Part shown: piece after piece, positions 1 to 63,699 of the stretch
Layout: every line of letters begins with the position of its first letter
How positions within the stretch are numbered: position 1 is the stretch's first letter
From: Cirrosporium novae-zelandiae
Lineage: Eukaryota
Reading direction: 5' to 3'
NCBI GenBank assembly: GCA_026023565.1
Contig: JAPETS010000046.1
Location: 124,001 to 187,699, forward strand
DNA: 63,699 nt
Program-made: the position numbers and the translations under genes
The notes under the pieces: model-generated
The model's database searches: none
What the model was told of the DNA's origin: nothing
Seen by the model: the letters and a program-made list of their open reading frames with translations, nothing else

Positions 1-661
1 CCAAGTAGTCGATGAGTCTTCTGGCACCGTTGATATGAAATCTCCAGTCATCTTTGCCAGAATCGATAAGCTCAAATTCGATGAGAAGCACAGACGCTAG
101 AGCGACGTCTATGTCAACTGAGTGCATATCATGGAGGGCGAAATTTAGTAATCGAAGAGCATGCTGTTTAGCTATGAGAGCGTCCTTGTACGGATTTGAT
201 GACTGACGTATTGACAAGTTCAAAGGAGCATAATGCGTTGGTGTGCTTGGATGAGAGTGGGGCGAAAATGATGGTATGACTCCCGTGAGCATCGATCTCT
301 GGAAAATATTTGAAAGACGAAGCGCCGAGTTTGCGATAATAATGTGAAGTAGAACCGCATGTTGTTTTGTTAATGGAATGAGATCACGAAGGGGGTTATG
401 GTTGGGGATATCGTAAATTACAAGGTCTTTACAAACTTGGCTGGCGACTGATATGCCTTAGCAACAATATACTGATATCAGTATGGTTGAGGATAGCTTA
501 CAGTAGGAGAGGTAATACCTAGAATCTTGGTTCAAGTCTTGAAAGAGTGGATCAATTAGAGACCAGGGTAGTAATATTTTAGTACGCTCATTTGCCTGCT
601 TCATTTCCTTTTGCTTCGCATCCTCAAATGTCATGCCCATCATCTTCCCACGGTTTGCCAT
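1..661 (-). CDS. Fungal-specific transcription factor domain protein (Fungal_trans_2 / acr-2-like), runs off the left edge; 5' end uncertain
   Basis: Exons 661-502 and 447-<1, intron 448-501 (GTAAGC...GCTAAG...CAG). The spliced frame is open: MANRGKMMG...SRYYLSYFASQVCKDLVIYDIPNHNPLRDLIP...DALIAKQHALRLL...IEFELIDSGKDDWRFHINGARRLI. No Zn2Cys6 exon was found upstream. Confidence 0.75.
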
Positions 662-799
662 GCTAATGATAACCTTTTGTTAGGTGTGTCATAGAGCTGA
701 CAAGTAAAGAAGAGAGCAAAGTCATCCATCTTCTCAGATTTCGGATTAGTCTTATATAGGGTGATTAATTAATTATATGGATAAGGATAAGGTTATATA

Positions 800-1007
800 C
801 AGCTGCAAGTCTTGTGTCTTGGCCTCCTATCTAGGAATAGCTTGTTATGTAATTAGACTACTTATTGGTCCATTTTCCTTTTCGTCACTCCAGCATTTTC
901 TCATTTCTCCCATTTCTCCCTCCTGTCCGTAGATTTTTTACCTGCTTTCCCCTCTTACTTCATACAATATGTCCAAGTGGCAGCCAAGACACAGATCTCA
1001 CAGCCTG
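800..1007. mobile_element. Possible degenerate MITE (imperfect terminal inverted repeats)
   Basis: Perfect 11-bp inverted pair TGTGTCTTGGC (813-823) / GCCAAGACACA (983-993), extendable imperfectly to CAG...CTG ends; no clear TSD. Confidence 0.3.
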
Positions 1008-1312
1008 AAGTAATGCTTGTTCTACCACTTTCCTTCTAGCCCAATGTGAGGTCGTTGGCCTACAACAAGCGTCATGGCTCATAGTAAGGCTACGCTTCAG
1101 TCCTTTCTGTATCAATTGCACAAGCTGTATATTTCTCAATATAGCTCTTTTTCTTTTTTTTTGAGTTTCTCTCCTACCTCCTTCGCTCTATAAAAACGAG
1201 CTTTCAAACCAGGGCACTATTGAACCAAGTCTTTAGCTCTATTATCAATTTTCGTTCACTGTTGGGTATATTGTTAGAATTATGATTGCAAATTTCGCTC
1301 TCACATCTACAG

Positions 1313-2736
1313 GAGTATTTTATTAGTGGGTTTAATATAATCCTTCCGACCCTGAGCATTACCCTCGAGATACCCCTCAAGTCACAAACTTGGCCAGCTA
1401 GTGCCTTTTCCTTGGTGGCCGGGGCTTTCCTCCTTCCTTTCGGCCGCCTTGCTGATATGTATGGTGGATATATTGTCTTTATATGTGGATTGATATGGTT
1501 CTTTATCTGGTCACTTATTGGCGGCTTCAGTCAGAACTATCTGATGCTCATTTTCTGCCGGGCGCTACAGGGGTTTGGGCCTGCTGCATTCCTACCCGCT
1601 GGTATAATGTTACTCGGCAGCATTTACCGACCAGGACCTCGAAAAAATCTCATGTTTGGTCTATACGGATCTTTTACACCTATAGGGTTTTTCTCTAGTA
1701 TATTTATCAACGGTATCAGCGAACAATATCTTCCATGGGGTTGGTATTTCTGGATCGGTGCAGGCCTTCTCTTGGTAGTATATTTTGTGGCGTTAATTAC
1801 TGTTCCCTCGGGTCGATTGGACGGACACTGCCAGAAAGTGAAGATGGACTGGTGGGGTGCATTTACCATCGTCCCAGGGCTGCTGTTGGTAGTCTACGCC
1901 ATCACCGATAGCTCACATGCTCCAAATGGCTAGTCAACACCGTATATATACACCACTTTTGTCCTTGGTATCATATTTCTCTGCGGCGCCTTTTACGTTG
2001 AGGGCTGGGTAGCCGATATGCCATTACTGCCTTTTGACCTTTTCAGGGTCAGATGCATGAAACCCCTAGTAGTCTCCCTATTTTTAACCTACGGCGTCTA
2101 TGGCATTTATCTTTTCTACGCGAGTTTCTTGTGAGTCTAACTGCCTAGCATGTCTGTCAAGTTCCAGCTGATCACAAACACAGTATTGAAACCGTGTTGG
2201 GTATTTCTGCCCTACAAACGACCGCATGGTTTGCGCCCATGGCCACAGGAGGCCTTGTTCTCGCTACGGTCGGCGGCTTCACCCTCCACCTTCTCCCAGG
2301 GAAGATCCTCCTAGTAATTTCCGGAATAGGTTATGTAACCAGCGTATTACTATTCGCAATTATCCCCCCCAACTACAACTACTGGTCCAACATCTTTCCC
2401 GCAATGCTAGCAGCAACCTTGGAGGTAGATGTGGCCTACAGCGTCAGCAACGTCTTCATCACAACCAGTCTCCCGAAGCACATGCAAGGGCTCGCGGGGG
2501 CCTTGATCAATAGCATTGTATTCCTGGGAATCAGCTTCTTTCTCGGATTCGCGGATCTAGTTGTGTCGAATACCGCTTATTTGGGGAAGAGAGGGAGCTA
2601 CAAGGCGGCGTTTTGGTTCGGTGTTGGATGCGCTGGAGTCGGACTTGTTTTGGTTGTGGGGTTTGTAGATGTGGGAAAAGCGAAGAGCGACCTCACGTTG
2701 GAAGAAAAGGCTGAGTTGGAGGGTGAGCTGAACTAA
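1313..2736 (+). pseudogene. MFS drug:H+ antiporter (DHA2/14-TMS, Atr1/Amf1-like) with premature stop
   Basis: MFS motifs (FGRLADMYG, CRALQGFG, YRPGPRKN). In-frame TAG at 1931-1933 in HAPNG*STPYI, where W is expected. The frame continues to intron 2131-2183, then to TAA at 2734-2736. No convincing N-terminal exon upstream of the acceptor at 1312. Confidence 0.85.
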
Positions 2737-2759
2737 ACTGATGGGTGGAGTTCTTCTTA

Positions 2760-4450
2760 CAACGCCTGTGATGGAATATAATAAGGCTTAGATCTACGTG
2801 TACAACTAGTATGGATATCATAATACCTTAGACTCTAGAATTCAAGCTACGACCTTACCTATCTATCTACCTCTAGATAGGGATTATATAACCCAGAGTT
2901 ACTGTACACATACAGTATTCACACCTTGAGCATCTATGCACATGAGGTCTTCTCACTACCTAGGGAGTTGCTTACTTACTAAACTTAAAACCTCAACAAA
3001 CAGAAGCCCTTAATCTAGAGTCGAACGAGCACCACCTTAGGGTAGGGTAGGGGGATCCTCACATGTGGGAGAGGTCTTGGTGACTTGTAAATAATAAATA
3101 TTGGCAATCCCTAACAATTCCCATTCCCCCCATTCCCCATTCCCACTCACTCAGTCGTCGAACCCCAAAAAAACAACACATCTTGGATAAACCCAATCCC
3201 AAGTCCCCTTATTTATTATGGATACCTAAACCAACATGCACATGAACTCACCTTATATATATACTTATAAATATATAAATGGGTTGGATGATTTTTAATT
3301 TAATTTTTTTTTATTTGATTGGGTGGTATGTATGGGAGTTGGGAAGTTGGGAAGAGAGGAAGTAAGGAAGAGAGGGGGGGGTGTTTGTGATATTGACATA
3401 AATCACTATTCCTATCTATCGTTGCTATCTATCGTTAAACACCTAAGTAGGTAGGTAGGTGTATCTAAATCCAGTGCAGTGCGGTCATATCCCAGTCAGT
3501 AAAAATCAGATAGTTAGTCCATTCCATTCCATTCCATTCACATTCAACAATTCTTTTTTCCATATTACGTGTGTGTATATATATATATATATATTGCTAT
3601 ACTTAAAGGGGGAAAAGAAGAATATTATTAATATAATCAACCATCACCACTGATCGTCTACTTATTTGTTAATAGGACAAATCCAATCAATTCAATCCTA
3701 CAGTTCGCTCAACTTTCTTTCTTTCATTCCGTTTCGTTCTTTCATTTCTTTCCATAACGTGTATATATATATATTGCTATGCCCCAAATGCCCTAAGACC
3801 TAAGACCTATTATCTCAATTGATTTTGCTATAAAACCACACCTTCATGTCATGCCCATGCCAATAACCCAGTCCCATATTAAATTAAATATGGCCCTCCC
3901 TTTCTTCCTTCTTCCTCAAAAGCGAACAGCAATAGCAATAGCAATAGCCATACCCATACCCATACATAGACCATACATAGACACGGACATAGCTGTAATA
4001 ATAAAGGGCAGCAATAGCAAAAAAAAGGCAAAAGTTTGGGGGTACTCGCAACACAACAAACAATACACAATACAAAAAGAAAAAAAAAAAACATTAACCG
4101 GAAATTCCCTTTGCCATCCCCATTTCATCTTCTCTCTCTCTAAATCCTCCCATCCATCTCCATCCATTCACCTAAAAACCAACCACATTCAATAAAATCG
4201 CCCACACCAATCCCATCCTCCCTCTCGCCTAAAAAAGGCAACAAAATAAAAAGGAAATAAAAGGTAGGGGAGGGAAATGAATAATAAAAAAAATTCCCAA
4301 TCCAGTTGTAAAATACGTTTTTGAGAGAAGGAGTTCAAAAGGGTTCGCTTTTTAAAACAAAGCACAAGACACAAATAAAAAGGGTAAAGTAGTTCCCGAC
4401 TGGTTATACATAATTCGATCGTTTGAAGAAAAAAAAAAACTAGGATTGTT
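2760..4450. repeat. AT-rich low-complexity / microsatellite tract
   Basis: (TA)n, (CATTC)n, (GCAATA)n, poly-A runs; ORFs here are compositionally biased. Confidence 0.8.
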
Positions 4451-4855
4451 TTGTCTCATTCGCTCATCAAATCGGCCACCTTCTATTGCAAACGCGAAAA
4501 AAAGTACGTGAGTGCAAAAAAGCAGGCTAATTCTAGCGCCGAAATTGAGCTCCGAATGGTAAAATGACAATGTTAAACGAGCCAATCTTAATGGCACCGT
4601 CCGAACAAAACCCCGTCAACGCCATTTGCTTCCAGGGGAATAAGACACTCCTAAAAAAGAATGAAATGCTATATTTAAGTGCTCTGAAAAACATCCATGA
4701 CCGATCAACTGCTGAATATCGGTCTCATCCCGTGAGCCCGTTTCACCCATAGCTGAACAGTCACCTTGGCAGATGCACTACCGTAAAAATCCCCAAATCG
4801 TCACTCATACCATAACTCCCTGCAAATTACTCCAGAATTCAAAACCACATCTAAA

Positions 4856-6706
4856 TTAATCCTTGGGTGATGGACACTTTTTCCGAGCGGTTCGACCATC
4901 TGCACGCTTGTACTGCATGGTCAAATCATAGATTCCAGCCTCATCAAGACCATCACTATAACTAAAAGCTGGATCTTGACCCATCGCTGCATTTCCTGGA
5001 CGCATTCCACTATGTAGAGGTTGAGAAAGATGGGATTGATCAAAAGCATTTCCATAAGGTCGCTTTTGTAACGAACTTCTGGGAGTGTATTCTGGTATAC
5101 TTGTTGATGGCGCAGAGTATGCGACAGGCTTTGGCTGGTCATAAGGTTGGGCTGGCATGCTAATAGCGGGAGCTGACATGATACTATTCGAGGTGTCGTA
5201 GTTTCTTTCGTTTGACTGGAATGTCTTTAGTGGTGGAAGGGGATGAGAGTTGCTGGCTGGAGCCGCTGTATTTGGTGCTTGCACTGAAGCTTGCGCTGGT
5301 AATGAATTCTGGTTGTAGTACGATGGCACCGAGACACCGCTGTAGTTGCTGTCCGACGACTGGTAACTTCCACTGGAGTTTTGCATATAGGTTGGCGTCT
5401 GCGGAACAGAGGCACGACGATAATCGGGCGCGGACCTATACTCTTGACTGTCCGAGCGGCTGTGAGGAGTGACGGGTGGTTGCATGTAGGACTGAGAGGT
5501 GGAATAACCGTAATTTGGAGTCGTTGTCATCTGGCGAGGAGGTGGTGCTGGTTGTTGGTATTGATAACTCGAGTGAGTCTGTGGTGGATAGCTGGTCATC
5601 GGTTGATTCATTTGCTGATGAGACATGGGCAGCTGCGGTGTCTGGTAATGCGATGCCGAGGAGCCGCCAAATCCAAGATGCGAGTAACCATTAGCTCCAC
5701 TTTGCGGTGTTGGAGGCTGTGGGTATGACGAATGGTTGTAATATCCCATCGTTTCCACTGAAGATCGCCGACGTGGCTCAACAGAGTAGCCATTTGAACC
5801 ATCGATGCTTCCGTGGCTAACAGACCTTGGCCTTTCCATGACTTGATGGCTGTAGCCATCAGGAGTCACGTAGCGATCTGGTCGCGGATACGCCTTTTCC
5901 TCATCATATCCATCAAAATCCTTCTCTGCCTTGTTATCCCGACGACGCATACGAACATCACGTCGAATCCTTACACGGCAGCCTTGTTCAGCGATCAAAC
6001 GGCTGAGCTGTGTGCTTTCATTGAGACCTGGGAATTTCTTGGCGCTGTAAACGTTGAACGGTTCCGACTTGACCTCTAACCGTGGATAGAAGCAGGAGGT
6101 TGTTGATGGGGTGCCTGGATATGCATTCTGGGGAGGTTCGCTGAGATTTGGTTGCGGCTCTGCATCGATATTCTTTTCATCTTTGACTTCCTCGAAAAGA
6201 TTAAAGATCAATCTGTATTTGCCTTCGTGACGAACCGAAAGATCGGGAAAGACAAAGTATCCCGCCGCCCGAGGTCTGTCGAAATATGCGATGCCGGCTA
6301 CTGGTGTTCCCGTCAAGACCGGATGAGACATGGGCTGTGCTCCATGAGGCTTTGCGATTGCTCGTGCGTGCTCGAGCGTAGCGAAAAGAAAGAAGTTTGC
6401 ATTATATCTGAAAGTGATTTCTTCATTCTTTCCATTCGCATCGACCTCAAATATCTGTAGCTCGACTACAGGAGGAGGATCTACAGGTCGACGATCGGCC
6501 GAGGCTATGGACAAACTCAGTCATTTCTTTCCTTTCTTCGGAACGAAATTCGACTTACACTTCGCGCCTTGACCACATGCTCTTGCACGTTCCGGTTGTT
6601 GGATAACCGTCAACTCATAGTGTAGTTTCTTCCCTTCTCTTGTCACCCGGGTGAAACTGCTTGCCGTTTCTTTCTGTGCTGGATTGACTGGATTCATGGC
6701 AGCCAT
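4856..6706 (-). CDS. veA: Velvet-complex developmental/secondary-metabolism regulator VeA (~598 aa)
   Basis: Exons 6706-6559 and 6504-4856, intron 6505-6558. The splice gives [40 protein letters not shown]; also FVFPDLSVRHEGKYRL, AKKFPGL, EQGCRVRIRRDVRMRRR, a P/S/Q-rich region and C-terminal YKRADG. Confidence 0.97.
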
Positions 6707-6908
6707 GATGGAATGTCGGATGGATTATACTTGGGTGGATAGACACATGGAAAGAATATGACAAAAGAAGGTTGTCGTCCTGGAAACTGCGCTCCTTTAC
6801 AATCATTAGTGGTGCTCGAATTACTAACAGAAGAAGGTCGAGGGCGATAAGACAAGACGAGGGACGGCATCAAGGGCAATAGATGGGCTCAGATGATGAA
6901 ATACCAAT

Positions 6909-7099
6909 CTACATCAATTCCAGTTGTCAGGTTTCCCAAGGTCAAGATTCTCGGACTCGAGATGAACTTGGAAGAAACCGTGAACCTGTGACGCGGATTG
7001 GAATGTGGATTCTCGGGGACCAAGACCATGAAAACCATAGAACAGGTGAACCAATGGTCGGTAGTGGAGAGGAGGTTGATGATATTGAATTGGACTTAC
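6909..7099 (-). other. Predicted intron in the veA 5'UTR
   Basis: Minus-strand donor GTAAGT at 7099, branch CTGAC at 6930-6926, acceptor TAG ending at 6909. Confidence 0.6.
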
Positions 7100-7814
7100 C
7101 CGGACAACGTTGAAATGATTTGACCAGACAAATTTGATGAGAATTGTCTGATAGAGCTGGATTATGATAGAAAAGAAAATATAAGATGGTTCAATGGTGG
7201 CAAGGGTAGATCAAGTGAGGATGGAAAAGGTAGTGCAGGTGGGCGGTTGCAGCTGAACAGGATAGATTTGGGGGGGGTGTGAGCAGCTTTCGTAAGGAGG
7301 CTTTCGTTCTGTGAATGGCTCATGCGATTATAGTGGCAGAGTAGTACAGAGGGAGGGGAGGGGGGGAGGTTAGGTTGAGTTGGGGTGGGAATTGAATGGG
7401 AATTGAATTGTCCTTGGACTCCCGAGAGATCCTGGCTGTTTGGCTCAAGGGATTTTTGCTTTTGTCACTTTTGGTTGTGGTAACAAAACTTGGAAACGAA
7501 TCAGATAGTGGACCAAGGTGTCGGTTTCTTTCGATGGCACCCACCCCTCAAGTCACTTTCAATCACTAAGTCACTTTTTAAGTCTCACTTGTGTTTTTTA
7601 TTTTTTTTTCTTTGTTTTTTATTTTTTGATGTTCCAACTTTTCCTTGTCGCTTGGACTCGGGTTCCCCCCCAAAATGTATATTGGCCCCCCCTAATTACT
7701 TTAATCCTTGGCTTTGGGAATGAGGAACTTCAAGCCATGCATATACGCATACCAAAGTCCACATGAACTCAAGCGATGGAGAGCCTACCCGAGCAAAAAT
7801 AAGCGAAAAGATGA

Positions 7815-9670
7815 TGATGATAATAATAATTGTAATTGTAATGACTGTAATAACTGTAATGATTGTAATGATTATAATAACTAATAATTCTAATGATTGT
7901 CATAATTGTAGATTGTAATTGTAGATTGTAATGGTAGATTATAGATTGTCGTATTGTAGTATTGATTGAGTTACAGTTTTAGACTGGGGGGAGACAAGGA
8001 ATTGGACGGGTCAACTTTTGGAAAGAAAAGTGACAGGACGGACACAGAACACCGGACACCGGACACCGGACATAGGACACAGGACAGGAAGAGGCAGTTG
8101 GATCCCCGTTATTCTTGTTGGTGTTGGTTCCAGTTGGTCCAGTTGGTCCAGTTGATCCAAAGTTGGTTCCAAGTTGGTCCCAGTTGGCCTGCCTCGGTAA
8201 AGTGGTGACTGAACTTAGTCAGAGACTTGTTCGCTTGCGGGCCAAGGAAGAGCTAAATAGGTCATGACCAAGTGGGGAATATAACCCAGGGGCTTTAGTA
8301 AAGTTTTAGTAGAGTTTTAACAGCGCTCCCAGGGCTCCAAGGGCTCAAAGCAGGGTTTTTGGAAGAACCAAAAGAACCAAATATCGGAAGTAAAAAGGCT
8401 TTTTGGGAAAATGCGGGAGAAAGTCTAAGAGAATCCACAACCTGAGGCCACTAATTACTGAATATTGTTGTTTACTGCCTTAGGTTCCTCTTAGTTCCCC
8501 TGCCTAGTTTCCCTCCTTGTAGTTACTTTTAATCCCCCTTAGTCGCCTTAGTTGCCTGAGCTGCCTTAGCTGCCTTAGCTGCCTTAGCTGCCTTAAACTA
8601 TCCTTAGTTCCCTCTAGATGCCCCCCCCCCCCCCGAGAGTGGTCATTGAAACGGAACCATTCCAAGACATACAACTGCCCCCATTGAAAGTAAGTAAGAC
8701 CAACTTGACGGCTAAAAGCTTCGACTCCCAGCATCGACTTTGGGAGATAATTGGGGATAATTCAGCATAAAAGCTGGGAGAGAGAACTCCCGGGTTCATC
8801 ATTTCACTTCCCCCCTTCTCTTCCCTTCCCTTCCTCTCCACTTCCCTTCCTCGATTAAAAGGCCCACACCCTCACTTATTTTATTTAACAATCAAACATC
8901 CTGGAAAATTCATAAAAAATTAAAAAATAATTAATTAACTAAAAAAAAAGGGAACTTGTTTCCAAACGGTAACGTCGCACAAATCAAAGTTACACTCTAA
9001 TTGCTGGCATCCATAAATCAGCCCAGCCAACTTGGACAAGGATTGTGTTCTGTGTAGATGATGGAAAGAAATGCCACTGATGGCTGTGTACAGTACTTCG
9101 AATATTGGTAGTGTTGGTAATAAATCCCCATATGCTTTGATGGTATGATATCTGCAGGAAGTGCAGGAAATGCAGGAAATGCAGGAAACGCCATTTTAAT
9201 GTCAGCCATGGCATCGCACAGCCATTTTTCCAATTTTTGGTAACCCATCTCCTGTCTACCCACCACTTTTACACCTTTCCACCTTTCCATCTTTTTCACA
9301 GTTCCCGCAAAGTTGTTCACACCATCTCTTCGGGGATCCAGTCAAGTCATTCCCTCTCCTATCGGATAACTGGCCGTTGGTATGCCTGCATTAAAAAACA
9401 CCCAGGTACAGAAGCATTGGGTTTGAGGTACCCTGTTGAATGGGGAAACCACGGGGGGGCGAATTATACTTAGTAGACGCCGATGGATGATTGACTAGTT
9501 GAGTCACTTTTTTTGTTCGACTCGTTGGGGTTGGACGGGAACTTGCAAGGCTTTGGGGAAGGACAAGAAGGACAAGAAGGACCAGAAGGGCCAAGAAGGA
9601 AAAGAGGGACCAGAGGGACCAGAGGGGACAAGAAAGAGGGACAGCTTAGACCCTAAGACCTAAGAGAGAT
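7815..9670. repeat. Cluster of short tandem repeats, mostly 7-9-bp units
   Basis: (GGACACC)n ~8050, (GTTGGTCCA)n ~8130, (GCCTTAGCT)n ~8545-8595, (GCAGGAAAT)n ~9153-9188, (GGACAAGAA)n ~9560, (GGGACCAGA)n ~9606. Confidence 0.9.
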
Positions 9671-12600
9671 GGACCCACTAAAGACGGACCGGTTAAATCG
9701 GGGCGTGACCTTTACCCGTCCCAGCTTGGATTTACTTTGACGGACCTACACGCCAAGTCTATATTCGGTTAGTATCTGGTTAAATTGTATTCTCTCGACT
9801 CAATGATTTCTGGTAATCCCAGTCTACTTTGATCCCTAATGACTCGGAATTAATCTTGATATGCCGAATATCCTTCCGTTCTCAATTTCTCTCAAAATGA
9901 TCAAAGACATGTTGACATCAGAAGAGACAAAATAACTTTTCTCATTGCTTCTTCATTCTTCTGGAAAATCTAGTCAAACTGTCAGATCTGGTCTCTTGAT
10001 TTAACTGGTCAAATGCAGATAATATCATCATTTTCGAGTGATTGTGAGACTTAGTGGCAGCGGTTGGCTTGAGCTCAACTCAACTGACCAATTCAACTCA
10101 GCACACGTCAACCACGGTCCATGGTCCACGGTCCACGACGATTCACGATAACTTTTACTCTCGGTAGATAAGAAATAGTCAAAAAAAAAAAACGCCTGGA
10201 TCACCAACTGCTCTTTTCCAAACAAAATAAAATGTACATGGAGGCCGGGCAACGGAGGAGCGGATAACTAGCTGTACAAAGTAACTCATCTTGCTGCTGC
10301 AATTCCCATCAAACATGAAAAGCCTTGCAGCACACGTTGATTCTCAATTGTCTTTGCCGCCAAGCCACATGTGTGAGGTTGTTTCGTGTATCCCGGCGAG
10401 CCTGATACTTGGGGTTCTTAGCCATGTATGGAATCTGTACCACAACAGTCTTTGCAGCAACTCGAACGAGCAAAATACCTTTTGTTCATGTGCGTGCTTT
10501 CCGTCCCTAACGCGTGGCTGACAATGCCGCTGGATAGATTTCCGAAAACAGGAGTCCTGGTTTTTATTCCATGCCGACTGATTATTGACCGGATGGCCTG
10601 AGCCTTCTCAAGCCCTTTTGGCCGATGATGGTACATGTACAATCAAGATACCAAGATTTGCATTAAACTAAACCGATTTGTCAATCCGTGCATGAGCTGG
10701 AAAGTCTGTTGGACGAAGAGTACTTGTAGAATCCCTCATTGCCGGGAGCTGTGACATCAATTGCTGTCGGTCTGTCGCCGTGGACCACATCAGAAATTTC
10801 CTTTGGAGACGGATAACTAACGCCTTGTAGCAGACGGTACCCTGGAATTCCTGGATTTCAACAGCGTCCTGAGTTCTAATCGCGTATTGCCGATTCCCGC
10901 GCCCACTAACACCCTTCCACAATTTAACCTGATGAGCTGTCAAATGCAGTCATATTAATTTACAGCCGTTTGTCACACAGGAGAAGCCTCGGAGTTGATG
11001 TTGTTCTTCGAGTCTGGTCCTGGTGGCCCTGATTGTCCCTGATGATTCTCGCTGCTCCGAGTCGATGGATTCAATTTGGCACTACAAACGACAGGGTTAG
11101 CCCTAATAAAACAAAATATAGTCTAGAGATCCTTCAGAAATGATAATTAACGTGATCACTGATCACTGATTATCTTTCTAAAAATGATTGACTTTTCCAC
11201 TAGAATCCACAATTCAAGCCTTTGGTTGTTTCACCACCATTTAGACCATTTAGATTGACTGGCAGTTCCGGCTTAGTGTGCTATCTCTCCCCGTGAGAAA
11301 ATTGAGATCGATTGTAGCAATCTGCCAAAACACCAAACCTCGTTGTGGGTGGAACTGCTAAAAACCAAAAACCATATTTTCTTCAAGGCGAGCCTAGTTC
11401 AGGGTCCAGTTGAGTGGGAACATGTTCTTCACGTCTCCCGCCTTTCTTTTTTTTGCGCAGTGCAGGAAATCTTCCTCTCTGCTAATCAACAGCAATTCCA
11501 CGTTCCCACCACGGCAGTTCGACAAGGTTCGGCCCGTCTTGTGCAAAACTTTTCTTTCATTCCTGTCACCAGTTCCAACTAATCAATGATTTACTTCTAC
11601 ATCATATTATCGTCCGTTGTTCTGCTTTCTCATCTGGGTAATTTTGTATCCATGGTATTTGGTATCTCCAGTCATCTGAACACGCAAGCCAACCCAACCA
11701 CGCAAGTTTTGATTGTCATCTCATCACATTTTATTTTTGTTTTTATTCCTCTTCTCCGGGCAAGCTTTAATTATATTCTCTTCGGCATGTTTGTGAACTT
11801 GTGAACTTTCCTAAGCACGACATCCGAAATGTCAAACTAAATAGTCAAGCTCTCACTCCCGCCGCATGGGCCAAGTGGAGTAAAAAGGTGTCATGGTCCA
11901 TGGTCCATGGTCCATGGCGAGTGAATCTGATGAAGAATTCATCAGAAAAACCACTTATGCAATTGTCACCAGACGTTTCAACCGGCAGTTTGCACACAAC
12001 CCTCCATAAATTCATAAGCGATACTTAACTCGGTCATAGTTACTTTCAACTTCTTCAAAATCAAAAGATGCTCGACTTGTGTGGAGATGACTCAAGAATG
12101 ATGAATGATACAGTACACTCGTACATTGCCCAATTTGAAAAACATTCGTGATGATAATCCGAACAAAACCTTCTCACAAGACCTACGTATGTGGCTACCC
12201 AGGTGCGCCCCCAAAGTCAGGAGAACACACTTTTACATTCTATGGACTTGCATTCTCTGGTCAACGGGGATTTTGAACACCAACCATCCAACCAAAAACC
12301 CCAACCCATCGAACACGGAGAGAAAAACCATGCCCTCTCCCCACCTCCGGTTAACCTTTCTACCTAAAGTGAAAAGTATCCTCCTGACAGGCCCAACTAA
12401 AATAGTTTGAATTTCAATCTCCCTTGCAAAACGAAGGATCAGAACCAACTTTTTTTGAATTGTCGATTTGCGCTTTTTCTACTAACTATTCTAATCCCAT
12501 TCCCTACTTAAATTCTAAAACGGCGTTCTGGACCCATGGGCCGGCAAGCGGCAATTGTCATACCGAGGTTAAACATGGGGTTTCCCTACGCTAAAAGTCA

Positions 12601-13399
12601 AGTACCGAGAGAGGAACCCCGTTAGGCCCGATACTGCCGTTTCATCTAACCTTTTTCCGTGCTGCTAAAGAACCGAAGAAGAGAGTAGAGGATGAAAAAA
12701 AAAGAAACTTGCTGGGCCTGATGATGGCTGAACTCTCCTCTCCTTCAATAACTAATTTGGTAACTAATGAATGCATGCATGCTCAGCTGCTATCTATCTT
12801 ATGGTAGTACACTCTACTGCCACCACTTTAAACTTTCACGGGATTCCTCGTACTTATCTCGCTCTCGTACATAACACCAGAAAACCAAGACTACTGCTAC
12901 CATATACAGTAGTACCAGTTAAGTTATAATATAAGATTGATATAATACTACTTTACTTTTTCTTATCCCCTCATGATGGCGACGACGACGATTTCTTTTT
13001 TCCCAAACAAGCCAGCCACACACATCACATACTTTTGGGAATTCGTAATCCATTTTACGTATGGAGGAAATGCTCTCTGTCCTTGTGCTCGTCACAAACC
13101 ACAACCCACAACCCACAAACCCACCCTACTATACTTGAGTACACTTGTGCCACTGTATAGCCTCGTTACTCGCTAACTCACATGAAAAAGGGACCACCTT
13201 TGATGCCACAGAACTCACCCACTTATTCATATTACATAGCCACTATATCTCGCAACCCACTGCAAACCACCTCCGCAATCGCAAATCGCCGTAAAGAGAA
13301 TAGATTCCGTTGTGTAGACACATCTTTTAGTAGTGTTTGAAGGGGATTTGTTTCCAAACACTGGATTACCCCCCAACAACCTTTCCCAAGCGGCAAAAA

Positions 13400-16300
13400 A
13401 ATAAATAGTCTTTTTGTCATTTATTCATTCATCCGCTAAAGGGAAGTGAGGGGGGGGTTATAGCGTTATGGTTCTTTCTTCTACAAGGAATCGTCGACTC
13501 CCCCCCTCCCCCCCATAACCAACCAACAAACCTTCCCCTTCCCTCCCAATACCCCAATACCCCAAAAGGATTTATGTGGATGTTAGACCGAGGCTGAGAC
13601 TTGAGGCTGAGGGAACGAGACTAAAAGAACTAAGTGTTTTTTTTTTCTTTCTTTCTTTCTTTCTTTAAAGGGATTGAAGGGGATTGGTGGATTGCGTATG
13701 TATATGTACGTATAGTACGTATCACCTGACCTACATCTACTGTCGTCCATACCATACATATATACAATCTACACAACAAGACAGCATATCCTCATGCACA
13801 CGGGTAGTATATACAAAAAGCCTAAATGTTTTTTTTAAAAAAAAAGAGGGGGATCTGGGGTACAGTACATAATGACTCACAACATACACACACACACACA
13901 CGCTGACCACCGTACCATGGTAGCAGACCCCAAAAAAGAAAAAAAACCAAATCACCGCCCAGTAGAAAGAATTAAATGAATTAAACAGATTTTTTTTTTT
14001 TTTTGTTTTTTTAAATAAACCCCCCATATCCCAAGTTCAAGTTCAAAAGCTTTTCAAGTAAGTAGGCAAATTAGTTTGAAGATGTGGTTTATATGTTAAA
14101 GTAAAAAGGGGGGGGGTTAGATGGAATTGTTTTGTGAGTTGTGGTATGGATGGTTATGGTATGGATGGATTACCTGGAAGGTGGGAAGGTGGGAAGGTGG
14201 GAAGGTGGGAAGGTGGGAAGGTGGGAAGGTGGGAAGGTGGGAAGGTGGGAGGTTGGTTTTTGGCCTATGTAGATGGATGGGATGGGATATGGATTATAGA
14301 AATGGATATGACCTTCCCTCTCCTACCCCTACTCCTACATCTTCTACGTTACTTTACTTTACTTTGCAGTAAGCCAGTATAATATAATATAATGAAAATG
14401 AAAATGAAAATGAATAAATCCTCAGAAAAAAGGGGAGGGTGATGGGACCTGACTGATTAATTTGGGTTTGATATAAGACTTTTGATTTTAGGAGTAATGG
14501 ATGCATGTATAGATGTATATAACGAAGTTGTAAAATATTTTATTTTTGTTTTGCTTGTTTTGTTTGCTTATTATTGTCGTTATTAGAGCTTAGATGGGTA
14601 GATGAATAGAAGAGATGGAAGAGATATTATGGGAATTACAGAAAGAAATTATTTGTTGTTATGGGTTATAGGAGAGAGAGTGTGTGTGGGAGAGTTGGAG
14701 AGTTGGAGAGTGGGAGAGGGAAGTCGGATAGGTAGGGTAGGGTAGATAGGTAGGTAAGGTAATGCTGGATGTGTTTGAATGAATGAATAAATAGATGAAT
14801 AGATGGATGGATGGATGGGCTGGATATGATTGTGGTTTGTGGTTTGTGGTTGTGAGTATAAATGGGGTTGGATATAATAGTAATAAGGATGAGGATGAGG
14901 ATGATGATAATTTCATTTTTATTATTTTGTTCATAGATACATATGTCTGTCGGTTTTGCTCCTTGCGATGGACATGGGATATGATGGATGAAGTGTAAGT
15001 GTAAATGTAAAGGGATGGATATTTCATTCAACTTACTTATTCTTTAAATATATACTACCTAAGTAGAGAAAGATATATATATATATACTTCTCCCGCCCT
15101 CCTTCTCCCTCATCCACTATACACCACCACCCCTTATATAAAAAATCCGCATCTACTGTACTATACCATAAACCCCACTTCCACTTCCTTCTCTTCTACC
15201 CCCTTTTCTCCCATCTCCCCTCCCATAATACATAAACCCCAACCCCAAAAAAAAGAGAAGAAGTATAATATAAAGATCTGATTTCTCATCTTAACTTAAC
15301 CCCTTGATCTTAATTGATCGAGAGAGATGATAGAATACAGTAAAATAAAAAGGGCAAGAAGAGTGAAAAAAAAAAGGGAGGAAAGGGTTGAGGAGATGAT
15401 GGAAGAGATGAGGATGGGGGATAGAGATGGGGATTTCTTTCGGAGTGTTGTTAATTATATAAACCAACTTACCTAACCAACTTCCCTCCCTCATTTCCTT
15501 TCGCTATAAATCCAAAAAAAAAAAAGCAAGCCTTTTTTTTTTTTCCCCTTCCGAATTAGAAATATATAAACATTTCACTTGAATCTAAATCCCCTCCTTT
15601 TTTTCCCTTTTTTTCTCTCCCACCCTCCCTCTCTGGATTGAGAGTCCGAAGAAGAAGAAAAAAAGAAAAAAAAATAAAGAAGAATATATATATCTGGGGT
15701 TGTTAATTATAATGCTGATGATGATGAGATGAGATGGGAAAGCAAATGGAATGAATTAATGGATGTGTTTAGGTTAACTAAACACTATACATGTATATGC
15801 ACTTGGATATTTTTAATTCAATTCCATATAGTTGTCTAGGTACCTAGGTAGTTATTGCTGCTGTATATAGTTCTGTCAGAGTTAGAGTAATAGTTAGAGT
15901 AGAGTAAAAAAGGCAGATGGAGTAAAGTACTATAAATAAGTAAGTAGGTAGATGATTGAGTATGCACTTTTTCTTTTCTTTTCTTTTCTTTCTTTTCTCT
16001 TTCCCCCATTCCTCTCATATATATATACAACCATGACACCATTACATACCACCCATAACACCCATCCCCATCCCCTCCCCCCTCTATATTTTTTTTTAAA
16101 AAAAATCTATACACATACACACACACAGATCCTTCAATAATATATATATATAAGAGGTTAGGTTAATCTTCCTCTTTCCTTTTCTCATTCCCTTTCTTTC
16201 TATCATTCCATTATCCCGATTGCATATTTTGATTATAATCTTACAACACACACACTTAGTCAAGATACTACTTACTTGATTTCTCTAGGTACATATACCT

Positions 16301-18150
16301 AATCCATAGATAGAGGAGTTGGATGGAAGAGGAAGAGGTAGAGAGGGGGAGAGAGAGCTGGAGAGCTGGAGAGGTGTTTGTGTGTGTATGTATATATAGC
16401 CCCAAGGTTACGGGTATAATATAATATAATAAGGATAAGTCATGTTAATTAAATAAATAAGAGCAATGAATAAAAGCAATGAAGCAATAAATGGAAGCCC
16501 ATACTCCAACCCTCCCCCCCTCCTCCTCCTCTACACTTGTCTATATAGATAGCAAAATAAATACATAGCAGATAGATAGATAACAAGATAGTAGATAGTT
16601 ACAATAATTAAATAAGTGACTATGGGACGCATACATAATTAAGAGCTTTTTTTTAAAAAAAAAAAATACCAATGTGATGTTGGGATGCTTTGATTAGATA
16701 ATTAAAAAAATGATAGTCAATATATATATAACTATAGCTATACCTATACCTATTACAGCAAGTAAGATATTTATCCCATCTATCCCATCCATCCATCCTA
16801 CCTATTCCATATATCCCCCCCTTTTATTATTATTTTTTGGTAAGGGGAGGGGGAGAGGGGATATGGATAGGATGTTAGGTGTTATAGTAGATGATGCTCG
16901 GTGATTTTTAAAGGGTTTAAGAACTTAAGAATAATTGGACAATATGTGAGATGTTGGGAAGATTGTTAGATGGTTCAGATGGTTGGTTTAGAGGTGGCTT
17001 GTAGTAATTATTTAAAAGCGGCTAGCCAGCTAGGAGTGTGGTGTGTAAGTTTTGTTGATATTTTGTTTGTTTGTTTGTTAGCTATAAATATCTGGTATTT
17101 TGCTTTTCAGCTGGAATAAAAAAAAGCAAAAAAATAAAAATAAAAATAAAAAAATAAAATAAAATAACCATGATATCATTCTCTCTCTCCTTCCCCCCCC
17201 CTGGCCTCCTCCGCCAACTATCCTCTAATCATCCTCCAATCATCCCTCCAAGTCGTCCACCCCTGTCCCCCAATCACATACCTTAATAACCCCCAACAAA
17301 AAAACCCCAAATTCAAAAATAGAAAAAACCTCCCCCCTTTTTTTCTCTCTCCGTCTATCTATCTATCCGTCTATCAACCTTGCGGTATAACAATTTATAA
17401 ACTTATAAAACTTCTCATCATAGACCGTAATATAAACGCTAATACAAATATAGATATAATCAAGTATATAAATATATCCAAGTACTGCTACACCTTTTGG
17501 CTTTTTAGGAAATCTTAGGATAACGTTCATGAGATTTGGCTGGGATTGGTTTTGATTGTTGTGCGGTTTCTGGGATAATATACATAACATACATACATAC
17601 ATATACGCGCACACGAATGAAGGCATTCGAGTACTAATTATATTGATTAAATGGTAAATGGTGAGTAACAAGTGAATAGGAAGTAGGAGTGAGAAGAAGG
17701 AGGGCGTGGAGGAGGAGGAGGGTGAGTGAGGAGTATATAGGTTACGGCTATGTCTATCGTTTATAAAGCTCCCTTTCTCCCCACCCTTTTTTGGGGTTTT
17801 TACTATCATGGTTGGATTTCCTTCATGTATATATGCTTTGTTATGTTATTAATTATATATTCTTTTAATTTTAAATCTATTTTTATGGAAAATGGCAACT
17901 ACTGCTGATTGCTATTGTTACGATAGAGGTTATGGGTGGATGGATGGATGCGGGAAAGGAAAGAAAATAGGATTAGTCTAGGGCGGTTGGTTTTGACCAA
18001 GTAAGTGTGGGAATTTATGGGGGAATTATGGTGAAAGTATAGTACTATCTATAATGGTACTAATCTTGAGCTTGAGATTGGGTTTGGGTAGGAGTAGGGT
18101 TGGAAGTGGGTTTGAGGTGGCTGTACTGATTATCTTAACAGAGGGTTAGG
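13400..18150. repeat. Large AT-rich microsatellite/low-complexity island
   Basis: Dense (TA)n, (CA)n, (GATG)n, (GGTA)n and poly-A/T/C/G runs; no ORF with protein-like composition. Confidence 0.85.
14176..14250 (+). repeat. (GGAAGGTG)~9 perfect 8-bp tandem repeat
   Basis: Directly visible. Confidence 0.95.
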
Positions 18151-18257
18151 CGTTGAGAATAAAAACAAATATTATTACTAGCAAAGAAATAGCTGCTGCG
18201 GTATCCCATCCCATTCCTACAACATACCAAACGCCACCACCCCCTTACTACTTCAGT

Positions 18258-19453
18258 TCAGTTCCTCTTGGCTGCACCGTCTAAGGTCGACGATACATGT
18301 TCCCATATCTTTTCAGATACCCCCTCTTCCCTATATTTCCTCAGCATATCCACCTGTGCCTTATTGGTTGCATCGGAGCTCAGTAGATAAGCACCGCTTC
18401 CAACCTCACCATTACTCCCCGTGGCAATTTCCGTCTTGCCGACCGCGACGGTCCCCGTATCGCCGTTCTTGGGAGGGAATGCCCCGCTGGTGCTGGCATA
18501 TAGATGTCTCTCTCCGCTCTCTTTGATGCCGATTGTCCACGGCCTTATTAGCTGGTACGCCAGTTCCCCCCCCACCCGTAGCAAGAGCCCGCCATCTCGA
18601 AATGCATTGGTCTTGACTATCCCGGGATGCGCATGTACATAAGAGGTTGATGGGTTGCGCTTGGCTAGTTCTTCAACTATAAAGTTCGTCATCATGACCG
18701 TGTGGGTTACGCAGTTGCGGAGGGAGAAGTGGGTTTTGAGATCGAGGTCCTCGAGGATTAGCTTGCTTGGTGCCTCTGGGTCGAGGACCGAGACTACTCG
18801 TGATAGTTCGGATTGCTGGGCCGCGGCTGTGAGGAGGGGTTGCATGTTCATGGCGAAGCGCATGCGTGCGTAGCAGTGGGCTACCATCTTGCTGTCGAGA
18901 CCTTCCGAAGTTTCTTCAAATGCGCGAGGAGCGTGTTAGTAGGAAGTAAGGGTTTGATGTGGCATGGTGGGGTAGATATACCGTTCCGCCCTTTCATGGT
19001 TAAGAAGCCCGATGTCATGAAGAGCAGATTCAGTTTTGATTCCTTCGTCTTCATCTCTTCGCAGACCTCGTCGACATTCTTGATGAGGCTGATATCTTTC
19101 TTTAGAAACGTTGCCTGTCCGTCCGCGTTGAGCTGCTTGAGCTCGTCGATGATACGGCTTGCTGCGGTTTCATTTCTAGTCTGATTTTAGCATCAAAGGG
19201 CTTGGCTTGGAGGTGCCATGAGGATCCTGACCTCCCGACAAAGTATACCCTAGGTTTCAAGGTCGAGCTGTAGAAGGCTTTCAGTGTACTTTCGCCAATG
19301 CCGCTGGTGCCGCCCACTTGAATGGATATTTTAGCTTGTTCCTGATTGAATTGCTAGATACTATCTTGAGATTATACCGAACAAGGCTACCAAGCCTGAT
19401 GGGAGATTCTTGAGCTTCGAATTTGAAGCTCGGATTGCTTCAATGGAAACCAT
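18258..19453 (-). CDS. Short-chain dehydrogenase/reductase (atypical fungal SDR)
   Basis: ATG at 19453; introns 19317-19377, 19176-19231, 18914-18981. Spliced MVSIEAIRASN...LVALFVGGTSGIGE (Rossmann GxxxGxG)...ETSEGLD...HAHPGIVKT...ESGERHLY. Confidence 0.92.
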
Positions 19454-20337
19454 TTCTGTATAATTAGGGATAGGGATTGATTATAATAATGAGGAGGATA
19501 AACCTCAAAAGTGTATAAGTTCCTTTAATAGATGACGTAGTAGTTAGCTTTGATTCAATATACCAAGTAGACTATCAAAAGACAACGTCAAAGTAACTGT
19601 TAAATATAATTAATTCAAGAAATAGGCAGCAGTTTTCCTTTCATATGTATGGATTCATTGGATTCACTGGATTGGTTGATTGTACTGTTAGTTGCATGGC
19701 ATCTCAATTGACCTCTCATAACTCTATGGATCAGGAAGTAAGAAATCCTTCTAAATTAAAACAAAAGAGAGAAAAACGGAATGGAGGTGGGAGTTCCACC
19801 GACGCTAAACCCTCTGGAGATCGAATGGTTCATCATATGCGGCCGCGGTGCGGGTTTGCAGGTTTGTGGACGAGGTTGGCGTGTCTGGAATGGAGAGGTC
19901 TCTGAAGGTCTCTAAAGGTCTCATATGATTCCGTTTAGGCCAAGTTGTAGCCAGTTGAAGTAGCCAATGTTTTTAAATCTAACAAATACCCAATCAATCC
20001 CTTCAAAGTTGAATTTTAAATTTATCAATTGCATAGCAACCGTGTGTTGACTCGCTGGACTAATGTTGGTCTGTGGAGGGAACAGGGATCTGAATGGCTC
20101 TCGGTCTTCATGTTGCTCAGCCAAGTCTCTTTGTCCTGCATCACCGTAAACAATCATCACTACTTTGTATTGTTTACGGCTTACTGCATCCCCCCACCAC
20201 CATCATTAATCACCTCTCACATTCGATTATAGCCTTTCTGTGAGAGGTGCCATCTTATTACTGTTCATACTTTGAATTCTCTCATTAATTTAATGGATTA
20301 CTCTGGCTTCTGAATTCCTGGCTGAATTGATCAATAC

Positions 20338-22713
20338 ATGCCAGGCAACGACAACGATAACCAAATGGACAAAATGGACAACATGGCAACCAAGCCTCTT
20401 CCTGATCTTCCATATTCTCAGGTAGTAATAATCTCACCTCATCCTCGGTAACTTACTAACTTGCCTTAGGAGAGCTGGACCAAATCACGAAAGAGACATC
20501 ACAGTGATATTTCTACCCTAGCTGGCGGCCAGGAACAAACCCGAGAGAATCTCACCCTCCAAGAAGATGGCTTGTCAGAGGAAATCTCAGCTTATTCTGG
20601 CAATAAAAATCACCCTGGGGCCATGTCCAACATCCCTTCCACTTCAAGCTCCAAACGCTTAAAGGCCTCCCTACCATTAGAAGATATGGACAGCCCTGAC
20701 CTTGATCCCTACCATGACCCTCGATCTTCGAGATTTCAAGAAGGTAGCATGAATGATAGGGTTAGCACAAAGCCACCCAGCATTTATGCTAAAGACTCCT
20801 CCACATTTGATAACTACATGGCAGACGAACAGTTGAAGGCAAACCTCAGAGACATCTTGCATGCGCCGACACGTTCATCCGCCTCGCAAACGACCAACGA
20901 GAGTTTCGCGTCGCGCGGTTCTGGTATCTTTAGACTTGGTAAAGCACTTGCTTCTGCCTTTACTCCCCTTACGAAATGGAAAGCGGACGCGTGGAAGATA
21001 TCTCAGGAGGTGAATCAAGATGTTTTCAATGAACGGCAGGAGAAGGCTGAAAAGGCCTATGCGGAATTGAAAAAGTCGGGATATCTTCCTGCCATGGTCA
21101 AGTCAAAGACATATTGCAATATTGATATGGATACTCCGGCTCCAGCTCGACTCTATACTTATACTACCAATAGCACTCAAACAAGGCCTCCTCGCGATTC
21201 TGGTGTTGATGTCGGCGAGACTGACATAAGCAAGTTGGCCACAATCGATGATATACAATACACAACCGAAGACCAATCGACTGATGACGCCTTCATTAAA
21301 GGTCCAAAAATGTTCGCTGACTGTAATACTCTACGTGCCACACCGTCACTCGCGGGCCTCGGTAGAACCGACAGCCCATCTTCGTCTGAAGTCAACCATG
21401 CGCCAAGAAGGTCGTTTCACTTTCATACTCCCTCCTTACAGAACCTTCGAAAAGTCAAGTCTCGCTTTCAGATTATATCTCGAAAGAGTGAAGCTGAAGA
21501 TTCGCCGTCGCTTGTGCCACAGGTTCAAGACGGAGGGGCCACTAGGAAGACCCTCACAAAAGCCCTCTCAAGCAGAGACCTAAAGCGCCAGGTGAAGCTC
21601 ACCAAAAAGGTTAGTAACCTTGAAGCTAAGCTAGAGGCTGCTCGACGTGAACTTCAGAGTATTGCCGGTGTTTCTGATGAAGCAAATGATGATGTGCCTC
21701 CTCTGCCTCCTCTGCCTGATCAATTCAAACCTATGGGGCGCAAACCTTTTAAGCCTGGTGCTCTCCCCTCTCTCCCATCGGAGAGCTTGCTTGATCAGCA
21801 TCTCAGGGAAGCTGGTGTACAAGATACATTGAAACAAGATGAAGTCCAGGAGGAATCTCAACTATCGGGGAACACGGAACAGCCAAAGGAAGAACCTATA
21901 AAGGAGCTGCTAGCGATAAACCAATCTATCAAAGTCAAGACCGCTCAAGCTATTGAGATATCACCTGTTAAAAGCGAAGTCAAAGTTATTGAAACAGGCA
22001 AGGCGCTCCCAAAGGCTACCGAAGAGCGGATAGACAGCCCCTTTCCAGAAAGAGATTCTTCACTAGAGCCTCCCCTTGAGGTGTCAAGTAAGCCAGCAAG
22101 AAAAACTTTGAAGAAGCGAAAGAGTAGTAGTGGTTTTGATGATGATGTTCGTTACAATCTCCACCGTACTACCGAACACGATGGCAAGACCTTGAACCCT
22201 AAGAAAACCATGACAATTAAGAAAAGAAGGCCGGTCCCCAAGGTCCCCAAGAACAATTCAAATTCTCCAAATGGGAAATCCAAAGATCATCACACTACGA
22301 AATGGCTTAGTTCTTCCGAATCCCATGATGATGTATTCACAGAGACACAAAGCCAACAGCAACCTCGAAAGATCCCAAAGAGAGACGGGGACACCAGCCC
22401 TGGATCCGCTGCTGCTGTTGCAGTACAACAAAAGCAGGTTATATTATCACCCATCAATTCCAACTATAATCACGTCCCTCACCAATCACGTGTTGTATCT
22501 CCATGCAATGCACACTACCCTAAAATGCGGGCAGATCACGATGAGTATACAGTCTCACCCTTGAAGGATCATAATGTCCCACCCATGCCTGCGATTCCGG
22601 AGGAGTTGAAGGCAAACATGAGTCCTGTTAGGGCGCAGCCTAAGTTTGAAATCCAGACGAGGAAGCCAGTGGTGGTCGATCCGGATTTCGAGTGGCCAGA
22701 TGATGTGTTTTGA
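20338..22713 (+). CDS. Conserved fungal hypothetical protein, largely disordered, with a coiled coil
   Basis: ATG 20338, intron 20422-20469 (GTAGTA...CTAAC...TAG) joins in frame to the 713-aa ORF. Recognisable blocks: SRFQEGSMNDR, KAEKAYAELKKSG, KLTKKVSNLEAKLEAARREL, terminal FEWPDDVF. Confidence 0.85.
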
Positions 22714-24502
22714 AATTGGTGCAGTCAGCCATCGATCACCGACGTACACAAGTGGAGTTGAACTCTGCAGCTTGAAATGCTGTCCTCGTGCTAACGATTG
22801 AAAGAACTATCTTTACTCTATTGATGAGAGAAAGTGAGGTACATGGAATTGTGCAGCAAGAAAGACGAGGTCAACCTCGCCCGTGCCTTTGGTATCCGAT
22901 AGGCACACACATTCTTTTTTCTGCTGTACAACGTCAGCTAGGTAAGTAATCACGACGATCACGAGACCAAGATACCCATATTTGCATTGCGCTGGTTACG
23001 TTGCATTTGATTTCTTTTGTTATTTCTTTTTGAATGCTAGAAGTGAATAAGATTGACATTGTGTTATCACGAACGATGGGGATTGAATGGAAATGGAAAC
23101 GGTCACGGAATGGAACATGGAAAGCATGGCTTTTGTGATGTATGTAATTATTGGAATGGAATGGAATTCCCAAGACATGGATATGAGATACGGGATATGC
23201 ATTATTACTGATTGGGTAGCATGAAGTAGTATGGATAACATGGATTGCAAGAAAATTGAATTCTGGCAATTGATATTTACTAGTAGGTGCTTACTCGCTT
23301 GCTTTATTGGGTTCAAATTACTATGCTGCACTTTGAGTTGGTTCTTGATAATATGTCTATTCCCTCATTCGTGCATTTGTCAGTAGTTGGAAGAAACCTA
23401 ACATAGGTGGGTGGAAGAGGCGTAGACAGAGAAGACATGCATAATTAACCGCCTCAAATTTTATTAACAAACAAGAAAGCAAAAAAATATACTGGCCAGC
23501 TATAATCGTACGATATTCCAGCCCAACCGTAACCACTATACCCTAGTTACCCATCAACTATATGCTCACTTTAATAACACAATATAACACTCACAACGTA
23601 ATATCTTCTATCTACGACAGTTTTGTTGCTACGCTTAGGATATAGCTTTTATATCTAGAATCTAAGGTGTGAGCTTAGCTATCCATAGATAGGGGTCATG
23701 TAACCTAGATCACGTGTATGTGGCTTGGCATCCATAACAACTCCATCCAGGTAATTGGCTCAAGAGCACACAACCACTTGTTTTCTGACAAGAATTAGAT
23801 GTACATTTCACATGGCATTTATATGCGTGTTCGGCACAAGGCTAGATATTATTAAAGCCATACTGCCCACAATCTCCGGGATCTTTTTCCCTCCACTTTT
23901 GTATATCTACATAATACGTGTCGACTTGTTAACCTTGTGTTGTGATAGCTATGCCGCTTTAATCGTTCTTGGACTATGAATCTTTCTTACACAAATTTCT
24001 AAGGCAACATTGGGGATTAACTGCACTGAACCAGTCTGCATTGTTGAAGTGAATATCATCCTGCTACCTACCAGCTTTGTCTAGTGTAGCCTATTCATAA
24101 CGCTCCTTTAAGCTAGTCTCCTTCAGCCTTTTCAGAATCATATGCTTTGTTTGTTCCCCTGTTGAACGATGGGACGAGCACTTGCAGTGCCAACATTGTT
24201 TTCCGCACTAGAGCTGTTCGTATCTATGATGAGGCTGAAGGATTTCCCCTCCATCAAATTGAAGGGTATAACATTCCCTGCGGTTATTATCACAATAATC
24301 CGAATAATGTGCTCTGTTCAGACTATATTCTAGCATGAAATCGGGTATATAAGACTCTTGAATTACCTCAAGGAATAACCATACAAGTCAACGCTGCCTA
24401 TCCCCCTGCTTCGGATTCCCCCTACATCCCTGAACTTTAGCACTTGCTATAAGTATTCACTATCACTTTTACTCCTTTATTTCTTCACTTGATTGAACCG
24501 CA

Positions 24503-27500
24503 ATATCAAACTTTAAAGCATTAGGTGTCGTGCTACAAGCCTTTCCTACGCTAAGACCGATTCTCAAACAGAATGAGGAGGAATATCTTGAGCTATCAAG
24601 GGCCCTTTTTGCCGAGCAAATAGCCTTCTATAGTATTATTGAATGCTTGCTTCGGTCCATTGACCAACCTGAGTCAAAAATTGGCCGACTTCTAGAAGGT
24701 GAAGGGTGGGACGATGGAGACCTCCACGAAGCGCTGGCAGTTGTGTTGACCTCTAAAACTTCTATGGAGACTTTTAAAGAAGCGGAAACAATGCTCCAAG
24801 GTTCGTTACGCATGAATATACTTGTAAGTCATTTATATCTCGATATATTCTTCCACAAGACTAATTCTATTATTTATACTAGATACCAGAACTAATCCTA
24901 GGAGATTACGAACAAAACCTTCGAAAATTCTTAGATATCATCAAAAACTGAAACTACATGCTCAGAGGACTTGTTTTTGATCGCCGCTATTTGAAAATTT
25001 GGCCTGCGCTTAATGTTGGTGAAGTTCACCAAAATGCGACAGGTCTTTTTGACAATCTAATCGATAGATTCTCTTCATGTTACCCTAGACATAGTGTTTT
25101 CTTTCAATTGGAATTACGGCCTCGAAATAGATCCTGGCTAGCTTCTGGAGAATTCGCATCTTCACCGCCTCCTTCATGCTTCCGACTACTTTTTATATGC
25201 CATAGCGCCGTTTATCCTAATGCTGGAGAATTAAAACTTAGAGTACAAGATGCGGTAGTTACGAAACTAGAAATTTTGGAGCCCGCGCAACAGCCCCCCA
25301 GGCTCTTGGGTCCTATCGGTGCAAAAAAGAAATCCATTACCGCTACGAGCGAACCCGAAACAACTTCGTCAGATGAACATTCACAAATTCATCACATTCA
25401 GAATTTAAGTCAATTCTTGGAGGATATTGGAACCCAGGATACCTCTGCACCAGGCTTAGTTGATGGTCCTCAGGTAAAATATCAGATATCTGTTGAACGT
25501 TCTTTGATACCTGAGGAGCAAGGTTTCTGTGTTTCTCTTGGGGACATATTGACGTCAAGTATAGCAAAATATCAATTCAACCGATCTCGCCGCCTCTATG
25601 TGGGTGCAATTATCACGTCTAGTGTGATACAATTATGTGGAACCCCATGGCTGAAGCAAGATTGCCTAAAAGCGGATGAAATCTACTTCAGACAAGAGGG
25701 TGATCAAATCCAATTTAAGAAGCCATATCTATTTCAAGAGATGAAGCCTTCTCGTACTAATGTTTTCTTTGGATCCTTTGTAGATCGGTCTTCAGATTGG
25801 CTTAGGATTAATTGCGACACTGCCAACAAGCTTATTTTCGCGCTTGGGATTCTTCTAATTGAGTTATGGACGGGGGAAATGTTCCCTAGTCTTCATCGAA
25901 ACGATGAATGGAACAATTATGACAGCCTCAAAGATGACCCTGACGGAGTTAGTCGACAAATCGCTCTTTCTAAAGCCGACATACTGGAAAAAGAATCCGG
26001 CTTCGATTACGCCAACATGATCAGAAAATGCGTTGCACCCCTTTTGGATTTCAAAAGGCTTGAAAAGAATGCAATATCTTTCCAGGAAACCGTATACACT
26101 GAAGTTCTATGTCCACTACAAAGATACCTCTCTACTTTTCTAGATAGCACACAGGGAGTTAAGGATAAGGAACCGCCCCTAAAGCAATCGGCAATTTCTG
26201 GAAATTCTTCTGCAATAGTAGCAGACAATGTTCTAGAAATATTTTTTGATCTCATCATTCAAGAAAACTGTCTTGGACGTCTTTTCAAAGAAGCGTTCGA
26301 GATGAAAGAAGGCCCAGAGCGATTCAAGGCCAATATTCTATCCTTGCTGAATTATTATATCAAGGGACTCAGACCCTATGTTCGAGGCGAAGTAGAAATG
26401 GAAATTATAAGAGTGATTTTCAATGGCATAGATCTAGTGGCACAAAGGCTTCATAATTTCTATGGCAAGGTCGCCCCAGAAGAGAGAACACAACAAGATC
26501 AAGAAAAGGATCTCATAGAGGAAGGAGGTGTTATGCCATTGTGTGGATATAACCACCACAGTGAGGAAGATCAAACGAGCCCTGAGCCCTTGAAACTGTC
26601 TATCTGCTAGCTTGAAGATGTCCTGATCTGTCGACCTCCGTTTATCGACCTTCGACTTGGCCTACGCAAACTTGTGGCCCATAAACCAATGGAAGCTATT
26701 AAATACGAAATACTCTGCGGGTATCATAAATTTTCACCCAGGAAATATACTGCAAAATTCGAAATCGCTAGTGAAATCGGGGCATACATCAATAAAGAGC
26801 TTGATGAAAGCCAGAATCTAAGTTCAGTATTGACAATTTCCGGCAATGCACGAAATGCATATGCGACGACGTACGCTCAGTATGCGGCTTGGCAATGGCC
26901 CAACATTGATATCAAGTTGATTACAAGTCTGGGAGCTACGATGAAAGATCGTAAGAATCATTGTAAGAGTTTAGAGAAAATTAATGGAATCTTAAACCTA
27001 ATATATCACAGGTCTCAAATTAAATTCCCAAATTATCAATATTTCACCCAGCGGGAATGGTTATATACTAAATACAGAAGGGGATTTAAATTCACTAACT
27101 GAAATTGCCCAAGAGATTGTATGGCTCTCGACTGCCTGTCGACCCCCCAGCTCGGGTAAACTCGGCTTATCGAAGTTCAGGTTCATAAATATGGAACCTA
27201 GGACTTTCTCGCTAGACCTTCGCGACCTGGAGGATGTGAAGCTCACACGTGAAAACCTATGCTGGAATACACTCTTCAAAGGCACTGTTATTGCAGAGGG
27301 CTTTCCTATTCCTCAACGCAATGGACAAGTCGTCGGTATAGAGCTACCCTTTCAAATGATGGTGAACCTTTCCCGGATATCTTACGCTGCTATTTACGAC
27401 AACAAAGTTGTTTTAAGCGGGTTTTCGACTATGCTCTTCCCAACCGCCATCGAACCAATACCTGGCGAACAAGACTCTGTACAGTAGCATTTCATTAAGG

Positions 27501-28836
27501 AGAAAGATAAGCAAGATAGGCATCAGCAGATATCAACTGCCGATGCACTTGAGGCCTCTGACAAAACTTGGATAGAAATTTCCGACGCAGCTTTGCTTCA
27601 AGAAGCTAGAACCTTTTTAGGCTTCTGTAGAAAGGCTAATATTCATTTGGGGACAAAGAGCAATTATGCGGATATTGATTATTCTTCTCTGCAAAACTGC
27701 CGTCCGAACTTAGGGGTCTCTATTCATTCAATGGGTATAGGATCATCAAGGATTGGCTTTTTCGGCGTCATGCCCACGGTGGAGACTCGCTATCCTTCCT
27801 CCTCTAAAGAAATGAGGGCAAATATAAAGCAAGATAACTTCGATGATATTATTTCTTGGATGCGTCTTCAGCCAACTATTCTGTATGATTCATCCAATCA
27901 GCGTGCGTGGCTTGTGTCCATGATTAGTGTCACCCTTCATATGGTCCATAAATGGATAGAAAGGAACGCACAAAATGTGAAGCTACCATACGCACACCCA
28001 ACTTGGAACGGGACCCAGGAGGCCTATAATATTCTTACTCAAAATCGTAATCTTGAATTAAGAAGATCGTCAGGCACTGCGAAGCCGTACCGTCTAAGGG
28101 ATTTAGTAAAACGGCTTTGGGCATTCCTACACGCATGTGATAACGGCAGACCCGGTACTGGAAGAAGGCCTTCTTTAAACACAGAGGGTGGACATCCCAG
28201 GGTTTTTGGCTGGGAGTTTATGGATATAGTCGAGGCTCGAGCTACAGCATATCTTGAAATGCGTCAGGAAACCTTAAACAACGGTGGCTGCGGATGGGAT
28301 CTCCTAACAAGAGATGTCTTAGTACTTACCTTCCAAAATCTTGCCGACGTGATTCTTCCAGCGGCGTCAGTCCCTCGTTGTTTCACTTGGAACCCTCCAG
28401 AAGCAGGAAGAAATGCCTTACCGCTAGCATAGCTTGCTTGCGAGAGATGTCAAGGAAACGAGGTTGCGGGAAATCGTGCACTCAGCTTACAGAACATGCC
28501 AGTTGGCAGCGTTCTGGATCGCACCTCTTCAGAAACTGCCATCATGAACGTACTAGGAGATGTCGCAAGATTCCCCAGCGCTTGTGTGGGAGACTAGATT
28601 CTCATATTCCTCGACTAAGACCTCCACCTCGAAAGGGGTCTGTCGTTTTTGGCATACCGCAGGATGTGCAAGAAAGTAATGGTACTACGCGACGTCTACA
28701 GAATATTCGTTGTATAGTTACCAGGGCTAGGAGTAGACTGGAAGACGATCTGGTGTAGACCGACCAGACCGAGGGCCTTGGTCTGGTTGGTCTGGTCTAT
28801 TCCTAACCCTGATAGTTGCGAGGTGGTTAAATTAAG
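24503..28836 (+). pseudogene. Large degenerate accessory gene: helical N-terminus, DUF7580-like region and a conserved unknown C-terminal domain
   Basis: Probable lost start ATA-TCA-AAC-TTT-AAA-GCA-TTA-GGT-GTC-GTG (resembles MSGFExxGVVL). Introns 24824-24882 and ~26963-27011. In-frame stops at 24949 (TGA), 26608 (TAG), 27485 (TAG); frameshift near 28420. Motifs QLCGTPWL, LIFALGILLIELW, EIAQEIVWLSTACR, GIELPFQMM, LYDSSNQRAWLV, GWEFMDIV. Confidence 0.75.
28722..28811. mobile_element. 90-bp hAT-type MITE / non-autonomous DNA transposon
   Basis: TIRs CAGGGCTAGGAGTAGAC / GTCTATTCCTAACCCTG (2 mismatches in 17), near-palindromic interior, flanked by 8-bp direct repeats ATAGTTAC (28714-28721) and ATAGTTGC (28812-28819). 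Confidence 0.8.
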
Positions 28837-29099
28837 ATTTCCTTTCGTTCCCTACTGAGGAATTCACCTAATCAAGCATCACCACAAGGGTCGGTCGGTC
28901 AACATGGTGTCGCACTCGTCATCCGGACCCATCCATTCCTTACGAAAATATTGTAGCAGCAAAATGGATGCAGTCCTGGGGATGTAGGCTACGTGTGAGA
29001 AGAGAACTGGTATGCAAGCTATAGATTGCGACTGAAGAGTTTATCTCCATCTTGCAAGGGAACTACTATCATCAGCAGCTTAAGTTTATGAGGCCCTAT

Positions 29100-31650
29100 T
29101 CTATATCTATAGATATCTATTCTTTATAAGTTGTCGGGGATTTGATCCTCTCTCTCTCTCTCTCTCTTCCCCCCTTTGTCATATGAAGAAGGATAATAGG
29201 AGGAGATTTCGTCAAAACAACAAAAATAATTGGTATGGAATTGGTGTGGATTAGGGAGCATAGGCATAAGGGTAGGGGTGGAGGCGACGGATATATAGAC
29301 GACAAAATAAAATGAATTACTGTATCGTCAAGGGGCATAGGGATAAGGGCACTTAAGGGAGGGGAGGAGATGGGGGGGGAGTTAAACGACTAAACAACTG
29401 ACCTAGCATATATATATCATATCCTCAACCCCCAACTGTTAGAAGGCAAGCCAACACTCTTACCTAACTAAGCCAAAAGGACGTGGGATCTCCGCTACTC
29501 GTGGAGATAACCCAGTGTAAAGATATATAACCTAGCTGCGCTATAACTAACCTAGCCACCCATTATCCACTCCCATTCATCACCCATTCCCACAACGGCC
29601 TCCCCCCCCCAACCCATTAATTCATCAAATCCCCATAAAATCCTCCAAGATTTGAAAGACCACAATAATAGTAATCCCAATCCTTTGAAGTTATTCAAGT
29701 CAAGAACAAACATACCACGCATGAAGAGAGCCGCAATGGGAAAAAATAAATATTTTTTTTAGGACGAGAAATAAGGGATATAGAGAATAGAGAATAGGGG
29801 ATTATATTTACTTACCGACTACCAAAGACTACCAAAAGAAAAAAAAAAAGAAAAAGAGGGGAAGAAAAAAGGTAAAAAAGGAGATAAAAAAATATAAGGA
29901 TAGGAGCCGTGTGTATATAAAAGAGAAATAAAAATATGAAACAAAAAAAAGAGAGAGAGAGAGAGAAAGTACTATATACATATAACCATATATAGAAAAT
30001 GCCAAAAGGAAAGACGAAACCCGCCCCCCTCTCTCTCTTACTCTCCCACTCACTCACTCACTCACGGGTGTTAATTAATCATACCCATATCCATTAAAGA
30101 AAGAAAAGGAAAAAAAGAAAAAGAATAAGGACAAGGACAAGGGGCATAGAGTATAAGTATAAGCATAAATATAACTTCTCTAGTTGATTTTCTTTTTTTT
30201 TTTTTTTCTTTTTTTGAATTATTTTTATCCCTCCCTCCCTCTATCCCCTATATATACATACATACATACATAGGTAGTTAATTAGTTAATTAATTAATTA
30301 ATAAGTTATTCTTCTTCCTTCCCTCCTCCACCACACAACCCCTATCCCAATATTTCCCCTTTCTTTAACCTCTACTTCACTTTCTTTCTTTCTCTCTTTT
30401 TTTTTTCTTTCTCGCATATATATACACACATACACATACACATACACACATACACACATACACACATACACACATACACACACACTATGTCTCTCTTTCT
30501 CTTCACCCCCCCTAAAAAGAAGCGAGGATTTTTATTATGTTAGGGGTAGAGAGCATAGCTAGGGTTATACAACACATGTACATGTATGTATATGTACATA
30601 TCCGACCATCGGGTTGGGTTGGCATGGTTGACACGGTTAAATATCCCTCCCTACTCACGTTGCAGATTAGACTAATTACGATATCCCCCACACATGCATC
30701 GGCTCAGCTTGGATAAATATGATAAGATAAGATAAGAGAAGAAGTCTTAGTTATGTTATTAGTTGATGGCTTTGTCATTAAACACCTTTAACACTAATAT
30801 TAAGAGCCATCTCATAACCATTGTTCTTTTTTTCTTTCTTTCGTTCTTCTTTTCTTTTTTGTTTTAATTTTTATTCTATTTCCTATTTTTCATTGTTGTT
30901 GTTATCACTATTGACTATGACCATGACTATTGACTACCCTAGTTAAACCACCTACCCTACATCTACCTATCTACTTGAAATAGTATAGGATAGTATAAGG
31001 TTGGGTAGGTTAGTATAGTGTAGAGTAGTGTGATGTAGTCCGTCAGGGAAGGGGGGGATGGGAGGGGTGTTGACAGGCCGATAATAGATGGATGGATGAA
31101 TTGACGGATGGATAATAGGATGGATAGGGTCGATGGGGTATAAAAATCCCCTCCTTTATCCTCCTCCTCTCTCCTCCCTTCCACTTTCCCTCCCCTTGCA
31201 ATTCCTCCTCTTGTAATCCCCCCTTTCAAAAATTCATCACAACCCGTAACCATAACCCCAGAAAATAATACCACTCCCCCACCACCATAACCATGAATGA
31301 ACAAATTCAAACCGCCCAAAAAGACACCAACCCCATTCCAGCCCTAGTTCAGCTGGCCCAAAAAAAGACGCCTTTACCTTGAGGTGATTTCTTTTTACCC
31401 AAGTATGCACATACATACATACATGCATGCATCATACGCATAAACATATATGGAAGCAAGCAAGGGAATGGATTATTTTTTTTAAGTACATACAAGTTAA
31501 GCAGAAAAAAATTTTGAATAGAAAAAAAGGTCCTTGGTAGATGCATGGATGCATGGATGCCCCCGCCTTTTCCTTTCCCGGATCAAGTAATGGGATGAAA
31601 ATATATTTTTTACAAGAAAAATGGGTGGGTGCAGTGTAGGGTGATTGGCT
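29100..31650. repeat. AT-rich microsatellite island
   Basis: (CT)n, (GA)n, (CACT)n, (CACATA)n/(CACACATA)n at ~30420-30485, (GATAA)n, poly-T. Confidence 0.85.
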
Positions 31651-32355
31651 GCCGATAGAGCTGCTGGCTAACTAGCTAATTGGCGGCGAGGAGCCCAAAC
31701 ACCCACAACCACGTTCAAGGGATCGATATTAAGTCGATCGATTCCAAGCCGCATTTCATTGGATTGGATCATGGTGGATATATCTCCAAGTTGAGCTGAT
31801 GGCATAAAAGTGGATGGATCGTGGTGCTTGCGTATGCCTCAAAGGATAGCCAGAATGATGATAGATCGGATGAGTGCACGACATCCGTATTGGATGCAAG
31901 TTTGATGCCAAGTGAATAACAGGTATTTTGTCCTGGAGTCACAAGCGACTTGACGAGGGAATAATCGTAGATGATAATGAGCAATCCGTAGGGCAACTAA
32001 TAAAAGACAAACACTATTCATAGACGCCGTGACTTTCGTAGACGTCATAGCTTTGTCTTGTAAAATCGAGTGTTCTTCCTGGTGTCTGAAATACTCAAAT
32101 GTCTGAAATTGGTCGACGGTCATGTTTCAGCATTCGAGTGTCATGACGCAGTCGAAAACACCATAATAGCACCAGAATCATGATCAAAACTCGCAACTAA
32201 TGCATCAACAAATCATATCATGCCAAAGATGCAATGGCCCATGGAATCGTAGGTATAATTATCATCGAAACGAGTCAAAGTATATGATCGTCATTATAGC
32301 GCAAAGCCGTTGTATGTCCGTCTCATCTTCATTCAAGCATCGTGTCGGTTGTTGC

Positions 32356-36646
<4,291 letters not shown>

Positions 36647-37635
36647 TCAAAGGTAACTTCTCGTCGATGTGTGTCGCATCTGTGCAGGCTACTGGTTGGG
36701 GGAATCGAGAGGAATGGTGTAACGGCGAACTCCGATTGAGGCAAGGCAAGGCGCTGGCTACTGGGGCATATGCTGCCACTTACAGCGCCGCGCAAGAAAT
36801 GAAGTCGGCGATGCAAAGAGGGACGATGGTCTGTATGAACAGAGGGTCAATGTCGAGGTTGAAGGTGAAAGGACTTGGGGTGTCGTGAGTAAGGTAATCG
36901 TCTTCTCAACGGAGCCGATCGAGGTTTCGATAACGATACCAAAAGAAGCTAGAGGGGGGCTTAGTGCCTTACAACTTGGCTTAGCGCAAGTAATGGAGTG
37001 ACAATCCAAAAGCACAGACCCACCACAACAAGACTCTTGATTTGAAGTCGACGAACTGCACGAATTAATTAATACACACCCAACTTGCCTCCATCCACTA
37101 GAAAATAGTCTATGAGCACTGCTGCATTGATTGACGTCGATGTCGTATGTGTAGAGTACTTTAGTAACAAATGAGCACTAGACTGCACCCAGACCACTGC
37201 AATAAGTGTATCTGGATATTACCACCTTGATGTCACAATGCACCATATCATATTTAGAAATTACATTCTACAAGATAGGAATATCCACTGCTCCCTCCTA
37301 TTTACGAGAGAAACCCTTCTCGGAGAATATCTCTATTTTTTGTGCGACAAACCACTGTCTTACGTTTACCCGTAGTCCGTTTCTACATGAAACACATGCC
37401 AAAATAACCCAGCCGAAGGGCCGATTATAAACACACATGGAATTGCGAGATCGCACCCTCGCATCCTATCACCATTTCCAAAATGTCTCATACATAATCA
37501 TATCGTAACACTTGCAGTTGTGAAAATCCCTTAGACGCTGAATATTTCTCATCATATGAACAACAAATGGAAAGCCAAATACACAGAATACAGGCTAGGT
37601 ATCTTAACAAAAGTTATAATCACATCCATCATTCC

Positions 37636-40258
37636 TCAATAGTCAGTCAGCCGCAATCGTTTCCCTATCGTTCGTCGATATGTTTGTCTTTCAGGTTTCT
37701 CTTTGTGATGATCATCCTTGAGGGCATGCAGCAGCATTCCTGAATCGAAAAAACCATCTGCGCAAGGTTAATTGGCAACTATTTCAAAATCACATCTAAT
37801 CGGAAATGACTTACATCCTCCCATACCATCCTCATCACTCTCTGATGTGCTATGGTGTAACAGAGTCTCGGGTGTCTTGACGTCTTCAGATTTGATAATG
37901 CGCGGCTGATGAGATTTCATGACGCCAGCAAGGCTCGGTCTAAGCTCGAGCTCCCGAGCACGGCTGGCCTTGGGGCTAGAACTCTTCCGCTGCGTTGCCC
38001 GTAGCAATTTGCGGATCTCCGAAAGATAACTTTCGATAGCATCGACAAATCGCTTTGTCTGTCTGTGCTTGCTAGAAGCGCAAATGGAGAGGGAATCCTC
38101 TTTGATAATATAACCGATACCAAATCCATCTCCTGAGGTTGGTCCAAACCCGAAATGACGGAGTGACGGGTTTCCACAGTTGGATGTTGAGATGATGGTG
38201 TTGTTTAACCTATCCCAACCCGAATCGGAGAAGATGGCAGGCGTAGAGGTAGTCACACTGCGTGCCTGAGACCCATCGTCTGAAAGAATAGATGACCGTT
38301 TCGGGGGAGAGCCAACCTCGGAAGTGCCGTCCACCGGACTAGAGTACCCATTGGAACTCATTCCGTTGCTTGCAAGATCTGCCTCGTCGTCATTTACACT
38401 GCGCTGCCAGAGACAGTAAAGGGCGTAGAGGTGACGGTCTTGTCCTTGTGCTTTCGCACATTCTTTGGTGGTAGCTACATGTTTTTGGCAGGCCCTCTTC
38501 AAGGCGTCTACCTTTGTGTAAGCAGGATTGTCTGCCCAGAATGTTTTAATGAAATTGCTAGACTCCTCGCTCACTGATCGAATGGCTTCCGTTCGGCCAT
38601 GGAGGTAAGCCTTGGTCATCGCCGGCTCGTAGGTGCTTTCTACTCGCCCATACAACCCAAAATAAGCTGCTTGGAAAGCCATCTGAACAAATGCATCTGG
38701 TGAAAATCCCATCGAGGTGATGAAGTTCTTTCCATACGAATCAAAATCGAGAGTTTCAAACTCATTCTGCTCTATCAGGTCGGCCAAGCGTGTCTCAGCA
38801 AAGCGCAAGGCGATTCCGAGTTCCGGAACCATATTCCAAACGAGTTTGTGGGGTATGGTGCTGACGTCGCCGAAGCTAGCAGGATCCCGCTTCGAAGGGT
38901 CAGGGCTCGTGGATGCCCAGAGACTTGGTGCTTTGCCGTTGATAGTTTTGGCAAATCGCAGTATGGTATCGGTATAGACATCACTGGCAAAACGAAGGAC
39001 GGTATGGCCATCGACCCCGGTATGTTCAAAGTTGATACCTGCGCTGCCATTTTTGCAAACAATAATCTGCAGCTTGTCGTACCAACGGTTGGTGCAGGTA
39101 CCAATCTGCACACCTTTCTCAATCTCGCTGGTCCCGCAAAGCATATTGCCACAAAGCTGTGACATGTTCTTTGGCTCAGCATAGTCCAGACAGAGGACGA
39201 AGAGGGCCGAATCCACGATGCCAAGACATTCTGAGTTGTTGGATCCCTCCACTCTTGTCAGAACGTCTCTCAAGCCGGACCAGACTTTTCTGTTCTCTGT
39301 GCTCAGGACGCCCAGGGCTCCTTTGGCTGCCTCTTGAATGGGAGTCTCCTGGGCATCGGCAACGATGGCTTGCAGGTTAAGAGCGACATCCTTTTCGGTC
39401 ATGATAATATCTGAATTGTCATCAAGGACATCGAACCAGTAGAATTGACCACGGCATATGACAACAATATGCTTTGCGTTCGGGTCCTGACCGATCATAC
39501 AGCCATTTTCTGTTGGAATCCGAGCAGTCCCAAAGAGTCGAGAATACTGGAACATGCAAAGCGGAGTTCCTCGAACATTGTCAGGGGGAAGTTCCTCTTT
39601 CCTCACGGCACGAACAAAAGAGAGGGCAGAAATGACAAGTGATGCCGCTCTCGTAACCTGGTTGTTTCGAGCAGGGGTAGGATCATCCTCCAGGAGGAAA
39701 AATGGATTTAAATTGAGGACAACGGCTGGTTCTTTGTTAGCATATTGAAAATGCATAAAGAATTAAAAAACCCACGATTGTCAAAATTGAGATATGAATC
39801 ATACCCTGGTACGGATGGTTAGAAATCAATAGGGGTTAACGGGATGGAGGAGAGGAGCACTTACAGAATTGCTCAATGTAACTGGTTTTCCCTGTGGCAT
39901 ACCTCTTCAGCCTTTCTTGCAATTCTGGTCCCTCGGACCTCAAAAAATCTTGTACAGCCGCCTCGGTATCTGCATTTTCTCTAGGAGACTGGAGTGGTTT
40001 GAGTGCCTCAAGATATTTTTTGCAGGTGCTCTCGAGGTCGGGGATTGGGAGTTTGGGAAGCTTGTCTTGTGCCGCAAATGTAATCCCTGGTTCTCGTTTT
40101 TGGCCACTGTTTGCTAGGGGCTCCTGGGAATATTTGGGGAAAGACTCCTTGACATCAGTCGCCGCAGCGCTGGATCGATTCATGTCTGATGATGGTGACA
40201 CTGAAATGGCGAGAGATTGGTTCAAGGACATAGGAACGGTGAATGTTTTGACTGCCAT
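37636..40258 (-). CDS. facC: Carnitine O-acetyltransferase, FacC/Yat1 type
   Basis: Introns 39806-39864, 39726-39775 (flanking a 30-nt exon WYDSYLNFDNP) and 37758-37814. Motifs LPKLPIPDL, NRWYDK, catalytic NFEHTGVDG, SPDAFVQMAFQ, GRTE, STSN, GFGIGY; C-terminus GKRLRLTDY without a PTS1. Confidence 0.93.
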
Positions 40259-42182
40259 GATGAAAGGAGGATCTAGTCAGTTACGCGTGTAGAGGAGAGA
40301 CAAGTGTGGAGATTGAGAGGAGCTTCAGCTTCGAACGGTAAAAGTAATGACAATCTTGGAAAAAGTAGCACGGCATTGGGGAGCACCAGAAGTCAAGCTG
40401 AGAACATCTGGGGGGCAGAGCTCTTTAAGGGAAGTTCTTGCTATCAGATCAAGCTTGAAGCTGTGAAAGGATCATGGGGTAAGCAAGAAGAGGTCGGGCG
40501 TTTATAATGCCTCATAGACCAAATGAGCTAATATGTGGGCAGTCTGGGGGGATGCAAGGGTGTGAAAGACCAAAGCTAGCCGATAATCAATCCCGCAAGG
40601 TCAAAAAAAGAAAGCAGCTTGCAGTATTCGTGATTAAAATGGGAAAAAGATTAAACACACAGACTCACAGACCTAGTAAGCCTTCCAGAGGTGGGCCCGT
40701 TCGGGAGTCCGGAGACCTGGGCCTCTATAACCAAATTGGTAATCACTCAGTTGGAGTTGTGTGAGTCGAATAGGATGTCTTGAGTCTGGACGTTTGGGAT
40801 GGTATACTTGGTTGTACACGTCTTATCCAATGTACTGTGATGGATCTCTCAATTTTTGGTTCTTGAGGGTTGTCTTTTTGTTGGGTCAGTGGGCCAATCT
40901 TTTAATCAAGACGTCAGAAATGTGATAGCAACAGGTGGGGATACGCATACGAATGTAGAAGAGGCGACTAGGTGATGGAGGGCGGATGACGCTGGCACGC
41001 ATCAACGGCTCCGGACCAGTGGAAGTCTCGGAGCAATATTTCTGTTTGTGGATAGTTTTCTAGCATATGGCCACCATGAACGGACAAGAGGAATTTTAGA
41101 GCATCTACTTTTTTTGGATAAGAACCTGAGAACCTGGGACCTGACGACTGCGGTTCTTTATTCCGCGGGGTTTAATGTTCATATTAATGCCGAGCCCTTG
41201 TTATCTTGTACCATGTGCTTGCTTCCCCAGACCCTACTAACTGGAACATGCGGGGGGGATAAAGGACCAGGACTAGGACCAGGACCAGGACCAGGACAAG
41301 GCCAAGGGAACCAAAACCCCATTATCATTTCATCCTTTCTTATCTTTTCAGCCTCTTGATTATGTTTTATTTTTTATTTTTTTATTTTATTTTTGAAAAT
41401 TTTTGAAAATTTTTCACGTCAGATAGTATATCTCAAACCTTACTGTCTTTACCTTTCCCATGGTAGATCTAACCTCGGAATACAATACTCTCGACCTAGG
41501 TTATCAGTAGGAACACAATTCATGCACGTTCGTATCTATGCCAAGCTTTGCTGTGGGTTGTCGTCCCGGAGGATCGGAGGAATGCCAGCAAATAATACCC
41601 AAAAGGCCTCAGCCGTCCCTTCTGGAACGCCTGCCCCACGTGTTGGGCTAATCATTGCTAAACATTGCATCAACCCATCAACCCATCAACCGTTGGTCCT
41701 AGACTCCCAACTACCCGACTGTCAAATCCAAGCACATAGTTTATGACAGCTATCATACCGCTCCTCCAGGCATTAGACAAACCCACTTTACGTCATTCTC
41801 CCGAGGGTAACCAAGCCCTTTATCAAGAGACGCCCGTTACCCACCATCTACACACCTCCACAATGAACCTACAAGAAAACGAATGAACTGATTTATGAGT
41901 TGATCAAGGGTCAAGACCCGATCTTGAATTCGTCTAACTAACAGAAATGGGGATGCCAAAAACCTAAGAGCCCCATACACACAGAGAGATATGACTCGGA
42001 ATTCGACGAGGGTAAACGTGCCGGACGAGTTACCACTCACTTTCGTAAAAATGCTCAACATGTCATCTGGCTAAAGAAGAGCCTTTTTGGAGAATGATAA
42101 AAAATACCCATGGATACCAGTCCGACAACAACCTACCGACACCGTCGCCATGCAAGATGCAATTCCGGAGATGACAAGTCAT

Positions 42183-43436
42183 CTACGAGGAGAGGTCGGG
42201 AGAGGACACGGTGGGGCGTCCAAGAGAACTATGTACAGCGGTGTACTCGCCAGCCCAGTTGCCTAAAATTGTCATGTTAGTTTTCATCTACGCGTTGAAG
42301 CTCAAGAGACACTTACCTGCGGGATAGTAATTGCAGACGGTGAAATAAGGTTCAACACCCATATCGTTACCGTCGGAGTCCTTCAGTCCACCGGAGCAGT
42401 ATTGTGTAGCACATCCAACGGTTTCAGTGGTGTCCCAGACGATCCTGGATTGATGTTAGTGGTGCGCTGTTAGAGATTCTACATGCAACTTACTGAGAGA
42501 AATGGCCCCAGCTTTCAAAGTTGGTCATGTCGGGAGAGTCTTCGCCGTAGAGGTCGGTATAGTACCCAACCTCGCTATTGTAGAAGAGGTTGGAGATAGC
42601 TTGTCCAATGTTGACGGTAGCAACACCACCAGCGATGTTCTGACCGTACCCACCGCCGCCAGTGGTACTGGGAACAATGTTAACATCCGTTTACGGAACA
42701 CACGGTGAAAAACTTACGTATCATGCTCATAGACGCAAGAAGAAGCAATGGTCGCGGCGATGGAAGCAAGAGTGCTGTTCCATGTCAAGTCGCTATCAGT
42801 GTGATTGGCACGATGGACGTTGTGATGGTAGAGAGCTCGGCTTTCGTAATCATCACCACCATCGATGGTACCACTTGGAATGGCAGAAGATGAAGTCGAA
42901 GTGGCTGCAACATTAACGGCAACATCAGGGGTCTCGGAGATGACGACAGACTCGGAAGAGGACTCTGCGGTAGAAGTCACAGCAGCGGCGGTAGAGGTCG
43001 AGGCAGCAACGGTAATGGTCTGAACAGCAGCCGTGGTGACGGGGGCAACATATGTGGCGGCAGCCTCAGAAGTACTCTCGGCTACGGTGGATACCACGAC
43101 AACCTGGGTATTGGCAGAAGGGGTGGCTACAGAACTAACTTCAGTAACCGAAGACGGAGTAGCTGACGGATGAGATTGCTGAGGTTGATGCCACCAGTAG
43201 TTCTCGAAGTCGCCGATGGAAGAGCTAGACAAACCTTGAACAATGATAGTTGTGGTGGAAGCGGTTTCGCTGACAACGACCTCAGGGGCAGTGGCTGTCA
43301 CGTAGACGGTCACTGTGACGATATCCAGGTCGGTCACAACGTCCTCGTGGACTTCCATAAAGGGAGCAAAGCGCTTGAGTGGAGAGGCCAAGGCCCCAAC
43401 ACTGAGAAGAGCAGAGAGCAGGGTTGAAGTATGCAT
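42183..43436 (-). CDS. Secreted CAP/SCP (PR-1/Pry-like) protein with Ser/Thr-rich linker
   Basis: Signal peptide MHTSTLLSALLSVGALA, dibasic KR; introns 42668-42717, 42445-42493, 42263-42316. CAP motifs HNVHRANH, GQNIA, WGHFSQIVW, VGCA, TVCNYYPAGN; TAG at 42185-42183. Confidence 0.93.
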
Positions 43437-44115
43437 CTTTACTCAAAGTAAGGTATCGATATTGGTTAAGATTTGTTTGGTTGTTGTTTGGATGACGTTG
43501 ATAAAATGATCACAGATCACAGTTTCGCAGTTGATAATGATTGGGGCTTGACTTGACGATCCCAGTCAGTAAGGTCAGTTAGTTTTGAGATCCTCTTGCC
43601 AGGAGGTGAAGTTTCTTTTTTTTTTTTTTTTTTGAAAGAATGAATGAAGTGAAGTGAGTTGATGGAGAAAGAAGAGACGAAGGAGAGCAAGTTGAAGGTA
43701 TTTATCCTCCCAGAAGTTGAATGAAGGGATATTGGTAAATGTAATTTAAAAAGAAGGAAAATATTTGGTGTTGTGTTGTGGAGTTATGGCTTTATTTTTG
43801 TTATGTGACTTTGACTTACTTCGTGAAGCTTGGTGATTCGTGGACGTACGACGTCGGAGATTTGTCGAATAGAAGGACTGACTGGCAGCTTGAACACACT
43901 TAAGAGAGTGAAAGTGTGGTAAAGTGCTGGAAGGATGAAAACGGCAGGTTACCGATGAAAAGAATGAAGGGTAAGGTCGTAAAAAGCCCGTGTGTGTGTG
44001 GGTGAGGAGAAAAAAAAGAAGAGAAGAGAGTGTGGTTTGACGGAATGGCTGTAAATAAAGTAGTCAGCAATGGAGAGGACGGAAAGTGATGCGTACTGTA
44101 GAGTGAGAGAGAGGA

Positions 44116-44154
44116 GGTACTAGGTACTAGGTACTAGGTACTAGGTACTAGGTA
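44116..44154 (+). repeat. (GGTACTA)~5.5 tandem repeat
   Basis: Directly visible. Confidence 0.9.
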
Positions 44155-47100
44155 GCTAGTAAACGGAGAACGGACTGTGCGGGCCATGGACCATGCGCAT
44201 CCAGTCTACTTCTTCCTCCTCCTCTGTTCTCTATCCCCTCCACCCCCAGATTGGGTTAGACGCCAGACCTGATCTTTAGCTGTTGATCGCTGTATGAAAC
44301 ATGGCCTAGAAGCTTAGAATGTCCCCTGCATCTACTTTGCATCTTACTTTCCTGCATCTTCGAACATCTCTTCTACGGTTCCTGTGTTCCCCATCTAACT
44401 TAACTACTTTCTTCTGTGGGGGAAAAATGAATGGTCAGCAGTGAATCTTCGGATATTACAAGCCACATGAGGTCTAGCCCTGAAGATATCAGAGCAACAT
44501 CTGAGAGACATATTCATCAGCTTCAATATCAAAGTAATTTCTGGTATATTTCATTTCCATCATTTTTCAATCTACACAGCAGCATGGACCTCGTAAAACT
44601 TGTAGTTACTCACTCACCTCTGCATCTCTGGACTCCTTTTATTGATCGTGAATGATGATGGTGATGATGATGATGATGATGCTGCTGCCGGATGGCCTGA
44701 GTTTTGAACCAATGCCCGAGAGACAGGTACTCGGCATCCCGCCTCATCTTACCTCACCTTCACCTTTCACCTCGCTTTGATTCCCCTCCTTCCGATGAAC
44801 TCTCTCTCCACCTAACCTACCTTTCCACCACCTGTCCAATGCCTCGCATGTGGAGAGAGAGGTAGGTAGGTGAGGTTACGCAAAAAAGAACAAGTACGTA
44901 CTACTAATTACTGGTTAACGAACGAACCCAAAGAAACAATCAGGGTTTCGTTTCTAGGTTTTTCTGGTCTCCTGTCATCTCAAAAGGTTGTTTTCCCAGT
45001 TATGCATGCCCAGTAATTACCCAATTGATTTTTACGCCCTACCAATTCCATTGAATGATTCCAAGTGATTCCCCAAAGGTCAGAAGTACAGACGAGGCTT
45101 GAAAGGGGTGTTAAGCTCATTGGGTAAACTTTCTTGGCTTTGAAAAAGCCTTGGAGGAATCACCGGCCTTTTGCGGGTTCCTGCAGCAGAGAGAAGAGGC
45201 GCTGCAGGTTAGGTGTGTGGGTGTGTGTGTCTTGGTGTCTTGGTGTCTTGGTCTTATGTGTACTCAAGTAGCCTAAAGCCTTTTCATTTGTTCGTCTTAA
45301 TTCTCACTTATTAAACCCAAGAATTAAATCCCTATGCCCTTAATTTGAACGAAATGAGGAACAAAACAACAACAAAACAAAAAAGAAAGATGGTTAATGC
45401 CTGAAAATCTTTTCTCAACTTTTGTTCAACAAAAACTTCTGACGCAACTTCGAAACCCCAAGAAGAGTGTTCCCCCTCTCCCTCCCTCCTCCCAAAGAGA
45501 AGCCAGCCAGCCCCTTCATACAGTAGTTTTTGTTTGCCAATAATTAGTGCCTTAAAACCAAGGAAACCAAACAAATGGAAACCAAAACCAAAACCAAAAC
45601 CAAAAAAACACCCCACAACTTGGACTTGGCCTCTCTTGATCTATCTCTTGAGAACCTCCTGTTTGACTTGGGTTGTCCTTTTTGTCTCACTTCCAACAAC
45701 CCACACATCATCCCCCCCCCCCCCAACTCCAACTCCAACTCCAACGGCTAAACCCGGCCTAACTACTAGTATATGTAAAAGTACATGTACAAATCCAGAA
45801 GTTAATCTGGATCTCTTTTCCCACACGAAGAACCCAAAGAAGAATATTAGAGTATAATTAATATCTTAATAATATCTTAAAAAAAAATGTCTTGGGTCAA
45901 TTTCATCTCCACTGACCCAAGAAATTTGTTTTTAATATGGTGCAAATTATTTATTATACATTTTTTTTTGCAAATTTTACGGTGAAAAAGCACCGACCAA
46001 GGTGAGGTGAGGCCCCCTCTCTTGTATTACTTCCGTGTGGCTATGATGACCAGGATGAAACGGGAGATTGCCCAAGATACGTAGACTAATTTTTTTTAGT
46101 TTGGCCGTTTCATCTTGAATAATAGCCCCCGGTCCTTTTTTTTTTGCGCCAAAACCACATCTCTTTCATCCAATGCCTAGACAATTCAAAAAGGAAAATT
46201 GTAATACCATATATTAAATAAGATTGAACAGCCTTTTGGCTCATCATGCAATCATTGTAAATATTACGAAAGCAAGCCCTGCACAATCTTGCCATGAGCC
46301 AATCTAGAGCTTCGTCACTTAACTTTCCATCCCTTTGACCCACTTCAGCCAACATCTCCCTTTACCAAATCCTACTTTCGGATGGCTTAGATATTACTTT
46401 TTGTGTACGAATCCTTTCATGGAACATTCCGTAAGCCACCACATTTATTAAACAACCTCACTGTTGCCGTTTGCCATCATCACTGGGGAGCATCCGCTGC
46501 ATGCTTTCTTCCGCCAAACTCCGCAAATCTTCAATGTCCCCAGCCTATTCATGCCTCATCGTTGTTTAAATACTCGCATAAGACCAAGACATCGGTCATG
46601 GGTTTATTGCCACTTCATTCTGTGGAAGCCAAGCGCAGCCCCCGATAATTACTTCAGCGGTTTAAACGCTCACGTGCCGCCCGAGTCTTGGACATGATCA
46701 ATTTCTTACATGACAAAACCATCCAAGTATAATAATGTCGTGTATCCCAGCCAAAAGTATCACAGCAATTGCGAATGTGGAGAGTCAATTCGACAGTCAA
46801 GGCTCAATCTGTCCGAAACATTGAATCCTTTGATGCATACAGCAGATCTCGGATTGGCATTTGCCAAGTGCCCCAACATTATTAATCCTTTTTGTGGCTT
46901 CAAGGCAGAATGATTTTTGCGAACCCTTCCGATCATACTTTCCCGTTTCTTGTCAATTGCCAGCGGCCGGGAACATGCATTCCCGTCGAAATCTAAATTG
47001 GAGTCCATAAATAAAATGGGTATATTGTCGGTATATTTGGTTGAGGTCCACACTTGATAAAAAATTTTTCTAGAAGGATTAATTTTGAAAATTATAACTT

Positions 47101-47231
47101 CGGTCATCATTACCGTTTGATGGATGACTGAAGGTTAGACTTGACTTCTCATGGCTTGAGATCCCGGGGGCGTTCGACTGAATGACCTTGATGGCGCAGT
47201 ATCAAAGCGTTGGTGCATGCATTTGCCCATT

Positions 47232-49577
47232 TCATTCCGTCTCTTGTCTGCAGCTGTCTTTCCCGCAGATCAGGGTCCTTGCAGTTTGTAGGTCAGTGAT
47301 GCTTTTCAAAAGGTTATTTCTTGTTTTTAGCCATTCGCTTTTTGCTTTTGGACCTAAATCGGTGATGGTCGTTACGGCTCCATAGCATCTCCGAATCTTC
47401 TCATATGTGCCGTCTCCTATATGCACAATGTTTTTCATTCCAGCTTCATTCATTACAATTGCTGATAGGAATGTCACAAACAAGAAAGGATGCTCGATCA
47501 TTTCCGATGCAAAAGCTTGACAAGTCTTCTGTGCTATTATTTTGTACTCATCATCACCTAGTAGGCTGGATAGCCGGAACAGGTTTTGGGCAATTATCCC
47601 ATTTGTACTGGGCTCAGAGTCGTCCGTTCCTGCTTTGAGGCGAAGAGGTACAGGGGAACCCATGTCACCAGACGAGGTAAAGAATCCACCTTGATCAGGG
47701 TCCTGGAAATGCTTGATAAGATAGCCTATTGAAGGTGAGACAGTTTCATGGAGAAGTATGGGGCGCAGAAAATGTGTCACTTACTCTGTAGCTTGTCCGC
47801 AATCTCAAGATACTGATCGTCAAAGGTTGCTTCGTATAGCTCAATGAGACCATGGATGAAGAAAGCATAATCGGAGGCGAATCCAGGCGTGCCACTCTTC
47901 CCTTCCCGATATACACGCCAAAGTTGTCCTGAATTGGAATTAAAGAGATTTTCTATGATAAAAGCGGCAGACTTGACAGCCGCACTTTGGCTTATTTTGG
48001 CTGTCTCTGGATCTAGGTCCCTCAGTTTAATCGAACACCGTGCCAGGGCTGCAATGGCGAGCCCGTTCCAGGAAACGACTATCTTGTCATCCAGCGATGG
48101 TCTAGGACGGACCTGTTCACGGTAGTTTCTCAGTTTCTGCCTGGAAGCCTTGAGGATCAGTGCGACCTCCTTTTCGGCAATACCGACCTGGGGTGCTATT
48201 GTCCCTGGGGTATCTATAATGTGGATGCAATTCTGACTGATGAATTCATCATGAACATCATTTTCACCCGGTATATTGCCGTTTGCTTTCACGTTCCAAA
48301 ACCTTGCAGCAACATCGGCGGCCTGTTCTCCCAAAACTTGCCTTAATTCTTTAAGTGTCCATACATAGTACGCGCCTTCTCTTTTTTCCGTATCGTTGGG
48401 CGATGGAAGACTATCTGCATTCTCACTGGAGAAAAACCCACCTTGTTCACAAGCGATTGGAGGACTAGCGAGATATTTTGCACACAGTTCGCACACTACA
48501 CCGAACATTTCCGGGTCACCTGTCATCTCGAATGCGTCGAGATACACATCCAACAGTTGGGCATTATCATAAAGCATTTTCTCAAAGTGTGGAAGGTTCC
48601 AGTCTTTTGTAACACTATAACGGTGAAATCCGAACCCAATTTGGTCCCGAATGCCTCCTCGTGCCATCATCCGAAGGGTATGAATAGCCATATACCTAGC
48701 GTTCTCACATTCCTTTTGCCCCACAATATCTTTTACTACGTCAGGAAATTGTCCGAGTTTGAGCAAAAATAAAAGATTGACAGGAGTTGGGAATTTAGGT
48801 GCAGTGGAGAAACCCCCATTTACTATGTCAAAGCGAGAGGCGAAATGTTGGTATGCTTCCTCGAGAAGATCAAGCTCAAGACTATCCTGCCCATCATCGC
48901 TAGTTCGGAAGGAATGAGTTCCCTCTTCTGCAAACTCTTTTAGCTGCCTCATACTATCTCCTGCATCGCTGCGACACTTTTCCTGTTGTGTGTTCCAGGT
49001 ATTTTTGACCCAATTTAATATATCCAAGAATGCCATAACTTTTTTTTCGCGTGCAAAGGATGATGAATTTGGACCTGGCCAGTACGTTCCACCAAACACG
49101 GGTTCAAGGTCAGGTGTTAAGAATACGTTGAGAGGCCATCCTCCTGATCCCGTGGTGGCTTGGCAGAATTGGAGGTACACTAGAACGAGAGATTAGATAG
49201 AATATGTTGACTTGCGAAAGTTACTGACCGGAATCTATATCAGGTCGCTCCTCACGATCAACTTTTATTGGAATGAAATTTTCGTTCAGACAGGACGCAA
49301 CTTCTGCATTCATAAACGACTCTTTTTCCATGATATGACACCAGTGGCATGCGGCATACCCGATGCTAACAAACAATAGGCGATTATACTTCTTCGCCAA
49401 CGAGATAGCTTCCGGAGTCCATTCTTGCCATGCGACGGGATTCGCAGCATGTCTCCGAACCTTGATTGCGGATATTAGTTAGCTTTGTATACATTTGCGA
49501 GATTTTGAGGGACTCACATATGGACTTCGGCTCTGGTGAAGTATATTTTTCAATATTAGTGGTTCTGTAGCGGCCAT
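47232..49577 (-). CDS. SPATA20/YyaL-like protein (DUF255 thioredoxin-like plus six-hairpin domain)
   Basis: ATG 49577; introns 49461-49517, 49180-49228, 47726-47784. Motifs [67 protein letters not shown]. Confidence 0.93.
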
Positions 49578-50330
49578 GATACTGGAATTAGTAATGTAAA
49601 TGCACTTGGATAGAGGATAGAAGTTTTCTAAGAGGTTGACATGAAAGCAATCATTATCGACAATGGTACACAGTACGGAGCAAGGGAAGAAAAAGTAAAA
49701 AGAGGTTACGAAAGTCGCATTCTCAAAGTTTCTTTTCTAGAAAGAACATGGGTCTTGAGGGTTTTGAGAAAAAAGCGACTCAAGAAGGAAAGTGGGTGGG
49801 GGGGGGTTGGTATTTGGTAGGCGGTATCGTAGGTGTATCTTGGGTATCTTGGGTATCTTAGCATCTTCGCACACCGGACTATGGTACTGTAGTCTGTAGA
49901 TCTACTAAACCACCCGCTAGGCTCCAAAGCTTATAGATTGCCCTTCCTACTACACTGACGTCGGCGAGGTCGGTTATCTGTCCTTTTTTAGTTTTCTTGC
50001 TATCGTTCGTATCACTCCATTGTCAGAGGACTTTTATCTGTACCGCTCTTCCATGATGAAGCCAACAAACACTCGGTCAAGGGAAAAATGGAGACCGATG
50101 ACCTGTTTAGGATTCGTTGATTCACAATGCCCTCATTACTAGAAGGACACTTTGAAGATACTACCGTGACCTTTAAACCAGACCTTTGCCTTAGTGACAA
50201 ATGGCATTCCTTCAAATGTTAATTTCCGAGCCATATGAATATTCATATATCAGCTCTATTGTCTGAATAATAAGCTGTCCTTTTTTTACCAGAAAAAATT
50301 ATTAACTGTTTATTATTTCTCTATATCATA

Positions 50331-51857
50331 ATGACCGTCCATCCATCCACCCTGAGCTCGCGTGGCCGTGAACTCGCAGCACATTCGATACGAGACCTGT
50401 TCAGAACTGTCATGAGTAGTCCATATGATCCAGACACAAATCCAGATGGCTTCATCAACATGGGCACCGCAGAAAACGTACTCCAAGATCTATCAACAAC
50501 ATTAGGACGACTGCTAAATGTCTTTTGATATAGTATTCAATGCTCCAAGACGTTACCGATTTTGTTGATAGCCAAGTCAGTTCTCTAGGAATACAACCAA
50601 AAGCTTGCACTGAATACTGGGCAGTTCAAACTCACTGCTACCAACTTTACGTATGGTGAAGGGCCATGGGGAACAGCGAGGCTACGAAAAGCCATGGCAA
50701 ACCATATGCACCGCCAATTTCCTACCTACAAGCCATTAGATCCTGAAAATATACTCTTTGCAAGTGGTGTCACAGGTATCTGTCAGATGCTAGGGTTCTC
50801 CATCGCCAACGAGGGTGACGGTATCCTGTTTTCTCGGCCTGTTTATCAAGCCTTTAGACATGATTTCTCAACCCTTCCTAAGTAAGCATTATGACGTCTT
50901 GGGGCTGCATGATTATATTATATAATCTCATACTTATATATCCAGGGTCGTACAAGTATTTACGAGCTTCAATGGAGCAAATCAATTTGACACACATGCA
51001 GTAGATGCGTATGAAAAAGCTCTTCTCAACGCTCAAAAGCAAGGCATCACTGTCCGTGGTATGGTTCTTTGCAATCCACATAACCCCCTCGGCAAGTGCT
51101 ATCCAAAAGAAAGCATAATAAGCATCATGAAATTTTGTTCAGAATACAAAATCCATCTCATAGTCGATGAGATATACTCCCTTTCCGTCTACGACATCCA
51201 GGATCCCGAAGCCGTGAAGTTTACCTCGGCACTTTCGTTCGACTCTACTGAATATATCGACAAGGAGTACCTGCACGTAATGTACGGTATGAGCAAAGAC
51301 ACCGCATCTGGTGGGCTCCGCCTCGGTTGCATCTACACAGAAAACAAAGAGCTCCTGGACGCCATGGGCACGATCAGCAACTTCCACTGGTCAGGAAGCG
51401 CTAACGAGCTCTCCGCAACTCTAATGCTAGAAAACCAAAAATGGATGGATGATTTCCTCAAGACCAGCCGCGAGAGACTCGCCGCACGGAACAAACTCGC
51501 TCGAAAGATCTTGGACGATGCCGGGATCCATTATGCCAAGGGAGCCAACTCCGGCTTCTTCTTATGGCTCGATCTTCGCGGTTTCCTACCACCCCCCGAA
51601 GATAGCATCAAACCTCAAGATAACTGGAAGGGAGAAGAGACTCTCGTGAAGCGCATGGTAGCGAACAAAGTCTACCTATGCGATGGCCACTGTCAGTCCG
51701 CCGAGGAGGCTGGCTGGTTCCGGGTTATTTTCTCGCACGAGGAGCGAGCCCTCAAGGAAGGGTTAAAGAGGTCCGCATGCTTCATTCCATTTCCATTTTC
51801 ATTGTGAAGCTAACGCGTAAGTCAACCAGGATGATCGAAGCTGTAAAAAAACGATAG
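50331..51857 (+). CDS. PLP-dependent class I/II aminotransferase, ACC-synthase-like
   Basis: Introns 50478-50533, 50576-50624, 50882-50945, 51771-51829. Motifs NPDGFINMGTAEN, CNPHNPLG, DEIY, PLP lysine YGMSKD, GLRLG, GWFRVIF. Confidence 0.92.
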
Positions 51858-52464
51858 AAAAATGGGGGTTTGGGGGCGAGCTTGGAATAAACGATGGTGA
51901 CCCGCCCGCCTAATATTCCATTTCATTTCGTTCCCTACTTGGTAATCTCTCTATCTCTATACGGCAAAAAAAAAAAGACAAGTGTGGTTACGGGTTGGAG
52001 TTTCAAATTATCTATCTAGACATGATTTTATACGTACATATATGATCACATACATATATACATATATACATAAAAAAAACCCTTCTTCAATTAGAATACT
52101 TATTTGTATAGTCTACCCTGACCCCTTTTTCCTATCTAAGATCTTGAATTGTTCCTATCCATATTCACCTCCCCCAACCCCTCAGATAAAAAAAGAAAAA
52201 AAGGGAAGGGAAGAAGTACTAATAAAATATTAGCAGATCGTAAGTTAGCTAGATACTACAGATGAAAAGAAATCCAATGCAATAGCCACCATTTTAACAA
52301 TATATTATTTATATTCTTAGGTTATACATCGTATTAAAAGGGGCCAAGCCCAATAAACTAAAGTAAAAAGACCGAAAGGGACATAGGAATACACCTAGTC
52401 GTCTAGATATTTACTTATATGCGTTACCTCGCCTATCCTGCATCCTTTCAATAGCCAATAGTCC

Positions 52465-53020
52465 CCCCGGTAGATAGCCGAGGAAGCAAATTTTGTTGAT
52501 TGACAACCACCAAGATAACCAACAAATTCTTAGCAATTCACGAACAAGCAACTACACCGAATTGTCTATTGAACTGACCACGAATAAAAAATTCATAGCC
52601 CCCCGAGCTAAGGATACATACTTAGGATGATACTGGATCATGACATCCATTATGGTACTATATTGGTGAATCTTTTCCGAGAGCTTATAAAGATTCCGGT
52701 GGATTGTCGAATCCCCTTTACGTGCCTCATATTGGACTTGCACATCAAGAACAGATGCAAGGACCTCTGTAAGGCTTCTACATTTGGAGTTTACTATTTA
52801 TTTCTGTTTTGTTTTGTCTTTCGATAATTCGGATTAGAACGCCATCAAGGTCTTGTTGAAAACCTCTTTAGTCGGGTCAGATCTATGAGCAGTTATTTGG
52901 GGTCAGCTACAATTTCCTCAAAATGTTGTTTAGTTGTTCAAAGACGATGCCAAGGATGTCTCACTAAGTTATATTGTCGGCCGCAGTGTACCAAGGAATG
53001 AAAGCATTCAGATTTGTCAT
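52465..53020 (-). pseudogene. Truncated remnant of a fungal NACHT/NLR-type gene (N-terminal helical domain only)
   Basis: ATG 53020 MTNLNAFIPWYTAADN, then a probable intron with damaged donor, then SDPTKEVFNKTLMAF*SELSKDKTKQK*II...YEARKGDS...IMDVMIQYHPKYVSLARGAMNFLFV, then GTCAGT donor, then VVVNQQNLLPRLSTG, after which similarity ends. Resembles the 'DVLVQHHPEYVSLAWGAMKFLF' motif I recall from fungal NACHT N-termini. Confidence 0.65.
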
Positions 53021-53399
53021 AGGTCGACTCTCCGGACTGACAGAACGACAGGATTGATTCTCAAGCCAAAGAACGGGTACCTGAGTTTAATTTTGGATGA
53101 AAGGTTGGAAAGTGATGATCCATTATTCTATTAGAACCACTTGAATGCACAGAATTTGGGATTGTGAGGCTATAGATAGATACCACTGCGCACACTTCGT
53201 TACCGCCTGAATTTTTGTGCCACTACCCTCAAGACCTCTAGAATGAAGAGTATAAGATTGGGGGTTGTAACGAGGACACAGAGGTCGCAGAATACACAAC
53301 CAACAAGCATAAAACTCCATGAATCGGATCTCCAACTGTACCTCAAACTTTGTCTTCAGATATTCCTCAGCCTCAACCACTTAACGGCATAATACTATC

Positions 53400-55741
53400 C
53401 TCTACCTAATCCTGAGATTGGGACGCGCTCTATAGATACAACATCCTGCAACCGAAATCTACACACTTACTCACATTAAAACTACGAGAGAACAAACTAC
53501 AACCCCCCTTAACTTTGCAGACCACCCACCCTTCTATTATCGATTTCCTAAACACAAGTACAGACCTTTTTACAACCGAACCCGATACCACTGATCCAAT
53601 TCTAAGAAATCTACGCAGACAGTCGGAAGAGTCGGAAAGGTCGCAAGGCTCGTTATACACTAGCTTAGGACTTGCTTCTCCCAGTCCTATAGATATTCCA
53701 GTCATAAACCCTCACTCCTCTAGCCATAGTATAGCCGAACTGAGTAACAGTACTCTACTAGAGGCTCCTTTGACACTACAGAATGCGATCGGTCAGACTG
53801 GTCCTGGCTTACGGTCTCTAGAACATGCCTCCATAGAAGATTTGAGTCCGAGCCCTCAGCTCAATGCCCTCTTATCTATTGATACTAGTAGTTTAGGAAT
53901 TTCGGACGCATTGGTTGTGAGTCTTGAAGCCCTAAAGGCATACATACTCGACTTGCAACAGAAAGCAAAGACCCTAGAGAACTTGGGATGGCAGCGAGAA
54001 CCATCGAGGTTTCAAATCATCCACCGGATAAAGCAAGGAGAGAAGTTCCAGTTTTACTTCGATACCCCCCAGTGGACGATAGAGGAAAACGATTCGAAGG
54101 CTTTGAGAGGTGGTCTCCCACTGTTAAATGTCCCATCATACTTAGACAAGTATCCCAAAGTCGCCTTCATTGTATACCGAAACTATGATGTTTTGGCCAT
54201 GAGACGGGATAATTCTAATGACGAAGAGAGCGACATCATGCTGCAAGTCAAGCACACTGCAGAGAGTCTTTATCATACTACGAAAGATTTTACTGCAGCT
54301 GTTACGGACTTCTTAAAGCTGGACTTGGACTTCTCGGACGTATCCGGTAGTTCCAGGTCCTCTAAAGTACTCTCAGCCCCGTACCTAGTTATTTACCATA
54401 CACGAAATGTCATAGAACAGTATTTACACACATTACCCGATCAGAAACGAAAGCAATTCCAATTATTGCTCGACTATGTTCTTTCTGAATATGCGGAAGA
54501 GTATAGGACTGTCGATTCTCTACTTGGTAGGGGCAAAATCACTTATCTATATATCAAGTATCTCTTCAAACTAGGGGAAGTTCTTGTAGAAGGAAAGGAC
54601 CAAAACGTCAGAGGGGTTTTCTCCGAATCTTGGCTTGGTTATTCGCCCATTTCGCGTAACCAGTCATCCAGAAACGGTTCCAGGATGGAACGCTATGAAA
54701 TTGCTGCTTGGCCATTGGAGATTGATGCTCATGATCTCTCAGAGAAAAGTATTGACAAATTGAGTCTGCGACTTCTAAAATTTGTGAACGAAGACGTGGT
54801 CGATCTGCTTAAACGCAGGGGAGACACATTTTGGAAGTGTTGCATTAGAAATTTTGTCTCTTACCATGAAGATAAGGATCGTGAATTTCATGATTCTAGC
54901 GATGACTAGTACATGATAGATCTCAGAATGTATCACGAACTCCACCCCAGCAACAACAAAGCTGATGAGGTCGATACTGGTGACCTCGGAGCTGAAGCAA
55001 TGGAGCAAGACAGCCCTCCCAACCCTGAATTTGTTTATCTGGCCCCTCTGACGATCAAGGGCTACAATCTAAAGAGAAAAAAGTGGTTGGACTTGCAAGT
55101 AGACAGGATAGCTGAAGTTGTGTGGAACAAAAAAGCATTTAAGAGGTTGGTACTTGATGAGAAGACTAAAGAGCTAATCGAAGCACTCATAAGCAATCAA
55201 CTCAACGCAGAGAAATCGACCGATCTAATAAGTGGGAAGGCCAACGGGTTGATACTCCTCCTTCATGGTGGCCCTGGAACTGGAAAGACTCTCACCGCAG
55301 AAAGCGTTGCCAAAATTGCCGAGAAACCTTTATATCCTGTTACCTGCAGTGATATCGGGATGGAACCAAAAGACGTTGAAAATTACCTCGAGTCAGTTCT
55401 TAGCCTTGGCAGAACCTGGGGATGTGTGGTTTTGCTTGACGAAGCGGACGTGTTCTTGGAGCAACGCAGCCTTGAAGACCTACGGCGGAATGCACTAGTC
55501 CCAGTATTTATAAGAGTTTTGGATTATTATGATGGACGGAAGACAAATTCGCAATGCTATTACCATCGCACGACAATATGCGAAGTGGAAAAAAGAGCGG
55601 TCGATTTATCCCCTTTTAAAAGATATCATTGAGAGGTCTGGAAGATTTGATGTGTATATTGAACAATTGAACGGTGGGTATACGCAGGATCAGCTGGCTG
55701 AAAATGAAGGGTTAAGGCTATCAACGCAGGTTGAAATCTGA
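53400..55741 (+). pseudogene. Fungal AAA+ ATPase (DUF7025-type family), disrupted
   Basis: Walker A HGGPGTGKT, Walker B VVLLDEADVFL, C-terminal GRQIRNAITIARQYA. In-frame stops at 53407, 53413 and 54907 (DD*YMID). A deletion with frameshift after LDYYDG (~55535) removes the expected TSNR...AFxSRI segment. Confidence 0.88.
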
Positions 55742-55744
55742 TGC

Positions 55745-56800
55745 TTATTGACTTAGTTTTTGTCTTTAGTGGTTTCAATTTAATTAATCTGTTTTGTTCC
55801 ATTTACGGAGCTGTGCAAGATCCCCCCCCCCCTAAGAGCTTTTAGGTTATTTATATACTCTTTCACCCGGAATCATTCAACCAACTCCCCAAATATATAA
55901 GGACGACGACGACGATGACACCCTTATTTACAAGCCATCATACTTTTTGCAAGTAGAGGTAAACCTTACACCATTTTTTTTATAAAGCGAAAAAGAACTA
56001 AGTAATATCACGCAACCACCCTCACCCCCTTAATTAAATCCATCATCTCATCTCAACTCATCACACTTCACCTATTATTAACCTATTAAAACAAAACAAA
56101 ACCATCATTAGAGAAAGCAGGGAAAGCGTAAACCCGCAAAAATTACTATAAACATTTATTTATTTAGTAGGTGGGTAAGGTAGGTAGATGGGTAAATAGA
56201 TAGGTAATAATGTGTACAGTATAAAAGGGTTTCCCTTTATCCTTTTTTTGTCGGTTTTGAGACTTTGTTTTTATGAGGTAGAGCAAAGTAGAGTAGAGTA
56301 GGGAAAATGGAGTAGGTATATAAAGTATCCCGTTTTGGTGTTTTGTTTTCCTTCAGTAATTTAGTTGGATGGTCAGTTAGTAGTTAACGTTTAAGAGTAA
56401 GAAATGAGGAACATGATATTGAATATAAATAACAAGAATAACAAGAATATATATATAAATATATATATATACAACACAAAAGAAAGCGGAAGGATGTGGA
56501 AGGGGGAGATAGATATGTGTAGATATAGGTGTAGATGAATAACGAAGGCGCACGCATAGAATACATTTGATAACAGACGACAAGCTGTGTGTTGTGCTGT
56601 GCTCCATCTGTCTATATGGGATAGAACAGAACAGAAGAAAAGACGCCTGATCCCCCCCTCCCCCCTTAGTCTCAATTCCACGCTCACCCCCCCCACTCCA
56701 GCATTAAAAAAAATATGCTTCCTAGAATACATTTATTTATGCCTGCCTTGTCCTGTTTTATCTTATCCCTGGTAGAGTAGCATAGCGCCTTGACAACTTG
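55745..56800. repeat. AT-rich low-complexity tract
   Basis: Poly-C, (GAC)n, (GGTA)n, (TA)n. Confidence 0.75.
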
Positions 56801-56821
56801 TCTAGTTATCCATCCATCCAC

Positions 56822-58318
56822 CTACCTACGCGCTCCACCACCACTCTTGCTCTGCTGCTTAGCCTTCAACCTCCTCAGCGTATCTTCACCTCTCGCACCC
56901 ATGGGTCTAGCAAATTGACTTTCTTGGATAGCAGTGACCACGGGTACAATGTTGTAGCTAGTAGGACCACCTTGGATTCTGGCTCGGTTGGATTTGACGG
57001 GGGGTGCGAGGGCACGTTCGCGGGCTTCGGCAGCGGTTTCTTGAGTTGGGAGTTGGGAGGAGGTGCGGAGGGGGAGTTGGCTGGATGGGGTTAGCATGGG
57101 ATGTGAATGTGGGGGGGGATGAAGGTATACCTGGGGTCGTAGTTGGCTTGGACCATTCTTCTCTTTCTGTAATCATCGCTTCTTTTGAGGATCGGTCTGG
57201 TCCATTCTCCTAGAAGACGCTCGGCCTGTCTCTTGATTCCCAATTCTGGCCTCTTGCTCTTCGTGTAGAAAAGTGTGACTTTTCCAATTCCACTTGCTAC
57301 CAAAGTCTCTTTTGTGATGGGCAGTTTGGCCAAAGCTGAAAATAGGTCTCTTTGGATGTTATAAGCTGGTAAACTACCGTCATCGAGAGGTTCCAAAAAG
57401 AAACGCACTGCTTCCAGAAGATTGGTTTCGGGATCAACAAGCTGGTCCACATGTGTATTCTTGTTTAGCAAAGCGACGACTTCGGGAAGCATCTTCAACT
57501 TGTGCATTGCGGGCTTGGGAGGTTTCGAGCTTCGAGCGATTGTGTCAGCTTGTGCGGCCTCTGTCATCCGTCGGCGTACATCTTCGATTTCGGCGTCAAA
57601 AGAATCAAGGTCCTACCAAACGGTTAGATTCGAATCTCAAAAGGAGTCCATAGGACTTACGATCCCATCTTGTTTTCGAGCACGTCGTTTATTTGGATTT
57701 CGAAGGGCTTCATCCATAGCTCTGTCAAGAGCTCTCCGTCGTCCTGCACGCAACCCATTAGCTATGCATCTAAATCCATAAACCATTGAATAGCCTACTC
57801 TCTTCTGGATCCAGCGCGTCTTCATTCTCCGGCGTAACCTGTCTCTTTTTAGGCTTCCCCTTCTTTTCCACATCTCTTGCTTTCCTCTTTCTCTTCCCTT
57901 CAACTTCTTCCCCTCCACTAAAATTCTCTTCATCGTCCTCACGTCTCTTCTTTTGCTTTTTCTCCCTACGCCTTTCTTTAGGCTTCTTCTGCTTTTCACC
58001 CTCTTCGCCTTCAGCTCGCTTCTTCCTGTGTCGCCCGAGTAGTTTAACGGTGTCTTCATCAACAACAAGAGCTGGCCGCTCATGCTCAATGGCAACATTA
58101 GCAGGGTCGAAATCTTCAAACTGGGCTTCATCGACTTCGGATAGAACTGATTCGTCATCCTCTACATCATCCATATCCTGCGTAGAATTGGCAACTGGAG
58201 GGGTAGGAGTATCTTTATCTTCGTTCATAGGGTCGTTTGGATCAGTTGGGTCGTGACTGGCTTCAGGTAAAGGCGACATCGGCCTGGAAGGTGGATCGCT
58301 CATGTCGATGTCAGACAT
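56822..58318 (-). CDS. IWS1: Transcription elongation factor Iws1/Spn1
   Basis: Introns 57744-57798, 57613-57660, 57081-57130. Acidic/basic N-terminus; TFIIS-N-like domain KPAMHKLKMLPEV...FFLEPLDDGSLPAYNIQRDLF...SGIGKV...WTRPIL. Confidence 0.95.
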
Positions 58319-58770
58319 ATCGTGATTTTTGTGAAATGTGGTGAAAAGAAAGGCGCGACACCTCCGTGGAGGTATTAAGGGTTGGTAGAATATTATTAAA
58401 GTGGAGGAGTTGTTTTTTGTAGCTGTATTGTAGCTCTGTTGCGAATGAGTCTCTTGTCGGCTCCGTAACTAAAGTTCGCGTCGAGTTACCTTGGATGAGT
58501 TGAGGTAAGTTAAGACCCGTTTGTTTTGCTGTGGTATCAAGGCGAAATAATCCCTAGTACGGTAGAACTGCTCTACACGGAATTTAACTACTTCAAGTAA
58601 CCGCTAGGCCATGTTTAGTATGGTGACTAATTACCTCATCTTTTCTATCACAAAGACGATTCGGTTGGAAAAACGTCAGAATTATTTTATTCCCAAGCTC
58701 CAACTTTAACCACCGATCTTTCCTCACTGTTAATTCACCGCCATAACCACCACTACATAGATCTTACAAT

Positions 58771-59127
58771 ATGATGTTCGGAGGAGGTGTGTATTCCTAA
58801 ATACTACTAATGAATTTTACTTATAATTCTCTAGGACCACCGCCACCTAGTAAGGAAGAGCTCAAGGTATAAGCTCCCCTCCGTCCATCGAACTAACAGT
58901 CTCGCCAATACCGCTTTTCAAACTTCATCACTAACTAGAGTCATTAACTACAGGCTCAGGAGGAAGAGGCCAACACTACAGTCAAGAGAGTCATCGTAGG
59001 ATGCATCCTTCTTTACCTCTGTAAGCTCTCACCATTTTCAATGTACTCTTCAAAATGATGAGACTTGTGCTAATAATCGAAAATTTCAGCTCCTTTCGCT
59101 CTTGACTACGTCAGTAAATTAGTCTGA
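58771..59127 (+). CDS. TOM5: Mitochondrial import receptor subunit Tom5 (~50 aa, 4 exons)
   Basis: Exons 58771-58786, 58835-58866, 58954-59020, 59090-59127 give MMFGGGPPPPSKEELKAQEEEANTTVKRVIVGCILLYLSPFALDYVSKLV*. All introns are GT-AG with CTAAY branch sites; MFGG start and LYLSPF tail anchor. Confidence 0.88.
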
Positions 59128-59419
59128 TTCGCCTCGGTACCATACGTTTACCTTTACATATTCCTTATGAATACGCCAGGGTCTGGATATGGAGTTTGAA
59201 TGATAAGATGTCACGAACATAAAGCTTAGAGGCTCGGTGTATATTATATATTGTACAGGGAAATATCCCGATCTATTGCTCTTAGCAGGCGGTAGAGAAA
59301 TACTGTGCTTCGGCAAGCAACTCGCTTCAATGCAACTCGAGAATTGTTAACCTACCCTTCTAATTCTTCCGTCAAACGCCTCTAGAAATGCAACATGGGT
59401 ATTAACATTAATCGTGTTA

Positions 59420-60850
59420 TTAAGAGCTGCCATTTTTTGATTCTGGTCCCTTCCAACCCGACTTCTCGGCCCAGTCCGTAAAATCTTTCTGGATTGACTC
59501 CAGTTCTTGTTGTAGAAGTTTAAGCTGATTTTCGAAATCATTCAGGGCCTATAAGTTTTATTAGCAACCTTCAAATAGGATAGTGCATCTTAGACAAACC
59601 TTTTGTGCAGCCTTTTTAAATTCGTCATCAACTTCATTATCCCCATTTGTAGCATCTTTACCAACCCGTTCCATCTCGGCCTCCAGATGTCCAGCTGTTT
59701 CACGAATCATAATCATTCTCGCCCAGATTTCCTCCCCTCTTCCAGTCAATGCAGGATCAAAAACTGTCTTCTCTAGAGCGAGAATTCTTTTGCGTAGTTC
59801 ATCCTCGACATCCTCAATAACAAATCCCCTATTGCGCAACACCTGCACCTTTGCAGCAAGATGGAGACATCGGCGGCTTAGGGCTACATGTTTCCGTTTT
59901 GCGTCTTCCGCCCTAACTTCAATAACCACACTATGATGCTGTAGCATAACAGTCAAGCTCTCATTGATAGCCTTCATTTTATCCCGCATCTGAACCATCC
60001 GATTTCCCTGGAATGCTAATCTCAATCCAAGTTCAAAGAATCCATGAACGAGTACTGGAATAGCTCCCGGACTTGGCCGTTTCTTAAGGGCCTCTTCCCA
60101 TTTTTCCTCATCTTCACTTGGTCCGGGTCGGTAGAAGACAGCTTGATCTTCGGGTACCGAGTTATACAGATAGGTCTGGAAATCAGAACTAGGAGAAAAA
60201 CGGTTCCATCGTTCAAAAAGAATCTTGATCTGTTCAGGAACGGATTTCGTCCCTTGATATAATATTAGATAACCTAGAACCAGATTACAAACCAAAATTA
60301 ACTTACTACTTATCCCACTTCCAGGCGACCATACTGAAGATCGGTTTTGAGAGAGCGCAAGCTGCTGCGGTTGTTGTTGCTGCTGTTGGGAAATCCCAAA
60401 TAGAGTATTCCCTTGAGGTTGCTGGAGACTTTGACCGAGTAGACCAGTGTTTTGTTGCGGCTGTTGTTGCTGCTGTTGTTGCTGTTGCTGTTGCTGCTGC
60501 TGAGGCTGCTGAACTCTACCAAATAGAGATTCACCACTTTGCTGTGATTGACCGAAGAGTCCTGTAGATTGCTGTTGCTGAGGTGTAGATCCTAGTGTTC
60601 CAGACTGTTGTTGTGTGTTGCCGAAAAGGCTTGGTCTTTGCTGCTGTGATGCCCCGAATAGCCCTCCACTTTGCTGTTGATTTGTCGATCCAAACAAGCC
60701 ACCAGCTTGTTGCGCCTGGGAAGTATTTGTTGACGAAAAGAGACTCGGTTTATTTTGGGTTGTCGATGATCCGAAGAGACTTCCGGTTCCAGTGTTTTGC
60801 TGTTGAGTTTGTCCAAACAAGGAGCTTCCTGTATTTCCAAAAAGAGACAT
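59420..60850 (-). CDS. NUP57: FG nucleoporin Nup57/Nup54
   Basis: SLFG/GLFG repeats and poly-Q, then Nup54 domain ([34 protein letters not shown]). Introns 60253-60306 and 59549-59599; last exon ALNDFENQL...NGSS*. Confidence 0.92.
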
Positions 60851-61299
60851 GTTGGCCCTATTTCAATATCAAGTGCAGCGCTACCACGCTCAAACGCAGA
60901 TTAATGCTTTTCTAAGGGTGGAGGAGGATTTGGATGAAATGGAATGTGGTGGTAAATGGATGGCGCAAAAAGCGCAAAAAATGGCAGTATACACTTTTTC
61001 AAATACTCATGCCCATGACAATATTTTCTGTACACTCGAAATAATGGACGACGTAACCAAGAACTGGAAAGAATATTGGTGAAGTGAATTTGGAATAGTT
61101 GTTGAAATTGTTTTGGGAAAATCGAAGTCGCGTCTGGAAGCTGTAGGAAGGGAACCAATGAGAATTGGAGATATTCAAGGCGGAGAAGAACCGCCGATAG
61201 AAGCTTGCCAATCATCCACAACCGAGCCATTCGACTTGAACGACCAAGGCACCAAAAGACATCTCTACTCTACCTTGGAGGCATTGACATATAAGTACA

Positions 61300-62109
61300 A
61301 TGGCTTCCCGTCAGCCAAGGTATGATCTGACATCCATTACCGTAGTTCTTGTAATTAATCATTCCGTGCAGATTTAACCAGAAAGCCCTGGTGGATACCA
61401 CTCCACTCCCCGATAATATCCCCAAGGTCAATGAGATCGGTGCCAGTTCCGCCCCGCTGCTGAGCGCTTCTTTTTTTATCGGTGCCAGGTGCAGGCCGTA
61501 TAACGATGATTACATGAAGTGCAAGACCGAAGCCAATGGCAGAGGAGAACTAGAATGCATGAGAGAAGGCAGAAAGGTCACAAGATGTGCTGCGAGTGTG
61601 TACGTGCTATTATTCCGGAAGGTCTGAACACCTGTTTCTGGACTGACTGGTCCGTCGCAGTATTAAGGACGTCAATACCCACTGCCTTGAGCAATTCCGC
61701 AAGCACTGGCAATGTCTCGATAACAATAACCAAAACCTATGGGAGTGCCGGCCTGCAGAGCGCCGTCTCAATGCTTGCGTATATGAAAACCTGGTATAAT
61801 CCTCTAACCTTTCCTCCTAACCCCTGGACTCATCCGTCTTCGTAGAAACTAGAAAAGACCATCCCCGATACACCCGGAAAGGAAATCCCCGTTCATCTCC
61901 GCCAAAACCAAATCTATTCGAGTCACAAATTTACGGACTGGTTGCGCCACGGCCAATACAATACGGAGGTTGCACATAGGGAGCTTGAGAAAGCACGCCA
62001 AGATCCGGAATATAAAAAACAGCTTCATGAACAGTTATCAGGGCAGAAGGATATATTCTCAAAGGGAATGTTAAGAGCTTTGAACACCCTTGATGTGCCA
62101 AAGGCATGA
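61300..62109 (+). CDS. NDUFA8: Complex I accessory subunit NDUFA8 / 20.8 kDa (CX9C motifs), ~214 aa
   Basis: Exons 61300-61319, 61372-61599, 61661-61793, 61846-62109. EIGASSAPLLSASFFIGARCRPYNDDYMKC...CMREGRKVTRC...CLEQFRKHWQC...CRPAERRLNAC. Confidence 0.93.
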
Positions 62110-62363
62110 AGGATTCAAGCTACTGTGTATTTACTGATCGTATTCTCTGAGGCCGTAACCTTTAAGAGGCTTGTTAGTTCAATGAAGCATTTATCAAATC
62201 TGCTTACAATTTCTACAGCTTCTGCAACCAAAACCATAATCACTAACACCATCCTATCTGATGTCCTAACGTCAATGCATATACATGTACAGTACAATGA
62301 TTGCACGTCTCTAAAGTTAAATTCTCAAATCCAGACCGATTGTCGATTATATTCTCTGGCAGA

Positions 62364-62493
62364 GCGCAAGTCTCACCCCTTCACCATCCTCAATCTTCAA
62401 CCCCCCTCCTCCCTACACACAAGTGACTAAGCAGCGAAGCACAAATCTCACCCCTTCCCCATCCCTCAATTTTCAATTCCCCTGCTCCCTACA
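62364..62493 (+). repeat. Imperfect ~54-bp direct repeat, period 75 bp
   Basis: GCGCAAGTCTCACCCCTTCACCATCCTCAATCTTCAA...CTCCCTACA vs GCACAAATCTCACCCCTTCCCCATCCCTCAATTTTCAA...CTCCCTACA. Confidence 0.75.
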
Positions 62494-63099
62494 AGCTACA
62501 AGCTCCTAAGCACTTCTTCTTTCACCTTACCCTCAGTACATCAGCCATCATCTTTTCCTATCAACTTCCACACTAGCCACATCACATCCTCCAGCCCAGG
62601 CACACACACCAAGAGCCAGATAAATTCCCTTCAAAGAACTCTACCAGCCAAAAACCCAACTCGTACTTCTCCATTTGGCATAACAGACCAATCTTCGACC
62701 TCGTAGATTATGGGGTCAATCCAAAAAATTTTTTAATTCGGGAGTCAAGGGAGAAGGAGGCAAATAATGACTCTCTCTTTCTGGATAGAGAATCCCCCGT
62801 TTTTTTCTTATCCGTCCATGGATCTTATATACAGATCAGATCAGATCAAATACATAAGCGAAAGTGGAACCAAATACCAATAGGTTTCTAGACGAGGCAA
62901 GGCAAGAGGGACTCTTCTCCAGGACCAGGATCAGGATCAGGACCGAGTGGCTGACTGACTATATTCATTCCACCCCCCCTCCCCCAGAGATTCCTTTTTT
63001 TCTTTAGCAGGGATCAATATATGTATGTATGTTAACAACGACGGGTCGTCTGAGTCTCGACCTTGATGTGAATGATCCTCCCTAGTTTGACTCAACAAC

Positions 63100-63699
63100 G
63101 TGTAAGCTGTAAGCGAAAAGGGTATACATACTCATACGTAGTAGTAGTTTTGCCAGCGTGTGTGTGTGATGAGACGGGGAATTTATACATATAAATGTAC
63201 ATATATACAGCAAAATACACGACAGCTCATCACCCCCCCATAAGACCTATACTTTATACACTTCCACACTTCCACACTTGCCATCCAATCCATCCAATCT
63301 CTTCTCCTAAGGGGGTGATTGTAAATAGGTAAGTAAGTAAATAAATAAAATATAATTCCCTATCCTATCCCTATTTCTATTGTTTTTTTTTTAAAAAAAA
63401 AAGGAAAATCTTATCTGTGTAAGCAAAAGCAAAGAAAGTTTTATCCTCCTGGGGGCGGGGTGGATGAAATGAGAGGGGAGGGAATATTTGTCTATTTGTA
63501 TTTGTATTTGTATGTCGTTGAGGGGGGGGGGCACAACACAACACATCCTCATTCTAGTGATTTTTTGAATTTTGAGTTATTTATTTTTTGTAGGTATGGT
63601 TCTAATAGTATGTATGTATGTATGTATGTATGTATGTATGTATAATGGTGATAGGGAATGGTGATGTATGTAGATGGGGATAGTGGGGGGGGGGGGGGG
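63100..63699. repeat. Microsatellite/low-complexity tract
   Basis: (GT)n, (TATG)~8 at ~63609-63642, terminal poly-G. Confidence 0.85.

What the first reader, a model, noticed from the sequence alone, without database searches (positions are those of the whole stretch)
52465..55741. Head-to-head NACHT-type remnant and AAA+ ATPase: a co-decaying candidate two-gene module
Seen: a minus-strand relic (ATG 53020, two in-frame TAA, truncated near 52465) points away from a plus-strand AAA+ ATPase pseudogene whose frame is traceable to within ~400 bp of it. Both are dead and bracketed by low-complexity DNA. Known: fungal NACHT proteins are NLR-like non-self receptors, often linked to partner genes. 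Inference: the two formed a divergently transcribed sensor plus ATPase unit that was lost together. I know of no functional description of such a pairing. The ORF track shows only a 63-aa piece of the relic.
Basis: partly seen in the sequence, partly recalled or inferred. Interest (0 to 1): 0.75.

Follow-up and report, generated by a model that had tools for sequence, protein, structure and literature searches.

The report
Dead copy of NLR-like/AAA gene pair
The two broken genes are the remains of one copy of a head-to-head gene pair, an NLR-like protein without a working nucleotide pocket plus an AAA ATPase, that recurs across filamentous ascomycetes and that I found described nowhere.

Summary
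On the minus strand, 53020-52543 is the first ~135 codons of a DUF7708 protein. It has its original ATG, a frameshift and in-frame stops (two TAA), and its last three quarters are deleted. On the plus strand, 53416-55741 is a DUF7025/AAA/AAA_lid_13 ATPase pseudogene with one TAG, a ~15-codon in-frame deletion, a ~70-codon frameshifting deletion that removes sensor-1 and the arginine finger, and no ATG in its first 261 codons.

The pairing is not chance. In the AAA clade that holds the window's copy, 23 of 28 assessable, dereplicated metagenome loci carry a DUF7708-family gene next door, 18 of them divergent. Three named genomes have adjacent locus tags.

The partner is not a canonical NACHT receptor. 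It is ~550 aa: a DUF7708 helical domain, a coiled coil and a STAND/AAA+-fold domain with no Walker A, and no repeats. A sister AAA subclade pairs with full DUF7708-NACHT proteins.

The function is inferred: an NLR-like two-component switch whose ATPase acts in trans. The relic is more decayed than the ATPase, so the two did not clearly die together. Seven literature searches found no description of the pairing.

The parts
52966..53020 (-). Relic, original start: ATG 53020-53018 and the first 18 codons (MTNLNAFIPWYTAADNIT) in the original frame, followed by two stops after a frameshift
   Evidence: Matches the family N-terminal consensus M-x5-F-x2-W-Y
52543..52914 (-). Relic, rest of exon 1 of a DUF7708-family gene in a shifted frame. 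Stops at TGA 52905-52903, TAA 52836-52834, TAA 52800-52798 and TAG 52554-52552. Ends at the conserved WGAMKFLF motif, where intact relatives have an intron
   Evidence: tblastn E 8.9e-34 at 52% identity; profile positions 18-133 of 551, iE 3.8e-38; Pfam DUF7708 50.2 bits; intron position in relatives
51808..52542 (.). Place where exon 2 of the relic (about 1.3 kb in relatives) should lie. Only 735 bp of low-complexity DNA remain before the aminotransferase gene, so exon 2 is deleted
   Evidence: No profile match to positions 134-551 anywhere in the window; microsatellites; aminotransferase ORF 50926-51807
53021..53415 (.). Remnant of the shared upstream (bidirectional promoter) region between the two genes
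   Evidence: Lies between the relic's ATG and the start of the open ATPase frame. In the intact pair L001 the ATG-to-ATG distance is 1122 bp
53416..54906 (+). ATPase pseudogene, N-terminal part: variable region and DUF7025-type N-domain. No ATG before 54199; ~15-codon in-frame deletion at 54712
   Evidence: 63% identity to P0003 and 57% to P0004
54907..54909 (+). In-frame TAG where homologues have Arg (DDRYMIDL)
54910..55536 (+). ATPase pseudogene, linker and first half of the AAA domain. Walker A GPGTGKT and Walker B LLDEAD are kept; ends at ...LDYYDG
   Evidence: Pfam AAA 48.6 bits, profile positions 1-95 of 131; alignment
55532..55536 (+). Deletion junction. 'ATGGA' is shared by the codons for ..DG and for MDG.., which suggests a microhomology-mediated loss of about 70 codons (sensor-1 TSN, Arg finger, first half of the lid) with a frame change
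   Evidence: (profile 743-810 missing)
55532..55741 (+). ATPase pseudogene, C-terminal half of the lid domain in the +1 frame, with stop TGA 55739-55741
   Evidence: tblastn 70-80% identity to homologues' C-termini; AAA_lid_13 E 0.0038, 18 bits, below the cut-off of 27

Best explanation
SHOWN. The region holds the decayed remains of one copy of a conserved head-to-head two-gene module of Pezizomycotina. Gene A, the minus-strand relic, belongs to a family of ~500-600-aa proteins. They consist of an all-helical DUF7708 domain (weakly like the Goodbye-like NACHT_N domain of fungal NLRs), a long coiled coil, and a STAND/AAA+-fold nucleotide-binding domain. That domain keeps a Walker-B-like hhhhD-x-E but has no Walker A, and no repeats follow it. 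In short, gene A is a truncated, P-loop-less NLR-like protein. Gene B, the plus-strand pseudogene, belongs to one clade of the fungal DUF7025-AAA-AAA_lid_13 ATPases. These have intact Walker A and B, but acidic residues where Msp1 has its aromatic pore loop. The two genes share about 1 kb of upstream DNA and have diversified together. In this window gene A has lost exon 2 and carries stops and a frameshift. Gene B carries a stop, two deletions and no start codon.

INFERRED. The pair works as a split NLR-like switch. The partner supplies an effector or adaptor head (DUF7708) and an oligomerisation scaffold (the inactive STAND domain). Having no nucleotide switch of its own, it depends on the neighbouring AAA ATPase, which sets its assembly state in trans by holding it off or by loading and activating it. 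The likely output is regulated cell death or non-self response, as for canonical fungal NLRs. Once one gene is lost the other is of no use, which would explain why both are dead here.
For: Recurrence.
- tblastn with 27 DUF7708-family proteins hit 27 of 80 metagenome loci fetched with the ATPase alignment.
- All 27 hits lie within 4 kb of the ATPase. None lies in the 346,713 bases further out.
- In the starred clade (SH-aLRT 98) that holds the window, 26 loci are paired and 6 are not. Outside it, 1 is paired and 13 are not (Fisher p=3e-6).
- After dereplication the counts are 23/5 against 1/9 (p=1e-4). Eighteen of the 23 are divergent, with gaps of 795-3265 bp.
- Of the 5 unpaired clade loci, 3 have 5'-truncated ATPase genes.
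- The window's nearest assessable relatives, L001 and L003, are both divergent pairs. L001 has an intact 818-aa ATPase ORF and an open two-exon partner.

Named genomes.
- Adjacent locus tags: E0Z10_g1563/g1564, LQ347_001756/001757 and Triagg1_10264/10265.
- JGI ids within 2-4 of each other in three more species.
- 23 partner hits share their organism and longest-contig length with an ATPase hit (compared by hand).

Other points.
- No third conserved gene in 20 paired loci.
- Co-diversification: Mantel r=0.63, with 0 of 5000 permutations as high. Nearest neighbours agree in 10 of 20 pairs.
- Partner fold: AF2 pLDDT 77. Residues 318-522 match Cdc6/Orc1 (2qby_B, Z 13.2, rmsd 3.6 Å, 171 aligned), ORC5, TnsC, CED-4, Dark, MalT and NRC resistosomes.
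- None of 44 family members has GK[ST] at the P-loop column, while the Walker-B-like D is kept in 40 of 44 (my count from the printed columns).
- Atlas clusters of the family carry NPHP3_N in 14-30% of members.
- The sister subclade L064/L068 pairs with canonical DUF7708-NPHP3_N-NACHT proteins that have APPGAGKT and IIVDGLDE.
- ATPase family: 39 of 40 have GxxxxGK[ST]. The closest solved sequence is Msp1 (E 3.7e-8).
Against: Nothing here shows function, binding or expression. The mechanism rests on gene linkage and domain logic alone.
- The correlation of the distance matrices could partly reflect shared species history, and nearest neighbours disagree in 10 of 20 pairs.
- Two full-length ATPase genes of the clade have no partner in view. 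L015 has 10 kb on both sides. L031 has 7.5 kb upstream but only 114 bp downstream.
- Five paired loci have other orientations: 1 tandem upstream, 2 convergent and 2 tandem downstream. A shared promoter is therefore not obligatory.
- The link between DUF7708 and death-inducing Goodbye/MLKL-like domains rests on sub-threshold NACHT_N hits in 4 of 44 members and on passages of PMC9815663.
- Foldseek alone gave no PDB match at E<=0.001.
- The ATPase lacks the aromatic pore loop, so a simple 'unfoldase threads the partner' picture may be wrong.
- The unequal decay of the two window genes argues against simultaneous loss.
Confidence: 0.65

Rival explanations
1. The pair is real as a neighbourhood, but the two proteins do not act on each other. 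They are kept together only by a shared bidirectional promoter or by riding on the same small duplicating segment.
For: Gene linkage is the only direct evidence. Other orientations occur in 5 of 27 paired loci. At least one full-length ATPase has no partner within 10 kb (L015).
Against: The linkage holds across several fungal classes and down to about 35-45% protein identity, which is much longer than neutral synteny of a random gene pair would usually last. The same pairing logic appears in a second ATPase subclade with a different, canonical NACHT form of the partner. The two families' distances correlate. Partner-less copies are mostly truncated.
Confidence: 0.13
2. The module is a selfish poison-antidote or drive-like element. 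The DUF7708 protein is a killer and the AAA ATPase is its neutraliser, and the pair spreads and decays like other fungal selfish loci.
For: The family is patchy and multi-copy, with decayed copies here and 5'-truncated ATPase copies in L014, L016 and L045. There is tight two-gene linkage with no third gene. The DUF7708 head is weakly similar to Goodbye-like domains.
Against: No transposon, repeat or RIP signature surrounds the window copy. The window's neighbours are ordinary housekeeping genes. There is no evidence of toxicity. Here the putative poison decayed more than the putative antidote, which fits either model.
Confidence: 0.1
3. Two unrelated pseudogenes lie side by side by chance.
For: Both are dead and lie in a gene-poor, low-complexity patch.
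Against: The recurrence statistics and the adjacent locus tags in named genomes. No partner hit was found in 346,713 bases of flank more than 4 kb from the ATPase genes.
Confidence: 0.02
4. The genes are alive, and the apparent lesions are introns or assembly errors.
For: The deposited annotation calls a 914-aa protein across this region (P0002). Fungal genes have introns.
Against: That model is a chimera. It splices the aminotransferase onto the ATPase's N-terminal ORF and stops at the TAG. The lost stretches are conserved core residues, namely the sensor-1/Arg-finger block and a block of the N-domain; they are not insertions that could be spliced out. Three quarters of the partner profile is absent. 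A second assembly is identical at depth 351.
Confidence: 0.02

Closest known systems
Canonical fungal NACHT NLRs with Goodbye-like/NACHT_N heads (NWD-type), and NLR/effector neighbour pairs such as NWD2/HET-S (PMC4344463, abstract only; PMC9815663, passages)
   Same: A helical N-terminal head followed by a STAND-fold nucleotide-binding domain. Sub-threshold NACHT_N hits. The functional partner is encoded next door. A sister subclade's partner is a true DUF7708-NPHP3_N-NACHT protein.
   Different: The family of the window's relic has no Walker A, no Pfam-level NACHT and no WD40/ANK/TPR repeats, and is only ~550 aa. Its neighbour is an AAA ATPase, not an amyloid-motif effector.
Bacterial iSTAND ternary systems: MoxR AAA+, vWA and an inactive STAND protein (Kaur et al. 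2020, PMC7159879, passages read)
   Same: A catalytically inactive STAND domain carries an N-terminal helical adaptor or effector domain and is genetically coupled to a separate AAA+ ATPase thought to act as its switch or chaperone.
   Different: The ATPase here is nearest to classic-clade AAA proteins (Msp1, Rix7, Afg2, katanin), not MoxR. There is no vWA or any third conserved gene. The module is eukaryotic and made of divergent monocistronic genes. No homology between the systems was shown.
Msp1/ATAD1 and other classic-clade AAA proteins
   Same: Best sequence match of the AAA domain to any solved structure (5w0t, E 3.7e-8). Walker A, Walker B, sensor-1 and Arg residues are conserved in the family.
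   Different: Msp1's pore loop 'KWYG' aligns with 'KPEE'. The family has a large DUF7025-containing N-domain with no match found and its own lid family, AAA_lid_13.
Plant head-to-head sensor/helper NLR pairs (as summarised in PMC12258605, passages)
   Same: Two functionally split components encoded head-to-head and sharing a promoter region.
   Different: There both genes are NLRs. Here one is an AAA ATPase. The same paper found head-to-head NLR-NLR pairs to be rare in Sordariales (13 of 225 two-NLR clusters), and none of the passages I read mentions NLR-AAA pairs.
Cdc6/Orc1 and ORC5 initiator AAA+ domains
   Same: Top structural matches of the partner's C-terminal domain (Z 12-13, rmsd 3.2-3.7 Å, 160-175 residues aligned).
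   Different: Only 9-13% identity. There are no winged-helix or lid parts and no P-loop. CED-4, Dark, NRC and MalT lie about 1.5-2 Z below, so the fold search alone does not tell STAND from initiator clade.

Membership tests
Pfam DUF7708 (PF24809) family, for the relic | Match to the family profile above the curated cut-off | tested here: met
   50.2 bits against a cut-off of 25, E 3.1e-13, profile positions 3-42 of 146. All 27 longer relatives, 44 of 44 in A5, and 76 of 78 by precomputed Pfam carry it.
Canonical NACHT NLR (STAND NTPase receptor), for the relic's family | Sequence-level NACHT/NPHP3_N nucleotide-binding domain | tested here: not met
   None of 44 members reaches E<=0.01. One of 27 has NPHP3_N at 22.7 bits, below the cut-off of 24.8. 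Atlas clusters list NPHP3_N in 14-30% of members. The relic itself has lost this part.
Canonical NACHT NLR (STAND NTPase receptor), for the relic's family | Walker A [AG]xxxxGK[ST] at the P-loop | tested here: not met
   None of 44 aligned members has GK[ST] at the loop after strand 1; the consensus there is G-T-x-K-x-R. In contrast, L064 and L068 have APPGAGKT.
Canonical NACHT NLR (STAND NTPase receptor), for the relic's family | STAND/AAA+ three-layer nucleotide-binding fold | tested here: met
   Model residues 318-522 match Cdc6/Orc1, ORC5, TnsC, CED-4, Dark, NRC and MalT at Z 10.9-13.2 and rmsd 3.1-3.9 Å. Foldseek's best E-value is only 4e-3.
Canonical NACHT NLR (STAND NTPase receptor), for the relic's family | C-terminal ligand-sensing repeats (WD40, ANK, TPR) | tested here: not met
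   The proteins end about 30-60 residues after the nucleotide-binding domain. No repeat family was found by Pfam. A search for longer forms found none, which is weak evidence.
Fungal DUF7025-AAA-AAA_lid_13 ATPases, for the plus-strand pseudogene | AAA (PF00004) domain with Walker A and B | tested here: met
   48.6 bits against a cut-off of 21.2, but only profile positions 1-95 of 131 because of the deletion. GPGTGKT and LLDEAD are present.
Fungal DUF7025-AAA-AAA_lid_13 ATPases, for the plus-strand pseudogene | DUF7025 N-domain and AAA_lid_13 lid | tested here: inconclusive
   The window copy has no DUF7025 hit at E<=1 and AAA_lid_13 at 18 bits, below the cut-off of 27. Both are hit by deletions. 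Homologues at 45-63% identity carry all three domains, and the alignment is collinear.
Substrate-threading classic AAA unfoldases (Msp1, Vps4, p97 type) | Aromatic-hydrophobic-Gly pore loop 1 | tested here: not met
   In the phmmer alignment Msp1's 'dkwyges' pairs with 'tkpeeven'. G-D-I-G-T-x-P-E-x-V-E is nearly invariant in the family.
Bacterial iSTAND-MoxR-vWA ternary systems | MoxR-clade ATPase plus a vWA co-chaperone gene | tested here: not met
   The nearest solved sequences are classic-clade AAA proteins. There is no third conserved gene in 20 paired loci. The definition is taken from PMC7159879.

The most novel reading that the evidence does not exclude
Filamentous ascomycetes carry a widespread, undescribed class of two-component NLR-like immune or cell-death switches. 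In it the NLR has given up its own nucleotide switch (P-loop lost, repeats lost), and a dedicated, pore-loop-less AAA ATPase encoded head-to-head controls its oligomerisation in trans. This would be a eukaryotic counterpart of the bacterial inactive-STAND systems, caught in an evolutionary series from full DUF7708-NACHT plus AAA pairs to truncated pairs.
Probability: 0.3. Interest if true: 0.85.

Novelty: new variant of a known kind. Interest (0 to 1): 0.72.

Why it matters
Fungal NLRs number in the hundreds per genome, yet only a handful have a known partner or mechanism. Here a dead locus led to a conserved partnership between an NLR-like protein family and a large, wholly uncharacterised family of fungal AAA ATPases (DUF7025/AAA_lid_13).

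If the coupling is functional, three things follow.
- It gives both unknown families a testable role.
- It shows that an NLR scaffold can hand its ATP-driven switching over to a separate motor.
- It provides a eukaryotic parallel to bacterial inactive-STAND conflict systems.

It also has a practical side. The deposited annotation fuses an aminotransferase with the pseudogene, so this locus is mis-annotated in the public record.

Tried and rejected
- Complex prediction: Trichoderma aggressivum partner P0292 (548 aa) with residues 105-555 of its neighbour ATPase P0043. Score 0.00, verdict 'no answer'. This is neither for nor against binding. Only the N-domain piece was tried, and the alignments were not used by the tool.
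- Whole genome of the window: none is held, so paralogues in the same genome could not be searched.
- RIP as the cause of decay: the composite indices are negative for both genes.
- PDB by sequence: the partner profile gave 0 hits at E<=10. The full-length ATPase profile gave 0 hits at E<=1e-5.
- Fold of the ATPase N-domain: the wide structural search listed only AAA-domain matches (model residues 524-798, Z<=9.9).
- Longer, fused forms of the partner: none found among 7999 scored candidates of 1008-2875 aa. This is weak evidence.
- Third conserved gene: none. The only other recurrent ORFs are antisense frames inside the ATPase gene.
- RNA evidence: no RNA holder was listed. The only holder is the probable source run.
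- Atlas look-up of the ATPase N-domain: the machine was unreachable three times.
- Earlier findings of this scan: nothing on this genome, and no note holds DUF7708 or DUF7025.
- Literature: DUF7708 gave 0 papers. DUF7025 gave 0. AAA_lid_13/PF23232/PF22942/PF24809 gave 0. 'Fungal NLR / AAA ATPase / gene pair', 'NACHT / AAA ATPase / divergently transcribed / Pezizomycotina' and 'Goodbye-like / AAA' gave no paper on this pairing in the listings and passages I read. The supplementary neighbour tables of PMC9815663 (S2, S4) and the supplementary table of head-to-head NLR pairs of PMC12258605 were not opened and might list such neighbours.
Full report
WHAT IS THERE

The window is fungal. A 914-aa database protein that is 99% identical to part of it is named by its source as a metagenome-assembled Cirrosporium novae-zelandiae protein, which belongs to the Xylobotryomycetes. 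Around the finding lie ordinary genes: an aminotransferase at 50926-51807, and a Med26/IWS1-like gene and Nup54 downstream.

On the plus strand one frame is open from 53416 to a TAG at 54907-54909 and then on to 55536. A third piece follows in the +1 frame to the stop at 55739-55741. Read through, it is 63% identical to an intact 774-aa protein of Hyaloscypha (P0003) and 57% identical to P0004. In all, 915 relatives scored E<=0.001, and almost all of the 120 listed carry DUF7025 + AAA + AAA_lid_13.

Aligned with homologues, the window copy has four defects.
- A TAG where the homologues have the R of DDRYMIDL.
- A ~15-residue in-frame gap at 54712, inside the N-domain.
- A loss of profile positions 743-810, which hold the sensor-1 'TSN', the arginine finger and half of the lid. 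The frame changes at 55532-55536, where the five bases ATGGA belong to both sides. This is the signature of a microhomology-mediated deletion.
- No methionine before residue 262 of the frame.

It is a pseudogene. A contig built by another assembler from the probable source run is identical over 52400-55800 at depth 351. The lesions are therefore not an error of one assembler, although this check is not independent of the sample. The deposited gene model is a chimera: it splices the aminotransferase onto the pseudogene's first ORF across the relic.

On the minus strand the ATG at 53020 opens 'MTNLNAFIPWY...', which fits the N-terminal consensus of the family found below (M-x5-F-x2-W-Y). After a frameshift the homology runs on in another frame to 52543. 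tblastn gives E 8.9e-34 at 52% identity, the family profile covers positions 18-133 of 551 with iE 3.8e-38, and Pfam DUF7708 scores 50.2 bits. The stops are TAA 52836-52834, TAA 52800-52798, TGA 52905-52903 and TAG 52554-52552. Nothing in the window matches profile positions 134-551. The homology ends at the motif WGAMKFLF, exactly where intact relatives have a conserved intron. Only 735 bp remain before the next gene, so exon 2 has been deleted.

IS THE PAIRING REAL?

I fetched 80 metagenome loci with an alignment of 27 ATPase homologues. I then searched them with the 27 DUF7708-family proteins of at least 240 aa from the exhaustive search (371 hits, the best 150 listed, the longest 575 aa).

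Twenty-seven of the 80 loci hold such a gene. It is always within 4 kb of the ATPase and never in the 346,713 bases further away. By orientation, 22 are upstream and divergent, 1 upstream in tandem, 2 downstream and convergent, and 2 downstream in tandem. Nineteen loci have at least 3 kb of upstream DNA and no hit, and 34 are too short to judge.

I built a tree of the AAA+lid region from 80 rows, that is 79 loci plus the window. L072 was dropped for coverage under 0.6. The method was quick IQ-TREE with LG+G4. A branch with SH-aLRT 98 separates 57 rows, which comprise the window, 21 of the 22 divergent pairs and all five pairs of other orientation. Inside that clade 26 loci are paired and 6 are not. 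Outside it 1 is paired and 13 are not (p=3e-6). After removing near-copies the counts are 23/5 against 1/9 (p=1e-4).

Of the five unpaired loci in the clade, three (L014, L016, L045) have ATPase genes that lack their 5' half. These are further wrecks, in which one deletion could have taken the partner and the start of the ATPase. L031 has almost no downstream flank. Only L015 is a clear solo gene. The window's own eight-row subclade (98) contains two assessable loci, L001 and L003, and both are divergent pairs. L001 has an intact 818-aa intronless ATPase ORF and an open two-exon partner, with 1122 bp between the two ATGs. No third gene recurs in 20 paired loci.

Named genomes give an independent check. 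A search with the relic's best full-length relative (P0122) returned 78 proteins of 335-600 aa. Compared by hand with the ATPase hits:
- three species have strictly adjacent locus tags (Xylaria hypoxylon E0Z10_g1563/g1564, Umbilicaria vellea LQ347_001756/001757, Trichoderma aggressivum Triagg1_10264/10265);
- three have JGI ids 2-4 apart (Daldinia bambusicola, Xylaria arbuscula, Daldinia caldariorum);
- in total 23 partner hits share their organism and longest-contig length with an ATPase hit.

By my own knowledge of their taxonomy, the named species span Sordariomycetes, Leotiomycetes, Dothideomycetes, Eurotiomycetes, Lecanoromycetes and Geoglossomycetes.

The two families have diversified together. 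For 20 dereplicated pairs the protein distance matrices correlate, with Mantel r=0.63 and 0 of 5000 permutations as high. Nearest neighbours agree in 10 of 20. Seven paired loci were left out of this test: three duplicates (L019, L034, L044) and four with short or weak partner pieces (L020, L035, L053, L068). Shared species history could produce part of the correlation.

WHAT ARE THE TWO PROTEINS?

The partner. All 44 aligned members carry DUF7708. None reaches NACHT, NPHP3_N or NB-ARC at E<=0.01, and 4 give sub-threshold NACHT_N hits. An AlphaFold2 model (P0139 with 21 sequences, pLDDT 77.3) shows a bundle of very long helices (residues 12-262), a poorly predicted linker, and an alpha/beta domain (residues ~318-522). 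Foldseek gave no PDB match at E<=0.001; its best was 4e-3. The second-look aligner, however, gives Z 10.9-13.2 at rmsd 3.1-3.9 Å over 150-175 residues to Cdc6/Orc1, ORC5, TnsC, CED-4, Dark, MalT and plant NRC resistosomes. That is the AAA+/STAND nucleotide-binding fold.

At the loop where the P-loop should be, the family has G-T-x-K-x-R. None of 44 members has GK[ST] there, while a Walker-B-like hhhhD-x-E is kept in 40 of 44 (my count from the columns printed). The proteins end shortly after this domain, no repeats are found, and a search for longer forms found none, which is weak evidence. Atlas clusters of the family carry NPHP3_N in 14-30% of their members. The partner is thus best described as a truncated NLR-like protein with an inactive STAND domain.

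A second ATPase subclade (L064, L068; L075 is too short to judge) is head-to-head with ORFs of 1441 and 1371 aa. These carry DUF7708 + NPHP3_N (E 2e-34) + NACHT, with APPGAGKT and IIVDGLDE. The L068 ATPase is an intact 715-aa DUF7025-AAA-lid protein. L064 had been scored 'none' by tblastn, so the count outside the clade is an underestimate.

The ATPase. The family keeps Walker A in 39 of 40 members, as well as Walker B, sensor 1 and the arginines. The nearest solved sequences are Msp1 (E 3.7e-8), Rix7, Afg2 and katanin. Where Msp1 has its pore loop KWYG, the family has an almost invariant acidic stretch, T-x-P-E-E-V-E. Canonical substrate threading is therefore doubtful. The first ~100 residues are disordered. 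The N-domain (~100-560) is mixed alpha/beta, and its fold was not resolved.

HOW IT MOST LIKELY WORKS (INFERENCE)

A STAND domain normally switches between monomer and oligomer by exchanging its own nucleotide. A partner that has lost the P-loop and the sensor repeats cannot do this alone. Yet it is kept for long evolutionary times next to a dedicated active ATPase. The simplest reading is that the ATPase supplies the switch in trans, either by holding the partner off or by assembling it. The DUF7708 head would be the output end.

DUF7708's only sequence link is to NACHT_N. Passages of PMC9815663 class NACHT_N as Goodbye-like and describe it as overlapping MLKL-like death domains. This parallels the bacterial iSTAND-MoxR-vWA systems defined in PMC7159879 (passages), but membership fails: the ATPase belongs to a different clade and there is no vWA gene.

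I put about 0.85 on 'a genuine functional two-gene module' and about 0.3-0.4 on this specific mechanism.

DECAY IN THE WINDOW

The relic has 3 stops in 115 aligned codons, a frameshift, and has lost three quarters of its length. The ATPase has 1 stop in 640 aligned codons and two deletions (p=0.012 for the stops). The partner probably died first and the ATPase followed. This fits dependence of one gene on the other, but it is not simultaneous loss.

NOVELTY

No paper in the searched library holds DUF7708, DUF7025, AAA_lid_13 or their accession numbers. Three topical searches and the passages I read in PMC9815663, PMC12258605 and PMC7159879 do not describe an NLR-AAA pairing in fungi. PMC12258605 looked only for NLR-NLR head-to-head pairs. 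Supplementary neighbour tables were not opened.

Noticed in passing
window 50926-54909: The public gene model (P0002, 914 aa, Pfam aminotransferase only) is a chimera. It joins the aminotransferase to the ATPase pseudogene's first ORF through a false intron of about 1.6 kb that spans the relic, and it ends at the TAG.
   Followed up: yes
window 24497-28758 (+): A chain of ORFs in two frames is separated by in-frame stops (24952-26610 is followed directly by 26611-27102; 27002-27487 by 27488-28432). The first carries DUF7580 (E 1.7e-14). This may be another decayed or intron-rich large gene.
   Followed up: no
L064:1027-5349 (-) and L068:4419-8531 (-): In another ATPase subclade the divergent neighbour is a full DUF7708-NPHP3_N-NACHT protein of 1441 or 1371 aa with an intact Walker A. 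This is a canonical-NLR version of the same pairing.
   Followed up: partly
L014:7815-9627, L016:4899-6231, L045:3660-5066: These ATPase genes of the paired clade lack the 5' half (profile coverage starts at position 384, 462 and 384 of 882) and have no partner. They are probably further wrecks of the module.
   Followed up: partly
ATPase family (P0043 residues 617-627; window about 55340-55375): The stretch aligned with Msp1's aromatic pore loop is an almost invariant acidic motif (G-D-I-G-T-x-P-E-x-V-E). This is unusual for a classic-clade AAA protein.
   Followed up: partly
L003:4996-7535 (+) and L003:2296-3807 (-): In the window's close relative L003 the ATPase is split into two overlapping ORFs, and the partner's tblastn piece holds two stops. 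I could not tell whether these are introns or a second decaying pair.
   Followed up: no
partner genes in L001, L018, L022, L027 and others: A conserved intron sits directly after the WGAMKFLF motif (about residue 100-145). The window relic ends at that same point.
   Followed up: partly
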